Shown one piece after another: positions 1-64,000 of a stretch of DNA of 64,000 nt (within the stretch, counting starts at the first letter, position 1; each line of letters begins with the position of its first letter). The position numbers and the translations under genes are program-made. Source of the stretch: Candidatus Binatia bacterium. GTDB taxonomy: Bacteria > Desulfobacterota > Binatia > HRBIN30. Under the pieces are notes generated by a model. That model was not told the DNA's origin, made no database searches, and was given only the letters and a program-made list of their open reading frames with translations. The DNA is taken from NCBI GenBank assembly GCA_038245295.1, contig JBBRSP010000004.1:64001-128000 (forward strand), written 5' to 3'.

Positions 1-4
1 CTTC

Positions 5-1018
5 ATGCTGCTGCAGCCCGGACAGCTCGAGTTCCGCGAGGTGCCACGACCAGTGGCCGGGCCCGGGGAAGTTGTCCTGCGGGTGCGCACGGCGCTGACG
101 TGCGGCACCGACATCAAGTTTTTCTTGCGCGGCCACCCGAAGTTCAAGTTGCCGACGCTGTTCGGTCACGAGTTCTCCGGCGAAATCGCCGCCGTGGGCA
201 GCGGCGTCAACGGCTTTCGTGAGGGCGACGCGGTGATGGTCGCCCCTACAGCGCCGTGCGGCCATTGCTTCTTTTGCCAGCGACAACAGGAGAACCTGTG
301 CGACACGATTATGGAGACGATGGTTCACGGGGCCTACGCTGACTTCGTGAGGCTACCCGAACGCATCGTTCGCCAGAACATGTTCCATAAGCCGGCGGGT
401 TTGGGGTTTGACGTAGCGGCGCTGTTGGAACCGTTGTCGTGTGTCATGCACGGGCTCGAGTTCGTCCCGTTGCGGCCGGACGACTCGGTGCTGTTGATCG
501 GTGCCGGAGCGATCAGCTTGCTGCATCTCCTGGCGCTGAAGGCGCTCGGTGTCGAACATGTCGCCGTGCTCGGTCGGTCGGCGGAGCGGGCACAGCATGC
601 ACGTGAACTGGGTGCCGCCGCGGTATTCAGCGGCGGGCATGCCGCCGCGACCGAAGACGTGCGCGCCTTTACCAACGGGCGTGGTGCCGACGTGGTGATC
701 GAGTGCACGGGACAAGTCGATGTCTGGGAAGCGGCACCGGGCTTCGCTCGCCGTGGCGGCACGGTGGTGTTGTTCGGCGGCTGCATTCCCGGAACCCATG
801 TCCGCCTCGACACGCAGCGATTTCACTACGACCAACTGCGCATCGTCAGCCCGTTCCACTTCACCCCACGCGCGGTACGCCGCTCATTCGAGTTGATCAC
901 CGGGGATCACTTCAAGGGCGCAGCCTTGATCTCCGGGCACTATCCTCTCGACCAGTTGACGGCAGCGCTCGACAAACATCGCAGCGGTGCCGGAATCAAA
1001 TTCGCGGTGGAGCCATGA
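5..1018 (+). CDS. Zinc-dependent MDR dehydrogenase (threonine/sorbitol dehydrogenase-like); true start may lie just upstream of the window
   Basis: TCGTD and GHE catalytic-Zn motifs, CxxCxxC-x7-C structural Zn, GAGAI Rossmann motif. Confidence 0.85.
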   Translation: MLLQPGQLEFREVPRPVAGPGEVVLRVRTALTCGTDIKFFLRGHPKFKLPTLFGHEFSGEIAAVGSGVNGFREGDAVMVAPTAPCGHCFFCQRQQENLCDTIMETMVHGAYADFVRLPERIVRQNMFHKPAGLGFDVAALLEPLSCVMHGLEFVPLRPDDSVLLIGAGAISLLHLLALKALGVEHVAVLGRSAERAQHARELGAAAVFSGGHAAATEDVRAFTNGRGADVVIECTGQVDVWEAAPGFARRGGTVVLFGGCIPGTHVRLDTQRFHYDQLRIVSPFHFTPRAVRRSFELITGDHFKGAALISGHYPLDQLTAALDKHRSGAGIKFAVEP

Positions 1019-2040
1019 AGGTCGCGCGCATCTACGATTTCCTCGATGTCCGCATCGAAGAAGAGGCAACCCCCAAACCGGGTCCACGCGAAGCATTGGT
1101 GCGGACACGTGCCTGCGGCGTCTGCTCCGGCGACGTCGTGCCCTGGTACATTCGCAAGAAGGCGCCGCTGGTATTCGGCCACGAGCCGGCCGGCGAAATC
1201 GTCGAGGTCGGCGCCGAGGTCACACACGTACGCCCCGGAGATCGGGTTTTCGCGCACCATCACGCCCCCTGCTTCCAATGCCGAGCCTGTGCGCGCGGGG
1301 AATACGTTCAATGCACGACGTGGCGGGCCTCGAAGATCATCCCGGGCGGCATGGCCGAGTATTTCCTCATTCCCGAGGTCAACTTATTCGGCGATACGCT
1401 GGTGTTGCCCGATTCGGTGAGCGACGAAGATGGCGCCCTGGTGGAGCCGACCGCGTGCGTCGTCAAATCGCTGCGCCGCGCCGGACGCATCGAGGGCAGC
1501 TCGGTATTCATCATCGGACTCGGCATCATGGGGCAGCTGCACGTGCTGCTGGCGCGCCATCTGGGCGCCAAACGAATCATCGCGACGGATCTCGTGGCAT
1601 CCCGCTGCGCGCACGCGCGGGGCCTGGGCGCCGACGATCTCATCGACGCATCGCAAAGCGATGTTGCCGAGGCGGTCTCAGAACTAACAAAGGGTGAAGG
1701 CGCCGAGATCGTCATCGCCGGCCCGGCCACCACCGATGCCATCACTCTAGCGATGAAGTGCGTGGCTCGCGGCGGCACCGTCGTGCAATTCATGGGTACG
1801 CCGCCAGGGCAACTCCTGTCCCTCGACACCAATGATTTCTACTTCCGCGAAGTGCGACTGGTGCCAAGCTACTCCTGCGGCCCCGAAGAGACTCGGGCCG
1901 CCTTGCGTTACATCGCCGACGGAGCGGTGCGCGCCAAACATGTCGTCACGCATCGGTTCAACTTGGACGAAGCCGCCACGGCCTACCGTACGGCGGCCGA
2001 AGACAAGAGCGCCATCAAGACGATGGTCGGGTTCGACTGA
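1015..2040 (+). CDS. Second zinc-dependent MDR dehydrogenase
   Basis: Starts MKVARIYDF at an ATGA overlap with the previous stop; CGVCSGD, GHE, CFQCRAC..C and GLGIMG motifs. Confidence 0.85.
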   Translation: MKVARIYDFLDVRIEEEATPKPGPREALVRTRACGVCSGDVVPWYIRKKAPLVFGHEPAGEIVEVGAEVTHVRPGDRVFAHHHAPCFQCRACARGEYVQCTTWRASKIIPGGMAEYFLIPEVNLFGDTLVLPDSVSDEDGALVEPTACVVKSLRRAGRIEGSSVFIIGLGIMGQLHVLLARHLGAKRIIATDLVASRCAHARGLGADDLIDASQSDVAEAVSELTKGEGAEIVIAGPATTDAITLAMKCVARGGTVVQFMGTPPGQLLSLDTNDFYFREVRLVPSYSCGPEETRAALRYIADGAVRAKHVVTHRFNLDEAATAYRTAAEDKSAIKTMVGFD

Positions 2041-2066
2041 CCCGTCGCCCCTCCGACCGTGAATGC

Positions 2067-2102
2067 AAAACGGGGCGACTCCTTGCGGAGCCGCCCCGTT
2101 TT
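2067..2102. terminator. Bidirectional intrinsic terminator
   Basis: AAAACGGGGCGACTCC-TTGC-GGAGCCGCCCCGTTTT between convergent genes; GCAA tetraloop and better pairing on the minus strand. Confidence 0.85.
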
Positions 2103-2125
2103 ATCGTTGCTCTGAGAACTCAGAA

Positions 2126-2377
2126 CTACTTGTGCATCTTCTTGGCGAAGATTGCTTCGCACTTCTGAGCCGCAGCATCAGCGCGCTGAGCCGCATCCGC
2201 AGCAGCCTTCGCGGCCTGCTCGGCCTTGCTCGCAGCCGCCTCAGCCTTGCTGGCCGCAGCGTCGATGCGCGCCATATCAGCGGCGTTCGCCTTCTGCTCG
2301 CAACCAGAGGTCAGTGCAGCCACAGCCACCAGACTGAAAGCAGCAACAGCAGCCTTTGTGTTTTTCCCGAATCGCAT
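2126..2377 (-). CDS. Alanine-zipper (Lpp/OprI-like) outer-membrane lipoprotein
   Basis: SD GGAGGAGG before ATG 2377, lipobox LTSGC, Ala heptad coiled coil, C-terminal KKMHK. Confidence 0.8.
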   Translation of the reverse strand: MRFGKNTKAAVAAFSLVAVAALTSGCEQKANAADMARIDAAASKAEAAASKAEQAAKAAADAAQRADAAAQKCEAIFAKKMHK

Positions 2378-2472
2378 AGTTTTCACCTCCTCCTATCAGG
2401 GTTGCAAAACCGAACCGGGAAACCCGGCGTTACGGCTCGTGGCAGTCACCACGGACCGGCTCTCGGTCGTAC

Positions 2473-2709
2473 TTACTTTCTACCCGGCTTGTAACCGGCA
2501 GCAGCCTTGTCGGCCGCCGCGGAAGCCTTGGCCGCGGCGTCAGCAGCACTGCGCGCCGCGGCTTCCGCCTTGGTCGCCGCCGCATCGGCACGCCCAGCCG
2601 CAGCCTCGATCCTCGAAATCTGTTCGGGGCTGATCAACGGCTTGCTCGCGCAAGCGGCGAGTCCCGTGGCGAGAGCGAAGCCTGCCACTGCGATCTGAAT
2701 CTTCCTCAT
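2473..2709 (-). CDS. Alanine-zipper (Lpp/OprI-like) lipoprotein, paralog
   Basis: SD AAGGAG, lipobox LAAC, Ala-rich coiled coil, C-terminal GRK. Confidence 0.8.
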   Translation of the reverse strand: MRKIQIAVAGFALATGLAACASKPLISPEQISRIEAAAGRADAAATKAEAAARSAADAAAKASAAADKAAAGYKPGRK

Positions 2710-2833
2710 CTGTTATCTCCTTCCCCCCACGTGGCGCTCTTGCCTACGGGATTGCGGGGTTGATTGCACAAAAAGTTGTTCATCGCAAGGCAGGCATTAG
2801 TCGGCTGCGCCGAAATTTCGTCCGCGCACCGAC

Positions 2834-3748
2834 TCAGAAATGGACGATAACTGTTCCCGATGGCGGCTGGCCAGGCGGCGCGACTTGATAGACACGCAAC
2901 GGTTGGGTGTTGGTGTAAACGTCGAGCGACAGGTGATCGGCCAAGGGCTGGTCTGGAGGTGCGGCACCCAAATCGCCACTGGCTGGTCCGCGCTCACCGT
3001 CAGCGGGAGCACCGGGAACGTCATTGGCATTGATCAGGCGGCCGGACAGAACAGGATGGAGGACGTTGAGACCGTCACGCTTGCCGGTTCCGACGAGGGT
3101 CACGCCGTCGTAATAGACGTGTGCCGCCTCGTCCGTCAGCCTAGTCGGTGCCGAAGGTAGGCCGCCTTTTTTGACACGCGTCAGCATCTGCGGACCGACG
3201 CGCACGGCGCCGCCGCCCATCACCGAGGTCTTGCCGACAACCTGCACTTCTTCCGAAATGCCGAAAATTTCGGTGACATCCTCGGCTGGGTTGAAGGACG
3301 CGATAAACTCCGTGCCGCGAACGCCGGCAACCGCGGTCGGCGTTTCGATCTCGTAGCGCGCCCGCGATTCGCGGTAGACGCTGCTCACCGAGGCTCGCAG
3401 CTTTCCGTAAAAGAGCCGCAGGGAGGATTGCACCTTATTTGCGGCCGTATCGAAGATCTGGTCGTCGAGAACAAATTCCGTACCCGGGGCGACATCGAGG
3501 GTAGAGTCATCGCGAAAGACGACTCTGGCACGATCCGTTGCGCCCGTGCGAATGCGATCTCCGACCCGCATTCCGAGGCCGATTGTCGCTTCCTGCCAAG
3601 CACCACGACGCTGCAGTTGAGCCTTCCCCTGGACAGCGACAATGGTCCCGGCATCCGGTTCGGCAGCCTCAGCGAGGCGACCCAGCCCGAGCAGCAGGAA
3701 GGAACCAAGCAACATCCACACTCGTTTTGATCCGGCTTTCATCGGCAT
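2834..3748 (-). CDS. FecR-domain exported protein
   Basis: Signal/TM segment, then GDRIRTG..FRDDS..L and IETPTAVAGVRGTEF, typical FecR motifs. Confidence 0.85.
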   Translation of the reverse strand: MPMKAGSKRVWMLLGSFLLLGLGRLAEAAEPDAGTIVAVQGKAQLQRRGAWQEATIGLGMRVGDRIRTGATDRARVVFRDDSTLDVAPGTEFVLDDQIFDTAANKVQSSLRLFYGKLRASVSSVYRESRARYEIETPTAVAGVRGTEFIASFNPAEDVTEIFGISEEVQVVGKTSVMGGGAVRVGPQMLTRVKKGGLPSAPTRLTDEAAHVYYDGVTLVGTGKRDGLNVLHPVLSGRLINANDVPGAPADGERGPASGDLGAAPPDQPLADHLSLDVYTNTQPLRVYQVAPPGQPPSGTVIVHF

Positions 3749-3753
3749 CTCCG

Positions 3754-5322
3754 CTAGTACGCCAGCTGCAATCCTGCCGCAACGATGTGGCGATCGTACT
3801 CGAAGTCTTGCAGGTTCGATCCGTTGAAGATTCCGATGTAGCTCAGTGTCGTGCTCAGGTAGTCCGTAACCGGATGCGCAATCGACAAGGCAACGCGTTG
3901 TCCGTCATCCGTGCGTTTGGCAAAGACGCCGCGATTCGGGTTGTCGTAGTTATCGCGCTTGTAGGTGTAGCCTGCCTGCAGCACGCCCCAGTCGTAAATC
4001 GGCATCGCAAACTGCACGTCGATCTGGTTTCCCTTGTACTGGAAATCCCGCCCCATCGGCCCGTTCGAAATCGTATCTTCGATGTCGTATTGGTATCCAA
4101 TCGACAGCCGGCGATCCGGGGCACCCAGGGCGAAGTACTGCTTGAAACCAAAGGCGTGATTGATCGCGTCACGACCAGGATTGTACGGAGCGTCCAGAAA
4201 ATCACGACCGCGAATCGTGTAGTAGGCTTGCGTCGCCGTCCAGTCGTTCTCCGCGACGGTAATCCACGGCGTGCCAAGCGCTTCCTGATAGAAGGACGAG
4301 AAGTCGAGGAGGAAATAATTGTAGTTGCCGACCACACCGTAGGTAAGAAAGCCGGGGCGCGATTGGAAGCTGGCGCGCAGGGAATGCCCCTGCAAGTCGA
4401 AGTCACTCTCTGAGAAATGCACGCTCTGATAGAAGTCGTAGGAAACATCCAGGAGCCAATCCGGGGAATCGAGCACGTCGAAGGTGCCGCCGAAGCGGAA
4501 CACGGCTCGTCCATCAGACTTCCCACTATCCTTCAGTCGGACTGTCGAATCGTTCGGCGAAGCGGAGACGTTGCTGTCGTACTCGAATCCAACCCCGGCA
4601 CGCAGGTGCCACGGCCCGGTCGACTCGGGCATCGTTGCCTGGCTACTTACCGACTCGCCCCCCAGATAACGCTGGGACGCCGAACCGATTTCGGACTGCG
4701 GTAACTCCTTCGCGGTTTGCTCGAGCTCGGTGCGTGCCGCGCTCTGCTTGCCTTGTCTCGTCAACGCCAATCCGGCGTAGTAATGGGCAGCGGCGCGCAA
4801 CTCCGGATCGTTCTCGGCCTCCTTGAATGACCGCACAGCGGCATCCAGCTCGCCCAGGCGCAACTGGCAGAGTCCCAGGAAAAACGCCGCACTGGTGCGC
4901 TCATTGCCCTGCTTGTAGGCGCGTTCCAATGCATCCTTCGCTTCGACTGTGTTGCCGGCACTGAATTGGGCGACGCCCAAATCCAGGTAGGCATGCGGCA
5001 GGTTCTCATCGATGGTCAACGCTTGCCGCACGTCCGCAACGGCGGCATCAACTTCGCCACGCCGAGCGCGCGTCAAACCGCGGTAATAGATCGCCAGGGC
5101 ATCACGCGAATCGGCCTGCACCGCGTCGTTGAAGAATTGCAGAGCTTGATCCCATTGCCCGGCATTGAACGGAACCAGGCCGCGTGAGTAGAGCGCCTGC
5201 GATCGCGGACTTGCCTGCGCGGTGGTGTGCCAGAACACTCCGCCACCGAGCGCGACGACAGCGCACAACAACCATTTCCCCACATCCGACCTCACACTCA
5301 TCTCCGTTGCGGCATGCCTCAT
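3754..5322 (-). CDS. TPR-repeat protein with C-terminal outer-membrane beta-barrel (Slam/DUF560-like)
   Basis: Signal peptide, several TPRs, G-FEYDSNV barrel start, amphipathic strands, terminal aromatic residue (GLQLAY); ATGA overlap with the upstream gene. Confidence 0.75.
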
Positions 5323-8279
5323 GGCAACCCACCAGCGGCCGCCGGCACGATGAACTGTCCGAAGGCTACGGGCGAACTCTGCACGGTAATCGCAGCCACA
5401 ACCGTGTTGGTCGCGGCGCTAACCACCGAGACGGTACCGGCGTTCGTATTGGCAACATAGACCAGGGTACCCTCGGGATTCACGGAAACACCGAAAGGAC
5501 CCGCGCCAACGATGACCGACGAGACAGCATGGCTCTGCGTGTTGATGATCGACAGCGAGTTACCGTTGGCGTTGGCAACGTAGACGCGTGATCCGTCGGG
5601 ACTCACGGCAATGCCAAAAGGCCGCGCCCCGACAGTATAGGTCCGCAAGACGGTAGCCGTCGGAACGTCGATCTCGCTCACCGTGTTCAGCCCCAGATTG
5701 CTGACGTACAACCGCGATCCGTTACGACTGACCGCGACGCCAAACGGGCGACTACCGGCCGTCAGATTGATCGTCGCGGTTACCTCGGGTGTGTCGGCGT
5801 TGATGATGCTCACCGTATCGCTCAACTGGTTGGCGACGAAGACTTCCGAATCGATTGGTGAGGCCGCAATGCCGGTCGGCGTCGATCCCACCAGAATGTT
5901 GGTCAGTGTGTGGCTCGCTACGTCGACCATCGTGACCGACGCGTTGAGCTGATTCGTAACAAAGACCCTGCTGCCGGCCGGATTGGCAGCGATGCCGAGC
6001 GGCCGGTTCGTCAGCGCAATCGTATCGACTACGACATTGGCCGTCGCGTCGATGACCGAGATATCGCGCGTAAACTGGTTGGCAACGAAGACTCGCATGC
6101 CATCATCGGTAACCGCCACGCCACCGGGCGCCGACCCGACGCTGATGGTTCCGACAACCGTGTTCGTCGTCGTGTTGATCACGGAGACAGAATTGCTTCC
6201 GGAGTTGCTGATGTAAGCCTTCGGGATCACGGTCGCCGTGGCGGTAGCCGTCGCCGTCGAGGTGACGGTCGGCGTCGGCGTCGCCGTCGACGTTGCCGTC
6301 TCGGTTGGCGTCGGCGTTTGGGTAGCCGTTTCGGTCGGCGTCGGTGTTGGAGTTTCGGTCGCCGTCTCCGTGGGGGTGTTGGTCGGCGTCGGGGTCGGAG
6401 TTTCCGTCGCTGTATCCGTCGGTGTCGCCGTCTCGGTCGGTGTCGAAGTCGGCGTATCCGTCGGTGTCGCCGTGTCCGTCGGCGTCGGCGTCAGGGTGGG
6501 CGTATCCGTCGGCGTCGGCGTCGCCGTGTCGGTTGGCGTCTCGGTTGGCGTCTCGGTTGCGGTCGCCGTCGGTGTATCGGTTGGTGCCGGCGTCGATGTG
6601 GACGTGGCCGTCGGCGTCGCCGTTTCCGTCGCCGTCGCTGTCGCCGTGTCGATCGGGGTCGGCGTTGGCGTAGGCGTTTCAGTCGGCGTATTGGTCACCG
6701 TCGGTGTCTCGGTGGGCGTATCCGTCGACGTTGGCGTCGGCGTAGTCGTCGGCGTATCCGTCTCGGTTGGTGTCGCCGTCACGGTTGGCGTGTCGGTTGG
6801 GGTGTCGGTCGCCGTCGGCGTGGCCGTAATCGTCGGCGTGTCTGTCTCGGTCGGCGTCGCGGTGATCGTCGGGGTGTGGGTTGGCGTTGCGGTGTCGGTC
6901 GGCGTCGCCGTCTGCGTTGGCGTACCCGTGTCGGTCGGCGTCTCACTCGGTGTCGCCGTCGCTGTATCGGTCGGCGTCTGGGTTGGCGTGTTTGTCGCCG
7001 TGTCGGTCGGCGTCGCTGTCTCGGTCGGTGTGCCAGTCGCCGTCGGCGTTGACGTCGGTGTATCGGTTGGGGTGTCGGTAACCGTCGACGTCGACGTTGG
7101 CGTCGCTGTCTCGGTGGGCGTATCCGTCGCCGTCGCCGTTGCCGTGGCGGTCGCGGTCGGCGTCGGGGTGCTGGTCGGAGTGTCGCTCGGTGTCGCCGTA
7201 ACCGTATCCGTCGCTGTCGCTGTGGGCGTCGACGTTGTTGTCGGTGTAGAACTCGGCGTGTCGGTAGCCGTATTCGTCGGCGTCGAGGTCGGCGTGACGC
7301 TTGGCGTATGGGTGAACGTCGCCGTGTTGGTCGACGTCGCTGTCGGCGTCTGGGTAATCGTCGGCGTTACCGTCGGTGTCGACGTACGGGTCGACGTTGC
7401 AGTGTCGGTCGGCGTCGCCGTGCGCGTCGGCGTGTTGGTGCGCGTCGGGGTTTCCGTAGGCGTCGGCGTCGCCGCCGTTTCGTTCGTCGCAAAGGAGTAT
7501 TGAAAGCCGAACGAACGCACCGGGGTGCTGGAGTCAGCAGCCTGGATTACGACCGGAATCGTCGTCAAAGCCGGAAAGGGCTCGAGTGGCTGGTACGAGA
7601 AACGGAAACCAGCCAGGTTCCCAGAACGATCTTCGGTGCACGCAACACTCGCCGTATTTGCGTCGGCACACTCCATCAGGACCACGCTCGGATCCATCTC
7701 GGCGCCGTTAACGACCACCACGTTGTTGACCATCACCCGCAAGGATTCGAGTGAGATCGTGCCGACACCGGTCGCCACGAGGAAGTTGATTGTTCCGGAT
7801 CGGAAGAAGTTCAGCGTGCCTGGCGCGGGGTCGAACGCCGTTGCAAACGGTTGTGCCTCGACAACGATCTGTACATTGCTGACCTGTCCGGGAGTCACTG
7901 TCACCGGATCAACCAAGCCACGGTACGCCGGCCGAAGAGCAAACTGGTCGATGGCCTGCCGGTTGGCAAACGCCACGTCATAACCGGCTACTTCCACGGT
8001 GGTGGTACCCTGGGGCACGGCGTCGAACGGGACCTCGCGTGTCACCGAGGGGTCCACATATCGAATGGTTGATCCGACGCGCACCTTTACAGTGCGCACG
8101 CTGGGCGGGACTTCTGACGTCCCCTGGGAGCTCGAGCTCTCCCACAAGGCACGGATGGCTACACCCCCACTTCGGGGGGAAGACGCACCACCGCCGCCGC
8201 AACCAGCGATCAGAATAGAAGCGAAAAGAAGACTCGTAATCCCGCGATGAACCGTCCAGGTAAGCTTCGGCAGCCGCAA
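5319..8279 (-). CDS. Large surface lipoprotein: N-terminal beta domains, ~400-aa Thr/Pro stalk, C-terminal YVTN/YncE beta-propeller
   Basis: AGGAGG before GTG/TTG at 8282/8279; lipobox IAGC; seven 'YVAN..SNSVSVI' type blades. Confidence 0.8.
6230..7480 (-). repeat. Low-complexity Thr-Pro/Thr-Ala-Thr coding repeat (mucin-like stalk)
   Basis: Degenerate 6-nt periodicity encoding TPT/TAT/TET/TDT. Confidence 0.9.
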
Positions 8280-8366
8280 CACAACCTCCTCACGGCCTAA
8301 CTCGCAACACGTGGGCAATACACCACCGGTCTTTCGCAGGTCAAGCAAACTTCTAGGCTGGCACCT

Positions 8367-11051
8367 CTATTGTCGCGTCGCGGCCGGATCAGCCACGATC
8401 TTAAAACTGCCTCGATCGGTGGCATTGGCACCCGAAATTTTGACGATCAGGCCGAGGTTGGGGGGAATCGCAAGCAGAGATGGCCCGTCATCGGCAAAGG
8501 AAAAGTCGGTGCTCACTGGCCCAAACCGATCGATCACAGTTGAGTTCAGCGGAAAGCCGGCCGACAGGGTTCCGCTGAGGCCATCATTGAAGAGCACCAA
8601 CGGCGCCGTGCCGCGCAAGAAGAAGCGCTCGGCAACATGATCGTCGGCCCCACGGCACGAACCGTCGGACAGGACACCTGTCGCGGTCTCGCCAAGCCCA
8701 AGCATCGACATCGGGCAATTACTGGCCGGGAACGAATACGGTCCGCGGGTACCTGTCTGCGCCCCGGCGACAATCACTCCGTAACGACCACTCGACGTCA
8801 GCGGCACATCCAGGGCATCAGGCGTGCAACTTTGTTGGTCCGGCAATTGTGGCCCTTCAGCGGTTAGTCCGAGTGTGCAAGTGTTCGCCGGTGGCAGGAG
8901 ATTTAGAAGTTGGGCCCCGCTGCCCGGTCCGGCAATTCCGTAGATATCCGCACGCCGACCATTTCCCAGATCGCAGTCGGCATCCTGAAGGTTTCCTGAC
9001 ACGGTGCCCGGGACCAGCGTCGTCACGGGACAACTGCGTGCTGCTAGAGTGTAGGCCGGTGCCTTCGTCAGATCGATCGACCCTGCATCGACCAACGACG
9101 ATGCCTCGACGAAGTAGCTACCTGTTGTCGGCAGAATACGACTGACACGCGCCGCGGTCGTCGGCGCCGCGAATGGGTCCTGGTCATTTTCGACGGCCCG
9201 ACCGTCCGGACCAATGAGCCGTAAGTACGGATCGAGCATGTTGTCGCTTGTCGTCATCGTCACAGTCACGAACTGCCCGGCCGTACCGGTCAACTCATAA
9301 CTATGGAAGGGAATCCCACCGAAACCCTGGCATTCGCCGACGGCGAAGATGTGTGGGTTTGACGATCCATTGGGCTGCAATGCGCCGGTCACGGGACACT
9401 TCTGCACGAACAGGGTGTAGGCGAAGGCATCACCCGGATCGGGTTCGGTCGGATCCGTGCTGGGCTTCAGCAGTGCGGAGTTGACTGTGGCAACGATGGT
9501 GTACTTCCCCGCCCGCACCAACGTTGCCGCGAGTTGCGCATCCGGGCCGGCGCCATTTGGACCACCGTCATCATCCTCCACGACAATCGGATTACCCGCC
9601 GACTCAGGACCGAGGAGAAACAGATGCGCATCATCGGCAGGCACGCTGAGCTCGACACTGATGACGTCGCCGGCCTGCGCCGTAAACGTGTACAGATCGG
9701 CGGTTCCATCCGGCTCCGGCAAGTCGTCCGGCGCGCCCGGTTGCGGCAGCGGCGCGCCGCATGGACTCTTGGCGCGATCGCCGTAGAGCGTCCCCGGGCA
9801 GCCCGGCCCGTTGCCGCAAACCACCGGTCGATCGGTGGGAATGTTGGTGAGGTTGCGCTTGGGAAAACAGAGAGGCGTATTGGCAATGAGGCGGTACGGA
9901 CCCATGCCGCCCTGCGCCACAATCGTATAGATGCCGGGGCGTAGGGCGAGAAAACGGCCGCCGGCGTCGGACTCGTACCGTCCACCGACCGCATCATCGA
10001 GCGCGTCGGGACTGAGAATCTCAAAGCCATCCGGCCCGATGATCGAGAAGCTCGGGTCGGGTCCATCCTCGAGCAGTTGTTGCATCTCGATGTAGATGTT
10101 CTGCGGCACGTCGGTGATCGTGAAGGTGTAGAGATCGACCGGATTGGGCGCGTTCACCTGCACCGGATTCGCCGTATCCGGGCAATCCGTGGCATCCAAC
10201 TGCCCCTGGACGGCGACGACTCCGGCAACCGGGTTGATTACCCGTGGTGTCGGGCACGGGCGCGCCGTCAGCGTCAACTGGTAGGTTCCGAACGGCTGCG
10301 TCGAAAGTGGTTTGGTAGTGACGTAGATCGTGTAGGGTTTGGTCGATGCAACGACGAACTCCGCCGGCGGCGCCAGGTCGACACGATCAAACTGTCCGTT
10401 CTGTTCGACCAGTGTAATGAACGGGTCGACCATCGGCGGCGCTCCGGTGGGCGTGACGTCGAGGCGCACGGCTTGGCCGGGTGTGCCGACGAACTGGTAA
10501 ACGTCGGTGTAGCGCGGTGCGTTCTGGAAGAGGCGCTGACAATCGCTCGCTGCGAGCTCGGCATTCGTCGTCCCGATCGACACGTTGCGCACAGCACACA
10601 CGATGGTCGGGGTTGCCGTCGGACTCGGCGGTATGGTCGCGGTGATCGTCGGCGACCGCGTGATCGTGCGCGTCGCCGTAGCCGTCGATGTTGCGGGCGG
10701 CGGCGTTGCGATCGCCGAGGCCGTCCGAGATGGGGTCGCAGTTGGGGTTGGGGTGAGCGTGGCGCTGCGACTGGCGGTCACCGTCGGCGTGCGACAGTTT
10801 GCGCCGAGCAAGGTAACGATACGACTCACGTCGGCGACGCTGACGACCGCATCGGCGTTGGCATCGGCGTTCGGGTTGGTGACATGCCCGGGGGCGCTGA
10901 CAAAAAGCTCGGCGGTCGCGAGCTGCAGGTCGAGCCGTGTGATGAAACGATCGCCGGTCAGGTCACCGGGGCATGTCTGCGCCGACACCGCGGTCGCGGC
11001 GCATAGGACAAGCGACAGCAGAACGTACAATCGAAAGTTCAATCCAATCAT
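8367..11051 (-). CDS. Secreted protein with dockerin/EF-hand-like N-terminus, TP linker and multiple PPC-like beta-sandwich domains
   Basis: Signal peptide ..AVSA|Q; CPGDLTGD..DANADAVVSVADV; repeated 'D.Y.F...G..V.....DP.L.L.GPDG' units. Confidence 0.7.
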   Translation of the reverse strand: MIGLNFRLYVLLSLVLCAATAVSAQTCPGDLTGDRFITRLDLQLATAELFVSAPGHVTNPNADANADAVVSVADVSRIVTLLGANCRTPTVTASRSATLTPTPTATPSRTASAIATPPPATSTATATRTITRSPTITATIPPSPTATPTIVCAVRNVSIGTTNAELAASDCQRLFQNAPRYTDVYQFVGTPGQAVRLDVTPTGAPPMVDPFITLVEQNGQFDRVDLAPPAEFVVASTKPYTIYVTTKPLSTQPFGTYQLTLTARPCPTPRVINPVAGVVAVQGQLDATDCPDTANPVQVNAPNPVDLYTFTITDVPQNIYIEMQQLLEDGPDPSFSIIGPDGFEILSPDALDDAVGGRYESDAGGRFLALRPGIYTIVAQGGMGPYRLIANTPLCFPKRNLTNIPTDRPVVCGNGPGCPGTLYGDRAKSPCGAPLPQPGAPDDLPEPDGTADLYTFTAQAGDVISVELSVPADDAHLFLLGPESAGNPIVVEDDDGGPNGAGPDAQLAATLVRAGKYTIVATVNSALLKPSTDPTEPDPGDAFAYTLFVQKCPVTGALQPNGSSNPHIFAVGECQGFGGIPFHSYELTGTAGQFVTVTMTTSDNMLDPYLRLIGPDGRAVENDQDPFAAPTTAARVSRILPTTGSYFVEASSLVDAGSIDLTKAPAYTLAARSCPVTTLVPGTVSGNLQDADCDLGNGRRADIYGIAGPGSGAQLLNLLPPANTCTLGLTAEGPQLPDQQSCTPDALDVPLTSSGRYGVIVAGAQTGTRGPYSFPASNCPMSMLGLGETATGVLSDGSCRGADDHVAERFFLRGTAPLVLFNDGLSGTLSAGFPLNSTVIDRFGPVSTDFSFADDGPSLLAIPPNLGLIVKISGANATDRGSFKIVADPAATRQ

Positions 11052-11195
11052 CTCCACACAACAGCCGCCTTGTGTACGTATTGGTGTGGCGGAAGGCAAC
11101 CGCGAAAGCATCCGGGTTGTTCGTCATAACCGTGGCTTTTTCCGAGCATTGTGTTGCCCGGGACGTTGCCGCGGCAAGCGCCGTCGATATACTGA

Positions 11196-13214
<2,019 letters not shown>

Positions 13215-13313
13215 CGTGCAGCCCGCAAGCAAGGGTCGGCGCAAGCCTTAGCTCGCGGTAGCGGACGCCCAGGGAGATTGCGACGAAATCTCCGTCGCAG
13301 TAGACACGCGGAT

Positions 13314-14276
13314 ATGACAGCCACTGCGCAAACCGTTCTCGGACCCGTGCCCGTCGACCAACTCGGCAAGACCCTGATGCACGAGCATCTGATGATCGGT
13401 TGGCCGGGGTGGGAAAGCGACGCCGCCGCCCCACCCTACAATCGTAAGGAGACGGCCAAACTGTGCATCGATCGCATGCTCGAGTTGAAGAGCCTTGGGC
13501 TGACGACGTTCCTCGACCCGTGTCCGATCGACCTCGGTCGTGACGTCGAGCTGATGGCCGAGGTTTCGCAGGCCACCGGGGTGCACATCATCTGCGCCAC
13601 CGGCCTCTACAAGCAGGACCAGGGTTCCGCGCCTTACTTTCAGTTTCGTGCGCAATTCACCGATATCGTCGGCGAGATGAGTGAAGCGTTCGAGAAGGAG
13701 ATCCGCGAAGGCGTCGGCTCGACCGGTATCCGTCCGGGCGTCTTGAAGGTCGCCACCCAGGCGCACCGCATCACGCCCTACGAAGATAGCGTTTTGAAGG
13801 CGGCGTCGCGTGCCTCACGCGCGACCGGCGTGCCGATCACGACACATACCGACGAAGGTACGATGGGCCGGGAGCAACTCGACACCTTCGCCGCCGAAGG
13901 AGTCGACCTGAGGCGCGTCGTCATCGGTCACTCGTGCGGCAGCGCTGACCTGGCCTACCACACGGCCATGCTCGACCGTGGCGCCATCCTCGGCTTCGAT
14001 CGCTTCGGCCTCGAGATCCTACAACCAGATCGCCTGCGCCTTGCCGCCCTGATTGGCCTGCTCGGTATCGGCTTTGAGAAACAGATCGTCCTGTCGCACG
14101 ATTCCGTGTGGTGCTGGCGCGGTCGCCCCATGCCCCGGCCCGACGCCATCATCCCGAACTGGAAGCCGTCGCACGTCTTCACCAACATCGTGCCCGCCTT
14201 GCGCGATGCCGGGGTTGCCGAAAGCAAGATCGAGGCGATGTTGGTCGGTAACCCGCGACGCTACTTCGGCGCCTGA
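13314..14276 (+). CDS. Phosphotriesterase-family (PHP) metallohydrolase
   Basis: TVLGPV..TLMHEH, LKVAT, TTH, IGH and LSHD metal-ligand motifs. Confidence 0.92.
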   Translation: MTATAQTVLGPVPVDQLGKTLMHEHLMIGWPGWESDAAAPPYNRKETAKLCIDRMLELKSLGLTTFLDPCPIDLGRDVELMAEVSQATGVHIICATGLYKQDQGSAPYFQFRAQFTDIVGEMSEAFEKEIREGVGSTGIRPGVLKVATQAHRITPYEDSVLKAASRASRATGVPITTHTDEGTMGREQLDTFAAEGVDLRRVVIGHSCGSADLAYHTAMLDRGAILGFDRFGLEILQPDRLRLAALIGLLGIGFEKQIVLSHDSVWCWRGRPMPRPDAIIPNWKPSHVFTNIVPALRDAGVAESKIEAMLVGNPRRYFGA

Positions 14277-14484
14277 CCCCGGACCGAAACGCCAACGTCT
14301 GTCCACTTCGCCAGGCGTCTGGTCTGGAATACCAGACTTCGCCTTACGATTTGTCCGCTACACCGGACATCAACAGCAATCCTGGGCGGTGAGCATTACC
14401 GGCTTGCTCAGCGACACGGCTGGCACACTTCGTGGTTTACTTAATGACAACGCCGATGAGCCGCCTCGGCCGTTACTGGGGGGG

Positions 14485-14549
14485 GCGGGTGTGGTTGGGT
14501 GGTCTGGGAAACCATCACGGGACTTCGGTTTCGACTCAACCACACCCGC
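14485..14549 (+). other. Strong structured element (16-bp closing stem with two internal hairpins), candidate ncRNA
   Basis: GCGGGTGTGGTTGGGT pairs with ACTCAACCACACCCGC (one G-U); internal C(UUCG)G hairpin. Confidence 0.4.
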
Positions 14550-14568
14550 GCACGCACTTCTCAATGCT

Positions 14569-15414
14569 TCAAGAGATCGCCCGTAGCACGCGCTGATAGG
14601 CGTCCCGCCGATTGATGCCAAACTGATCGGCGATGGCCCGGGCGATATCCGCGGTGCTGTCGCCGGCCTGGCGCAGGCGGCCGATCGACGCGTCAATCTC
14701 GGATTCATCAAGCTCAACCTTCAGGTCGGCTGCACCTTCGATCAGCAAGGTAACCTCGCCCGGCAGCTCCTGGGTCAACTCGCGCTGCGCGATCGTGGCA
14801 CCGACTACACTGGCTGGACCGCGCAAGAATTCTTCGTAGTGCTTGGTCATCTCGCGCGCCACGACGACGGTCCGATCGCCCATTGCCGCCTGGACATCGG
14901 CAAGCGTCGCGCTCAGCCGACGCGCCGCTTCGTAAACGACGATGGTTCGCGGCTCGCGCTTGAGATCCGCCAGGAAGCTCAGGCGTGCCGCCGCCTTGGC
15001 CGGCACAAACCCTTCAAAGACAAAACGATCGGTCGCCAGGCCGGATACACTAAGCGCCGCTACCACGGCCGACGCACCCGGCACAGGCTCAACCCGCACC
15101 CCCGCGGCGATGGCTGCGCGCACCAGATGATAACCCGGATCGGAAATCGCCGGTGTGCCGGCATCCGAGATCAACGCCACCGACTTTCCAGCCAGCAGTT
15201 CGGCGACCAGACGCGGCGCTTTGTCGCGCTCGGCGTGGTCGTGGTAACTGGTCATCGCGGTCGGGATGCCGAAGTGCTGCAGCAGCTTGCGGCTGTGGCG
15301 CGTGTCCTCAGCGGCGATGAGATCGACTTCCTTCAGCACACGCACGGCGCGCAGGGTCATATCCTCGAGATTCCCGAGCGGCGTCGCAACGACGTAGAGG
15401 ATGCCGGAGCTCAT
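14569..15414 (-). CDS. rsmI: 16S rRNA (cytidine-1402-2'-O)-methyltransferase
   Basis: LYVVATPLGNLEDMT, AAEDTR, SDAGTPAISDPG, REMTK.YEE. Confidence 0.97.
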   Translation of the reverse strand: MSSGILYVVATPLGNLEDMTLRAVRVLKEVDLIAAEDTRHSRKLLQHFGIPTAMTSYHDHAERDKAPRLVAELLAGKSVALISDAGTPAISDPGYHLVRAAIAAGVRVEPVPGASAVVAALSVSGLATDRFVFEGFVPAKAAARLSFLADLKREPRTIVVYEAARRLSATLADVQAAMGDRTVVVAREMTKHYEEFLRGPASVVGATIAQRELTQELPGEVTLLIEGAADLKVELDESEIDASIGRLRQAGDSTADIARAIADQFGINRRDAYQRVLRAIS

Positions 15415-15429
15415 GAGGATCGACGCAGA

Positions 15430-15572
15430 TTCATTTGGCCATTTGGCAATTTTGCAATTTTGCCATTGTTGGATTTGGTCATTGGGCGATTGGGCATTTG
15501 CTCACGGATATCGGGCGAAGTTGCGGCGCCGCCCCCAGGCCAAATGGTCAAATGGCAAACTGGCCAAATGAA
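15430..15572. repeat. Inverted arrays of degenerate 8-mers (ATTTGGCM x8 / KGCCAAAT-like x4)
   Basis: 8-bp periodicity at 15433-15496 and 15538-15569; terminal inverted repeat TTCATTTGGCCA / TGGCCAAATGAA. Confidence 0.85.
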
Positions 15573-15573
15573 C

Positions 15574-16419
15574 CTACTTTCCCCAGTCGCGCGCGTAGCG
15601 GAAGTCACGATCGATGGTGCGTTTGGAAATCTTGGCGATGACCGGCAGCCGGCGTTTGAACTGCGAGTTGCGCACCAGGTCGGTGACCCGTTGCACAAAC
15701 GGCTCGGCAAACCCGTGCGCCAGCAACTCGGCGCGCGAATAGCGCCGGTCGACCATGAGATAGAGAAGCTGGTCGACGTCGCGATACTCGAATCCCAGCT
15801 CCTGCTCGTCGGTTTGACCGGCCCACAGATCGGCCGAGGGTTGTTTGTGGACGATTTCGCTCGGCACGCCGATCTCCGTGGCCAGCGCCCACACCTGCGT
15901 CTTGTAGAGGTCGCCGATCGGATTCAGCGCCGACGCCATGTCGCCATGCAACGTGCCGTAACCAAGCAGCAGCTCCGTCTTGTTGCTGGTTCCCAACACC
16001 AGGCCGCTCCAACGCGCTGAATGGTCGTAGAGGATGGTCATGCGTTCGCGTGCCATCTTGTTACCGCGCCGCATGTTGTTCGCGTCGCTGAAAAGCGCGA
16101 AGTAGGCATCGATCTGGTTGGTGATCTCGACGGTCATCGAGTTGATGCCACTGCGTTCGATCACCAGATCGGCGTGCGAAAGGCTCTCGGCGCTCGAGGC
16201 GCGATACGGCATCTTGATAGCCAGAACGTTCTTCGGGCCTAGCGCCTCGGCTGCGAGCATGGCAGAGACCGCCGAGTCGACGCCCCCGGACAACCCGACG
16301 ATGACACGTTCGACACCAACCTTGCGAACTTCGTTGGCGATGAACAGCGACAGGATCTTGCGCACCAGAGGCGGATTGGTTGGCAAGAGCGGCCGAGTTG
16401 GTTGAATCGGCTGGTTCAC
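15574..16419 (-). CDS. nadE: NAD+ synthetase (synthetase subunit)
   Basis: GLSGGVDS P-loop, N.MARERM, GTSNKTE, GY.TLHGD, PSADLW.GQTDE. Confidence 0.95.
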
Positions 16420-17426
16420 CGTTTCCTCTTCCGCACGACCGCAGCCTTGCGTGGCTTCTTGCGATGCGCCGCTGGCTTGCCGCCGTGATTTCGCGCTGTC
16501 GTCGACACGACCGCCGCCGAGCGGCGAGGTTTCACAGTGGGCGCCGACGCAGCCTCGACGGCCTCCGGCTGGCGGCCGCGAATCCGCATCAGCTCGTTGA
16601 TGGTCAGATCGATGTTCTCGTCACGCAGCAACGGTGAGGCGACACGAGCCCGGCGCGCGTCTTTCAAATTGATCGTGGCGACGATGAGGTCTTCTTCGTA
16701 ATACTTAGCCTTCGCCAGGCGCTCGCCGCTAGGACCGACGATCTCTGAGCCGCCCCAGAAGCCGATGCCATCTTCGAACCCGACGCGATTGGCGTAGATG
16801 ACGAACAGCGCGAAGGTCTGCGCGTAGGTCTGGTTGAGCAATTCCCAATAGCGCGCGTTGTCGTCCTGCTCGTGCTCGTTGTCGATGCCGCGCAGCGGAC
16901 TGTTTGAAGGGCAAACGACGAACGACGCCCCGTCGAGAGCCGCCACCAGGAGGGTCGACGGATGCCACACGTCTTCGCACACCAGCATCGCCCCGCGGCC
17001 AAAACGCGAGTCGAAGGCGCGCAATCGATCGCCGCGTGCCAGGTAGCGCCCCTCGTCGAACAGACCATAGGTCGGCAGATACACCTTGCGGTGCACCTGT
17101 TTGAGCTTACCGTCTTCGAAGTAGGCGGCACTGTTGTAGAAGCGAAAGTCCTCCGCCTCTTCGACAAACCCGGCCACCAATGCACAGCCGCGACTGAGTG
17201 CCGCCAACCGCTGGATCTCCGGCGCATCTAGACGCAGCGCCACGGTCGACACCATGTCCTTGAGAAAGTAGCCCGTCAGCGACAGCTCGGGAAATACGAT
17301 CAGATCCGCCCCCGCCGCACGCGCCGCACCGACGCGATCCTCGTACATCAGGAGGTTGGCATCGACATCACCGAGACGCGGGCTGCACTGCACCGCCGCC
17401 ACATTGAAGGAAGACAGAGACATCAT
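16416..17426 (-). CDS. Nitrilase-superfamily amidohydrolase, probable glutaminase subunit of NAD synthetase
   Basis: Glu-Lys-Cys triad ([22 protein letters not shown]); GTGA overlap with nadE. Confidence 0.85.
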
Positions 17427-17552
17427 CGCAACTAAACACAGGGACCCGGCTCAAAACAACCGCCCCTTACTCCACGACAGAAGGCATGGAGCAGTTCGAG
17501 CCCTGGGCCAAAGCCGTTCAATCAATGATGCAGGATGTTTTGATCGTAGCGC

Positions 17553-18272
17553 TCAGGTTTTCGATGCGAGGCGAGCCCGCACTTGCTGCTTCGTCGCCTC
17601 CGAAGCCCAGCGCGGCACGATGTGTTCTTTGACGAAGCGACGCTGCGCGTCGGATAGGTCGAGCTTCCCACCCCGCAACGCCAGCTTGGTATTCACGTAG
17701 GCTTCGCGCGGCGCCGCGGCGAGGCGTTCGATGGCCTGTCGGGCGACGCCTGGCGCATCGGCGACAACTTCATCGAGCATTCCAAGCTGCAGCGCCGTGT
17801 GTGGATCGTGCAGGCCTGCTTCGAGCAAGGCGCGATCGCGCGAGCGCGGCGCGATGCGATCGACGGCTAGGGCAAGCAGCTTGGGCGGGAACTCGAGACC
17901 AATTGCGACTTCATTGAGGCCGATGCGCACACGCGGATCATCCGCCGCGATACGCAAGTCGCAACAGAGGACCAGCATACAACCACCGGCGATGGCGTGA
18001 CCGTTCACACAGGCAACGGTCGGCCCCGGATAGAGATAAAGCGCATCGATGAGGTCATCGAGATGGCCGAGGAAACGCGCCATGCCCGGCTCGTCGAGAC
18101 TGGCAACCTCTTTGAGGTTGAGCCCCGCCGAGAACGCGCCGTTGGCGCCGCTCAACAGGAGCGGCGTTCCCGCGGCACCGTGAATCTCCTGCGTCAGCCG
18201 CTGCATGAAGTCGGAGCTCAGGGCATTACGCCCCGGCGCCGACAGGACGAGCTCGTAGATCTCCGATGACAT
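17553..18272 (-). CDS. Enoyl-CoA hydratase/isomerase family protein
   Basis: AFSAGLNL, VNGHAIAGG, IGLNEV. Confidence 0.9.
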   Translation of the reverse strand: MSSEIYELVLSAPGRNALSSDFMQRLTQEIHGAAGTPLLLSGANGAFSAGLNLKEVASLDEPGMARFLGHLDDLIDALYLYPGPTVACVNGHAIAGGCMLVLCCDLRIAADDPRVRIGLNEVAIGLEFPPKLLALAVDRIAPRSRDRALLEAGLHDPHTALQLGMLDEVVADAPGVARQAIERLAAAPREAYVNTKLALRGGKLDLSDAQRRFVKEHIVPRWASEATKQQVRARLASKT

Positions 18273-18296
18273 ACGCCGCGTCTACCACACTCCGAC

Positions 18297-18383
18297 AAAA
18301 AGGGGACAGGACCCTTTTCGTTCGAGGAAAATGTCGAGTATCGGCGTGGCAGCCGACCACAACAAAGGGGGCAGGACCCTTTT
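18297..18383. repeat. Two direct copies of a short palindromic REP-like repeat
   Basis: AAAAAGGGGACAGGACCCTTTT (18297-18318) and AAAGGGGGCAGGACCCTTTT (18364-18383). Confidence 0.7.
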
Positions 18384-19897
18384 CAGAATCCGAATATGTT
18401 GTTGCTGTCGTGGCGTGTTACCCGGCCGCTGCGCCCGACGCATTCGCTCTGCATCATCGACTCGAGCTCGGCCCGGTCCCCGGATGTGTTTGACAGGAAG
18501 CGTGAGCCATCGGCGAGTCGGCCGATGACGACGCCGCGCATCGGCGCGCCTTCGCGGTCGTGCAGGACGGTATACGTTTCCACCGTTGCCGCCCCGCTCG
18601 GCTCGGGCACGATGTTGGGATGAGGCTGGGCGTCGATCTCGGCCTGATAGGTGGTCGGGTTCACACGTTGAAAGGCGCGCGGCGGCGGTTCGGCCGAATA
18701 GATACCGGCCGAGTGTTTGGTGACATACCATCCCAAACCCGTAACCAGCCCCTTGCTGCCGCGGCGCTCGCGTACGCGCTGCATCATCGTCGCGATCGAA
18801 TGGGTCACGTAGTTGTTTCCCGGCCCGCCTGCGTAGGCCAACCCTCCGGTCACCGTGAGATCACGCGGATCATCGACGGCGATGCAGAGGCTGTCGCGCG
18901 CCAGCTGCACGGCCGACGGAAAGCAACTGTAGAGGTCGAAGTGATCGATGTCGTCGACACCAACTCCGGCCATCTTCAGCGACTGGCTGCAGGCCATGCG
19001 AATCGCCGGCGACGTGAAGTAGTTGACGCGCTCCGAAACGAACCACTGGTCGATGGCATCGCCGCAACCCCACAGATACACCCAACGGCTCTCGTCGATG
19101 CCCAGCGCGCGCGCCTTGCCGACCGACATCATCAGCACGGCGGCGGCTTGATCGACGTCCATGATCGCGTTCATGACCTTCGTATACGGAAAGCCGATCA
19201 TGCGATTGTCAGCACTCGGCGTGCTGATCTCCTCGGCCGTGCGCCTGGTCGGAAACCACGCATAGGGATTGGTCGCCGCAACCGCCGAGAAGCGGGCGTA
19301 CAGCTCACCTAGGGCACGCTGGTGGTCGGCAATCGAACGGCCGTAGTGTGCCCGGAGGGCATTCTCGAACATCGGGTAGACGGCAATCGGGAACGTCATC
19401 CCGTATGCCATCTCCTCGTCGTTCGCGCCCTGACGATTGCCTCCCACGACCGCGGCAGTAGGCTGCCCAGGAGCATCGCCCTTGACCCACTCGAGTTTCA
19501 CACCCGCCTTACGGGCGCGATTGATGCTGGCCATCGCCTCGACGCCGGCGATCAACACACACTCAGACTCGCCGCGCGCAATCTTCTCGGCGCTTTCATT
19601 GACCAACCACTGCGGCGTGTTGCCGCCAACCTGAGTGTAGATGAGGTTCTTTGGCTGGGCACCGACGCGCTGCGCCAACCAACCCGGCGCATTGACGGTA
19701 TTCCAAGCGAGGATGTTCACGACGGCCAAGGTGTCGACCTGCTGCAACACCCTCGCCGCCACACCGGCGTCGCCCGCCGCCAACACCGCCGCGTCGGCCA
19801 TCATGTCGACAGGCTCGCGAGCCGTTTGAGGATCTGCGTGGCGCTGTGTCACCTGGCCGCCGCCGACAAGGATGGGGGTATTGTCATCGATGCGCAT
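18383..19897 (-). CDS. Thiolase-like protein (acetyl-CoA acetyltransferase family) with C-terminal extra domain
   Basis: GGNTPQ, DLYSCFPSAV, TVTGGL..AGGPGNNY, ETYTV.HDR.G.P. Confidence 0.88.
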   Translation of the reverse strand: MRIDDNTPILVGGGQVTQRHADPQTAREPVDMMADAAVLAAGDAGVAARVLQQVDTLAVVNILAWNTVNAPGWLAQRVGAQPKNLIYTQVGGNTPQWLVNESAEKIARGESECVLIAGVEAMASINRARKAGVKLEWVKGDAPGQPTAAVVGGNRQGANDEEMAYGMTFPIAVYPMFENALRAHYGRSIADHQRALGELYARFSAVAATNPYAWFPTRRTAEEISTPSADNRMIGFPYTKVMNAIMDVDQAAAVLMMSVGKARALGIDESRWVYLWGCGDAIDQWFVSERVNYFTSPAIRMACSQSLKMAGVGVDDIDHFDLYSCFPSAVQLARDSLCIAVDDPRDLTVTGGLAYAGGPGNNYVTHSIATMMQRVRERRGSKGLVTGLGWYVTKHSAGIYSAEPPPRAFQRVNPTTYQAEIDAQPHPNIVPEPSGAATVETYTVLHDREGAPMRGVVIGRLADGSRFLSNTSGDRAELESMMQSECVGRSGRVTRHDSNNIFGF

Positions 19898-19954
19898 TGG
19901 TTCTCCGTCTATCGTGCTTCGGTGCGAGCCAAGTTCACCAAGGCCACGCCTGGA

Positions 19955-22105
19955 TCAACCCGGGTATGGCAATTCAACCGAAAAGGTCGATCCTTGCCCC
20001 GGTGTGCTTTCGAGGGAAATCTCACCGCCGAGCAACTCCGTGTAGCGGCGCACCAGATAAAGCCCGAGCCCAACACCGCTGCGGGAATTCTGCCGCGCCG
20101 TTTCTACCTGCGTGAACATGTCGAAGATCATGGCGTGCTTGTCCTGAGCAATACCGATGCCGGTGTCGCTCACCCGAAACAGCAACTCGTTGCCGCGCGG
20201 CAAGACCTGAAGTGTGACATGCCCCTCACGCGTGAACTTCAACGCATTGTTGATCAAGCTACGCAGAACCACCTTCAACTTGCTGCGATCCGAATGCAGG
20301 ACCAGATCCGCAGACACGCTGCCCCAGATCATTCCAATGTTGGGTGCCACCAGACGCATATCTTCCTGTTGTAGCTCGGCGATCAGCTCGGCCACGGAGA
20401 AGCTCGACTTGTCGGCGAGCAAACGCCCCGACTCGAGACGATTGACGTCGAGTACGATGTCGATGAGGTCGAGCAGCCCGCGACCATTGATCAGCACCCT
20501 CTCCAACGCTTGCTGCTGCTCCACACTGACGGACCCGAGCACGGCGTCGCGCATCAGATCGGCATAACCCAGGATCGCCGCGAGTGGGGTACGCAACTCG
20601 TGCGACATGGTGCCGAGGAAATCGGACTTGAGCTGACTGGCACGGCGCAAATCATCGATGAGGCGCGCATTGTCTACCGCCACCGCCGCCTGCGCCGCGA
20701 TGCCTTCCAGGATGCGGCGTTCGCGCGCAGAAATCTGCGTCACGCGTTGGTGGAAGAACAAATGCAAACCGCCGATCAACTTGCCGCCGTGCACCATGGG
20801 CGCGGCAAACTGTGTGCGGGCGTTGTAGCGGGCGTAGATCGGCGCCGCATCGAGGTCGACATCGACCCGCTCGATGAACTCACGCTTGGATAGCGCCGCC
20901 GCCACGGGAAACTCCTTGGCGCTGAACTCCAACAGCAACAGCTCCTCGATGACATCGGGGCTCCAACCAACCGCCCGCGCGACGCGAAAGGCGTCGCGGT
21001 CCGGCAGCCAGACACTCACGAACACACTGTCGCAGTCGATGATCTCACGCAGGCTTGCGGCCACACGATCGACGACTTCGCTCTCTTCGAGTGACTCGCG
21101 AATCGAACGAGTCACCTGCAGCAAGGCGCTCGAGACTTCCGCCTCCTCCGCCTCGCGCTGGCGCGACAGCGCATTCTCGATCGCCACCGCCGTCTGCGCG
21201 CCAAAGATCATGGCGCGATCGCAGAGGGACGGTGTGAACATGCCCGGACGCCGCAGATCGAGCAGCAGCAAGAAGCCGAACGGCTCGCCGCCGCGGCGCA
21301 GCGGCACCGTCATCAACGCTTGCACACCCGACGCACGCGCGACCGCAAAGCCTCCGGTCGCCTCCTGCAGATCGTTGCGCACGACAGGGCCGCGTTGCTC
21401 TACGAAATCACGCACACTCGGATCATCGAAGGAACGACGCATTCCAATCGTCCCCTCACTACCGACACCATCACCGGCCACCGCCACGAGCTCGTCGCCC
21501 TCGCGCAGCCAAACGTAAACGCCATCGACGTCGAGAACACGACGTGCCTCGCGGCAAACGACCTTGCCAACCTCGCGCGTGTCATGCGTCGTCAGCAGAG
21601 CCTGCGACACCTGGAACAGCGCCAACTGAAAGGCCGACGCCGAACGGCTATCGGTGACGTCGCGCCCGATAGTTTGCAGCAACATCTCACCGTCCGGCAG
21701 ACGTACGACGCTGCTGCGCAGCTCCAGAATTCGATGTGAGCCGTCGCGCAGCACCGCATCACGCTCGTACACTTCGGGGATCGGCAGGCCGGCGAACGCG
21801 CGCTGCGTCAGGAGCTCGGCCGCTTGAAATTCGTCGGGACGCATCAGAGTGCGCAGCGCAATACCGCCCTCGACCTCGGCGGCATCGTAACCGGCCATTT
21901 CCCGCGCCGCGCGATTCGCGCCGACCACCATCCCGTGGGTGTCGGAAAGCAGGACGATATCGCGTGCCAGCTCAAAAACGTCGTGGAAGTTGAGCCCGGC
22001 CAAGCGACTCGGGTCGGACCGGCCAGCAGCCGTCGGCGCTGCCAGCACACCCCCCACTGGCTCGCCTTCCTGCATCGCCCGTCGCGTAATCTGTGGTTTA
22101 CTCAC
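19955..22105 (-). CDS. Cytoplasmic PAS-GAF-GAF sensor histidine kinase
   Basis: H-box SHELRTPL, N-box NNALKFT, DTGIGI, GVGLGL; no TM segments; no adjacent response regulator. Confidence 0.92.
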   Translation of the reverse strand: MSKPQITRRAMQEGEPVGGVLAAPTAAGRSDPSRLAGLNFHDVFELARDIVLLSDTHGMVVGANRAAREMAGYDAAEVEGGIALRTLMRPDEFQAAELLTQRAFAGLPIPEVYERDAVLRDGSHRILELRSSVVRLPDGEMLLQTIGRDVTDSRSASAFQLALFQVSQALLTTHDTREVGKVVCREARRVLDVDGVYVWLREGDELVAVAGDGVGSEGTIGMRRSFDDPSVRDFVEQRGPVVRNDLQEATGGFAVARASGVQALMTVPLRRGGEPFGFLLLLDLRRPGMFTPSLCDRAMIFGAQTAVAIENALSRQREAEEAEVSSALLQVTRSIRESLEESEVVDRVAASLREIIDCDSVFVSVWLPDRDAFRVARAVGWSPDVIEELLLLEFSAKEFPVAAALSKREFIERVDVDLDAAPIYARYNARTQFAAPMVHGGKLIGGLHLFFHQRVTQISARERRILEGIAAQAAVAVDNARLIDDLRRASQLKSDFLGTMSHELRTPLAAILGYADLMRDAVLGSVSVEQQQALERVLINGRGLLDLIDIVLDVNRLESGRLLADKSSFSVAELIAELQQEDMRLVAPNIGMIWGSVSADLVLHSDRSKLKVVLRSLINNALKFTREGHVTLQVLPRGNELLFRVSDTGIGIAQDKHAMIFDMFTQVETARQNSRSGVGLGLYLVRRYTELLGGEISLESTPGQGSTFSVELPYPG

Positions 22106-22123
22106 TTGTCAATTTCTCACAAC

Positions 22124-22153
22124 AAAAAAAGGGCCCGCCGATTGGCGGGCCCT
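22124..22153 (-). terminator. Intrinsic terminator
   Basis: AGGGCCCGCC-aatc-GGCGGGCCCT followed by a T-run on the minus strand, downstream of the ADH gene. Confidence 0.85.
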
Positions 22154-22177
22154 CCGCTTTTTGGTCAACGGAATCAA

Positions 22178-23269
22178 TCAGTACACAATCACGCTGCGGG
22201 CAACCTCGCCCTTCTCCATGTCCTCAAATGCCTTATTGACGTCCTCGAGCTTGATGCGTTTGGAAATGAGCTCGTCAATCTTGAGACGCTTGTGCATGTA
22301 GAGATCGATCAATAGCGGGATGTCACGCTGCATGACCGCCGAGCCGTACAGCGATCCGATGAGCGACTTTTCTTCGAGCGGCACCATCATCCCGGGGATG
22401 GTGATCTCGGTTCCGAAACCAGGCACGCCCACGATGACCGCCTTGCCACCGCGTTTTACCGACATGAACGCCTCGGTAATCACTGACGGAGCACCAATCA
22501 CTTCGAAGGCGTAGTCGACGCCGAGGCCGTCGGTAAGAGCCCGGATTGCGTCCGGAGCCGCGCCGTCGTTCTTCGGGTTGACGGTATGGGTCGCGCCGAA
22601 GGTCTTGGCGAGTTTCAGCTTCGAATCGAGCAGGTCTATGGCAATGATACGCGACGCACCGGCGAGGAGGCAGCCCTGGATGACGTTGAGACCCACGCCG
22701 CCGCAACCGAACACGGCAACGGTGTCGCCGGGGCGAACCTTGACGGTATTGAAGGCCGCGCCGACGCCGGTCATGACACCGCAACCAACGAGGCAGGCAC
22801 GGTCCAGCGGCACGTCATCGTTGACCTTGATGGCCGCCGTAGCGCGCACAACGGTCTTTTCGGCAAACGAGCCGACCCCGGCCATTCGAGTGATCGGCAG
22901 ACCATCCTTCTCGAAGACGGCTTCTTGGCCCGACATCATGCTGCGCACGTTGGCGTCGCACAGGTGCGGGCGGCCGACAGTGCAGAAGTGACAACGGCCG
23001 CAGTTTTCCACCCAGGAAAGAACAACATGGTCGCCCGGCTTCAGGTGGGTGACACCTTTACCGACTTCCTCGACGATGCCGGCGCCCTCGTGGCCCAACA
23101 CGACCGGGGGCGGCAGGGGCAGCTTCATCTGGACGACGGACAAGTCGGAGTGGCAGACGCCACTGGCGACCATCTTGACGACAATCTCATCCTCGCGAGG
23201 ATCCTTGAGATTGACCGATTCGATCTTCAGGGGCTCGTTGAAGTTGTACATCACCGCGGCTTTGATCAT
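22178..23269 (-). CDS. Zn-dependent alcohol dehydrogenase (class III-like)
   Basis: GVCHSD, LGHEGAG, CGRCHFC..C, GCGVMTG, GCGGVG. Confidence 0.92.
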
Positions 23270-23384
23270 TGCTTCCTCCCGATACGAATGTGTGGACGGT
23301 TCGTCGTATGCTGAAGCGCACGCTGATGCAATCCACCGTCCCTTTTGGACACAAGTTCTGCGATCAACCTACGCCTGAGCAGAG

Positions 23385-23463
23385 CGCAGGCTGAAGCCTG
23401 CGGCTACCGCCGTCTGGTTGCCGCGTTGAGAACCAATTCGGTAGGCGCAGGCTTTAGCCTGCG
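23385..23463. repeat. Inverted pair of GTAG-family REP elements
   Basis: CGCAGGCTGAAGCCTGCGGCTAC (23385-23407) and GTAGGCGCAGGCTTTAGCCTGCG (23441-23463). Confidence 0.85.
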
Positions 23464-23502
23464 GAGTACTTCCAGGACACGGCCTGCAATGCCGGAGTCA
23501 GC

Positions 23503-24258
23503 TCAGTTCGGCTTGTGCGCTTTGAGGCGCAGGCGGACATAGTCGGCGGTCCACTGTCCATCGGCATCACACAGCTGCGGCCGCAGTGCCTCGCGTACTT
23601 CCGCCAGGAACGCGGCACGCTGCGCTTCGGGAATGGCTTTCGTAAACGGCTGCGCGAAGGTTTCGAGCCAGCCCGTAACATCACCGGGGAGCGGAGTCGG
23701 CCGCGGGATGATGGCAATCCAGTCGACCACAAAGCCTCGTGCTTGGAGCCGCGGGCCGTACTCGACGGCATCGGGAAAGTACCACGGATCGACACTCGAT
23801 GGATCAACCGAGCGCGCCCGAAGGCGATCGTGCAGAGCCCTGCGAATCCGCTCGACGCAGCCCACGCCACCGAACTCGGCGACGAAACGGGCGCCCGGCT
23901 TGAGGGCGCGCCAAACACCGTCGATGACCGCATCGGCGTTCTTCATCCAATGCAACGCGGCATTGCTGAACACCGCGTCGAACTCTGCATCGAAGTGGAG
24001 AGCCTGCCCATCTAAAACACGCGCATCAAGACCGAGCGCAGACGCAGCCTCAATCTGCGCCGCGCTGCCATCGACGCCAACGACCTGGCAGCCGAGATCA
24101 ACCAGCGTCTTGGTCAACGCACCGTCGCCGCAACCAACATCGAGGATGCGCTCGCCAGGTTGCGGCGCCAGCAGCTCCACCACCGGCATGCCCAGATCGG
24201 AAACAAAACGCGCGTGACGCGCATACCCTTGCGGATCCCAGGTCTGTGTCGACGACAT
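23503..24258 (-). CDS. Class I SAM-dependent methyltransferase (Tam-like)
   Basis: ILDVGCGDG, FDAVFSNAALHW, ADYVRLR. Confidence 0.9.
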   Translation of the reverse strand: MSSTQTWDPQGYARHARFVSDLGMPVVELLAPQPGERILDVGCGDGALTKTLVDLGCQVVGVDGSAAQIEAASALGLDARVLDGQALHFDAEFDAVFSNAALHWMKNADAVIDGVWRALKPGARFVAEFGGVGCVERIRRALHDRLRARSVDPSSVDPWYFPDAVEYGPRLQARGFVVDWIAIIPRPTPLPGDVTGWLETFAQPFTKAIPEAQRAAFLAEVREALRPQLCDADGQWTADYVRLRLKAHKPN

Positions 24259-24411
24259 GCGGCGCAACCTACTCTACGCGGTTTACGTCACGCCAGCGCT
24301 TCGTCTCTACGAACGTGCCTTGGTCTGGACCCGACTCGGATGGCGCGGGGTTTGGCTTGAGCAGGCACGGATACGCAGGCGGGCACGGTGAGAGGAGATT
24401 CCCGTCAGTGG

Positions 24412-24831
24412 CTACCACACTCCCGTGTTCGGCAACGATAGCCACGGTTCCTGCGCTGGTAGAGCTTCTCCGGATTGCAGGAGCTCGATCGAGATATTGT
24501 CAGGGGAGCGGACGAACGCCATACGACCGTCGCGGGGTGGCCGGTTGATCGTCACGCCGGCATCCTTGAGACGTTGGCATACGGCGTAGATGTCATCCAC
24601 CGCGTAGGCCAGATGACCAAAGTTGCGCCCCCCGCCGTACGGCTCGGGATCCCAATTGTAGGTGAGCTCGACCTGAGCCGAATCGTCACCCGGCGCAGCC
24701 AAGAACACCAGCGTGAAACGCCCCGCCGGCACCTCGTGCCGGCGCAGCTCGTGCAACCCCAGCTTGTTGCAATAGAAGTCGAGCGACTCGTCGAGATTGG
24801 TGACCCGCACCATCGTATGCAAATACTTCAC
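24412..24831 (-). CDS. gloA: Lactoylglutathione lyase (glyoxalase I)
   Basis: [27 protein letters not shown]. Confidence 0.88.
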
Positions 24832-24891
24832 GCCACTGTCCTTGCCGTCGTTGCAGTCCCTGCAGTCCTCATCGCACGCCGAAGATCGCGA

Positions 24892-25569
24892 TCACTCGTG
24901 ACAAAGGAAGCCGCCGCCATTCTTGATCTGGCAAACAAACCGCTCCCACGCCCCATCATCGCCGATCTGTAGGCAGATGTGCTGAGCGCCGTTGAAGAGG
25001 TCGGGCGGAATCACCAGGTCAGTCGGATTATTGAACTGGAAGCCGAACGAATAACCGCCAGGGATGCCTTGCACCGAAACAGTTCCCTGGCTCGTGTTGG
25101 CGACGTAGCCAGCGCCCGTCGAAGCAAAATGGAGGTCGGTCATCTCAATCATCAGACCACCGCGCATGTCGAGCAACGACAGCGAGCCGGTCTCATTGGC
25201 GAAGTCGATGCCGTTGCTGTCACTCGGCAGGCGCCAAGTGCCGTCGCCGCGCAAAGTGCGATCAATTCCCGGATACGCGTAGTAGATATGCCCCAGGCGC
25301 GTATCGCCGGCATGCGGCGGAATCGCTCGGCAGCCTGTCGATACCGGAATGGTCGGCGTCGCCGTCGCCGTGGCTGCGGGAGCCGGCGGTGTTGGTGTCG
25401 GCGTGACCACGGCGAGCGTGGGTGTGCCGCGGCCCGGGCGCGGGCGTCGCGTCGGCCGCATACGCGCCGTCGGACGCGGCGGTCGTTCGACAGCCGCTGC
25501 GAGATCGGCGGTGAGAAACGACAAACCAAGCGCAACAAGAACCAGCGCAACGCGCATCGATACCTTCAT
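24892..25569 (-). CDS. Secreted hypothetical protein with Arg/Pro/Thr linker and Cys-containing C-terminal domain
   Basis: Signal peptide, SD GGAGG, PT linker. Confidence 0.65.
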   Translation of the reverse strand: MKVSMRVALVLVALGLSFLTADLAAAVERPPRPTARMRPTRRPRPGRGTPTLAVVTPTPTPPAPAATATATPTIPVSTGCRAIPPHAGDTRLGHIYYAYPGIDRTLRGDGTWRLPSDSNGIDFANETGSLSLLDMRGGLMIEMTDLHFASTGAGYVANTSQGTVSVQGIPGGYSFGFQFNNPTDLVIPPDLFNGAQHICLQIGDDGAWERFVCQIKNGGGFLCHE

Positions 25570-25636
25570 GGTCGGAACCTCCTGGAGCGGCTGGAAAGTA
25601 TGCGCCCCGCCGGCCTAAGGCAAGAGCAAGATCCGC

Positions 25637-25987
25637 CTACCGCTTCTCGGTACTCTGGATGATCTCGTGAATCTCGAGGGCGTTCGGACCGGCAAACATC
25701 TCCGCCGGCGGGCGGTTGCTGTGGGCAGCGCGAAACGACTCGCTACGCGTCCAATCCCAAAACGCCTGCTCCGACTCCCAGTAAGTCTGAACCAGGTAGT
25801 AGCCCTGCTCCTTCGACTCTTCCCACTGGCCGGTCTGATGGCTGAAGCGCCGCTGCACCGGACGCAACACCAGATTCTTGATGAAGCCGGGCGACTGATC
25901 GATGAGGTGAGCGCGGTTCTTGAAACGATTCTCGAAGTCGTCCTCGTGGCCCTTGGCGACGGGGATCCGGTTGGTGACGACGAACAT
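25637..25987 (-). CDS. ABM-family monooxygenase (IsdG/MhuD/HmoB heme-degrading type)
   Basis: MFVVTNRI (conserved Asn), WESEQAF..W..S.SF.AAH; SD AAGGAG. Confidence 0.8.
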   Translation of the reverse strand: MFVVTNRIPVAKGHEDDFENRFKNRAHLIDQSPGFIKNLVLRPVQRRFSHQTGQWEESKEQGYYLVQTYWESEQAFWDWTRSESFRAAHSNRPPAEMFAGPNALEIHEIIQSTEKR

Positions 25988-26048
25988 GTGTCGCTCCTTT
26001 GTCAGGCGGGGCTCGGGCAACCGATCTCCATAGAGTGTGGGACCCGGA

Positions 26049-26124
26049 GCCTCAGCCTGTGCCCTTGCCTACGCCTGCCTCAGCCACATTCAGGCTGGGG
26101 CAACGGCATAGGCTGAGGCTGAGG
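26049..26124. repeat. Inverted degenerate 6-mer repeat hairpin (GCCTCA/TGAGGC) just 3' of tRNA-Leu
   Basis: GCCTCAGCCTGTGCCCTTGCC...GGCATAGGCTGAGGCTGAGG. Confidence 0.65.
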
Positions 26125-26126
26125 AA

Positions 26127-26209
26127 TGCGAAAGGGGGGACTTGAACCCCCACAGGTGTTACCCCACAGGATCCTGAATCCTGCGCGTCTGCCATTCCGC
26201 CACTTTCGC
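26127..26209 (-). tRNA. tRNA-Leu(CAG), CCA not encoded
   Basis: GCGAAAG acceptor stem, CAGGA-TTCAGGA-TCCTG anticodon arm, long variable arm, GTTCAAG T-loop. Confidence 0.97.
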
Positions 26210-26296
26210 GTGCGGCGCGGCACTTAGCGTGTTCGTTTACGCCGGACAATGGGTTGTTCTTGTATGCCGTTGATCAGCCGTGGTAGCCCTGCCCGC

Positions 26297-28588
26297 ATGC
26301 TCCGAAGAGTAGGCGTGGTGCTCGTTGCGCTCCTATGGGTGCGTGCGGCGTCGGCCGTCAATTGCACAGCCGCTGCTCCATTCAACACCTGCATCACGGG
26401 TGGTGGCCCACGCGTAACCGACTGTTCCCTGGAATGGCACTCTGCGGTTGTCCCGGCGCTAACCGGACGTGGCGAACCAAAAAACCTGGTGCTGTGTTAC
26501 GAAGGCGATAGGCGCTGCGACAGCGACGACGATCTGTCGAACAAGACGTGCAGCATTCGCCTGCGCTTGTGCGCCAACAACACCGACGCCCGGCTCCTCA
26601 CCTGCACCGCCAGCGACATCAGCAGCCTCGAAGTAAAGAAACCCAATCCGAATCGTCTGCGCGACGCGCTCGAGACCGCCAATCTGGCGCAGCTCGAATC
26701 GCAAGCCGAGACGCAGTTCGGCATATCCATCGTGCGCGGCACAACCACCATGTTCACAGGTGCGCCGTTCGCCGGCCTCAACACCTGCTCGACGCCGATC
26801 GACATCCAACTCGCGCTGCGCGAGCTACGCAGCGGCACCATCAAGAAGGGACATACAAAACTCAAGGTACGCGCCGTCACGTCGGTCGGCACGAACGATA
26901 CCGACAGCCTGCGCCTCGAATGCCGCCCCAGCACCTGCGGTAATGGGATCGTCGAGCTCGATCACGAGTCTTGCGACGACTCGAACCGCATCAATGGCGA
27001 CGGTTGTGACCAGGGCTGCCAGAACGAAGCATTCACCCCGACTCCGTCGCCCTCCGCCACAGCGACGCGCACGGAAACGGCGACCTTCACGGCGACCACG
27101 ACGCCCAGCACCACACCGACGCCGACACCAACCGCTACGGAGACAAAAACACCAACGCCGACTTCGACCCGTACGGAAACCCCGACCCGTAGCGCCTCTC
27201 CAACACGCACGCCGAGCAACACCCAGACGCCGTCGAAGACACGAACCCCGACGCACACGGCAACACCGACGTTGTCGCCCTCGCTGACCGCGACCGAATC
27301 ACCAACCGACACGCCGGAGCCGACACTCAGCGCCACGCCATCGCGGACGAGCTCGCCGACGCGGACCAATACGCCGCTGCCCACCAACACGCCCCTACCA
27401 ACCTTCACAGCCTCACCCACCGATACGCCGACGGCAACGCCGAGTCACACGTCGACGCCATCCATCACGCCAACGCCGACAATCACACTCACCGCAACGA
27501 TCACGCAGACGAGCACCCCAACGAGCACGGTGACGCCGACCGCGACCCCTGACATTCAGATCAACCTGACCGCCTATCGCCCGAAGAGTGAAGGCTACAG
27601 CAATCCGCTGCCGCGCCTCGCCGTCCCCGAGGCGACCGAGGAGAGCAGTGGCGCCGGATTGCGCGTCAATGGTGATGACGACAACGCCAACAGCATCGCC
27701 GACGTCAACGACGCCTCGGTCAACAACGAGAACGATCTCGTCGAGCTGGTCCTCGACGTGAGCCCGGCCCCGGCAGCGGCGGGCATCGAGTATGTCATCA
27801 AACGTACCAACCCGTTTGTCAAAGTGTGGTCGAGTGCCACCAAGGGCAGTGCCATCCTCGACACCAATGACGAACAGGTGCTGGCCCTGGGCAGCGGCAC
27901 GCAGACCGTATGGATGGAAGCCACCGGCGTCGGCAACGGATTCATCCAACTGATCGCCCGACCGATCGGCGGTGGTGCCACCCTGAAGATCGATCAGGTC
28001 AAGCTCTACACGTTCACCAGCGTGGTCATCGCTCTCGGCGGCGAAAACCAGGTGCCGAGTGATCCTGTCGATCCCAACCACGGCATCTTCGTCATTGCCA
28101 ACAACCTCTACGCGATGGGCTACGACGTGCACATGTACGACGAAGACAATGTCGGCAGTGACGGCTCCGGATCAGTCTACAACGAGGTCGTCAGCGCCAT
28201 CCAAAAGCGCGGCATCGGCATCGTTGCCGTGTACGGCTACAGCCACGGCGGCGGCTCCACACACGACTTGTGTGATCGCCTGAACAACAACCGCGCCTCG
28301 ATCGGCACGTTCACCTTCCCCTATACGGCCTATATCGACGGCATCAAGAACTCGTCCGACATCGACATCACGTCGGAGACTCGCCTACCCCCGGCGACCC
28401 AGTACCACGTCAATTACTACCAGCGGAACGACATCCTCCTGCGCGGCAACTCGGTGCCCGGCTCCGATATCGAGGTCAACGCCGGCGCCCAACCGTGGGG
28501 CACCAGTTTGATGCACACCACGGTTGACGATGCGCCGAATGTACGCAGCGGCATCCAGGATCCGCTGGTTTCCCACGTCGTGCCATGA
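26297..28588 (+). CDS. Secreted modular protein: Cys-rich N-domain, Myxococcus-type Cys repeat (DUF4215-like), TP stalk, Asp-rich domain, C-terminal alpha/beta-hydrolase
   Basis: Signal peptide; CGNG..E.CDD.N..NGDGC...[16 protein letters not shown] nucleophile elbow with later Asp and His. Confidence 0.75.
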
Positions 28589-28620
28589 GCCCTATGGGTC
28601 GTATAGCTCCTATGAGTCCC

Positions 28621-29010
28621 ATGAAGCTTCGCCCCGCCATCGCCTTGGCGCTGATGGCGTGCTTATCGATCGCTCCAATCTGTGGCGACGATCTCAGCAT
28701 CACCCCCAAGCCCAAGGTGCAAGGCATCCTCGCCGAGCTCACCGCCGCGAAAGATGAGGCACAAGTGCGGAGGGCCCTGGCCAGGCTGACGAGCGCTGCC
28801 GATCGCCCGACGATCATCGTGCAACTCGTCTACGCCCTGATGAACACACACGGCGATCGCGACGCGATGATTCCCGGCGTGGTTGTCGATCGACTGGCTA
28901 TTACGCCCGCGGAGCTCCATTCCACGCTCGAGCCCTATCGCCAAAGTCCCGACCCGAAGGTGCGCGCCCAGATTGAGAATCTGCTCGGCAAAGATATCGC
29001 ACCGAAGTAG
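28621..29010 (+). CDS. Small exported helical (HEAT-like) protein; alternative start at 28585
   Basis: Signal-peptide-like N-terminus; the 28585 start overlaps the hydrolase stop (ATGA); SPDPKVRAQI HEAT-like segment. Confidence 0.6.
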   Translation: MKLRPAIALALMACLSIAPICGDDLSITPKPKVQGILAELTAAKDEAQVRRALARLTSAADRPTIIVQLVYALMNTHGDRDAMIPGVVVDRLAITPAELHSTLEPYRQSPDPKVRAQIENLLGKDIAPK

Positions 29011-29043
29011 CGCGACGACAGGCATCGGTGTTAGGTCGCGCCG

Positions 29044-29637
29044 ATGCCCACTCTGCTCCAGCGACTGTGCGTGTTCTGCGGTTCCAGCCCGGGAAGCGAT
29101 CCCGCCTTCGCCGAAGCGGCGCGATCTCTCGGCGGTCTGCTGGCGACAAACCACATCGAGCTCGTATATGGCGGCGGTAAGGTCGGATTGATGGGAATCC
29201 TGGCCGATGCGGTGTTGGCCCGCGGCGGACACGTGATCGGCGTCATCCCGAAAGCCTTGGTGGATCTCGAAGTCGGCCATACCGGCCTGCCCGATCTGCG
29301 CATCGTCGATTCGATGCATGAACGCAAAGCTTTAATGGCCGACCTCGCGGATGGGTTCGTCGCCTTACCCGGCGGTATCGGCACTCTCGAGGAATTCTTC
29401 GAAGTACTCACGTGGGCGCAACTCGGCTTCCACGCCAAGCCCTGTGGTCTGCTCGACGTCGGCGATTTCTACGCCGGCCTACTGCGCTTCCTCGATCACG
29501 CCGTCGAGCAGAGATTCTTGCGTCCCCAACACCGCAATCTGGTGATCACCGCCAATGCTCCACTGCCATTGCTCACGGCGATGCAATTGTTCTCCGCCCC
29601 GCCCCTCGACAAGTGGATCGATCGCCAAGAGCGGTAG
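29044..29637 (+). CDS. LOG family nucleotide 5'-monophosphate nucleosidase (TIGR00730)
   Basis: CVFCGSS, LVYGGG, MHERK, PGGIGTLEE. Confidence 0.93.
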   Translation: MPTLLQRLCVFCGSSPGSDPAFAEAARSLGGLLATNHIELVYGGGKVGLMGILADAVLARGGHVIGVIPKALVDLEVGHTGLPDLRIVDSMHERKALMADLADGFVALPGGIGTLEEFFEVLTWAQLGFHAKPCGLLDVGDFYAGLLRFLDHAVEQRFLRPQHRNLVITANAPLPLLTAMQLFSAPPLDKWIDRQER

Positions 29638-29652
29638 GCGCACTGCCGCCGC

Positions 29653-30510
29653 TCAGCGACGTAGCGACGCGAGTAATGCCCGCAGGAACGCGCGGCGATC
29701 CTGCGGCGCAACTTCATCGTAGCCCAGACGCTGACGCAAGGCACCGACGGCCTGTTCGAGAACAGTACTCGCCACCTCGGACGGCAGCTCTTCGACGCGT
29801 CGCAACGTCTGGCGAATGAGCGCCTGCTCAGCCTCCCCGATACGCGCCAACTGAGCTCGGTCGAAGCGAAATGCTGTCGCATCGACGTCGACCGTCTCTT
29901 CCAACGGCGGAGCCGCCTCCGGCGTCTCGAGCCGGATGACGATCGTTCCCGCCGCCAGGTCACCGAGTCGCTTGCCATCGGGCAGCGTCAGCATCGCCAG
30001 CAAACCAACGAAGTAGGAGGTCGGCAACACATCCACGATGCGCAAGCCGTTGCGCACCAGAGACTCTTGCCATGTCAGCGGCAAACCACCGTCGGCGACC
30101 ACCTGCAGCTTGACCAACCGCTTGCCGAGCGAGCGACCGCCGCCGAAAATGTCCCAGAGCATGAAGTACACAAGCTCCGCGAAGAATTGCAGAATCAAAA
30201 GCAGGACAATCAAGAGGACGAAGATCCCGGCGCTACCCTGCAAAGCATCCTGAACGGCATCCTCGCCACGACCCAAACTCGCCAGCACCGGCTCCAACCA
30301 CTGGGCGAGTTGGTGCAAAATCGGCGTTCCCGCCAGGACGACGATACCGACGACGATCTCAATCGTGACAATGAATGCCGCATCGATGGCATAGGCCAGC
30401 ATGCGGCTCGTCGGACCGGCGAGCGGCAGACGCAAGGCGATGTGGTCGGCGGAGTGGACGACTTGATCGGTTGTGTCAGTGTCGTAGTGTGATTGAGTTG
30501 ACGACGGCAT
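29653..30510 (-). CDS. RDD family membrane protein
   Basis: LAG..SRMLAYAID, G.SLGK, RN.LR.VD, KRLGDLAAGT; SD GGGAG. Confidence 0.9.
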   Translation of the reverse strand: MPSSTQSHYDTDTTDQVVHSADHIALRLPLAGPTSRMLAYAIDAAFIVTIEIVVGIVVLAGTPILHQLAQWLEPVLASLGRGEDAVQDALQGSAGIFVLLIVLLLILQFFAELVYFMLWDIFGGGRSLGKRLVKLQVVADGGLPLTWQESLVRNGLRIVDVLPTSYFVGLLAMLTLPDGKRLGDLAAGTIVIRLETPEAAPPLEETVDVDATAFRFDRAQLARIGEAEQALIRQTLRRVEELPSEVASTVLEQAVGALRQRLGYDEVAPQDRRAFLRALLASLRR

Positions 30511-31559
30511 CATCAAACTCCCGGTTGAGTCGCGAGGACCTGGCACGGTTCGAGGCAGTTCTCGACGCCGCCGAACAGTGGCGAGGCCGTGCCCTTCCCT
30601 TTGAAGAAGCGCGCCACCTGGGTCGTCTCTATCGGACTCACGCCGCCGAGCTTGCTCGCATGCGGCAGCGCAACGACGATCCGTATGCCCTGCGTTATCG
30701 TAACGCGCTGTGTGTCCGCGCTCACAGCTTGCTGATCGCCGCGGCGCCGGACACACGACCGACGCGCCACATGCTTGCCGATGCAGCGCGCTGGCCGGCG
30801 CTGATCTGGCCGGCGATCGTTCTCTCGTTCACGTTGCTGCTTCTCGGTATCGTCATTGGCGACGTCATTGCTACTCGCAACCCGGAGGCACTTGCCGTCT
30901 TCGTACCGGCTGAACTGGGATACACGGGTGTGTCCCTCGACCATCTCGTCAGCTCTCCCGAAGCGCGCGCCGAGTTTTTGAAACATGAGTCTTCCCCAAC
31001 CGGAATGAAAGCTCTCTTTGGATCATTCCTTTTCATGCATAACACGCGCATCGGCATGTTGTCGCTCGCCACCGGCATGCTCGGAGCCATCCCCACGGTT
31101 CTGCTGCAACTCTACAACGGCATCATGCTCGGCGCCTTTGCCTCCATTTTTCTGCGTGACCCGTGGCCAATCTCTTTCTTCGCCTGGATCCTGCCGCATG
31201 GCATCCCCGAGATGTCCGCCATCGCCTTGTGTGCTGCGGCTGGACTGCTTCTCGGCCGCGCCGTCGTCGCACCGGGCAACCTCGGCGTGCGCGCCGCGCT
31301 CGCCGGGGTGATCAATCCGGCGATCGCCCTGGCCGGATTGTCGCTACCCCTGTTTGCCGTTGCCGCGATCATCGAAGGATTCATCCGCCAATCGGCCCTC
31401 GGCAACACCCCTCGCCTCGTCATCGCCGCCGGCGGCCTGGGACTCGTCGCCTTCGTCCTCATTAAGCTACACCGGGCGGCCGAGCGATCCGACGTCGACA
31501 CGAGTTGGCTGCACATGCTCACCACTCCGGTCCGAAGCGAATCGCGAGATACCGATTGA
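30498..31559 (+). CDS. SpoIIM-family membrane protein
   Basis: LYR..A..LA, HNTRI, YNGIMLGA, WILPHGIPE, AAIIEGF; start codon uncertain (30489-30525). Confidence 0.88.
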   Translation: MTTASSNSRLSREDLARFEAVLDAAEQWRGRALPFEEARHLGRLYRTHAAELARMRQRNDDPYALRYRNALCVRAHSLLIAAAPDTRPTRHMLADAARWPALIWPAIVLSFTLLLLGIVIGDVIATRNPEALAVFVPAELGYTGVSLDHLVSSPEARAEFLKHESSPTGMKALFGSFLFMHNTRIGMLSLATGMLGAIPTVLLQLYNGIMLGAFASIFLRDPWPISFFAWILPHGIPEMSAIALCAAAGLLLGRAVVAPGNLGVRAALAGVINPAIALAGLSLPLFAVAAIIEGFIRQSALGNTPRLVIAAGGLGLVAFVLIKLHRAAERSDVDTSWLHMLTTPVRSESRDTD

Positions 31560-32868
31560 GAACTTCGGCACGCACCGCCTCCGGCACGAGATCGAGCGTC
31601 TGCACCCCCGCTTGCCGCAAACTTGCCAAGGCCACTTCCCGATCGTTCAGCAGATCGTTGAGCACGATACGCCGGTAGACACCGCCGACATCGGAATCGA
31701 CCGGCAGTCGCCCAACCTCTCCTTGGGCGCGCCGCGCCCCGCTGTCGACTTCGTCGTACAAACGATCGCGTATCGCGACCAGCAACACACGATGCCGACG
31801 TGCCAGCGCGGCCAGAGGACCGGCCAGTGCCGAGCTTGCGGCCTCGACGAAGTCGGTCAGGATGATCACCAGCGCGCGCTGCCTCTGGTGCGCCGTTAGG
31901 TTCTGCACCAGGCCACGATAGTTGGCCTCGACCAGACGCGGCTGCAACGGCCGCAGGAGATCGACGAAACGACCGAACGAGCCGCGCTGCGCGGGCGGCG
32001 CCAGGAGGCCGCGCATCTGGTCGTCGAAGACGGCCATGCCGACGCGATCCGCAGAAACCAACGAAGCGTGCGCCAACGCGAGGGCGGCATCGATCGCGTA
32101 GTCGAGCTTGGTGTGGTCGCCGACACGCCCGGCCATCAATCGGCTCGAGTCGACGGCAATCAGCACGACGTGGTTGCGTTCGTGTTGAAACAGTTTGGTG
32201 ATCGGGCGGCCGCGCCGCGCACTCGCCGCCCAATCGACTCGCCGTGGGTCATCGCCGGGAACGTAGTCGCGCAGCGACTCGAACTCGAAGCCGTCACCGC
32301 GCTGCGGCGCCGGCTTGGCGCCGAGGGACTGGAAGATTTTGTGCGGCTCGAGCGACGCGCCGCGCAAGTAACTCGCGGTGTCGGGATAGACCCGCAAGAC
32401 TTCTCCTGGCGCGACAGACAACCGTCGCCGCCAAAGGTGCAAGGGCGACTCGACCCACACCCACAACGTCCCGAGGGCCCGATCACCGCGCGCCGTTGGG
32501 CGCACGTGATAACGAACGATGGTGGACGCACCGGCCTCGACAGCAACGACACGTTGCGGATCGGTGACCAGCAAGTCATGAGGAACCTCGTCGAGAAGCT
32601 CCGCACGGATGCGCCGATCCGTCGGGTTCGACACGACGACTTCGATGGTCGTCACACGTGTGAGGAAGGCGCGTTCCGGGAGTCGCCGCCGCACCTGCAG
32701 CGCACCTTCGCTGAGCGCCAGCCACAGATCGACACTACAAAGGCCTGCAAAGCCGAGCCACGCCAGCAGCAGCAGCACCCATGTCGCCGGAACGACCACC
32801 ACGACGAGCGCCGCGGCCACCAGGACGGCGCTACCGTACAGTAGACGTAGAGAGGGGAAGACCGTCAT
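31519..32868 (-). CDS. DUF58 domain protein
   Basis: G.EFESLRDYVPGDD.RRVDW.ASAR, D.SRLM, TDF; ATGA overlap with MoxR. Confidence 0.92.
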   Translation of the reverse strand: MTVFPSLRLLYGSAVLVAAALVVVVVPATWVLLLLAWLGFAGLCSVDLWLALSEGALQVRRRLPERAFLTRVTTIEVVVSNPTDRRIRAELLDEVPHDLLVTDPQRVVAVEAGASTIVRYHVRPTARGDRALGTLWVWVESPLHLWRRRLSVAPGEVLRVYPDTASYLRGASLEPHKIFQSLGAKPAPQRGDGFEFESLRDYVPGDDPRRVDWAASARRGRPITKLFQHERNHVVLIAVDSSRLMAGRVGDHTKLDYAIDAALALAHASLVSADRVGMAVFDDQMRGLLAPPAQRGSFGRFVDLLRPLQPRLVEANYRGLVQNLTAHQRQRALVIILTDFVEAASSALAGPLAALARRHRVLLVAIRDRLYDEVDSGARRAQGEVGRLPVDSDVGGVYRRIVLNDLLNDREVALASLRQAGVQTLDLVPEAVRAEVLNRYLAIRFGPEW

Positions 32869-33824
32869 CGCGGTACGGCGATACCTCGCAGCACGTGGCG
32901 CAACGCTTCGTCGACGTGCATACCTTCCACCTCGGCGCTGGCATCGAGGCGGACACGATGGCGCAGTGTCGCCAACCACATCTCCTGCACGTCTTCCGGG
33001 AGCACGTAGTCGCGTCCCTCCAAGGCGGCATTGGCCTTGGCAGCCCGCAACAACCACACACCGGCGCGCGGCGAAGCGCCGAGCACGAAGTTCGCGTCAC
33101 TGCGGGTGCTGCGGATGAGCGCGTTCACGTAGTCGAGAATCCCGTCGCGGACGATCACCTGATCCACCAACTGGCGCGTCTGCCGCAGTAAACTCGTATC
33201 GAGCACCGCCTCGACCAACTCCGCCGGCGGCGCATCAACATGATGGCGCAGCAGGATGGCTCGTTCCTCCTTCTCGCTCGGGTAGTCGACGACGATCTTG
33301 AACAGGAAGCGGTCGAGTTGTGCTTCGGGCAGCGGGTAGGTTCCCTCGTGCTCAATGGGGTTCTGCGTCGCAAACACGACGAAGTTTTCGCCGAGATCGT
33401 GGCGTGTGCCGTCGACCGTTGCGGAGCGTTCTTGCATCGCTTCGAGAAGGGCGGCCTGTGTCTTCGCCGAGGCGCGGTTGATCTCGTCGGCCAGCAGCAA
33501 GTCCGTGAACAACGGGCCCGGACGAAAACGTACCTGCGCCTCGCGCGAGTCGAAGATTGACGTGCCGATGATATCGCTGGGCATCAAGTCGGGCGTAAAT
33601 TGGACGCGACCAAAACGCAGGTCCAGCGCGCGGGCCAAGGTTTTAACCAGCAAAGTCTTGGCGACACCCGGCACACCTTCGATCAAGCTATGCCCGCCAC
33701 ACAGCAGCGTCAGGCATACCTGTCGCAACACCTCCTCCTGACCAACCACAACTTCACCTACACGTTGGCGCAGTCGTTGAAACGACTGCCCGATCAGCGT
33801 CATGTCTGCTACTTGCTCACTCAT
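32865..33824 (-). CDS. moxR: MoxR-family AAA+ ATPase
   Basis: EGVPGVAKT, QFTPDLMPSD, DEINR, ATQNPIE.EGTYPLPEAQLDRF. Confidence 0.95.
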   Translation of the reverse strand: MSEQVADMTLIGQSFQRLRQRVGEVVVGQEEVLRQVCLTLLCGGHSLIEGVPGVAKTLLVKTLARALDLRFGRVQFTPDLMPSDIIGTSIFDSREAQVRFRPGPLFTDLLLADEINRASAKTQAALLEAMQERSATVDGTRHDLGENFVVFATQNPIEHEGTYPLPEAQLDRFLFKIVVDYPSEKEERAILLRHHVDAPPAELVEAVLDTSLLRQTRQLVDQVIVRDGILDYVNALIRSTRSDANFVLGASPRAGVWLLRAAKANAALEGRDYVLPEDVQEMWLATLRHRVRLDASAEVEGMHVDEALRHVLRGIAVPR

Positions 33825-35049
33825 TCCCAGCCACCTCCCTGAAGATGCGATCCAAATGTTCCGCTTCGGCGCGCAGCTGCGTCAAATCACGGATCGGGCG
33901 TGACTGCTTCAAGGCGCGCAAATCGTCGCGACCCAGGCGGTGGCTCCGCGCCAGTTGCGTCAACAGGACGTGGTCGCGCGCGTCATGGCGCAACCGCAGA
34001 GCGCGTCGCAGTCGCGCCAGCGTCGTCACGCGGTACGCGGCGAGCACCGCATCGAGATCATCGCTGCGCCGATACAACGCCGCCAGGGAGTCGACAAAAG
34101 TTCCGAGAACGGGTGCGCGGCGATCGAGCTCAACGACACTCCGCCGTGGCAGCGCCCGGCCCTGCCACATGAACAACAAGCCCAGCAGGATCAAGCTGAG
34201 GAAAAGCGGCAAAGCGCTCGACTCGAGTAGATAAAGGAGCGCGCTGTCGTGTCGACGAAAGCCGCGCTGGCGCTCGTCGAGCAATGGCGTCCCGAAGATT
34301 TGCGCCAGACCTACCGCAAACACCGCATTATCGGCGCGGGCCAGGAGCTCGTTGAGGAGGAAGCGATCGTCGGCAACGACCACCAGACGGCCGTCACCCA
34401 CGACCTGCTCGATGACAAAGGCCTTCCCGGCGAGACTAGCCGCGACGTGCCAGGGCTCGGTGGCCTCGTCGAAGGTATCCAAGCCGGGGGAATCGAGGTT
34501 GTACTCGCCCAATTCCCCGAGCAGCGACTCACTCCGGATGTGTACGGCCTCGTTGGGATTGGGAGATCCCGCATCGAGCCGGCCATGGGACGGCGTCACC
34601 ATCGGCGTCGCCCGTGCCGCCTGTAGGATTGCCTCATGTTCCCGCGGTGCCTTCAGGGGCGCCGGTTTCTCGTCGGTGCGTAGCGGCAACCGTCGACCGG
34701 CAATGGATTCGCAGCTCTGCAAGGACGTTTTCTCCAAGAACACTACGGCAGTGCCACCACGTCCGAGCCACGCCGTCCCGGGCCACGCGGCACCGTGAAG
34801 GTCGTCGCAGATCCCCGGCGCACCAACCCACCAAAGAGTTGCGCTCTCGGGCAGTGCTGATGAAGGCGCATAGTTGCGAGTCGCGGCTATCTCGAGTTGG
34901 CGCAACAGTTCGAGCACGGCACCGTGGCCGCGCGGCGTGACGCCGAAGGAACTCTCGGTAAACTCGCGGCCCGACGGCTGAAAGAGGATACCCAGGACCA
35001 GCGCCACGAGAACCAGGACGAACGCCGAGAGACGAGCGCGCGGGCTCAC
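33817..35049 (-). CDS. DUF4350 domain membrane protein
   Basis: N-terminal TM, G.GRLVVVAD..L.N..L..ADN, second TM, FV.SLA.LY; GTGA overlap. Confidence 0.8.
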   Translation of the reverse strand: MSPRARLSAFVLVLVALVLGILFQPSGREFTESSFGVTPRGHGAVLELLRQLEIAATRNYAPSSALPESATLWWVGAPGICDDLHGAAWPGTAWLGRGGTAVVFLEKTSLQSCESIAGRRLPLRTDEKPAPLKAPREHEAILQAARATPMVTPSHGRLDAGSPNPNEAVHIRSESLLGELGEYNLDSPGLDTFDEATEPWHVAASLAGKAFVIEQVVGDGRLVVVADDRFLLNELLARADNAVFAVGLAQIFGTPLLDERQRGFRRHDSALLYLLESSALPLFLSLILLGLLFMWQGRALPRRSVVELDRRAPVLGTFVDSLAALYRRSDDLDAVLAAYRVTTLARLRRALRLRHDARDHVLLTQLARSHRLGRDDLRALKQSRPIRDLTQLRAEAEHLDRIFREVAGNE

Positions 35050-35669
35050 TCGGCCTCCCGCAACATCTCGACGTGTAGATGCAAACGCCGCCATGCCTCA
35101 TAGAGCGTCGCGTCTTCCTGGCGATCACGAAACCATTGGCGTTCGAGTCGATTAACCAGAATGGTCATCTCGTCCCGCAAGGCTTCAGGAAGATCAGCCG
35201 TACGCAGCCGGCCACGCAACACACGGTTTGCATCGGAGCGTTGCAAATCGACGAGGCGGCGCCGCAGCAGCAGTTCAATCACGGCCAGCTGCACTTGGCG
35301 CGCCGCCGCCAGGAAATGCCCGGCTTGCGCCAGAGCCGCCGCGTCTTCGATCATCTCAGGCGCGGCAGTCGCCCCTAAGCCTCTTTTGTCGGCAGGTGGC
35401 CGGGCCGTCAGCGCCTGAACAATCGTGTAGCCGACGTGCACCAACAGCAGCAGGCTGATGAGCAGCAGCCCTGCCATGATGCTGTAGTAGAGATACGGCC
35501 GACTCGACTCGAAACTGTTGAGCCATCGGACCAGCTCGCGCAGCCAGCGCAGGACCCCTTGAAGTTCCCCGACGTCGAAAGAGCGCCATTCGGCATACGG
35601 CGAGCGTGAAAGGATGTAGTGCGCCGTCTGGCGGATGTGCTCGTCACGCGCGGGGTCGGCGGCCATCAT
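35046..35669 (-). CDS. DUF4129 domain membrane protein
   Basis: IL....Y N-terminus, single TM, A..G.F..A.R; position in the MoxR cluster. Confidence 0.7.
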   Translation of the reverse strand: MMAADPARDEHIRQTAHYILSRSPYAEWRSFDVGELQGVLRWLRELVRWLNSFESSRPYLYYSIMAGLLLISLLLLVHVGYTIVQALTARPPADKRGLGATAAPEMIEDAAALAQAGHFLAAARQVQLAVIELLLRRRLVDLQRSDANRVLRGRLRTADLPEALRDEMTILVNRLERQWFRDRQEDATLYEAWRRLHLHVEMLREAE

Positions 35670-35699
35670 CGTCGCGGCTCAGGATTCGTTGGCCTTGGC

Positions 35700-36470
35700 T
35701 CAGGCGACGAAGGGTCCGTCGGCTGCTGAACCATTCGTCGCCGCGGCGGCGCCGACGATCTCGGCGAGGTGCTGAATGTCGAACGCCTCCTTGCGACATC
35801 GGATGTCGTAATACAACACGACGGCAACGGCGCTGCTGAACATATGCTGCAAGACGGTGGGTATGGGGCCGAGGAATGCGCCCACCACAGGAATGGATCC
35901 TAGAATGGCGACGCCGGCACTCAGAACCAGAATGAGCAGCCCGGAGACGAACAGCACGCCCGACGCGCGTCCCATGTGTCCGCGCACCAACTCGCGACTA
36001 CGTCGCAATGCCGCCATCCCGAAGCGACGCTCGACGACGCACACCTGATTGCTCAGCATCAAAGCCATCATCAGATAGAGTCCGGGGATGACCAGCAAGA
36101 AGAAGCCGAAAGCCGTCATCAGGAAGGCGAGGATGGCGGTACCGATCAGGGGTAGAATGATTGCGATCGAGGTATTCAAGCTGTCGCGCGCCGATGGCGT
36201 GCGGCCAACAAACACTTCGGAGATCGCATACGTTATGGCAGCGCTGACAATCGGCGCGACGATCAGATAGCTCAACGCCGCACCGACCAAACCGAGGCTC
36301 AAGCCTACTCCCATGGCCGCGGGATTGCCTGGCGTCAAAATCTGGAAAGTAACCAGCACGGCGTACAGCGGCAGCGCAACCGTCGCGAGCAACGCGAAAT
36401 GATCCCGGCAAAGGCGAAACCCGAGATCGAGAATTTCACCGAACGAGCGGGCGCGAACTTCGTAACTCAT
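35700..36470 (-). CDS. Membrane protein (GPDPase membrane-anchor-like) of the MoxR cluster
   Basis: R..GEILD..F, ALRRS..LV.G, YYDIRCRKE.FD. Confidence 0.8.
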   Translation of the reverse strand: MSYEVRARSFGEILDLGFRLCRDHFALLATVALPLYAVLVTFQILTPGNPAAMGVGLSLGLVGAALSYLIVAPIVSAAITYAISEVFVGRTPSARDSLNTSIAIILPLIGTAILAFLMTAFGFFLLVIPGLYLMMALMLSNQVCVVERRFGMAALRRSRELVRGHMGRASGVLFVSGLLILVLSAGVAILGSIPVVGAFLGPIPTVLQHMFSSAVAVVLYYDIRCRKEAFDIQHLAEIVGAAAATNGSAADGPFVA

Positions 36471-36537
36471 CGACGATCTCCCCCTTGTCGGGTCGGAGTT
36501 ACTGGATTCGCCCCACCAACGCCAATGCAAACTTGCA

Positions 36538-37938
36538 TCAACCTGGGTGCACCATTTGCGCCGGCACAACCGCCTTGTCGAACGCGTCAGTCGTCATGAG
36601 GCCCAGCTCGACAACACTGTCGCGCAGGGTGAGGCCCTTCTCGTAAGCGTGTTTGGCCACTCTCGCTGCGTTGTCGTAGCCGATCAACGGGTTCAGAGCC
36701 GTTACCAACATCAGCGACTTGCGCAGCAGCTCGTCGACGCGTGCCGTGTCGACATCAAGCCCGACGATGCAATGGGCGCGGAACGAATCACACGCATCGG
36801 CGAGCAGGCCAATCGACTCCAAGACGTTATGGATGATCACCGGCTTGAAGACGTTGAGCTCGAAGTTGCCCTGCGAGCCTGCAATGGCGACGGCTGTGGC
36901 GTTGCCCATCACCTGCACACACACCATGGTGAGCGCCTCGCACTGGGTTGGATTGACCTTACCCGGCATGATCGAGCTACCCGGTTCGTTCTGCGGCAGC
37001 TTGAGCTCGCCGATGCCGCAGCGTGGACCGCAGCCGAGCCAGCGGATGTCATTGGCGATCTTCATCAGACCCGTGGCCGTGGCCTGCAACGCGCCGGACA
37101 GGAAGACCAAGGCGTCGTGCGCCGCCAGGCTGGCGAATTTGTTGGGAGCGGTTTTGAACGGCAGCCCGGTTTCCATGGCGATCTTGACGGCGACGCGCTT
37201 GGCGAAGGCGCGGGGCGCGTTGAGTCCGGTACCCACCGCCGTACCACCGAGGGCCAGTTCGTAAACCCCGGGCAGCGCATTCTTGACGGCGCGGCGCGCG
37301 TCCTTGAGTTGTTGCACGTAACCGGAGAACTCCTGCCCAATGGTCAACGGCGTCGCGTCCTGCAGATGCGTCCGACCGATTTTGACGATGCGTTTCCAGG
37401 CCACTGACTTCTTCGCAAGCTCGCCTTCGAGTTTTTCCAGCGCCGGGAGAAGGCGATGCGCCGCCTGCTCCGCCGCGGCAATGTGCATGGCGGTGGGAAA
37501 CGCATCGTTCGAAGATTGCGATCGATTGACGTGATCGTTCGGATGGATCGGCTTCTTGCTACCGAGCTGGCCGCCGAGAATCTGGATGGCGCGGTTGCTG
37601 ATGACTTCGTTGGCGTTCATGTTTGATTGCGTCCCGGAGCCGGTTTGCCAGACCACCAGAGGGAAGTGATCATCCCACGTACCGGCAACGACTTCATCGG
37701 CCGCACGCAGCATGGCTTGCTGCTGGCGCTTATTGAGCACCCCCAACTCGCCGAGCTCGATGTTCGTGAGTGCGGAGCACTTCTTGACGATTCCGAGGGC
37801 CCGAATCAGTGCCCGCGGGAAGCGATGGCCACCGATCTTGAAATGTTCGAGCGAGCGCTGCGTCTGCGCCCCGTAGAGCATCTCGCTTGGAACCTCGATC
37901 GCGCCGAAGGAATCTGTCTCCGTCCGAGTTGGCTTCAT
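36538..37938 (-). CDS. fumC: Class II fumarate hydratase
   Basis: [35 protein letters not shown]. Confidence 0.98.
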
Positions 37939-38035
37939 AGGGCTCCTTCGTACGCCACAACCGGGGCGCGACGCCACCCAGTGAATCCAGCCTCGGCTTG
38001 CCCGCGCGACCATGCCGGTGGTATCGCCGCACATC

Positions 38036-40354
38036 ATGCGACTCGAAGCCCCCCGTCAATCGAAGCATCGCGCCCGAAAGCGCGTGGTAGCTCTGTGCCT
38101 CCTCTTGTTCGTTGTCGCCGGCTGCGGCGACGACGGGGAATCGGCCCGCCGCGTCGACGAGCCATACATCCCGATCGCCGGTGCGCCGGTCACCTTTCAA
38201 CCAGCGGCCACCGGTGCGACGGCCTTCGGCGAGATCCCTTGGCCGAGTGATCTCTATCGTGACGCAACGAGCGCCAGTCTCAAGGCTGTGCCCGGGCTCG
38301 AGCGCGTCGCCCGCTTCCCCAACAAGCTCACCCAGGGTCTGGCAGCGCTAGACGGCTTCGGGCGATCAACCGGTGGGTTGTTCTTCTTGGACGACGCCGT
38401 TGATCCGCAGAGCTTGCCGTCCACCTGGAGCGCAGCGACCCAAGCGACAGCAAGCGCGTTCCTGGTCGACGTCGACGCGACATCGCCCCAACGCGGCAAA
38501 CGTTATCCAGCCTATGCCAAGTATCTCCCCTCGCTCGGCTGCGTGTCGGTGATCCCGGTGCCCGGGATCGTACTGCCTCCCGGACGACGGCATGCCGCCC
38601 TTCTCACAACCCGGGCTCGGGCGGCGGATGGCATGCCGTTGGTCGCCGACGTGGAGCTGCAGCGCATCGCGGCGTTGTCGGCGGCGCAGCGCCTAAGCGA
38701 AGTCGAGCGCCTTTACGGCGACGCGATGGAAACACTCGTGGAAACACAGGCGGTGGCGCACAAGAACGAGGTTGCTGGCCTTGCCGTGTTCACGACATCG
38801 CGGCGTGTTTTCGAGATGCCCGCGCTGCGTGCGCAATTACACGCGCAGCCGGCGCCGCAGCTCATTCTCACCGCAGCGGGGGCGGCACCTTACACGACGG
38901 CGGTGTTTGGCCGCACGGCAACCCCGTCGCTCGACGATTGGTTCGGCGACTCTCCGGAGCGCGACGAGAACGACCGAGAGTGGCCAGGCGGCGACAATCC
39001 CGGCGGCATTGCGCACGACCAGATCGGCGTGATCGCCTCCGGCGCGCTCGTGGCGCCGAGCTTTCTGAGTCGCTCGACGCATCACTTTGAACGCGCGGCC
39101 ACGAACAACAGCTTCATGATCGCCGACGCGAACGCAAAGATTCCCGTCACCATGGTGGTCCCGCGCGCCCCGGCACCGGCCGGCGGTTACCCGGTTGTGA
39201 TCCACGGGCACGGGCTCAGCAACCATCGCGGCAGCATGCTCGGCGTTGCCAACGAGCTGGCACGCGCCGGCTTTGTGATGATCGGCATCGACGACGTGCT
39301 GCACGGAGCGCGCCTCGGCATCCGCGATACCCACAACAACTTCGGCGGTGCCTATCAGGGGCCCGACGGCATCCCGGACGATGTTGGTTTGCCGATCGCC
39401 TTTTTCAGCGGCTTCAACGACTTCGTCGCGATCCGCGATAACTTCCGCCAATCGGTTCTCGACCACAGCAGCCTGGTACGCCTGATCCAGAATGCCAACC
39501 TCGACCTGACGGCATTGGCAGCGGCCAACGGCGGCGTGACGCCGAAGCTCGACTCGCAGCGGATTTATTGGAGTGGTGGTTCGCTCGGCGGCATCATGGG
39601 ATCGATGACCATCGCCATCGAACCGGAGATCCATGCGGCGGCGCTGCAAGTACCCGGTGCGGGCTTCATTCAATTCATCACCACCAGCTCAGCGCAGCTG
39701 GCCCCATTGGTGGCGCAGCTCGCCGATGGTGTCCTCGGCGTGCAAGGCAGCGAAGTCCTCGATGAGTTTCATCCGTTGGCAACGCTGCTTGGGGCAATTA
39801 CCGAAGCCGGCGACCCGATCGCCTACGCACCGCATGTGTTGCATGACCCATTGTCGCCGGAACGCAAACCGATCGACATCCTGGTCAGCTACGCAGCGTA
39901 CGATGAGGTCCTTCCAAACATCGCGACCGTTGCCCTGATACGCGCCTTCGGGCTTGCCTTGGCGTCACCCAACCTCGTCGAGTTGCCCGGTATCCCTACC
40001 CTGCCAGCACCCATCGTCGCGAATCTGGCGAGCGGCAAAACCGGAGCGGCAGTGCAGTATCTGCCGGCCAATCACGGCCTCGGCTACGCGCGCTTCGACA
40101 CACGCGAGTTTCTTCCCGGCTTCCCGAGTGATGGACCCGATCGCTTCCCGAAGCTGAAGAATAAATTCACCTTCGAGCAGCCGGTGCGCGAGCACCTGGC
40201 GCAACTTGTAACGTTCCTTGGTGAGGTAACCGGAGGCCGACCTGGCCGCATCGAGGTGACCAAGCCGGCGCGTCCGGACTACGACGGGGACGGCGTCCTC
40301 GACGCCGATGAGATGGCGCATGGGACGGATCCGGCGGATCCGGAGAGCCACTGA
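38036..40354 (+). CDS. Lipoprotein alpha/beta-hydrolase (Pla-1/Cef extracellular lipase-like) with C-terminal Ca-binding repeat
   Basis: Lipobox VAGC, PWPSD, DGF, HGHG, RDNFRQ, GGSLGG, DYDGDG..D..E...GTDP. Confidence 0.8.
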
Positions 40355-40363
40355 CGCAGCTAT

Positions 40364-40620
40364 TTACGCCGCAGCTCGAAGCCCGCGTGCCTGGTGGGTA
40401 TCGATGTGGGCCGCAAGCTGTCGGCCGAAGTCGCGCGACAGAGCCTCGGTCTTCGTATGGATCGAGAAGGATGCAACCTAGCGCCTCCTGGCGCAGATAG
40501 CGCAGCGCGTCTTCACCACCTGCCGCCGTGGCGACGCGGAACCCTGCCTTGCGCAGCCAGATCGACAGGATCAACCGAACATCGGCATTGGCGTCCACTA
40601 CCGAACGGCGGTTGGGTGAA
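40364..40620 (-). pseudogene. Degenerate response-regulator receiver remnant
   Basis: VVDANADVRLILSIWLRKAGFRVATAAGGEDALRYLRQEALGCILLD matches the first half of a REC domain, then similarity is lost. Confidence 0.55.
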
Positions 40621-40736
40621 ATGCCCGTTCGCTGCACCCCGCCTCGCCCCCCGCAGGCTTGCACGGACGCATCGGCACGGCATATCTGCCGACCTACCAA
40701 GCGGCGAGCAATGCCAATCCTACGCGCCGAAGCTTG

Positions 40737-41330
40737 TCACGCCGCCGCTGTGAGCGCCGTGTAGATCGTACGCTTCGGAGCGGCGCAGACGCGGTGTAGC
40801 ATCGGCTCGAAGAACGACAGGGGCGCCGTCTCGGCTTTCGGGTTGAAGGCCGGGCCGTCGTACCTGGAACAAAACTCGGCGGTGGACTCGAAGTTGGGAT
40901 GGCCGCGGAACTGCTCGCGCATGTCGCGATCCATGCCGAGGTGGTGAAAGAAGTAGTAGCCCTGAAAGATGCCGTGCTTCTCGACCATCCAGAGGTTCTG
41001 TTCGGACACAAACGGCTTGAGAATCGCCGCGGCGATGTCGGGGTGATTGAACGAGCCAAGCGTATCGCCGATGTCGTGCAACAGGGCACAGACGATGTAC
41101 TCTTCGTCGCGTCCATCACGATGCGCCAGCGTCGCCGTCTGCAACGAATGCGTCAGACGATCGACCGGGAAGCCGCCGTAGTCGCCGTCCAGCAGCCGCA
41201 GGTGTGCGAGCAGACGGTCTGGCAGGCCCTGCGAGAAGCGAATGAACTCGGCGCCGATCGCCATCCAGTCCGTCTGCGTGCTCGCTTCCATCGAGGTGAA
41301 CTCTGCGCGTGGTGCCGATACGTCGCTCAT
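40737..41330 (-). CDS. HD-domain metal-dependent protein (PhnZ/TmpB-like subgroup)
   Basis: HSLQTAT, ALLHDIGD, NH, KHG.FQ, YD. Confidence 0.8.
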   Translation of the reverse strand: MSDVSAPRAEFTSMEASTQTDWMAIGAEFIRFSQGLPDRLLAHLRLLDGDYGGFPVDRLTHSLQTATLAHRDGRDEEYIVCALLHDIGDTLGSFNHPDIAAAILKPFVSEQNLWMVEKHGIFQGYYFFHHLGMDRDMREQFRGHPNFESTAEFCSRYDGPAFNPKAETAPLSFFEPMLHRVCAAPKRTIYTALTAAA

Positions 41331-41442
41331 TGAGTGTCTCCTTGGCGCCTCGCCCTGCGTGGCCGAGGCGCCCGAGCGTCCATACAGTGACAGCACTTCC
41401 GGGTCCACTCTCCTTTGCCTGAATCGTTCTCCGCGCGATGCG

Positions 41443-43821
41443 TCAGTCACCACCCTCGCCCTCGCCTCGTGGGGTTGGCGTCGGGGTGCGCGTCCACTGG
41501 GGCGCCCGTGTTGGCGTGGAAGTGCGCCGCAGCGTCGCCGTCAGTGTTGGTGTTAGCGTTGGCGTCGAGGTTCGGCGCTGGGTCGCCGTCAGTGTTGGCG
41601 TTGGCGTCGAGGTTCGGCGCTGGGTCGCCGTCAGTGTTGGCGTTGGCGTCGAGGTTCGGCGCTGGGTCGCCGTCAGTGTTGGCGTTGGCGTCGAGGTTCG
41701 TCGCGGGGTGACGGTTGGAGTTGTTGGCGTCGATGTCCGGCGGAGGGTCGGTGTCGAGGTTCGCGGCGCGGTCGGACTGGCAGTCGTTGATCGTGTTGGC
41801 GTGCGGACAGCGGTCGCTGTCGACGTCGCTACCGGCGGCACGCTCGCCGTCGGCGTCGCGGTCGGCCCGGCACTACCACCGACGGAGACCGAAACGGTTC
41901 CGAGGTTGGAATCCGTCGATCCGTCCCACGCGGCGAACGTGAAAGCGTCGCTGCCGCTGAAGCCGGCGTCGGGGAAGAAGGTCGCTTGCTTGCCAATCAA
42001 GCCAACCGTGCCGTGGCTCGGCTGCGTCACGATGCGCAAAGTCAGCGCATTGCCGTCGGCGTCCGCAGCGCGCAGCATCAACCCGGCCGGCGTGTTGATC
42101 GGCGTGCTGATCGACGCGTTGCTCACCACCGCCGCGCGGTTCGGATTCGCGTTCTCGCTCGATGGACCCTGGTGGCAGGTGTAACAACCGACTTGGAAGC
42201 CGCGCCACAAGTACTTGGTGCCAAACTCGGTGCTCAGCATGCGGTCGCCCTGCGAGCGCGACAGCACCGTGCCGCGATAGTCCTGCCCGTGACATCCCTG
42301 GCATTGCGACGCGCCGCCGCTCTCGACCGCATTCGGGTGCTGCTGGACCCACGTGCTGCCCACCGGATGCATCCCATGCGGCCCGCCGCTGACGGTATTG
42401 GGTTGCGTCGCGTGACAGCTCGTACATTCCGCCAGCATGCCGACGTGGCCCTGGTGCTCGATACTCTGGATGTTGTCGTTCGGGTGCAGCGCCGGGAACT
42501 CGGCGTGCGTCGATCCGTGGCAGCCTTCGCACTTCACGCCGCCGTGGCCGGTGGAGAAGCGGTATAGGTTGAGCCCCGCCGCCGGCGTGTCGCTGTTGGT
42601 GGCGAACGTCTGGTTCACCGCGACGCGCGGCTGCCCCGCGTTGTCGAAAATCGATGTGTAGCGGATCTGGCCGTTGTTGTTGGTCGCCGTGCCGCTGTGG
42701 CAGCTCTGGCAGCTCGGTTCGTTGAGCCATCCGGTGCGATTCGGCGAAGCGACCTGCGCCATGGTGCCGTGGCAGCTCTGGCACTGCATGGAGAGGGTTC
42801 CGTCGGCCGCCACCGCCGCTCCCATGGCGCCGCGCAGGCAGCGCGTCGCCGATCCCGGATGGCATTGGTAACAAGCCGTGCGGCCACTGCTGCCCTGATC
42901 AAGCCATTGATGGCGGCTGTGAATCGCTTGCGTCAGCGGCTTGATTCCGGCGCGGCCGCTGCCCGGTAGCGCTTCCGACAAGTGACAGCTGGCGCACAGA
43001 ATCGACGTCCCGCCGCGTGCCGTCGCTTCCAGGCCACTGGGGTCGTAGGCCGCTTGCGCCAGGGCATTCTGGTAGAGCGGATCGTAGGCGTTACGGTCGT
43101 CGTGAAGGCGCAGAACGTTGAGTCGAAAGTCGCGCTCCGGATCGGCCTCGTGAGCCCAGCCAGAGGACGGCACGGCGCCGCTGGTCGAATCGGAGCTGTG
43201 GCAGCCTTTGCAATTCATCTCGTCCGAAACGGGCAGAACAATATCGAGAGAGGCGAGCAAGCTGCCGCTGCTGTCGCGCGCCACCAGACGCATCATGGGA
43301 TAGTAGTTCTTGTGACCGGCGTCGTCGTACGGCGTGATCGGAATGCCTTCGGCGATGAACCACTTCGAGGCCGGGTCCCAGGTCATGACCTGCGGCACGT
43401 TGCCGCTGCCCGGCATGTTCTTTCCGGCCAGACCGGCATTCGTCGTGGTTGGAGCGCCGGCACCGAACAGCTGTCGCGTGTGGTCCCAGAAGTTGGTCTT
43501 GCCGGCCGACGTCGTGTTGATCGATCCGGTGGGGTCGCTGACCGCTTCATAGGTGACACGGAGCCCGGCCGTCGTCGGATCGGTGATCAGCGTGCCTTGC
43601 GGGTCGATGAGTTGTGCGTGGATGGTGTTGTACGGCGGCAGAATGGAGAACAACTGGTAATCGGCATCCATGCAGTGCATGCCGAGATTGTTCCAGCCTA
43701 CGAGCTTCCAGTTGGCGGCAGCTGCCGGCGTTACACCGAGGAGGCAGCCGGCCAACAGGACCAGCGCGAGCTGTTGTGCCGAAAATCGAGCCTGTCGCGT
43801 TGTCGAATGGTGTTGTTGCAT
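41443..43821 (-). CDS. Secreted multiheme cytochrome c (9 CxxCH) with Ig-like domain and Thr/Pro/Arg tail
   Basis: CKGCH, CASCH, CYQCH, CQSCH x2, CEGCH, CTSCH, CQGCH, CYTCH; WNNLGMHC N-terminal domain; DADG..LT..P.HG..F.G.D.FT Ig-like domain. Confidence 0.9.
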   Translation of the reverse strand: MQQHHSTTRQARFSAQQLALVLLAGCLLGVTPAAAANWKLVGWNNLGMHCMDADYQLFSILPPYNTIHAQLIDPQGTLITDPTTAGLRVTYEAVSDPTGSINTTSAGKTNFWDHTRQLFGAGAPTTTNAGLAGKNMPGSGNVPQVMTWDPASKWFIAEGIPITPYDDAGHKNYYPMMRLVARDSSGSLLASLDIVLPVSDEMNCKGCHSSDSTSGAVPSSGWAHEADPERDFRLNVLRLHDDRNAYDPLYQNALAQAAYDPSGLEATARGGTSILCASCHLSEALPGSGRAGIKPLTQAIHSRHQWLDQGSSGRTACYQCHPGSATRCLRGAMGAAVAADGTLSMQCQSCHGTMAQVASPNRTGWLNEPSCQSCHSGTATNNNGQIRYTSIFDNAGQPRVAVNQTFATNSDTPAAGLNLYRFSTGHGGVKCEGCHGSTHAEFPALHPNDNIQSIEHQGHVGMLAECTSCHATQPNTVSGGPHGMHPVGSTWVQQHPNAVESGGASQCQGCHGQDYRGTVLSRSQGDRMLSTEFGTKYLWRGFQVGCYTCHQGPSSENANPNRAAVVSNASISTPINTPAGLMLRAADADGNALTLRIVTQPSHGTVGLIGKQATFFPDAGFSGSDAFTFAAWDGSTDSNLGTVSVSVGGSAGPTATPTASVPPVATSTATAVRTPTRSTTASPTAPRTSTPTLRRTSTPTTPTVTPRRTSTPTPTLTATQRRTSTPTPTLTATQRRTSTPTPTLTATQRRTSTPTLTPTLTATLRRTSTPTRAPQWTRTPTPTPRGEGEGGD
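41556..41700 (-). repeat. Perfect 42-bp tandem repeat (3.5 copies) encoding RRTSTPTPTLTATQ
   Basis: Unit GCGTTGGCGTCGAGGTTCGGCGCTGGGTCGCCGTCAGTGTTG at 41556, 41598, 41640, partial at 41682. Confidence 0.95.
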
Positions 43822-43850
43822 GGGCGTTGTCACTCCTCATACGAGAGGAA

Positions 43851-43866
43851 AGCAACGCGCGTGCCC
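43851..43866 (-). promoter_or_regulatory. Sigma-54 (-24/-12) promoter of the multiheme cytochrome
   Basis: GGGCACGCGCGTTGCT versus consensus TGGCACG-N4-TTGCW, 30 bp above the ATG. Confidence 0.75.
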
Positions 43867-44079
43867 AGGCGACGATCGGCATGGGCCTCGAATTTATGGG
43901 ACTCGGGGGCGGGAGATCAGGGTCGGGCTGCAGGATCTTGCGCGTGGGGCGCCAGAAACTGCGGACGAAGGAGCCGCGTGGCTGGTGGCCGCGCGGCGGA
44001 GACGCATGCGGTCTCCGCCGCTGTAACCGCAGATGGAAGAATCACGGGCGACGCGACGCCTGCGCCCTGATCCGCACCA

Positions 44080-46125
44080 TTAGATCACGTACTCGAAGCG
44101 GAACTGGACATTGTCGCGATCCTTCAGCAAGCTGACGCCGCTGCCGCCCTTGAGCGTGTGCGCGTCAATGATGCTGTAGTCGATGCTGAAGCGGAAGGGA
44201 TCCTGAATCAGCGTGACGCCGGGCTGATACACGAACGAGCCGCCCCAATCATAGAAGAACACCATCTCGGGATTGATCGTGCCGCTGCGGTACGAGGTGG
44301 TGATGAACAAGGTCTGCAAGAATTGGTCGGCCGGTTCGGTGATGAACAACGGATCTAGGCGACCAACATTGGAGCCGCGCAGGAAGAAGTCCAGTTGGTC
44401 ACGGGTAATTGGCAGCACCTGGCGATGCGGATTGGTGATGGTGACCGTGCACGTTGGATCAGTCGAATTCGGATTGTTGCGGCAGGCGGCATTATCCTGA
44501 TTGCGCAGATGCAGCACCTCGGGACCGCTTTCGGCACCCTGGAGGTGTTTGTAGAAGAACTGCGTCGACATGAAGAAGGTTTGATTCGGATTGAGGAAGC
44601 GAATCCATTGGTCGTGGTCGAGCCCGAGAACGAAGTTGATGGAATCTGACCGCGCGCCGCCACCTGTCTGCGGCACGATGCCCTTGTCGATCTGCGAGCG
44701 GTACTGCGACCAGATATCGGGGTTCGACTTCACAGTCCGAGGATAGAACTTCGGATACATGTTGAAGAAAAACGGATCGATCTGTCCCTGGGTAAACGAC
44801 GGTTCTCCGTGGAAGAAGGCAAACTCCGAACGCACGACGCTGTAGAGAGAAGGCACCGCGAATGTCGACGAAACACCGGTAATCTGAACCCGTGGCGCAT
44901 CCTGGATCGTGTGAGCCGGCGCACCGCAGTGCAGGTTGTTCGGATCCTCGGGCGCGGAGCTATCAAACGGGCGGGTCGGACAAGGACGTCCGTCGTCGTG
45001 GGCGAAGAGCAGCGTACCCCGCGTGCCTGCGCCGGCGACCATGGTTGGCGGCCCGCCGTAGCCCGAGGTGCGGACCGAGAGACGCGGCGTGTCGAGATAC
45101 GTGTAGTAGTGGGCAATGCCGAATGTCGCGTCGAACACGTTGAATTTCAGGATGCCACCGCCGCGCGCCTCGCTGAACGTTCGTGACGGCGTATAACTAA
45201 AGTTCTTCGCCGCGATCGACGGCGCGCCCAGACTAGGCAAAGCCCAGGGTGAACCGGCGGGGGTACCGGGGGCAAAGCCGACCTGACTGTCGGCGGATAC
45301 GTATCCTTGGACAAACGCGTCGGTAAACGGTCCGGCGTTTCCCAGGTAGTACGTCGCCAGCAGCATATCGAGCGGTACGCGGCGTTCGTCGAGAGAAATC
45401 AGGAAGCCGCCGAACGAGCTGTCGACTGGATTGATCTGATCCATCAAACGAAAGCCGTCGGTCTCGCCCCAGGAGAGGATCTGCCGACCGATGCGCAGGG
45501 TGAGATCTCCAGCTTCGGTCTCGACGTAGGCCTGGAAGAGGCGTTCGCGGTCGGCCCCAAGGTTACGCAGCGCGCGCCGTTCGGCCAGCGTATCATGATG
45601 CTCCTGGGCGCCGACCACCTTGCCATTCTCGAACCCGCCGACGGCACCGTTGGGCAGGTCGTTTTTCGCCAGGAGCTTGAACTCCTGCGCCGTGCTGTAC
45701 TCGCGCGGGCCCCAATCATACAGGCCGTCGGCCTCGCCGCGGAACGTGGCATGGTACTTCAGGTTCTTCAGACGGAAAGGCAAACCGTTGATCAACGACA
45801 GAGGTCCGACGCCCTCCTTCACCAGGCGCATCAGATTGTGATCGAACTCCGCTTCGACGAAGAAGCGATTTTGCCGCAAGTGTCCGGCGTCGGAGCGTGG
45901 GAACGTGCCGCTATCGGAGATGTATGGAGTGCCGTCACCGGTCTTCTTGACGACGCTGTCGTGTGTCTGCTCGGTTCCGATGCGAGCGTTCACATACGAC
46001 CGCATCCCGAGCTTGATGTCTCCGTCCTTATCGAGCGAGATCGCCCGCGCCGTTGATCCAACCAACACGGCGCCCGCCAACGCGGCAGCGACCGTCCCTA
46101 AAGTCCTAAGCGTCAATCGCACCAT
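44080..46125 (-). CDS. DUF1302-family outer-membrane protein
   Basis: Signal peptide, RIGRQILSWGETD.F...D.INP.D, C-terminal DRDNVQFRFEYVI. Confidence 0.8.
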   Translation of the reverse strand: MVRLTLRTLGTVAAALAGAVLVGSTARAISLDKDGDIKLGMRSYVNARIGTEQTHDSVVKKTGDGTPYISDSGTFPRSDAGHLRQNRFFVEAEFDHNLMRLVKEGVGPLSLINGLPFRLKNLKYHATFRGEADGLYDWGPREYSTAQEFKLLAKNDLPNGAVGGFENGKVVGAQEHHDTLAERRALRNLGADRERLFQAYVETEAGDLTLRIGRQILSWGETDGFRLMDQINPVDSSFGGFLISLDERRVPLDMLLATYYLGNAGPFTDAFVQGYVSADSQVGFAPGTPAGSPWALPSLGAPSIAAKNFSYTPSRTFSEARGGGILKFNVFDATFGIAHYYTYLDTPRLSVRTSGYGGPPTMVAGAGTRGTLLFAHDDGRPCPTRPFDSSAPEDPNNLHCGAPAHTIQDAPRVQITGVSSTFAVPSLYSVVRSEFAFFHGEPSFTQGQIDPFFFNMYPKFYPRTVKSNPDIWSQYRSQIDKGIVPQTGGGARSDSINFVLGLDHDQWIRFLNPNQTFFMSTQFFYKHLQGAESGPEVLHLRNQDNAACRNNPNSTDPTCTVTITNPHRQVLPITRDQLDFFLRGSNVGRLDPLFITEPADQFLQTLFITTSYRSGTINPEMVFFYDWGGSFVYQPGVTLIQDPFRFSIDYSIIDAHTLKGGSGVSLLKDRDNVQFRFEYVI

Positions 46126-46205
46126 CGGGACCCCTCCTCTCACAACATGTGCGGGTTCCCTACGCCATCAGAACGCGACAGAGCAAGCATTAGTCGCACG
46201 TGAAA

Positions 46206-46228
46206 TTTTCGACGCGTCGCGTCGAAAA
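46206..46228. promoter_or_regulatory. Perfect palindrome, candidate operator
   Basis: TTTTCGACGCG-T-CGCGTCGAAAA, ~80 bp upstream of the DUF1302 start. Confidence 0.5.
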
Positions 46229-46603
46229 CACACGTCATTCCTCGCTCGAACGCGACCCGATCTGTCAGCGATACGCACCGTCAGACGTGTCGGGCTTGTC
46301 CGCCAACCGCATCAAATACACTGGAATATCAACCCATTTCGCATCGCATTACGAGATCACGCGAGCGTTTTCGGGCACACGGGTCTGAGCGCTAGGATAC
46401 GGCATCGGTGAACCTTCGACGTGCGCGGCACGCCCAGGCAAGCCGAGAAGATTTTGGAGGCAGGAGGCAATCAATGAGGAATTCGTGGTGGCTGCGTCGG
46501 GGTTTGCTCGTACGGATCGCTCTGGTTCAGATTCCGGAGCCGCCGTCGAACATGTCGTCGCGCACCGGCGCCTGGCTGATCGAGCTGCCGGGCGGGACGC
46601 GGA

Positions 46604-46897
46604 GAACTGCTGCAAGAGAACATACTTCCGCGGGTCGGAGGCAACAATCGATTCGGCCTTGGCGATGGCGCCGCTCATGCCGCGCGCCCCCTCCGTCAGC
46701 ACCAACTTGGCGCCGTAGGCGACGAGCAACTTTCGCCGCTCGACGCACATCGTATCCGGCATGGTCAGGGTGATCGGATAGACGCGCGCGGCGGCCACGA
46801 AAGCGAGTGCAATGCCGGTATTACCGCTGGTCGGCTCGACGAGCTCCTTACCGGGGCCAAGCAAACCGCGGCGCTCGGCATCCCACACCATGGCCGC
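46604..46897 (-). pseudogene. cysK: Internal fragment of cysteine synthase A
   Basis: [29 protein letters not shown]; lacks the N-terminal PLP-lysine segment and the C-terminal half. Confidence 0.88.
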
Positions 46898-47119
46898 GCA
46901 CAGGTTGACGAACGCGAAAGGCCATTCGCGCGTGTCGTCCATCACCCAACTCCAGGCGTCGACAAATTCCGGGATGTCATGCCGGTGCGGCGATTCACGA
47001 TGACGTAGAACACAGGCAACGGCATCGTCGAGCACGGCAAAGGCCAGGCGGTGCGCCGGCGAACTCTTGGTCTGCGCCGACGCGGCCAGTTGTGCCGGCA
47101 GCGTGGCGACATCTTCCAT
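46898..47119 (-). pseudogene. N-terminal fragment of a small conserved hypothetical protein, fused in frame to the cysK fragment
   Basis: [11 protein letters not shown]...W......WPFAFVNLC motif. Confidence 0.5.
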
Positions 47120-47173
47120 CTCGGGCTCGCGCCGACGCTTGCAAGGCGATGTTGCCGGCGCGGCCGCAGCCCG

Positions 47174-47251
47174 CAACGACTGGCGCAACTTGACGGCGCC
47201 GATCTCGGGCCCGAGCGCCGCGGTGAGTGGGGTGATCGAAAGTGAGCTCAT
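47174..47251 (-). pseudogene. N-terminal stub of a TauD/TfdA-family dioxygenase
   Basis: [26 protein letters not shown] resembles the TauD N-terminus (ITPL...IGAEI.GVDL); SD GAAGGA. Confidence 0.6.
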
Positions 47252-47363
47252 GGTACGTGGTCCTTCTGTTGAGTGGGCAGCCGAGTCGAAGCGCGACGCG
47301 TCACACCTCGTCCCAATCGTTGAGAAGTTGCGGCGTCGGCTGACGTGGGCTCGGGTCGGTGGA

Positions 47364-47468
47364 TTACTCGGGCAACGCTCTCGCGGCTCCAATCACGCTG
47401 CGGCTAATCTCGAGGCGGGTCGCGACTTCCCAGTCGATGGGTCGCAGCAGTTCAAATCGGTTGGTCAT
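47364..47468 (-). CDS. 34-aa small ORF or gene stub ([34 protein letters not shown])
   Basis: Strong SD AAGGAG; first ORF after the attenuator terminator. Confidence 0.35.
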
Positions 47469-47531
47469 TTGTCTCTCCTTCAGTCGTCGCAGCTCCATGT
47501 CGGCAGCGACCGCGGCACAGGCGCCACGGCC

Positions 47532-47570
47532 AAAATGGAAAGGCCCGGGAGCAGAGACTCCCGGGCCTTT
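47532..47570 (-). terminator. Intrinsic terminator of the putative attenuator
   Basis: AAAGGCCCGGGAG-tctctg-CTCCCGGGCCTTT followed by CCATTTT. Confidence 0.85.
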
Positions 47571-47594
47571 AGAATTGCGATGATGAGTTCGAGA

Positions 47595-47693
47595 CTACGA
47601 AGAGGCGAGACCGAACGCGGCGCAATCCAGGGCTCGGGAGGACTCCCAGGCCTTGGTACAACAGCAGCAGCAGTTGATGCGCACAGCGTTCAC
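47595..47693 (-). CDS. Poly-cysteine leader peptide (M)NAVRINCCCCCTKAWESSRALDCAAFGLASS; alternative ATG start at 47705
   Basis: TGC TGC TGC TGT TGT at 47672-47658; ends 25 nt before the terminator; TTGACA at 47729-47724. Confidence 0.75.
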   Translation of the reverse strand: MNAVRINCCCCCTKAWESSRALDCAAFGLASS

Positions 47694-47876
47694 GAGCGGC
47701 TGCATCCGAAAACGAAGGTCGCGTGTCAATATCGTCTGGCGTGACTCGACAACAAATCTCGCAAGGGAGTGGCCGCTTCTGTCGGGCAGGGGCGCGGGCG
47801 CGGGCAAGAAAACACACCGTTCCCCTTGGCAGGTTCGCGCGCTTGCCCTTGCCCGACGCAGTCGGAACGCATCCGG

Positions 47877-49556
47877 CTACGACCAGCCTTTCGCCTCGTC
47901 ACTGACTTGGCGGATCGACTCGATCTGTTGCGCGATGGTTGGGAGGTTTTGCGTCAGCAACCGGTGCTCGCTGCGACGCGGGTCGATCTGGGTTTCGATC
48001 TTGATCGTCGCTGCAGCGCCGGCGGCGCGAGCGGCGATCTCCTCGACTTGCCGATTCGTCGTTGCACTGGCCGCCGCATTCGCCTGCAGGCCAACGTCAC
48101 TGATCCAAGCCGCCTGCGCAGCGACATCGGCGTCGAGCGTGGCTCCCTCCAATGTGGCGACGCCGGGCAGAAACCAATTGCGCCACATGGCGCGGCGCAA
48201 CAGACGCAGGCGACCACTCGTGGCTCGGACGTTGCGATCCTCCGTGGTCAGCCGCGCGATCGCCAATTCCGTGCGTGGACGTTCGCGCCCAACGAACTCG
48301 GCCGGGAACGCCGCGGCCAGATCGCGAACCCGGTGCAGGAAGGCGCGCAACGTGTTGCTGATACCTTCGGCGTATTCGCGATTTACCTTGGCCAGCTCGC
48401 GCTCCAAGCCGCCGAGGTGGCCGCTGCGCATCCAAGCGCGCGACGCGGCGCGAATCTTGTTTCGCAATTCGGTGGCGTTCTTCTTCGATCCGTCGATTGC
48501 TTCATGCGCAGCGCGCGCCGTCGCCGCTTCGAACTCGCGGAAGCGCCCATAGACAGCGTCGGATTCTTGCTGCGCCTGCGCTGTAACGAGATCGAGGCGC
48601 TCCTGTGCCGCGGCAATCTCCTCCACCAACTCCCGTTCGCGCTGGCGCAAGGGTTCTTGTACCCCCGCCAGGTATTGCTGCACACGTTTTGCGGTTTCGC
48701 GCAGCGACGCAACGTCGCGACCGGACGACGTCACAAACTTCGCTAACGCTTGAGTAAACGTCGCCAGCCCACTCTCGGCCTTGGCAATGACGTCGGCGCG
48801 ACCGGCAAATCCGGCGCGTGCATCCACAAGGAACAGCTCGTGCGCCCCGGCAACCTTTTCGCGCAGCGTCGCCGCATGCCGACTGCGCTCCGACGACGTC
48901 AGCTCGGCGCATGCCGTGTCGAGGTTCCAGACAACGAACATCTTGGTAAGGTCGCGCTGCAACCGTTCCATCAAGCGCCGCGTGAACTGTGTAAACAGCG
49001 CCGGGTAACGCACGACCAGGACCACGGCGTCGAGTGAAGCGAGCAGATCATTGGTCACCTTGTCGAACTGGTCGTCACTGCCGAGGCCTGGCGTATCGAG
49101 CAGATCGACCTGGCCGCCGAGCTGGAGAACGTCAGCGGGGGTTTCCACGACTACCTCGGCAACACCGGCACCTTCGCGCATGCGTTGTTCGAGCTCTGGG
49201 AGGCTATGCAGTTCATCTCCGCCGACGTGCCAAACGGTTTGTGAGCCGTAGGTGACCCGCACCGGCACGGAGGTCAGCGGATCAAAAGCCATGGGCGACA
49301 GACCAGCGCCGGCGATGGCGTTGATCAACGTCGACTTGCCGGCCTTGATTTCGCCGTAGAGGGCGATGCGAATGCGACGGCTCTCGAAGTCGTGGATCAT
49401 GCCGTCGAGTGTCTCCAGGGTTTCGCCCGGCAACAAATGTGCGTGCGGCGCCAGCGCCGCCCGTGTTTCGGCCAAGGCCTCCGCCATGGCCGTGGCGAGT
49501 ACTCCGTGAGCCCGTGCTTCCAATTGATGCGAGTCAAGTTTGCTGCGGTCTTCCAT
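47877..49556 (-). CDS. Bacterial dynamin-like GTPase
   Basis: GEIKAGKST (G1), P.T (G2), DTPG (G3), long helical C-terminus. Confidence 0.85.
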   Translation of the reverse strand: MEDRSKLDSHQLEARAHGVLATAMAEALAETRAALAPHAHLLPGETLETLDGMIHDFESRRIRIALYGEIKAGKSTLINAIAGAGLSPMAFDPLTSVPVRVTYGSQTVWHVGGDELHSLPELEQRMREGAGVAEVVVETPADVLQLGGQVDLLDTPGLGSDDQFDKVTNDLLASLDAVVLVVRYPALFTQFTRRLMERLQRDLTKMFVVWNLDTACAELTSSERSRHAATLREKVAGAHELFLVDARAGFAGRADVIAKAESGLATFTQALAKFVTSSGRDVASLRETAKRVQQYLAGVQEPLRQRERELVEEIAAAQERLDLVTAQAQQESDAVYGRFREFEAATARAAHEAIDGSKKNATELRNKIRAASRAWMRSGHLGGLERELAKVNREYAEGISNTLRAFLHRVRDLAAAFPAEFVGRERPRTELAIARLTTEDRNVRATSGRLRLLRRAMWRNWFLPGVATLEGATLDADVAAQAAWISDVGLQANAAASATTNRQVEEIAARAAGAAATIKIETQIDPRRSEHRLLTQNLPTIAQQIESIRQVSDEAKGWS

Positions 49557-50697
49557 CCTCGTTCCTTGCTGCGAAGTGCGGCATGACCTCGCGCGCGAAC
49601 AGCTCCATTGTCTTATACGCCTTGTCGCGGGGCATATCACCGGTCCGTCCGCCGCCGATGAACAGTCCAAAGCCAAGATCCTTTTGGATCTCCCGCAAAC
49701 GATCGGTGACGGTGCGAGGACTGCCGACCAACACGTAACCGCCCTTCTCCAATTCGGCGAACGACAGGTCTCCCGGCGTGCGCAACCCGGCGGCGAGAAA
49801 CTTTCGCAATGACTCTTCGGTGATGTAGCCCGGCGGCAACAAGAAGTTGGGCGGGATCTTTAGGCCGCGGCGGTACAGCCACAGCATATGCGGCGCCGCT
49901 TCCTCGCGCGCTTGCGCATCGGTCTCGGCGACATACGTCGGGATCGCGAAACCGATCTGCGACGGCGATGCCGTATAACCCGCCGCTTCGGCCGCCGCCT
50001 TGTACTCGTCGATGAGCCGTTTGGTTTGCGCGTACGAGGTGAACACGCTGATGAATGGATAGCGACGTTGCGCCGCCCAACGGATGGTCTCGGTGCTGCC
50101 TTGCGACGGCAACCAGATCGGCGGGTGCGGCTGCTGTAAGGGACGCGGCCAGATGTTGGCGTAGCGCACCTGGTAGTGCTCGCCCTCGAAGCTGAACGGA
50201 CCATCCTCGGTCCACGCGCGCAGAATCAAGTCGTGCGCTTCGTAAAAGCGATCGCGAGAGTAGGTCGGGTTGATGCCGAACGACACGTATTCGCAACCGA
50301 TGCCGCGCACGAAGCCGGAAATGATGCGGCCGCCCGACATGACGTCGAGCATGGCGATCTCCTCGGCGATACGCAGCGGGTGATCGCGCAGCGGCAAAGC
50401 GTTGCCGAGAATAGCGATCTTGGCGCGCGAGGTGCGACGCACCAGCGCCGCAGCCATCAGGTTCGGCGACGGCATAGTCCCGTAGGCGTTCTGATGATGC
50501 TCGTTTACAGCCAGGCCGTGGTAGCCGAGTGTCTCGGCGTACTCCATTTCGTCGAGGTACTCGTTGTAGAGCTCGTGACCGCGACGCGGGTCGTAGTACT
50601 TGTTCGACAGGGTCACCCATGACGAAGGATGGTTGCGGTCGAAGTCGTCCGGCAGGTGCGGCCACGGCATCAAGTGGAAATAGTAGAACTCGATCAC
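49534..50697 (-). CDS. LLM class flavin-dependent oxidoreductase
   Basis: NEHH, PLRIAEEIAMLD.MSGGR, P.QQPHPPIW, ELFAREVMPHF. Confidence 0.93.
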   Translation of the reverse strand: MIEFYYFHLMPWPHLPDDFDRNHPSSWVTLSNKYYDPRRGHELYNEYLDEMEYAETLGYHGLAVNEHHQNAYGTMPSPNLMAAALVRRTSRAKIAILGNALPLRDHPLRIAEEIAMLDVMSGGRIISGFVRGIGCEYVSFGINPTYSRDRFYEAHDLILRAWTEDGPFSFEGEHYQVRYANIWPRPLQQPHPPIWLPSQGSTETIRWAAQRRYPFISVFTSYAQTKRLIDEYKAAAEAAGYTASPSQIGFAIPTYVAETDAQAREEAAPHMLWLYRRGLKIPPNFLLPPGYITEESLRKFLAAGLRTPGDLSFAELEKGGYVLVGSPRTVTDRLREIQKDLGFGLFIGGGRTGDMPRDKAYKTMELFAREVMPHFAARNEDGRPQQT

Positions 50698-51485
50698 GGC
50701 TTGGCCTCGCTCTCCTGCTTCAAAAAGGCGATGGCGTGCGCCAAAAAAGCTTCGCTTTGCTCAAACGGTGGGAAGTGTCCGCAGCGTGGCAGGACCGTCA
50801 AGCGCGCCCCCGGGATCAACCGGGCATACGCCTCGCCATGCGGCAGCGGTAGGAATGCATCATCCTCGCCCCACACGACGAGTGTTGGCGCGGTGATTCG
50901 ACCAAGGCGACGAGCCAGCTTCGGGTTGTACATGTAAGGGTTCCACGTCAGTCGCGCCAAGGTGGTCGTCTCCCGGTAGGCACGCACGATGACCTCCGGA
51001 CCGAGGTCCGTCGTCACCAGCTGCGGCCAGCGCGTCTGATCGTAGAACAATCGCTGCAAGGTCTCCTCGATGGGATGCGTGAAGACGTCGAACCGGGTGA
51101 CACCGTCGACCTTCAATCCGGCGGCATCCACCAAGACCAAACGCTCGACACGCCGCGGGAACCAACTGGCAAATTCGGCAGCGATCCAGCCGCCGAGCGA
51201 CAGACCCATGATAGAGACACGTTCAAGCCCGAGGGTATCGAGGAGGTCGGCATAGTGCAGCACCAGGTCATCGATGCCCGAAAGCCACTCCGGTCTCTCA
51301 CTTGGGCCGAAGCCGAGATGATCGGGAGCGATCACCTGGAAACGCGCCGCAAGCGCATCGTGGTAGGGAAACCAACGATTCGAAGCGAACTGCGGCGGTA
51401 GAACTACGAGCGGCGCACCGCGACCGCCGCGCAGAAGGTGCGTGTTCACGCCGCGCACGGAGATCATCTCACTGCGATACGCCAT
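50694..51485 (-). CDS. Alpha/beta-fold hydrolase
   Basis: GLSLGG, WGEDD, CGH; GTGA overlap with the LLM gene. Confidence 0.9.
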   Translation of the reverse strand: MAYRSEMISVRGVNTHLLRGGRGAPLVVLPPQFASNRWFPYHDALAARFQVIAPDHLGFGPSERPEWLSGIDDLVLHYADLLDTLGLERVSIMGLSLGGWIAAEFASWFPRRVERLVLVDAAGLKVDGVTRFDVFTHPIEETLQRLFYDQTRWPQLVTTDLGPEVIVRAYRETTTLARLTWNPYMYNPKLARRLGRITAPTLVVWGEDDAFLPLPHGEAYARLIPGARLTVLPRCGHFPPFEQSEAFLAHAIAFLKQESEAKP

Positions 51486-51538
51486 CGCCGCCGTTATAGG
51501 GGTGGCGTACGCCGGGGTTCAAGCAGGCAGATTGGCGA

Positions 51539-52366
51539 TCAGCGCGCCACGCAGGCCAGGAATGTGGCCACCGCCGACTCAAAGCCACCTGGATTGTCGA
51601 GCATGAGGTGATGATGAGCCCCGGGCACCTCGGCCACCGACGCGTGCGGAAGAGCAGCTTGGATGGCTCGCAGTCGCTCAGGGGTGAGCACAGCGCTGAG
51701 CTCGCCGCGCACGAAAAGAATCGGGCAGCCAAGTTGACGCAGCGGTGGCAGCAGGTCCACTGGCTCGAACTGTTCCATCGTCGCACGGTCGAATTTCAGG
51801 CTCCAGCCACCGCTTTCCATCTGCCGAATCGAAGCCGCCGCGATGCGTGCGATGTGCTCGGGTGCGGCACAGGTCTGTTTCGGGAGCAGGACGAAGCGAC
51901 GCATGGCGGACTCGTGATCACCCAACTCGTCAGGCACGAACTGCCGCAATCGCCGCATGTACCGCGCGCCACTTTCGTTCATCCGCAACCCCGTATCGAC
52001 GACGACTAGCGAACCAAGCAAGGTCGGCGCTTGGGCCGCGACGGCGGCGGCAACCATACCGCCGAGCGAGTGCCCGACAAGGTGAAAGGCCGGCCACGCA
52101 TGCTGCGTCGCCAGACTCTGTAGATCGGCCGCATAGTCGGCGATGCGGTAGGCTGGCGGTGTGACATGGGCACTATCACCGTGACCGCGCAGATCGAGGG
52201 CTATGACACGAAAGCGGTCGGCAAACGCCGTGGCAAAGTCATCCCACCAGCCCGCGTGGGCCGACGAGCCGTGCAGCAAGACGACCATCGGAGCCGTGGC
52301 GACACCCCACTCGCGGTAGTGCAGCGTTACTCCGTTGACCGTCACATGATGGTCGCTCCCATGCAT
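51539..52366 (-). CDS. Alpha/beta-fold hydrolase
   Basis: LLHG, DLRGHGDS, GHSLGG, AHHH. Confidence 0.9.
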   Translation of the reverse strand: MHGSDHHVTVNGVTLHYREWGVATAPMVVLLHGSSAHAGWWDDFATAFADRFRVIALDLRGHGDSAHVTPPAYRIADYAADLQSLATQHAWPAFHLVGHSLGGMVAAAVAAQAPTLLGSLVVVDTGLRMNESGARYMRRLRQFVPDELGDHESAMRRFVLLPKQTCAAPEHIARIAAASIRQMESGGWSLKFDRATMEQFEPVDLLPPLRQLGCPILFVRGELSAVLTPERLRAIQAALPHASVAEVPGAHHHLMLDNPGGFESAVATFLACVAR

Positions 52367-52432
52367 GAGGCCCGCCTAGCGACGACGCCGACGGGTTTGC
52401 AACCGGGTCGGCCGGCGGGTAAGCGGGCCGAC

Positions 52433-53389
52433 ATGGCGATCGAGATGCAATGTGGCGACTATCGCGGCTGGCCGAACACCTATCGTCTCACCAACGGCGT
52501 CGTCGAGGCACACGTACTCAGCGACGTCGGCCCACGCATCATCGACTTCCGCCTGGTCGATCATGACAACATCCTGTACGTGCGTGACAGCGAAGCGGGG
52601 CGGTATGGCGAGCCGGAGTTCGTACAACGCGGCGGCTGGCGTTTGTGGGTGGCACCGGAACGCCGCGAAACAACCTATGCGGCCGACAACAGCCGCTGCC
52701 ACACAGTGACGATGGGCGATACATTGCGTGTCACCGGTGCGGTGCAACCCGCGGCCGGCATCCAGAAGGAACTTGACGTATCCGTCGACCCGACGACCGC
52801 CACCTTGCGGATCATCGCTCGCGTGTACAATCGGTCGGATCGTGTTCTCACCTACGCCCCATGGAGCTTGCCGGTACTACGCCCGCGCGGCCGCGCCTTC
52901 ATTCCCCTCGACCGCGGTGCCGTCGACGCTTTCGATGCAACGAGGAGATACATTCTGTGGAGTTACACGCGGATTGCCGATCCTCGCTATCGCTTCGGCG
53001 ATCAGCTCATTGAGATCGACCATGCGACGGTCCGAGCGGGCGCGCCGGGCCTCGGACGGCGCTCCGATGAGAGCAAGATCGGTTGCGATTCCAGTCAAGG
53101 ATGGGCAGCCTATCTGGTCGATTCGCAGCTTTTCGTAAAGCGCTTTCGCCATGTCGCTGCAGGCCATTACGTCGACGGCGGTTCCACAATCGAAGTCTAC
53201 TCGAGCGCCGAGTTCTTGGAGCTCGAACACCTTGGCCCGCTCACATCGATTGCGCCGGGCGAGCATACCGAGTTGGAGGAAGAGTGGTGTCTCTACCCCG
53301 ACGTGGTCATCCCGCGCGAAGAATCCGGGGCCCTCGACGCCCTGCGGCCCTATGCCTTTGCCTCGGGCCAGGCTTCCTCGGCGGCGTGA
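52433..53389 (+). CDS. DUF4380/galactose-mutarotase-like hypothetical protein
   Basis: DVGPRI, GGWRLWVAPE, ELE.LGPL..I.PG....EEW. Confidence 0.65.
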   Translation: MAIEMQCGDYRGWPNTYRLTNGVVEAHVLSDVGPRIIDFRLVDHDNILYVRDSEAGRYGEPEFVQRGGWRLWVAPERRETTYAADNSRCHTVTMGDTLRVTGAVQPAAGIQKELDVSVDPTTATLRIIARVYNRSDRVLTYAPWSLPVLRPRGRAFIPLDRGAVDAFDATRRYILWSYTRIADPRYRFGDQLIEIDHATVRAGAPGLGRRSDESKIGCDSSQGWAAYLVDSQLFVKRFRHVAAGHYVDGGSTIEVYSSAEFLELEHLGPLTSIAPGEHTELEEEWCLYPDVVIPREESGALDALRPYAFASGQASSAA

Positions 53390-54624
53390 CGATAACGCAG
53401 CCAGAACAACAGGACGAGAATCAGAAGAGTCGACCATGTCGTGATCGACAACATCTCGAGAGCGCCGCCCAGGCGCTTTCCGAGAATACCGGGCGTCGCA
53501 ACGCTAGCCATGACGAAAAAGGCCCACAGCACAGCGCGCACGGTACGCCGCTCGTTTCGCGCAACCTCGGCGTCCTGCGCCAGACGTACCAGCAGCAGCA
53601 TTGGACAAAGGAGCACCACCAGGTAAGCCTTCCACGTGAGCGGCCCAAACAAGGCCCCGACGAGGAAGACGACGCTGACTTCGATCAAACCGGCGGAACT
53701 ATCCAGCCTCCACGGACCACGAAAGAGCGCCAGGGCGGCCACGGTCGTCAGCCCAAGGAGCAGCATCGTCAGTTGCGCCGGCAGGTGAGTTCCGGACTCG
53801 GGGAGGTAGTCGATCACCGTCGTATGGAAGGGCACCATCCCGTGGCCAATCAGCCGATCGAACATCGCCAATACCGACTGATTCATTTTGCCAACACCCC
53901 AACCAAACGCCAGGGAATCCTGCCAGGCGGCAAAATACTCAAGGAGCCGTGCCCTGCCCCACAATAAGGCGGGCGAGATGGAGAGCGCGATGGCGCTGGC
54001 AGTGGCCACCGCGGCCAAGCGCCACTGCCGACGGTAGGCCAGGTAGGGAACGAAGACGATGGGCATGACCTTCAGGGCGATGGCGGTGCCGATGCTCAGG
54101 CCACCGAGAACGGGCTGTCGGCGGAACCCAAGATAGAGGCCGCCGAGTGTCAACGCGAAGATGACGATGTTGATTTGCAGATGATCAAAATTACCCAGAA
54201 TGAATCGATGCGTCAGGATAACTGGGACGGCGATTGCTACGCTCCAAGGCGTCATGCCGCCGGACGATGTATCGTTCCAGCTCAGGGATCGATGATAGAC
54301 CAAACGCGTCAAAGCGCGCAGGATGAACCACAGCAGCGCGTAGTTGCCGACAATCCACCACACGCGCGCGCCTGCGTGCGACACGTCGTCGAATAAAGCC
54401 AGCGGCACACAGAAGACGCTGAACAGCGGCGGCCAAGTATTGATTCCGGGCGGCGCGTCCAAATAGATGTGGCGCTGCTCCATGACCAGGTGGCCCACCG
54501 TGACGTAGCCCGCAAAGTCACCGTCACGACGCGCCCAACTGGCGAGACCAACAGCCAGACCGACGAGCACCAACCAAGGCAACAAACGCAAGAAAGTCTT
54601 CACCGTTCTGAGGTCGTTTTCCAC
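53350..54624 (-). CDS. GT-C glycosyltransferase family 87 (DUF2029)
   Basis: GDF..Y, WPP, Q.N, A..LK..P, NQS; many TM helices. Confidence 0.82.
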   Translation of the reverse strand: MENDLRTVKTFLRLLPWLVLVGLAVGLASWARRDGDFAGYVTVGHLVMEQRHIYLDAPPGINTWPPLFSVFCVPLALFDDVSHAGARVWWIVGNYALLWFILRALTRLVYHRSLSWNDTSSGGMTPWSVAIAVPVILTHRFILGNFDHLQINIVIFALTLGGLYLGFRRQPVLGGLSIGTAIALKVMPIVFVPYLAYRRQWRLAAVATASAIALSISPALLWGRARLLEYFAAWQDSLAFGWGVGKMNQSVLAMFDRLIGHGMVPFHTTVIDYLPESGTHLPAQLTMLLLGLTTVAALALFRGPWRLDSSAGLIEVSVVFLVGALFGPLTWKAYLVVLLCPMLLLVRLAQDAEVARNERRTVRAVLWAFFVMASVATPGILGKRLGGALEMLSITTWSTLLILVLLFWLRYRHAAEEAWPEAKA

Positions 54625-54692
54625 CGGGCTGCCAAGCGATCCGCATGGATATACCTTGACTTGCCTGGTTCGCGTGTCATAGCCCGTCGGCG

Positions 54693-55652
54693 ATGGTTCG
54701 GTCCACCAGTTACCGCGGAATGAGCATCTGGATACGCAACTTACTCCTTGGCAGCGCCGCCTGTGCTGCCTTCGGATGTGGTGGGGGTGGCGGCGGCGGT
54801 TCGAGCCCTGGCCCCGAGAGAACGTTCGTGACGGTCATCGTGATCACGGCAACACCGGGACCAAGCTCGACGCCGACGGCTTCGGCGTTGCCCAGCCACA
54901 CGCCGACCGCCACGGAAACGGCCACGACGATCCCAAGTGCCACAGCCTCGGCTTCCGCGACGCCGACGTCAACCGACACGCCCCCGCCGTCGGCAACGCC
55001 GAGCCCGCCGTTCACGGCGGCAGCCACCGCGATTCCGACGGCCAGCGCAACACCAACTGAAACGCCGCTGCTGGGTCCGGTAGTCACGGCGTTCGAAGTT
55101 GCCGACTCGAGTGGAACGTTCAACCAGCCGGTCGGTACCGACAACGCCGGCAGATTGATCTTCCAGCGACAAGCGGCGGCAGGATTCGTCGTGTTCATCG
55201 AAGGACGCCCGGGCGCTACCCGACTACCGGTAGGCTCGGTGACCTACACGGCCAAGCCGAACGATCCGAATGCCCAACCCGACCTGCAGATTCTCACTTC
55301 GCGGGCGCTCGGCGACGGGTCCCCGGCCGTTTGCGACAACTCACTACCCGGGCTCGGCGGCATCCCGGAAACCACACCAGTCCTTTTTTCACCGATCCAG
55401 CCAATTACCGATGCCCTCAACGATTTTGGATGCCGCTTCCGCGTATTCGACGAGGCGGATCTCTCGTGCACGCAGGACAACGGCGGCAACTTCGTATTCC
55501 GCAGTGCCAGCTCGACGATTCAATTCTGCGCCCTGATCTCGAATGCACTGACGTTTCCGTCCGCGGACACCGTCCTATCCGCGCGCCTGCGAGATACTTC
55601 GGGAAATGCTGGCCCTATTTTCCAAATGGTGGTGCGTATTCCCGAAAGTTGA
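54693..55652 (+). CDS. Lipoprotein with TP linker and Cys-containing C-terminal domain; alternative start at 54720
   Basis: Lipobox AFGC followed by a G-run and a TP-rich linker. Confidence 0.75.
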   Translation: MVRSTSYRGMSIWIRNLLLGSAACAAFGCGGGGGGGSSPGPERTFVTVIVITATPGPSSTPTASALPSHTPTATETATTIPSATASASATPTSTDTPPPSATPSPPFTAAATAIPTASATPTETPLLGPVVTAFEVADSSGTFNQPVGTDNAGRLIFQRQAAAGFVVFIEGRPGATRLPVGSVTYTAKPNDPNAQPDLQILTSRALGDGSPAVCDNSLPGLGGIPETTPVLFSPIQPITDALNDFGCRFRVFDEADLSCTQDNGGNFVFRSASSTIQFCALISNALTFPSADTVLSARLRDTSGNAGPIFQMVVRIPES

Positions 55653-55686
55653 GATATAAGGGATCCCGATCTTTGCGGGGGTGGGG

Positions 55687-55956
55687 ATGATTCAGTTTGA
55701 AGCAACGATTCGAGTACAAGACATCGTCGACACGGACAAAGCAGCCGCACGTCGAAAGCTTGAAGAGCGGCTCCACGCTGCCGGGCTCAATCACTTCCAG
55801 ATCGTCTCGATCGGTGTACCGGCGGCCATCACGCCACCGGCGCTAAGCCCCAGACCAACCAACGGCGTGGGTCGTGCCAGCGCCCTTGGCGGACAGATCC
55901 TCGTCGCCGCAGTCTCCCTGTGGGCGTTGTGGTTCCTGTGGATGATCGCCGGATAA
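55687..55956 (+). CDS. Small hypothetical protein with C-terminal TM helix
   Basis: G-rich SD, hydrophobic C-terminus. Confidence 0.5.
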   Translation: MIQFEATIRVQDIVDTDKAAARRKLEERLHAAGLNHFQIVSIGVPAAITPPALSPRPTNGVGRASALGGQILVAAVSLWALWFLWMIAG

Positions 55957-56022
55957 CGTCCCGCCGGCTTGCCCAACCATTTCGACGGAGCCGTGGGGCA
56001 CTCCTGTAAGGCTGAGGCCGTC

Positions 56023-56262
56023 TCAGCCACAGGTCAATGTCAGACTGCGACAAGTCGTCCCGGCGCAACAATTGTCGTCGGTAACGCTGCAGCCGACACC
56101 ACTCGGAACACAGGTTGGGGTTGCGGTTGGCGCGCCGCTGGGAACGGAGACGATCGGTAGTGGTCCTCCGACGGTCAAATCATCCCCTCCGCAACCGTTG
56201 ATCAACGCAATCGTCAGCGCCAGAGCGCCAACTGCACAGAAGAGATGAATGGAATGGCGCAT
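56023..56262 (-). CDS. Small lipoprotein with C-terminal six-Cys knottin-like module
   Basis: Lipobox INGC; C-x6-C-x6-CC-x4-C-x6-C; TGATG overlap with the upstream gene. Confidence 0.65.
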   Translation of the reverse strand: MRHSIHLFCAVGALALTIALINGCGGDDLTVGGPLPIVSVPSGAPTATPTCVPSGVGCSVTDDNCCAGTTCRSLTLTCG

Positions 56263-56633
56263 CAGAGTACTCCTGCGGTCGTCGCTTTCGCAGCGAGTTG
56301 CGCACGTCGTTGGGCCTGGTAGTGGGTGGGGCAGAGTCCATGAGCGATCCGTTCGCGGTCACACGATTTGACTACGCAACGCTTTTCCTTGGGCACGACC
56401 GGCTTCGGCGGCGGCGTAAACCGCGTCAACTCCTGCTCGGCCGCGTCCAATCCTTCGTTAAGCATGGCAAGGACGACCTCGGTCTTGGTCGCACCAAGGC
56501 GGCTTGCCACCAGGTTTAGGCGATTCAAGACGTTCGTCGGTACCTTGATGTTGATTAAGCGCGCCGTTTCGCGCCCGCGTTTGCCACGCGCCACAAGATC
56601 GTCGAGCCGGAGGTTGGAATTGCCGATGGCCAT
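56262..56633 (-). CDS. Ribbon-helix-helix-like DNA-binding protein with C3H Zn-finger tail
   Basis: LINIKVP..V...L..VA..LG.TKTEVV RHH pattern; C-x4-C-x9-C-x2-H. Confidence 0.6.
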   Translation of the reverse strand: MAIGNSNLRLDDLVARGKRGRETARLINIKVPTNVLNRLNLVASRLGATKTEVVLAMLNEGLDAAEQELTRFTPPPKPVVPKEKRCVVKSCDRERIAHGLCPTHYQAQRRAQLAAKATTAGVL

Positions 56634-56673
56634 AGTCTTCGAGCTTTGGTTATTACCGCGCTCGGAGACACTT

Positions 56674-57213
56674 TCAAGCCGTTGAAGAGGAGTCCTTGTT
56701 CGCGCGCCCCGTCAGGCCCGGCAGTCGCACCGGTAGTTCGTTGCGGCACAGGACGAACCATAAAATCGCCGGCGCCCCTACAAACGCAATCAATCCGAGA
56801 AATGTCCCCAGGATGTCGGTGAACGCATTCTTGTAGAACACGAGCAGGGGGAATGCAGTAACGATCGCCGCGCTGATGAAGAGATTGCTCCCGGTTCCCA
56901 GGAGGCAGCGAACCAGACGCCCCTGCCAGGCAATACCCGGTGTCGCCAGGATCAGCGCCAAAAGAGGCACGACGCCGACGGCCAAGGCGTCGAATTGCAG
57001 AGCCGCATCGACGCGATGGTCGCCTTGCCGCCAGATCGGACGTTGCGGTGGTGGCGGGCGATCAAGCACCCAGCCGTGCAACGGCGGGCCCATCTGCGTG
57101 GCAATTCCGACGACCGCGTCGCTGTAGAACGACGTCAGTGGGGTGCGGCTCCAGACAACGAGCAGGACGGCGAAGAACAACAAGAAACGCATCAGGAAAC
57201 GCGTCTTACTCAT
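56674..57213 (-). CDS. Exosortase-associated membrane protein (XrtH-associated-like)
   Basis: ATGA overlap with the exosortase; G.VPLLALILATP, P..LW; no catalytic Cys. Confidence 0.6.
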   Translation of the reverse strand: MSKTRFLMRFLLFFAVLLVVWSRTPLTSFYSDAVVGIATQMGPPLHGWVLDRPPPPQRPIWRQGDHRVDAALQFDALAVGVVPLLALILATPGIAWQGRLVRCLLGTGSNLFISAAIVTAFPLLVFYKNAFTDILGTFLGLIAFVGAPAILWFVLCRNELPVRLPGLTGRANKDSSSTA

Positions 57214-57710
57214 TCCCCGAAACGCTCTGCCCAGGCCAAGGCGCCGACCAGCACAAACACCATGAAGATGCCCTGCCAGACGTACTCGTGGAAGTAGAAG
57301 AAGGCACCTGGATAGGTTTGTACGATGCGCGCCAGCGTGACTAGGCGAATGATGTTGACCACCATCAAGGCGGGGATGCCGAGCGCGAAACCGATACCGC
57401 GGGCGCGCCAGGTCGTCGGATAGGCCAGGACAAAGCTGGCGTACAAGAACAGCACAAAGATCCCCGTGCACTCATGGTTGATGTTGATGACCATCGATTC
57501 GACGATGATGTTGTCACCCTGCCATGTGGCCGTGCCGCCGATCAGGCGCGCCCCGATCGCACCGGCGGCGGCGATGAAGCGCTGCACCGGACCGAGGTTC
57601 TCGTGCAGACTGAAGGCCCAGAACACGGCGCTGAAGACAACCAGCCAGGCGAAGAAGCGCAGACCAAAGCCGAGACCTCGGCTTGGCTGCAAGCGAGCCG
57701 ACGCACTCAT
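57210..57710 (-). CDS. Exosortase/archaeosortase family transpeptidase (XrtH-like)
   Basis: ININHECTG (Cys), VNIIRL (Arg), FHEYVWQ (His). Confidence 0.85.
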   Translation of the reverse strand: MSASARLQPSRGLGFGLRFFAWLVVFSAVFWAFSLHENLGPVQRFIAAAGAIGARLIGGTATWQGDNIIVESMVININHECTGIFVLFLYASFVLAYPTTWRARGIGFALGIPALMVVNIIRLVTLARIVQTYPGAFFYFHEYVWQGIFMVFVLVGALAWAERFGE

Positions 57711-57719
57711 TTCATGTCC

Positions 57720-58775
57720 TCATGAGCCAGTCGTCGCGGCGTCCGCGGCACGATCATAGATTTCACGCGCAAAGAGCTGTTCGATCGTGACGGCGATCGA
57801 CTGATCCTGGGTCGAGCCGAAGGCGCGGCGCCATTGACGCAAAGGAACAATTGCTTTGGCCATCGATCGATGGCCGCCGGCGCGACCGATCTCACTAAAG
57901 AGCTTACGGACGACATCACCGGCGCTGCGTAAATAGCCGGGGTTGCGGACCGACATGACCAGCGCATTCTGCCACTTGCCGGCAACCACAACCCACTCGG
58001 TGGCTTCGAACTGCATACAGAAGTCGGCCAGTTGCGGGATGATGTCTTCGCGTTCGACGGCTCCGACGTGGAGGGTCAGCAGTCCCATTTGCTTACGCAT
58101 GCGCGGCAGAACCCGGGCCAAGAAATTGGCGAAGGACATCGGCAACTCGGGGCGCTCGATGCGACGCAGGATATTGTAATTCTGGAGCGGATAGAGAGAC
58201 ATGAAGGCACGCAGATCGGCCGGACCGGTCTCGCGATTCAGCATCAGGGTGTCGCTCTTGATGCCATAGAGGAGTGCGGTCGCCAGGCGTTGGCTTACAT
58301 CCGCGTCGCAGGCTTCGAGGTACTCCGTCAAGATCGTCGACGTCGCGCCGTACTGCGTCCGCAGATCGCAGTACTCGGCATCGATGGCAGCAGCCCTCTG
58401 GTGATGGTCGATGACGATATGCGCGTGAGGCAGGCGTTCGGCGAAGTAGGCCGGCTGAACATCAAGCAGCGCAACGCAAGGAAAGTTGCGCAGAGTGTCA
58501 CTGTCGGTGCGTTCGATCGGCACATCCAAGAGGCGTAACATCGCCAGATTCTCTGCGCGTGTTACTTCACCAAACGAAAACAGGGGGGTCGTCGAACGGT
58601 TCCGCCCAAGCACTGTGCGCAAGGCAATGGCGCTCGCGATCCCGTCGGGATCCGGATCATCCTGCAGAAGCAGGGCAACACGCTCGGCGGAACCAACCAC
58701 GGCCCGCAGTTGTTCGAGGCGTTCGCGGTTGGCGGCAATATCCGCCTGATATGTGCTGGGATTCGCTAGCTGCAT
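57720..58775 (-). CDS. DHH/DHHA1 phosphoesterase
   Basis: DPDPDG, LLD, IDHH, GATSTI, GIKSDT, AGGH. Confidence 0.9.
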   Translation of the reverse strand: MQLANPSTYQADIAANRERLEQLRAVVGSAERVALLLQDDPDPDGIASAIALRTVLGRNRSTTPLFSFGEVTRAENLAMLRLLDVPIERTDSDTLRNFPCVALLDVQPAYFAERLPHAHIVIDHHQRAAAIDAEYCDLRTQYGATSTILTEYLEACDADVSQRLATALLYGIKSDTLMLNRETGPADLRAFMSLYPLQNYNILRRIERPELPMSFANFLARVLPRMRKQMGLLTLHVGAVEREDIIPQLADFCMQFEATEWVVVAGKWQNALVMSVRNPGYLRSAGDVVRKLFSEIGRAGGHRSMAKAIVPLRQWRRAFGSTQDQSIAVTIEQLFAREIYDRAADAATTGS

Positions 58776-58872
58776 CGAGCAACCACATGGGCCGGGTGCG
58801 ACGTCAAACGTGCACCGGTCGGCTCACTAACACCACCCCGATGCAGCGGCAACCACTGCTCCCGGGCAGAAC

Positions 58873-59982
58873 CTAATGTAGGTGGGAAGGTGCGGGCTTG
58901 CGAACGCTGGCCGCAAACTCGGTCGGCACAGAAACAATCTGCGCCTCACCAAGCTCGCTGAACAACTCGTACGGCCGCACGAATTGCTGCAGGAAACCGG
59001 CCATCACCTCGTATTGCGAGCGATAGGCGCCGAGGGCCGACGACTTGCGCGCTTGTTGGCTCGGACTGACGGCAACGTGCACCCAAGGTGTATTCGAGAG
59101 ACTGCGCCACGCCGTTGGCGTTCCGCCGACGCCCATACCGATCAACCGCCGGCTCCACGTCGGCGAGGACGGGTAATCCGTCATGTGCACCAAGTATCCA
59201 AGCACGCGGACGTTGCCGATCTTGTCGTTTGACTCCTGCCGCACCCGACGCAGGGCATCGAGAACGAACACGGCCGTCGAACAGTGGTCGGGATGTTGGT
59301 CGCGCGGATCCGGGGTTACGATGATCGTCGGACGAAAGCTGCGAATCTTGGCTTCGACCGCTTCGACGAGATCGTTGCCGACATACTCCAGCTCCGAGCG
59401 CTGCGAAGGCGCACCGGGCGGCCGGCTAAGCTGCGTAAATGGCGATACATAGGGACGATCGTCGGACCAGTAGTCGGCCCACAGGTCATCCAGACCACCG
59501 TCCGGAAACGAGAGGAACTCAACGTCTTCTGCCGTGAGACCAAGTCGCTGCACGGCCGTAACGGCCTCATCGCGGCGCATCGACCCGTAAGCGCGGAATT
59601 CAGCGCTCGACGGCGGTGCGTGATGAGTATGATGCACGACGCCATCGACGTACCCATCGCCGTTCGTCATGACGACTACGTGAACCGTGGCCCCCTGAGC
59701 CAGTGCTTGCTGCAACAGGCCGCCGGTCCCCAGCGTTTCGTCATCGGGGTGGGGAGCGAATACCAAGATCCGCGCCCGCGGCGGTAGCTGTAACTCCTGC
59801 GGAGCAAACCCGAGTGCGGTCGGAGGCACCAGATTGTCGCCTGCCACCCCCAGAGGGGCCGCCAGTCTTGGACCCGCTGTACCAACAAACGGTACGTTTC
59901 GATCGGCTGGTTCCAAAGCCAGCGCCAACGTTGGCGCCAGACAAGCCAGTACAAAAACGCTGAAGCGATGAAGGTGGCCCAT
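58873..59982 (-). CDS. Exported PIG-L family de-N-acetylase
   Basis: Signal peptide; APHPDDE, TNGD, FPDG, D.HPDH, Y.SQ. Confidence 0.9.
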   Translation of the reverse strand: MGHLHRFSVFVLACLAPTLALALEPADRNVPFVGTAGPRLAAPLGVAGDNLVPPTALGFAPQELQLPPRARILVFAPHPDDETLGTGGLLQQALAQGATVHVVVMTNGDGYVDGVVHHTHHAPPSSAEFRAYGSMRRDEAVTAVQRLGLTAEDVEFLSFPDGGLDDLWADYWSDDRPYVSPFTQLSRPPGAPSQRSELEYVGNDLVEAVEAKIRSFRPTIIVTPDPRDQHPDHCSTAVFVLDALRRVRQESNDKIGNVRVLGYLVHMTDYPSSPTWSRRLIGMGVGGTPTAWRSLSNTPWVHVAVSPSQQARKSSALGAYRSQYEVMAGFLQQFVRPYELFSELGEAQIVSVPTEFAASVRKPAPSHLH

Positions 59983-59999
59983 GATGTTCGTCTAGTTTT

Positions 60000-60452
60000 C
60001 TACTTGCGGTCGTCCGAAACCGCCGCCGCGGTGACGCTCAGTTGTTTATCGATCGCCCGAGCGTGCAACTGAGCGTCGATGCGCGTGAACAATTCACGTC
60101 GATTGATGGGTTTGGTCAGATACTCGCTGACCCCGAGAGACATGCCGCGTGAACGGGTCTCGATGTCGTCTTTGGCTGTCAACAGAATCACCGGGATACG
60201 GCGCAGACGCTCGTCGGCACGTAAAGATTCACAGACTTGCAAGCCGTCCATGTCCGGCATCATGACATCGAGCAAGATGACATCGACCGTTTGCAAAGCG
60301 AGCGTTTCCAACGCCACCTTGCCGCCGCCCGCGCTCACCGTCGAGTAGCCTTCGCGCGCCAACATGCGCGTCAGGATTTCAACCGCATTCGGGTCGTCAT
60401 CGACGACCAGGATGCGGCCTTTAGATGGAACTGTCGTCTCCGGCACGCTCAT
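60000..60452 (-). CDS. Stand-alone response regulator receiver
   Basis: ILVVDDD, LLDVMMP, LTAK, YLTKP; ATGA overlap. Confidence 0.92.
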   Translation of the reverse strand: MSVPETTVPSKGRILVVDDDPNAVEILTRMLAREGYSTVSAGGGKVALETLALQTVDVILLDVMMPDMDGLQVCESLRADERLRRIPVILLTAKDDIETRSRGMSLGVSEYLTKPINRRELFTRIDAQLHARAIDKQLSVTAAAVSDDRK

Positions 60453-61429
60453 AAGACGTATCCTTGCGGGGCACCAGGTTGTTTGCGGCGCAGCTTGGCG
60501 ACCAATGTCGTCCGTTTCAAGCCCAATAATCGCGCCGCCGCCTGTTTGTTGCCTTTGGTGCGACGCAAAGCTTCGTCGATCAGCCGGTATTCAAACTCTT
60601 CAACAGCTTGGTTTAGATCAATTCCCTCATCCGTCAGGGTCGGGCGAGGAATCTTCTTGTCGGAGATGAACGAACGAATGTTGGGCGGCAGGTTCTCAAC
60701 TCGAATCGCCCCGTCATCGCTCAGGATGACCAGACGTTCGATAAGGTTTTCCAGCTCACGCACGTTGCCCGGCCAGTCGTACTCCCAGAGGTGCACCATC
60801 GCCTCTTCCCAGATGCGCACCGGAGCGCCGGGTCGTTGTTGGTTGTGGCGCTCGAGGAAGTGCTGGACCAGCAGGGGGATATCCGAGCGTCGCTCACGCA
60901 GCGGCGGAACCGTGATCGGGATAACCTGAAGGCGGTAGAAGAGGTCTTCGCGAAACCGCCCCTTCTCAACCTCCGTACCAAGGTCGCGATTGCTGGCCGC
61001 GATGACCCGAACATCGACCTTGATTGTTCGGTCAGCACCGACAGGGCGGATCTCGCGTTCCTGCAAAACGCGCAGCAGTTTGACCTGCAGCGCCGGCGTC
61101 ATCTCACCGATCTCGTCGAGGAAAATGCTGCCGCCGCTCGCCAATTGGAACAGCCCCATACGGGCACCAACGGCGCCGGTGAAAGCCCCGCGTTCGTGGC
61201 CGAACATCTCGGACTCGAGCAGATCTGGTGGGATCGCCCCGCAATTCACCGCAATGAACGGGTTATTTGCGCGCTTGCTATGCGTATGTATGAACCGAGC
61301 GATCAGCTCCTTGCCGGTTCCGCTTTCACCGGCGATCAGAACTGTTGAATCGGTAACGGCGACCCTCTGACAAACATTGAGGATCTTCTCCATTACCGGA
61401 TGGTTTCCTTTTACGAGTTGGCCTTCCAT
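60449..61429 (-). CDS. Sigma-54 enhancer-binding protein lacking an N-terminal regulatory domain
   Basis: GESGTGKE, GAFTGA, FLDEIG, WPGNVRELEN, Fis HTH; the protein starts directly at the AAA domain. Confidence 0.92.
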   Translation of the reverse strand: MEGQLVKGNHPVMEKILNVCQRVAVTDSTVLIAGESGTGKELIARFIHTHSKRANNPFIAVNCGAIPPDLLESEMFGHERGAFTGAVGARMGLFQLASGGSIFLDEIGEMTPALQVKLLRVLQEREIRPVGADRTIKVDVRVIAASNRDLGTEVEKGRFREDLFYRLQVIPITVPPLRERRSDIPLLVQHFLERHNQQRPGAPVRIWEEAMVHLWEYDWPGNVRELENLIERLVILSDDGAIRVENLPPNIRSFISDKKIPRPTLTDEGIDLNQAVEEFEYRLIDEALRRTKGNKQAAARLLGLKRTTLVAKLRRKQPGAPQGYVL

Positions 61430-61443
61430 CGGTATGTGTCAAA

Positions 61444-61472
61444 AAGTTAACAGCGAAGTGGCCGCACAGCAA
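61444..61472 (-). promoter_or_regulatory. Putative sigma-70 promoter of the bEBP operon
   Basis: TTGCTG-N17-TAACTT with extended -10 TG. Confidence 0.4.
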
Positions 61473-61552
61473 GACTGAATCTCTCGATTGAGGGCCTTGG
61501 TTTGCCCGAAGCGTCGGTGTTGCTATGCAGCGGCGCGAGGAGATCAGCATTC

Positions 61553-62272
61553 ATGCGAGGAGACGGCCGTACCCCGGACCAACTGCGCCCGACGAAAATC
61601 ACCCCCCATTTCATCCGCCATGCGACAGGGTCGGTACTCATCGAGGTCGGCGACACGCGTGTCATCTGCACCGCCAATGTGGAGGAATCGGTCCCGCCCT
61701 TCCTCAAAGATAGCGGCCGTGGCTGGATCACCGCGGAATACGGCATGTTGCCGGGCAGCAGTAACGAGCGTATCGCGCGCGAGTCGACACGTGGCAAAGT
61801 CGGCGGACGCACCCACGAGATTCAACGCCTGATCGGACGCAGCCTGCGCACGGTCATTGATCTTTCGCGCCTCGGGTCGCGAACCATCTGGATCGACTGC
61901 GATGTCATCGAAGCCGACGGCGGCACACGAACCGCTTCAATCACCGGCGCCTACGTCGCTCTTTCGCTGGCGGTGCAGAAGCTCAAGCTCAACGGATTGC
62001 TCAGCGTCGACCCGCTGATTCGCTCAGTCGCTGCAGTCAGCGTGGGTATCGTCGGTGGCGAAGCACTCCTCGATCTTTGTTACGCCGAAGACTCGAAAGC
62101 CGACGTCGACATGAATTTCGTGATGACCGGCGACGGCAAGTTCGTCGAGGTTCAGGGAACCGCCGAAGCCGAACCATTCTCCAAGTCCCAACTGGAGCAA
62201 TTGAACGATCTGGCCTGGCGCGGCATCGCCGAGCTTACGCGGCTGCAACGAGAAGCCCTGGCTGCCGCCTGA
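61553..62272 (+). CDS. rph: Ribonuclease PH
   Basis: [45 protein letters not shown]. Confidence 0.98.
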
Positions 62273-62493
62273 TCGTTTGCCATGCAATTTCGCATCCTGC
62301 GAGCGCCCCGGCGACGCACCAGGAAGCCCCAGGATCGACGATCACCGACCAGGATGAGTGTACCTAGCCACCCAAACTCAACGTTTTTTGGCAATTTGAC
62401 GCGGCGCCCCTTGGAAACATTGAGTTTTCCGAGTGCTGGTCGAGCCGTCACAGCATCGGGATGTCGAATTTGCGCTACATCATAAATGCTAAC

Positions 62494-63132
62494 ATGGAAG
62501 AACGCATAACGACCACTCAACGCGATCTCCTCATCGCCACTACCAACCTGGGCAAGCAACGCGAATTCGATCGACTGCTCGGCGCGCTGCCGCTGCGTGT
62601 TCAAAGTCTTCGTGACCATCCCGGTGCACCTCCCGTCGACGAGACGGGAGCAACGTACCTGGAGAATGCCACGCTCAAGGCGATCACGACTGCCCGCTGG
62701 TCAGGCCTGCTCACCCTGGCGGACGACTCGGGCTTGGAGGTCGAGGCTCTTCATGGCGCTCCGGGGGTCCACTCGGCGCGCTACGCCGGACCACAGCAGG
62801 ACGACTCGGCCAATGTTCGCAAGCTCCTCGCCGCACTGGATGGCCTCGGACTCACAGAGGCGCAGCGCAGCGCACGCTTTCGCTGTGTTATCGTAGTGGC
62901 CACGCCGCAGGGCACGATCTGCTCGGCTGAAGGAACGTGCGACGGTCTCATCGCGCTCACCCCAGCGGGATGCGACGGCTTCGGTTACGATCCTGTATTT
63001 TTCTCGCCAACAGACGGCTGCACCTTCGCCCAACTCGACGCCATGGCGAAGAACGCGGTTAGCCATCGCGCCGCCGCCTGCCGGGTTTTGGTCGAGCGTC
63101 TTCCCGCGTTCTTGAAAACAATCGCTGATTGA
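62494..63132 (+). CDS. rdgB: XTP/dITP diphosphatase (HAM1 family)
   Basis: ATTN.GK, ADDSGL, PGVHSARY, GFGYDPVF, KN..SHR. Confidence 0.95.
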   Translation: MEERITTTQRDLLIATTNLGKQREFDRLLGALPLRVQSLRDHPGAPPVDETGATYLENATLKAITTARWSGLLTLADDSGLEVEALHGAPGVHSARYAGPQQDDSANVRKLLAALDGLGLTEAQRSARFRCVIVVATPQGTICSAEGTCDGLIALTPAGCDGFGYDPVFFSPTDGCTFAQLDAMAKNAVSHRAAACRVLVERLPAFLKTIAD

Positions 63133-63211
63133 ATTGGCATAGGGGCTTTGGTAACCCGACCCCGTTTGGTAGCGGTTCCGCCGCGGACGGCACGAGTGCA
63201 CGAAAACGAAT

Positions 63212-63285
63212 CGGGGTGTAGCGCAGACTGGTAGCGCACCTGCCTTGGGCGCAGGGGGTCGCAGGTTCAAATCCTGTCACCCCGA
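63212..63285 (+). tRNA. tRNA-Pro(TGG), CCA not encoded
   Basis: CGGGGTG acceptor stem, CCTGC-CTTGGGC-GCAGG anticodon arm, GGTTCAAATCC. Confidence 0.97.
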
Positions 63286-63333
63286 CTTTTTTCGCAGCTC
63301 GTCACGATCACAAGGGGCGCCACCGCACTCCAT

Positions 63334-63407
63334 GCGCCAGTAGCTCATCTGGATAGAGCAACGGCCTTCTAAGCCGTAGGTAGGGCGTTCGAGCCGCCCC
63401 TGGCGCA
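63334..63407 (+). tRNA. tRNA-Arg(TCT), CCA not encoded
   Basis: GCGCCAG acceptor stem, ACGGC-CTTCTAA-GCCGT anticodon arm, GTTCGAG T-loop. Confidence 0.96.
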
Positions 63408-63476
63408 CAACTCCCTCACCTTCTCGATCTTGGGCTGTTCCGAGTACAATCAAATTCGTGTACTCCCGGGGGCAGA

Positions 63477-64000
63477 ATGTTTGCACCGAACCAACACACG
63501 AAGCCGAGGCTCCGAGGGTCGCGACGTCTGCTGACGGTGTCGCTGTTGCTCATCGCCGGCGGCGCGCCGATTGCCGCGGTCGCGCAGACCAATCCGCCGC
63601 TGGTCGTGACGACAACGGCAGACACGGATGCCCCGTGCGGCGCCGCGTCGTGCACCCTGCGCGCCGCCATCAACGCCGCCAACGCGCGTCCCGGAGCGGA
63701 TCTCATCACCTTCGCGATTCCCGGTAGCGATCCGGGCTGCGAGCAGGATGAAACCTGCACGATCGAGCCGAACGATGCGCTGCCGACCCTGACCGACGCG
63801 GCGACGACGATCGATGGGTTCTCGCAACCCGGAGCGCATCCCAACACGCATACCGGGGTACCACTCGACGCCGTCTGGAAGATCGTCATCGACGGCGTCG
63901 GGCTTGATCAATGCTGCTCCCCCGGCCTCCACAGTCAGGGCCGCAACGTGCGACTGCGCGGCCTACACGTCCAACACTTCTACGATGGCATCTACATCGA
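63477..64000 (+). CDS. CSLREA-domain secreted protein, truncated by the window end
   Basis: Signal peptide, then VVTTTADTD..C....CTLRAAINAAN..PG.D.I.F.IP; open to the end of the window. Confidence 0.8.
   Translation, partial: MFAPNQHTKPRLRGSRRLLTVSLLLIAGGAPIAAVAQTNPPLVVTTTADTDAPCGAASCTLRAAINAANARPGADLITFAIPGSDPGCEQDETCTIEPNDALPTLTDAATTIDGFSQPGAHPNTHTGVPLDAVWKIVIDGVGLDQCCSPGLHSQGRNVRLRGLHVQHFYDGIYI

Follow-up and report, generated by a model that had tools for sequence, protein, structure and literature searches.

The window, the whole 64-kb stretch of Candidatus Binatia DNA analysed here, carries on its minus strand a promoter-like sequence, a short open reading frame (sORF) with a run of cysteine codons, and a series of three hairpins, the last of which has the form of an intrinsic terminator. 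Fragments of genes follow within an ORF at 46349-47392. The features of the leader and of this downstream region are listed below in the order of transcription.

47724..47729, minus strand: -35 hexamer TTGACA, read directly from the sequence; TTGAC is invariant in the nine-copy alignment
47701..47706, minus strand: -10-like hexamer GATGCA, weak, with a 17-nt spacer to TTGACA
47595..47693, minus strand: leader sORF of 32 codons plus the stop codon TAG (47597-47595), with a GTG start at 47693-47691
47658..47672, minus strand: five consecutive Cys codons TGCTGCTGCTGTTGT, the proposed sensing codons
47643..47656, minus strand: segment 1, 5' arm of the anti-antiterminator hairpin P1 (fold and alignment)
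47627..47640, minus strand: segment 2, partner of segment 1 or segment 3 (fold and alignment)
47571..47626, minus strand: middle hairpin P2, closing stem GAUUGCG/CGCAAUUC, with the stop codon TAG in its upper part
47558..47570, minus strand: segment 3, terminator 5' arm and antiterminator 3' arm (fold and alignment)
47539..47551, minus strand: segment 4, terminator 3' arm (fold and alignment)
47530..47538, minus strand: interrupted U-tract CCAUUUUGG, after the UUU of the stem (sequence)
46898..47146, minus strand: part of a member of an uncharacterised small-protein family, joined in frame to the cysK fragment (sequence comparison)
46601..46897, minus strand: internal cysK fragment, residues 166-264 of the ORF at 46349-47392 (99 residues)

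In a preliminary description of this DNA, TTGACA, a 17-nt spacer, GATGCA and a further 7 nt were said to lead to a GTG codon that opens a 32-codon ORF with five Cys codons, and all of these elements are present on the minus strand where it had placed them. The sORF translates as VNAVRINCCCCCTKAWESSRALDCAAFGLASS. Its GTG codon, 7 nt past the -10, aligns with the ATG of relatives, in which the -10-like box reads CATTTT, TATCAA or CATAAA. The 64-kb window contains a single (TGY)5 run, and 100 shuffles contain none. The last Cys codon is followed after 2 nt by the outer CCA pairs of P1 and after 6 nt by its main helix, GGCCUGGGA (47652-47644). The minimum free energy (MFE) fold of 47710-47525 consists of three hairpins, corresponding to the pairing of segments 1 and 2 (1:2), the middle hairpin with the stop codon, and the terminator (3:4). 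The energy of this fold is -75.6 kcal/mol, as against -60.7 +/- 3.8 for 200 dinucleotide shuffles, none of which is as good (z = -3.9).

The pairings that had been proposed are borne out by the sequence and by the MFE fold. The 1:2 hairpin has 11 pairs over 13 positions, segment 2 can instead pair with segment 3 (2:3) at 9 of 10 positions, and segments 3 and 4 form a perfect 13-bp terminator. Segments 1 and 3, said to be nearly identical, differ at one of 12 positions (AAGGCCTGGGAG vs AAGGCCCGGGAG), and P2 sets segments 2 and 3 side by side. The terminator stem is GC-rich, 13-14 bp long, and followed by a U-tract; in the window copy the tail after segment 4 is CCATTTTGG, and in relatives the U-tract is TTTTCGTTTT or TTTTTGTTTT. 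Neither the promoter nor the terminator of the window copy is listed by a consensus promoter and terminator scan. The -10 had been called weak from the outset, and we take the interrupted U-tract to be the cause of the missed terminator, for which the scan states no reason. The weak -10, the GTG start and the interrupted U-tract are peculiarities of the window copy.

The ORF at 46349-47392 is a patchwork, or chimera, of 347 residues. It matches the cysK model TIGR01139 at positions 41-142 of 298 only, and PALP at positions 44-137 of 295 only. The small-protein family represented in the adjoining fragment matches nothing in Pfam or NCBIfam at E <= 0.1, except NOP2_rpt at chance level (E = 0.08), and in two further genomes, G016 and G004, members of it likewise stand behind Cys leaders. 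Two remnants had been suggested downstream of the leader; the one of cysK is upheld by the partial matches, and the tauD-like one is not, as the 25 residues concerned have 32% identity to the genome's own TauD with E = 0.27 against four sequences, and no match to Pfam TauD is found at this position. The suspicion that no intact sulfur gene follows the window copy, and that it stands before gene remnants, proved to be justified. The flanks of the locus have only the small-family piece in common with those of the most similar leader locus (in G016) and of the others. No leader precedes the intact cysK of this genome, the best score there being 3.6 bits with a covariance model run with filters off, and a second copy of the leader in the same genome precedes sbp-cysT-cysW. 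With all RNA features kept and only gene fragments behind them, the window copy is most likely an orphaned or decaying remnant of a former leader-cysK unit.

A BLAST search with a 261-nt region returned the second same-genome copy and copies in relatives, at 70-76% identity from the Cys codons through the terminator. A covariance model, R1, was then built from nine copies. At E <= 1e-3, R1 matches 30 of 52 genomes of the order, a count that includes one genome flagged as unpublished and excluded from further use; at E <= 1e-5, it matches 38 of 151 sampled genomes of the class. Four matches (G045b, G004d, G039b and G043, at 65, 37, 28 and 28 bits) were dropped before all counts for want of a convincing Cys cluster or P1. 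When the genomes of 185,579 species were scanned for the exact motif, 20 loci were returned, of which R1 confirms 17 as full-length; 11 of the 17 are labelled Candidatus Binatia, and no record labelled Actinobacteria was returned by the scan. Rfam 15 has no match at E <= 1 on either strand of window positions 44000-51000. By sequence comparison, the window element is confirmed as one member of a leader family that is conserved in Binatia.

Of the 39 unique copies, 37 have at least two adjacent Cys codons in frame with a start codon that is no more than 6 nt away from model position 1. The sORFs of the family are 27-37 codons long and contain three to six Cys codons, mostly the minor codon UGU. 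In the clusters of the 37 leaders, UGU represents 111 of 133 Cys codons, as compared to a share of 0.32 over 1,121 long ORFs from the window's genome. Variation of the Cys codons across relatives is synonymous only, with T or C as the third base; in the penultimate Cys codon, for instance, base 3 is T in 19 and C in 11 copies, base 1 is T in 29 of 31, and base 2 is G in 31 of 31. The Cys-codon run is the only strictly conserved stretch that is unpaired, and the distance from its end to the P1 main helix is exactly two codons in the aligned family. TTGAC is present upstream of 35 of the 37 leaders that yield a peptide, and the start codon is positioned 7-14 nt past the -10-like hexamer in 34 of these 35 copies and 2 nt past it in the other one. 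A start codon this near to the -10 leaves no room for a Shine-Dalgarno sequence, and the spacing suggests that the leader mRNA is leaderless or nearly so.

The helices of the leader are likewise retained. In P1 and the terminator taken together, 96.4% of cells are paired and 8 pairs show compensatory change (20 cells), a level not attained in any of 500 shuffles and dropping to at most 65% paired when the partners are slid; such pair counts favour these two helices, because the sequences share ancestry and were aligned to fit them. For the terminator helix alone, 97.4% of cells are paired, and 6 pairs show compensatory change. The 2:3 antiterminator lies outside the covariance model, and here 96.7% of cells are paired in 31 sequences (at most 63% when slid), a value that follows in part from the 1:2 pairing because segments 1 and 3 are near-repeats. 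Three of its pairs have changed on both sides (7 cells), its covariation score is matched by none of 500 shuffles, and the five sequences with A at column 183 all have U at column 73. The closing stem of P2 is 70% paired with 12 compensatory cells, matched by 4 of 500 shuffles. The notion of P2 as an energetically special hairpin was rejected, as its energy shows no advantage over shuffles (mean z = -0.6), and covariation supports the closing stem only. A further candidate, a pairing of UGAACGC in the start region with GCGUUCA that was proposed by RNAalifold, was also discarded; it is 75% paired, its score is matched by 147 of 500 shuffles, and the z-scores of the duplex average only -1.5.

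Sulfur genes, either sbp/cysT or cysK(-cysE), lie downstream of 29 of the 39 unique copies. Twenty-five precede sbp (TIGR00971/NF008022), two have cysT as the first recognised gene, and two precede a full-length cysK, followed in one case by cysE. The ten copies without a verified sulfur gene are the window copy, two at contig ends, one that was unscanned, two before the small-protein gene, and four unassigned ones; cysS is not found behind any copy examined. The first downstream ORF usually begins ~10-100 nt past the end of the element, with some of the listed ORFs at 130-350 nt. Cargo in the pathway of the sensed amino acid is thus true of the family, and the window copy has the cysK fragment only. 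The preliminary description had named a lack of Cys runs and hairpins upstream of sulfur genes in relatives as evidence that would count against a regulatory leader; both are conserved there.

The capacity of the leader to switch was addressed by folding. To represent a stalled ribosome, the whole 5' part of the RNA was masked as far as 10 nt beyond the last Cys codon, with the transcript ending after segment 3; 2:3 was counted as a helix of at least 7 bp, and the length of the ribosome footprint is a textbook assumption. Under this mask, 2:3 is the MFE fold in 36 of 40 copies, the window copy included, which meets the earlier worry that 2:3 might not be favoured when segment 1 is covered. The window copy folds into 1:2 when unmasked, into 2:3 with the ribosome stalled, and again into 1:2 with the ribosome at the stop codon, and its full-length RNA folds into the terminator. 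In unmasked transcripts that end after segment 3, the optimum is 1:2 in 9 of the 40 copies, 2:3 in 17, and neither in 14. When the stall mask is applied to full-length RNA, the terminator is still the optimum in 38 of the 40 copies. Thermodynamics alone yields no switch, and the switch would therefore have to be kinetic, with co-transcriptional folding in order as a necessary assumption. The trp attenuator is kinetic in the same way.

An element with this anatomy, conserved in relatives, linked to sulfur genes, and with an alternative pairing that is kept through sequence change, very likely belongs to a family of ribosome-mediated (leader-peptide) transcription attenuators, conserved in Binatia, by which cysteine supply is sensed. 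The attenuator of trp/his type envisaged in the preliminary description, where a stalled ribosome covers segment 1, finds support in the conservation and in the masked folds. Transcription would begin at, or a few bases from, the start codon of the ~30-codon sORF. With ample Cys-tRNA(Cys), the ribosome would reach the stop codon in the middle hairpin, and P1 would re-form behind it and sequester segment 2, so that 3:4 folds as an intrinsic terminator and transcription ends. If charged tRNA(Cys) is scarce, the ribosome would stall on the last Cys codons and cover the 5' arm of P1, leaving segment 2 to pair with segment 3 as it emerges, the P2 stem keeping both adjacent. With 2:3 formed there would be no terminator, and RNA polymerase would read into the downstream genes. 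In relatives, and for the genome's second copy, the genes so controlled would be sbp-cysT-cysW, for sulfate uptake, or cysK-cysE.

Conservation of the sORF and its Cys cluster across the class could also be taken to mean that its product is a functional cysteine-rich micro-protein, such as one with metal or redox activity, with the hairpin as the sORF's own terminator and the sulfur genes separately promoted, and a peptide consensus (..CCCC[TI][KQE]A[WR][EG].SRA.G.AAF) can indeed be written. However, the peptide is free to vary towards both its N and its C terminus, and beyond the Cys run it is the nucleotides that are conserved, third positions included. In the region of segments 1 and 2, mean entropy is 0.89 at third positions, vs 0.68 at first and 0.64 at second positions, and the alternation of Trp and Arg (UGG in 14, CGG in 16), neutral for pairing with G75, is a non-conservative swap that fits the pairing and not the chemistry of a peptide. 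Third positions conserved nearly as well as the others, and a swap that leaves pairing untouched, point to a constraint on the RNA rather than on the peptide. Segments 1 and 3 also remain alike, 2:3 is retained, and the first downstream ORF is usually close by, which makes a micro-protein very improbable. Another reading is a riboswitch-like leader that binds a ligand or protein in response to a sulfur metabolite, with translation of the sORF irrelevant, and many riboswitches share a layout of three conserved helices and a terminator. Yet the element matches no Rfam family, P2 is without an energy signal, the start codon keeps a fixed place after the promoter and shares the frame of the Cys cluster in 37 of the 39 copies, and the sole strictly conserved unpaired stretch is a Cys run that varies only synonymously; such a leader seems to us highly improbable. 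Translational control, whereby a stalled ribosome exposes the Shine-Dalgarno sequence of the gene that follows, is the mode described for the mycobacterial sORF that is the only poly-Cys leaderless sORF studied experimentally (Canestrari et al., bioRxiv 10.1101/834739), but the helix that alternates with 2:3 in Binatia is a 13-14 bp GC-rich stem with a U-tract and ends before the start of the downstream gene, leaving this mode a very slim chance.

Under the attenuator reading, the window copy itself might still be a working switch, for the chimeric 347-residue ORF, for its small-protein part, or for the DUF1302 outer-membrane gene (44080-46143). This copy has kept every RNA pairing as well as its Cys run, the stretch from the terminator to the downstream ORFs has no predicted promoter-like site, and the small-protein family stands behind Cys leaders in G016 and G004 as well. 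Against this, the copy combines a weak -10 with a GTG start codon and an interrupted U-tract, and of cysK it retains only an internal piece downstream (model positions 41-142 of 298). Moreover, aside from the small-family piece there is no synteny with other leader loci on either side, and no leader of a relative was found before a DUF1302 gene. A search for RNA sequencing runs over window positions 46900-48100 listed none. We regard a working switch at this locus as doubtful.

Leader-peptide attenuators are a classical means of controlling amino-acid operons in Proteobacteria, as in trpL, hisL, leuL, thrL, ilvL and pheL. To our knowledge, cysteine was long absent from the amino acids known to be under classical attenuation. 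As with the classical attenuators, the Binatia leader has a codon-rich short ORF, mutually exclusive 1:2, 2:3 and 3:4 hairpins, an intrinsic terminator, and genes of biosynthesis or import as cargo. It differs in sensing cysteine and in its lineage, and has no sequence relation to them. Unlike the classical sORFs, that of Binatia is apparently at the 5' end of the transcript, without a Shine-Dalgarno sequence, and an additional hairpin between segments 2 and 3 contains its stop codon. Given this position of the stop codon, segment 2 would be re-sequestered by re-folding of 1:2, and not by the ribosome.

The classical attenuators are referred to in the Discussion of the report on the mycobacterial 'Cys ribulon', a set of polycysteine leaderless sORF attenuators (Canestrari et al., bioRxiv 10.1101/834739 / Mol Microbiol 2020). 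The case studied there is described as translational, through unmasking of the Shine-Dalgarno sequence, the authors contrasting it with terminator models and leaving the mode at other mycobacterial loci undetermined (10.1101/834739). Like the Cys ribulon as portrayed in that report, the Binatia leaders open cysteine-related operons with a sORF, putatively leaderless, that has several Cys codons in a row, occur at several loci per genome, and would use the ribosome as the sensor. In contrast to the mycobacterial case described, the alternating helix in Binatia is a strong intrinsic terminator, and the phylum is another one.

The statement in the preliminary description that a terminator-based Cys attenuator was unknown needs to be tempered, since a Cys-codon uORF with a terminator before cysS of Rhodobacterales, uORFC-8-2, is in print as a predicted ribosome-mediated attenuator (RNA Biol 2021, PMC8632094). 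As presented there, it resembles the Binatia leader in the tandem Cys codons of the uORF and in a terminator stem with a U-run, and is distinguished by two Cys codons inside the first stem, two stems, a constant position before cysS, and its occurrence in Alphaproteobacteria (PMC8632094). The Binatia leader, compared with uORFC-8-2 as so described, places three to six Cys codons 5' to its first stem, forms three stems and an antiterminator, and has sbp-cysTW or cysK-cysE as cargo. Actinobacterial leader peptides, short ORFs with Cys-codon runs before cysteine genes, were recognised by comparative genomics in 2005 (PMC1262725); that account gives them as lacking obvious terminators or conserved hairpins and suggests Rho dependence, whereas conservation in Binatia is highest in the terminator and the alternative hairpins. 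A literature search on terminator-based Cys attenuators of sulfate or cysteine genes returned nothing beyond these three sources (10.1101/834739, PMC8632094 and PMC1262725), and none of the titles listed for Binatota/Binatia concerned RNA regulation.

The principle is already known, from the mycobacterial Cys sORFs and the predicted uORFC-8-2 of cysS, and the Binatia family is an additional instance of it. What it adds is a complete textbook device, with sensing codons, 1:2, 2:3 and terminator, placed before sulfate-uptake and cysteine-synthase operons throughout a class of an uncultured phylum. The sORF is missed by gene callers, and the sequence of the leader may serve to mark sulfur regulons when Binatia MAGs are annotated. 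It is also a compact RNA of ~165 nt, the logic of which is testable in vitro. If leaderless as the spacing suggests, these sORFs would be a further instance of leaderless sORFs as sensors outside Actinobacteria. More tentatively, the copies may constitute a class-wide sulfur regulon read by the ribosome, in which several copies per genome of one leaderless poly-Cys leader gauge both sulfur amino acids and, by way of an intrinsic terminator, coordinate sulfate uptake, cysteine synthesis and the small-protein family, itself multi-copy. Such a regulon, if true, would join the logic of the mycobacterial leaderless 'ribulon' to the classical terminator mechanism. The suggestion that both sulfur amino acids are gauged comes from the bias towards the minor codon UGU and from the frequent presence of a Met codon next to the Cys run, counted by hand in 16 of the 37 leaders.

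The promoter, the Cys-codon ORF, segments 1-4 and the terminator proposed in the preliminary description are all present at the window locus, as judged from reading the sequence and from an RNA fold of 47710-47525 that contains three hairpins. The first five features below come from the sequence and the last three from the fold.

47729-47724, minus strand: -35 hexamer TTGACA
47706-47701, minus strand: -10-like hexamer GATGCA, after a 17-nt spacer
47693, minus strand: GTG start codon, 7 nt past GATGCA
47597-47595, minus strand: stop codon TAG of the 32-codon leader ORF, peptide VNAVRINCCCCCTKAWESSRALDCAAFGLASS
47672-47658, minus strand: five Cys codons
47656-47643 with 47640-47627, minus strand: hairpin P1, segment 1 paired with segment 2
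47626-47571, minus strand: hairpin P2, with the stop codon in its upper part
47570-47558 with 47551-47539, minus strand: terminator, segment 3 paired with segment 4, then CCAUUUUGG

The fold energy of this region is -75.6 kcal/mol (z = -3.9 against 200 shuffles), and the (TGY)5 run occurs once in the 64-kb window and in 0 of 100 shuffles. The window's element has no match in Rfam.

A search of relatives' genomes for a Cys run and hairpins upstream of sulfur genes found a conserved family. A second copy of the 261-nt region lies on contig G000:C33 of the same genome, and relatives have copies that are 70-76% identical; the part that is similar between copies begins precisely at the Cys codons and ends with the terminator. 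Nine aligned copies share TTGAC, a -10-like box, ATG AAC, the Cys cluster, AAGGCCUGGGAG, CUC(C/U)CGCGCC, GCGUUCA and the terminator. A covariance model, R1, was built from these nine copies, its structure input being limited to P1 and the terminator. With E <= 1e-3 as the cut-off, R1 matches 30 of 52 genomes in the order (a tally that counts G050, a genome flagged unpublished and left out of later work); with E <= 1e-5, it matches 38 of 151 genomes sampled from the class. Several genomes have two to five leader copies. The predicted leader family is widespread across the class Binatia, with matches in nine of the 19 families sampled (f1-f5, f7, f9, f12 with 12/17 and f13 with 11/17); none was found by R1 in the searched genomes of f6, f8, f10, f11 and f14-f19.

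An exact-motif scan of one genome each from 185,579 species returned 20 loci, of which R1 upholds 17 as full-length elements. Eleven of these are labelled Candidatus Binatia, the remaining labels being 'Bacterium HR30', 'uncultured delta proteobacterium', 'uncultured bacterium' (two) and 'Candidatus Margulisiibacteriota' (two loci in one MAG). The latter two (L053 and L066, on DATKMS010000016.1 and DATKMS010000490.1) are full-length leaders of the Binatia type, and the label or the binning of that MAG looks doubtful. The three loci that R1 did not uphold, one in a Verrucomicrobiota MAG and two in archaeal MAGs, are about the number expected by chance for a motif of ~38 bits, by our own estimate.

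Protein families were assigned to the ORFs 3' of 39 unique copies. In 25 cases the cargo is sbp, encoding a sulfate ABC substrate-binding protein (TIGR00971/NF008022) and often followed by cysT and cysW; the second copy in the window's genome, for instance, precedes sbp-cysT-cysW (L052). Two copies have cysT as the first recognised gene, two precede a full-length cysK (with cysE next in one), two precede a member of an uncharacterised small-protein family, and the window's copy forms a category of its own. Cargo was unassigned for seven copies, with two at contig ends, one unscanned and four without a family match, although two of these four ORFs look, by eye, like out-of-frame shadows of sbp. 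On a single contig, G004:C62 (L048, L049 and L034), four leader copies lie within ~18 kb and precede sbp, an ORF of 101 residues of unknown function, an ORF with the C-terminal part of CysE, and a small-family gene, an arrangement that resembles a sulfur island in which every transcription unit has a leader of its own.

At least two adjacent Cys codons in frame with an ATG, GTG or TTG, accepted within 6 nt of position 1 of R1, are present in 37 of the 39 unique copies (four weak hits, G045b, G004d, G039b and G043, were left out before the count), giving leader peptides of 27-37 residues; in the other two copies the Cys codons are separated. Of the 35 copies with TTGAC, 34 have the start codon 7-14 nt past the -10-like hexamer, and the other one has it 2 nt past. 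Because the start codon is so near the hexamer, there is no room for a Shine-Dalgarno sequence, which is suggestive of an mRNA that is leaderless or nearly so.

Among the 31 aligned copies, the last Cys codon is always TGT, and the penultimate one (T in 29, G in 31, third base T in 19 and C in 11) varies only synonymously. In the region of segments 1 and 2, third codon positions are conserved almost as much as first and second positions (entropy of 0.89 versus 0.68 and 0.64). The codon after Ala is UGG (Trp) in 14 copies and CGG (Arg) in 16, a change that would be radical for the peptide and neutral for pairing with G75 (U-G or C-G). Synonymous-only variation of the Cys codon, together with constraint at the RNA level in segments 1 and 2, argues that selection acts on the Cys codons as codons, and elsewhere in the leader on the RNA. 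UGU accounts for 111 of the 133 Cys codons in the clusters of the 37 leaders, and its share of Cys codons in long ORFs of the window's genome (62.7% GC) is 32%. This minor-codon bias may parallel that of classical attenuators. In addition, by a hand count of these related sequences, to which no statistic is attached, 16 of 37 leaders have a Met codon within the Cys cluster, immediately 3' of it or no more than two codons 5' of it (as in AMCCCC, CCCMCC and CMCCC); such a codon may serve as an alternative start, or the leader may sense both sulfur amino acids.

The helices were assessed on A4, a 31-sequence alignment made with R1, whose sequences are related and which is fitted to P1 and the terminator.

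Pairing and covariation of leader helices in A4
P1 plus terminator: 96.4% of cells paired; 8 compensatory pairs, 20 cells; 0/500 shuffles as high; slid partners <=65%
Antiterminator 2:3, absent from the model: 96.7% paired; 3 compensatory pairs, 7 cells; covariation score reached in 0/500 shuffles; slid partners <=63%
P2 closing stem: 70% paired; 12 compensatory cells; 4/500 shuffles as high

Covariation supports P1 and the terminator as well as 2:3, where each of the five sequences carrying A at column 183 carries U at column 73. Pairing of 2:3 partly follows from 1:2, since segments 1 and 3 are near-repeats; the informative point is that the two segments remain alike while both change. The closing stem of P2 lies directly between segments 2 and 3, so that 2:3 would stack on it, and P2 as a whole is no more stable than shuffles (mean z = -0.6). 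A further pairing, of the start-codon region (A/G)UGAACGC (47693-47687, minus strand) with GCGUUCA/G 3' of segment 2 (47614-47608, minus strand), is predicted by RNAalifold, is present in several minimum-energy folds and is 75% paired, and is not claimed here, being without covariation support.

To model the switch, 40 unique copies were folded with or without a mask standing for a stalled ribosome whose A site holds the last Cys codon; the masked stretch began at the 5' end and reached 10 nt beyond that codon. For transcripts ending after segment 3, 2:3 with at least seven pairs is the optimum under the mask in 36 of 40 copies, the window's included; without the mask, 1:2 is found in nine, 2:3 in 17 and neither in 14. 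The window copy gives a series that is perfect in the model, with 1:2 when no ribosome is present, 2:3 upon stalling, 1:2 with a ribosome at the stop codon, and the terminator at full length. For full-length transcripts, 35 of 40 copies have a terminator of 11 or more pairs without the mask, and the terminator still forms in 38 of 40 with it. Since the terminator wins despite the mask, the modelled device could work only kinetically; energetics are similar in the trp leader. When P1 forms, segment 3 would still be ~70 nt away, and 2:3 would have to pair before segment 4 is made. Throughout the aligned family, exactly two codons lie between the last Cys codon and the start of the main P1 helix, and the outer half of P1 would melt under a ribosome that extends ~10 nt beyond its A-site codon. 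In contrast to trpL, the stop codon lies past segment 2, inside P2, and when Cys is plentiful the ribosome would not cover segment 2; once it has passed, P1 would refold and recapture that segment.

Comparative genomics supports the proposed reading of 1:2, 2:3 and 3:4 as a Cys-sensing attenuator, and its anatomy matches classical leader-peptide attenuators. Candidate Cys leader peptides of Actinobacteria are without terminators (PMC1262725), and a mycobacterial poly-Cys leaderless sORF dissected by experiment unmasks a ribosome-binding site, with the mode at other loci left open by the authors (10.1101/834739); this sORF is cited as translational in PMC13236596. A survey of premature terminators has cysteine only in its reference list (PMC2965389). 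The literature searched held no such Cys device before sbp or cysK and none in Binatia. The suggested novelty needs qualifying, as a motif predicted before cysS in Rhodobacterales, uORFC-8-2, combines two Cys codons with a terminator (PMC8632094). The Binatia leaders appear to be a new family within a known kind of regulator, joining a putatively leaderless start to a classical terminator switch.

The window copy itself is probably a relic. Its -10 hexamer, GATGCA, is the poorest in the set, its start codon is GTG, its U-tract is interrupted, and both its promoter and its terminator are absent from the consensus-scan listing. Downstream lies a patchwork ORF, among neighbours with no evident sulfur link.

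46349-47392, minus strand: patchwork ORF of 347 residues, with a weak TauD-like N-terminal stretch, a small-family core and a cysK piece in one frame
44080-46143, minus strand: DUF1302 protein with a signal-peptide-like N-terminus
41443-43833, minus strand: protein of 796 residues with multihaem cytochrome c motifs and Big_9/cadherin-like domains
47877-49676, minus strand: dynamin-family GTPase

Of the downstream remnants first described, that of cysK is borne out: residues 166-264 of the patchwork ORF correspond to an internal stretch of cysK, positions 41-142 of the 298 in the model. The genome also has an intact cysK, on contig C18, with which this stretch shares 87% protein and 81% DNA identity and for which a search found no leader. 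The tauD-like remnant is not borne out, amounting to 25 residues that weakly resemble the TauD N-terminus (E = 0.27). The patchwork ORF could be the product of a rearrangement or of MAG mis-assembly, and no flank common to the window locus and the other leader loci was found on comparison. We read the window copy as the orphan of a former leader-cysK unit, of a kind still intact in two relatives (G051 and G062).

Residues ~83-165 of the patchwork ORF (46898-47146, minus strand) hold the small-protein family's core as an in-frame fusion. Members have ~125-160 residues and the core ..LP(A/S)Q.. / ..RL(M/V)(I/L)AVL.DA(I/V)DC.. / ..W.(F/Y)SFE.(I/V)C.., with no meaningful match in Pfam or NCBIfam, and at least five intact paralogues are present in the window's genome. 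Loci of the family are L083:1948-2391(+), L084:1808-2182(+), L085:1968-2345(-), L086:1871-2248(-) and L087:1991-2473(+), and further ones are L023:682-990(-) and L034:630-1310(-). Members follow Cys leaders in the genomes G016 and G004, and the family may be part of the same regulon.
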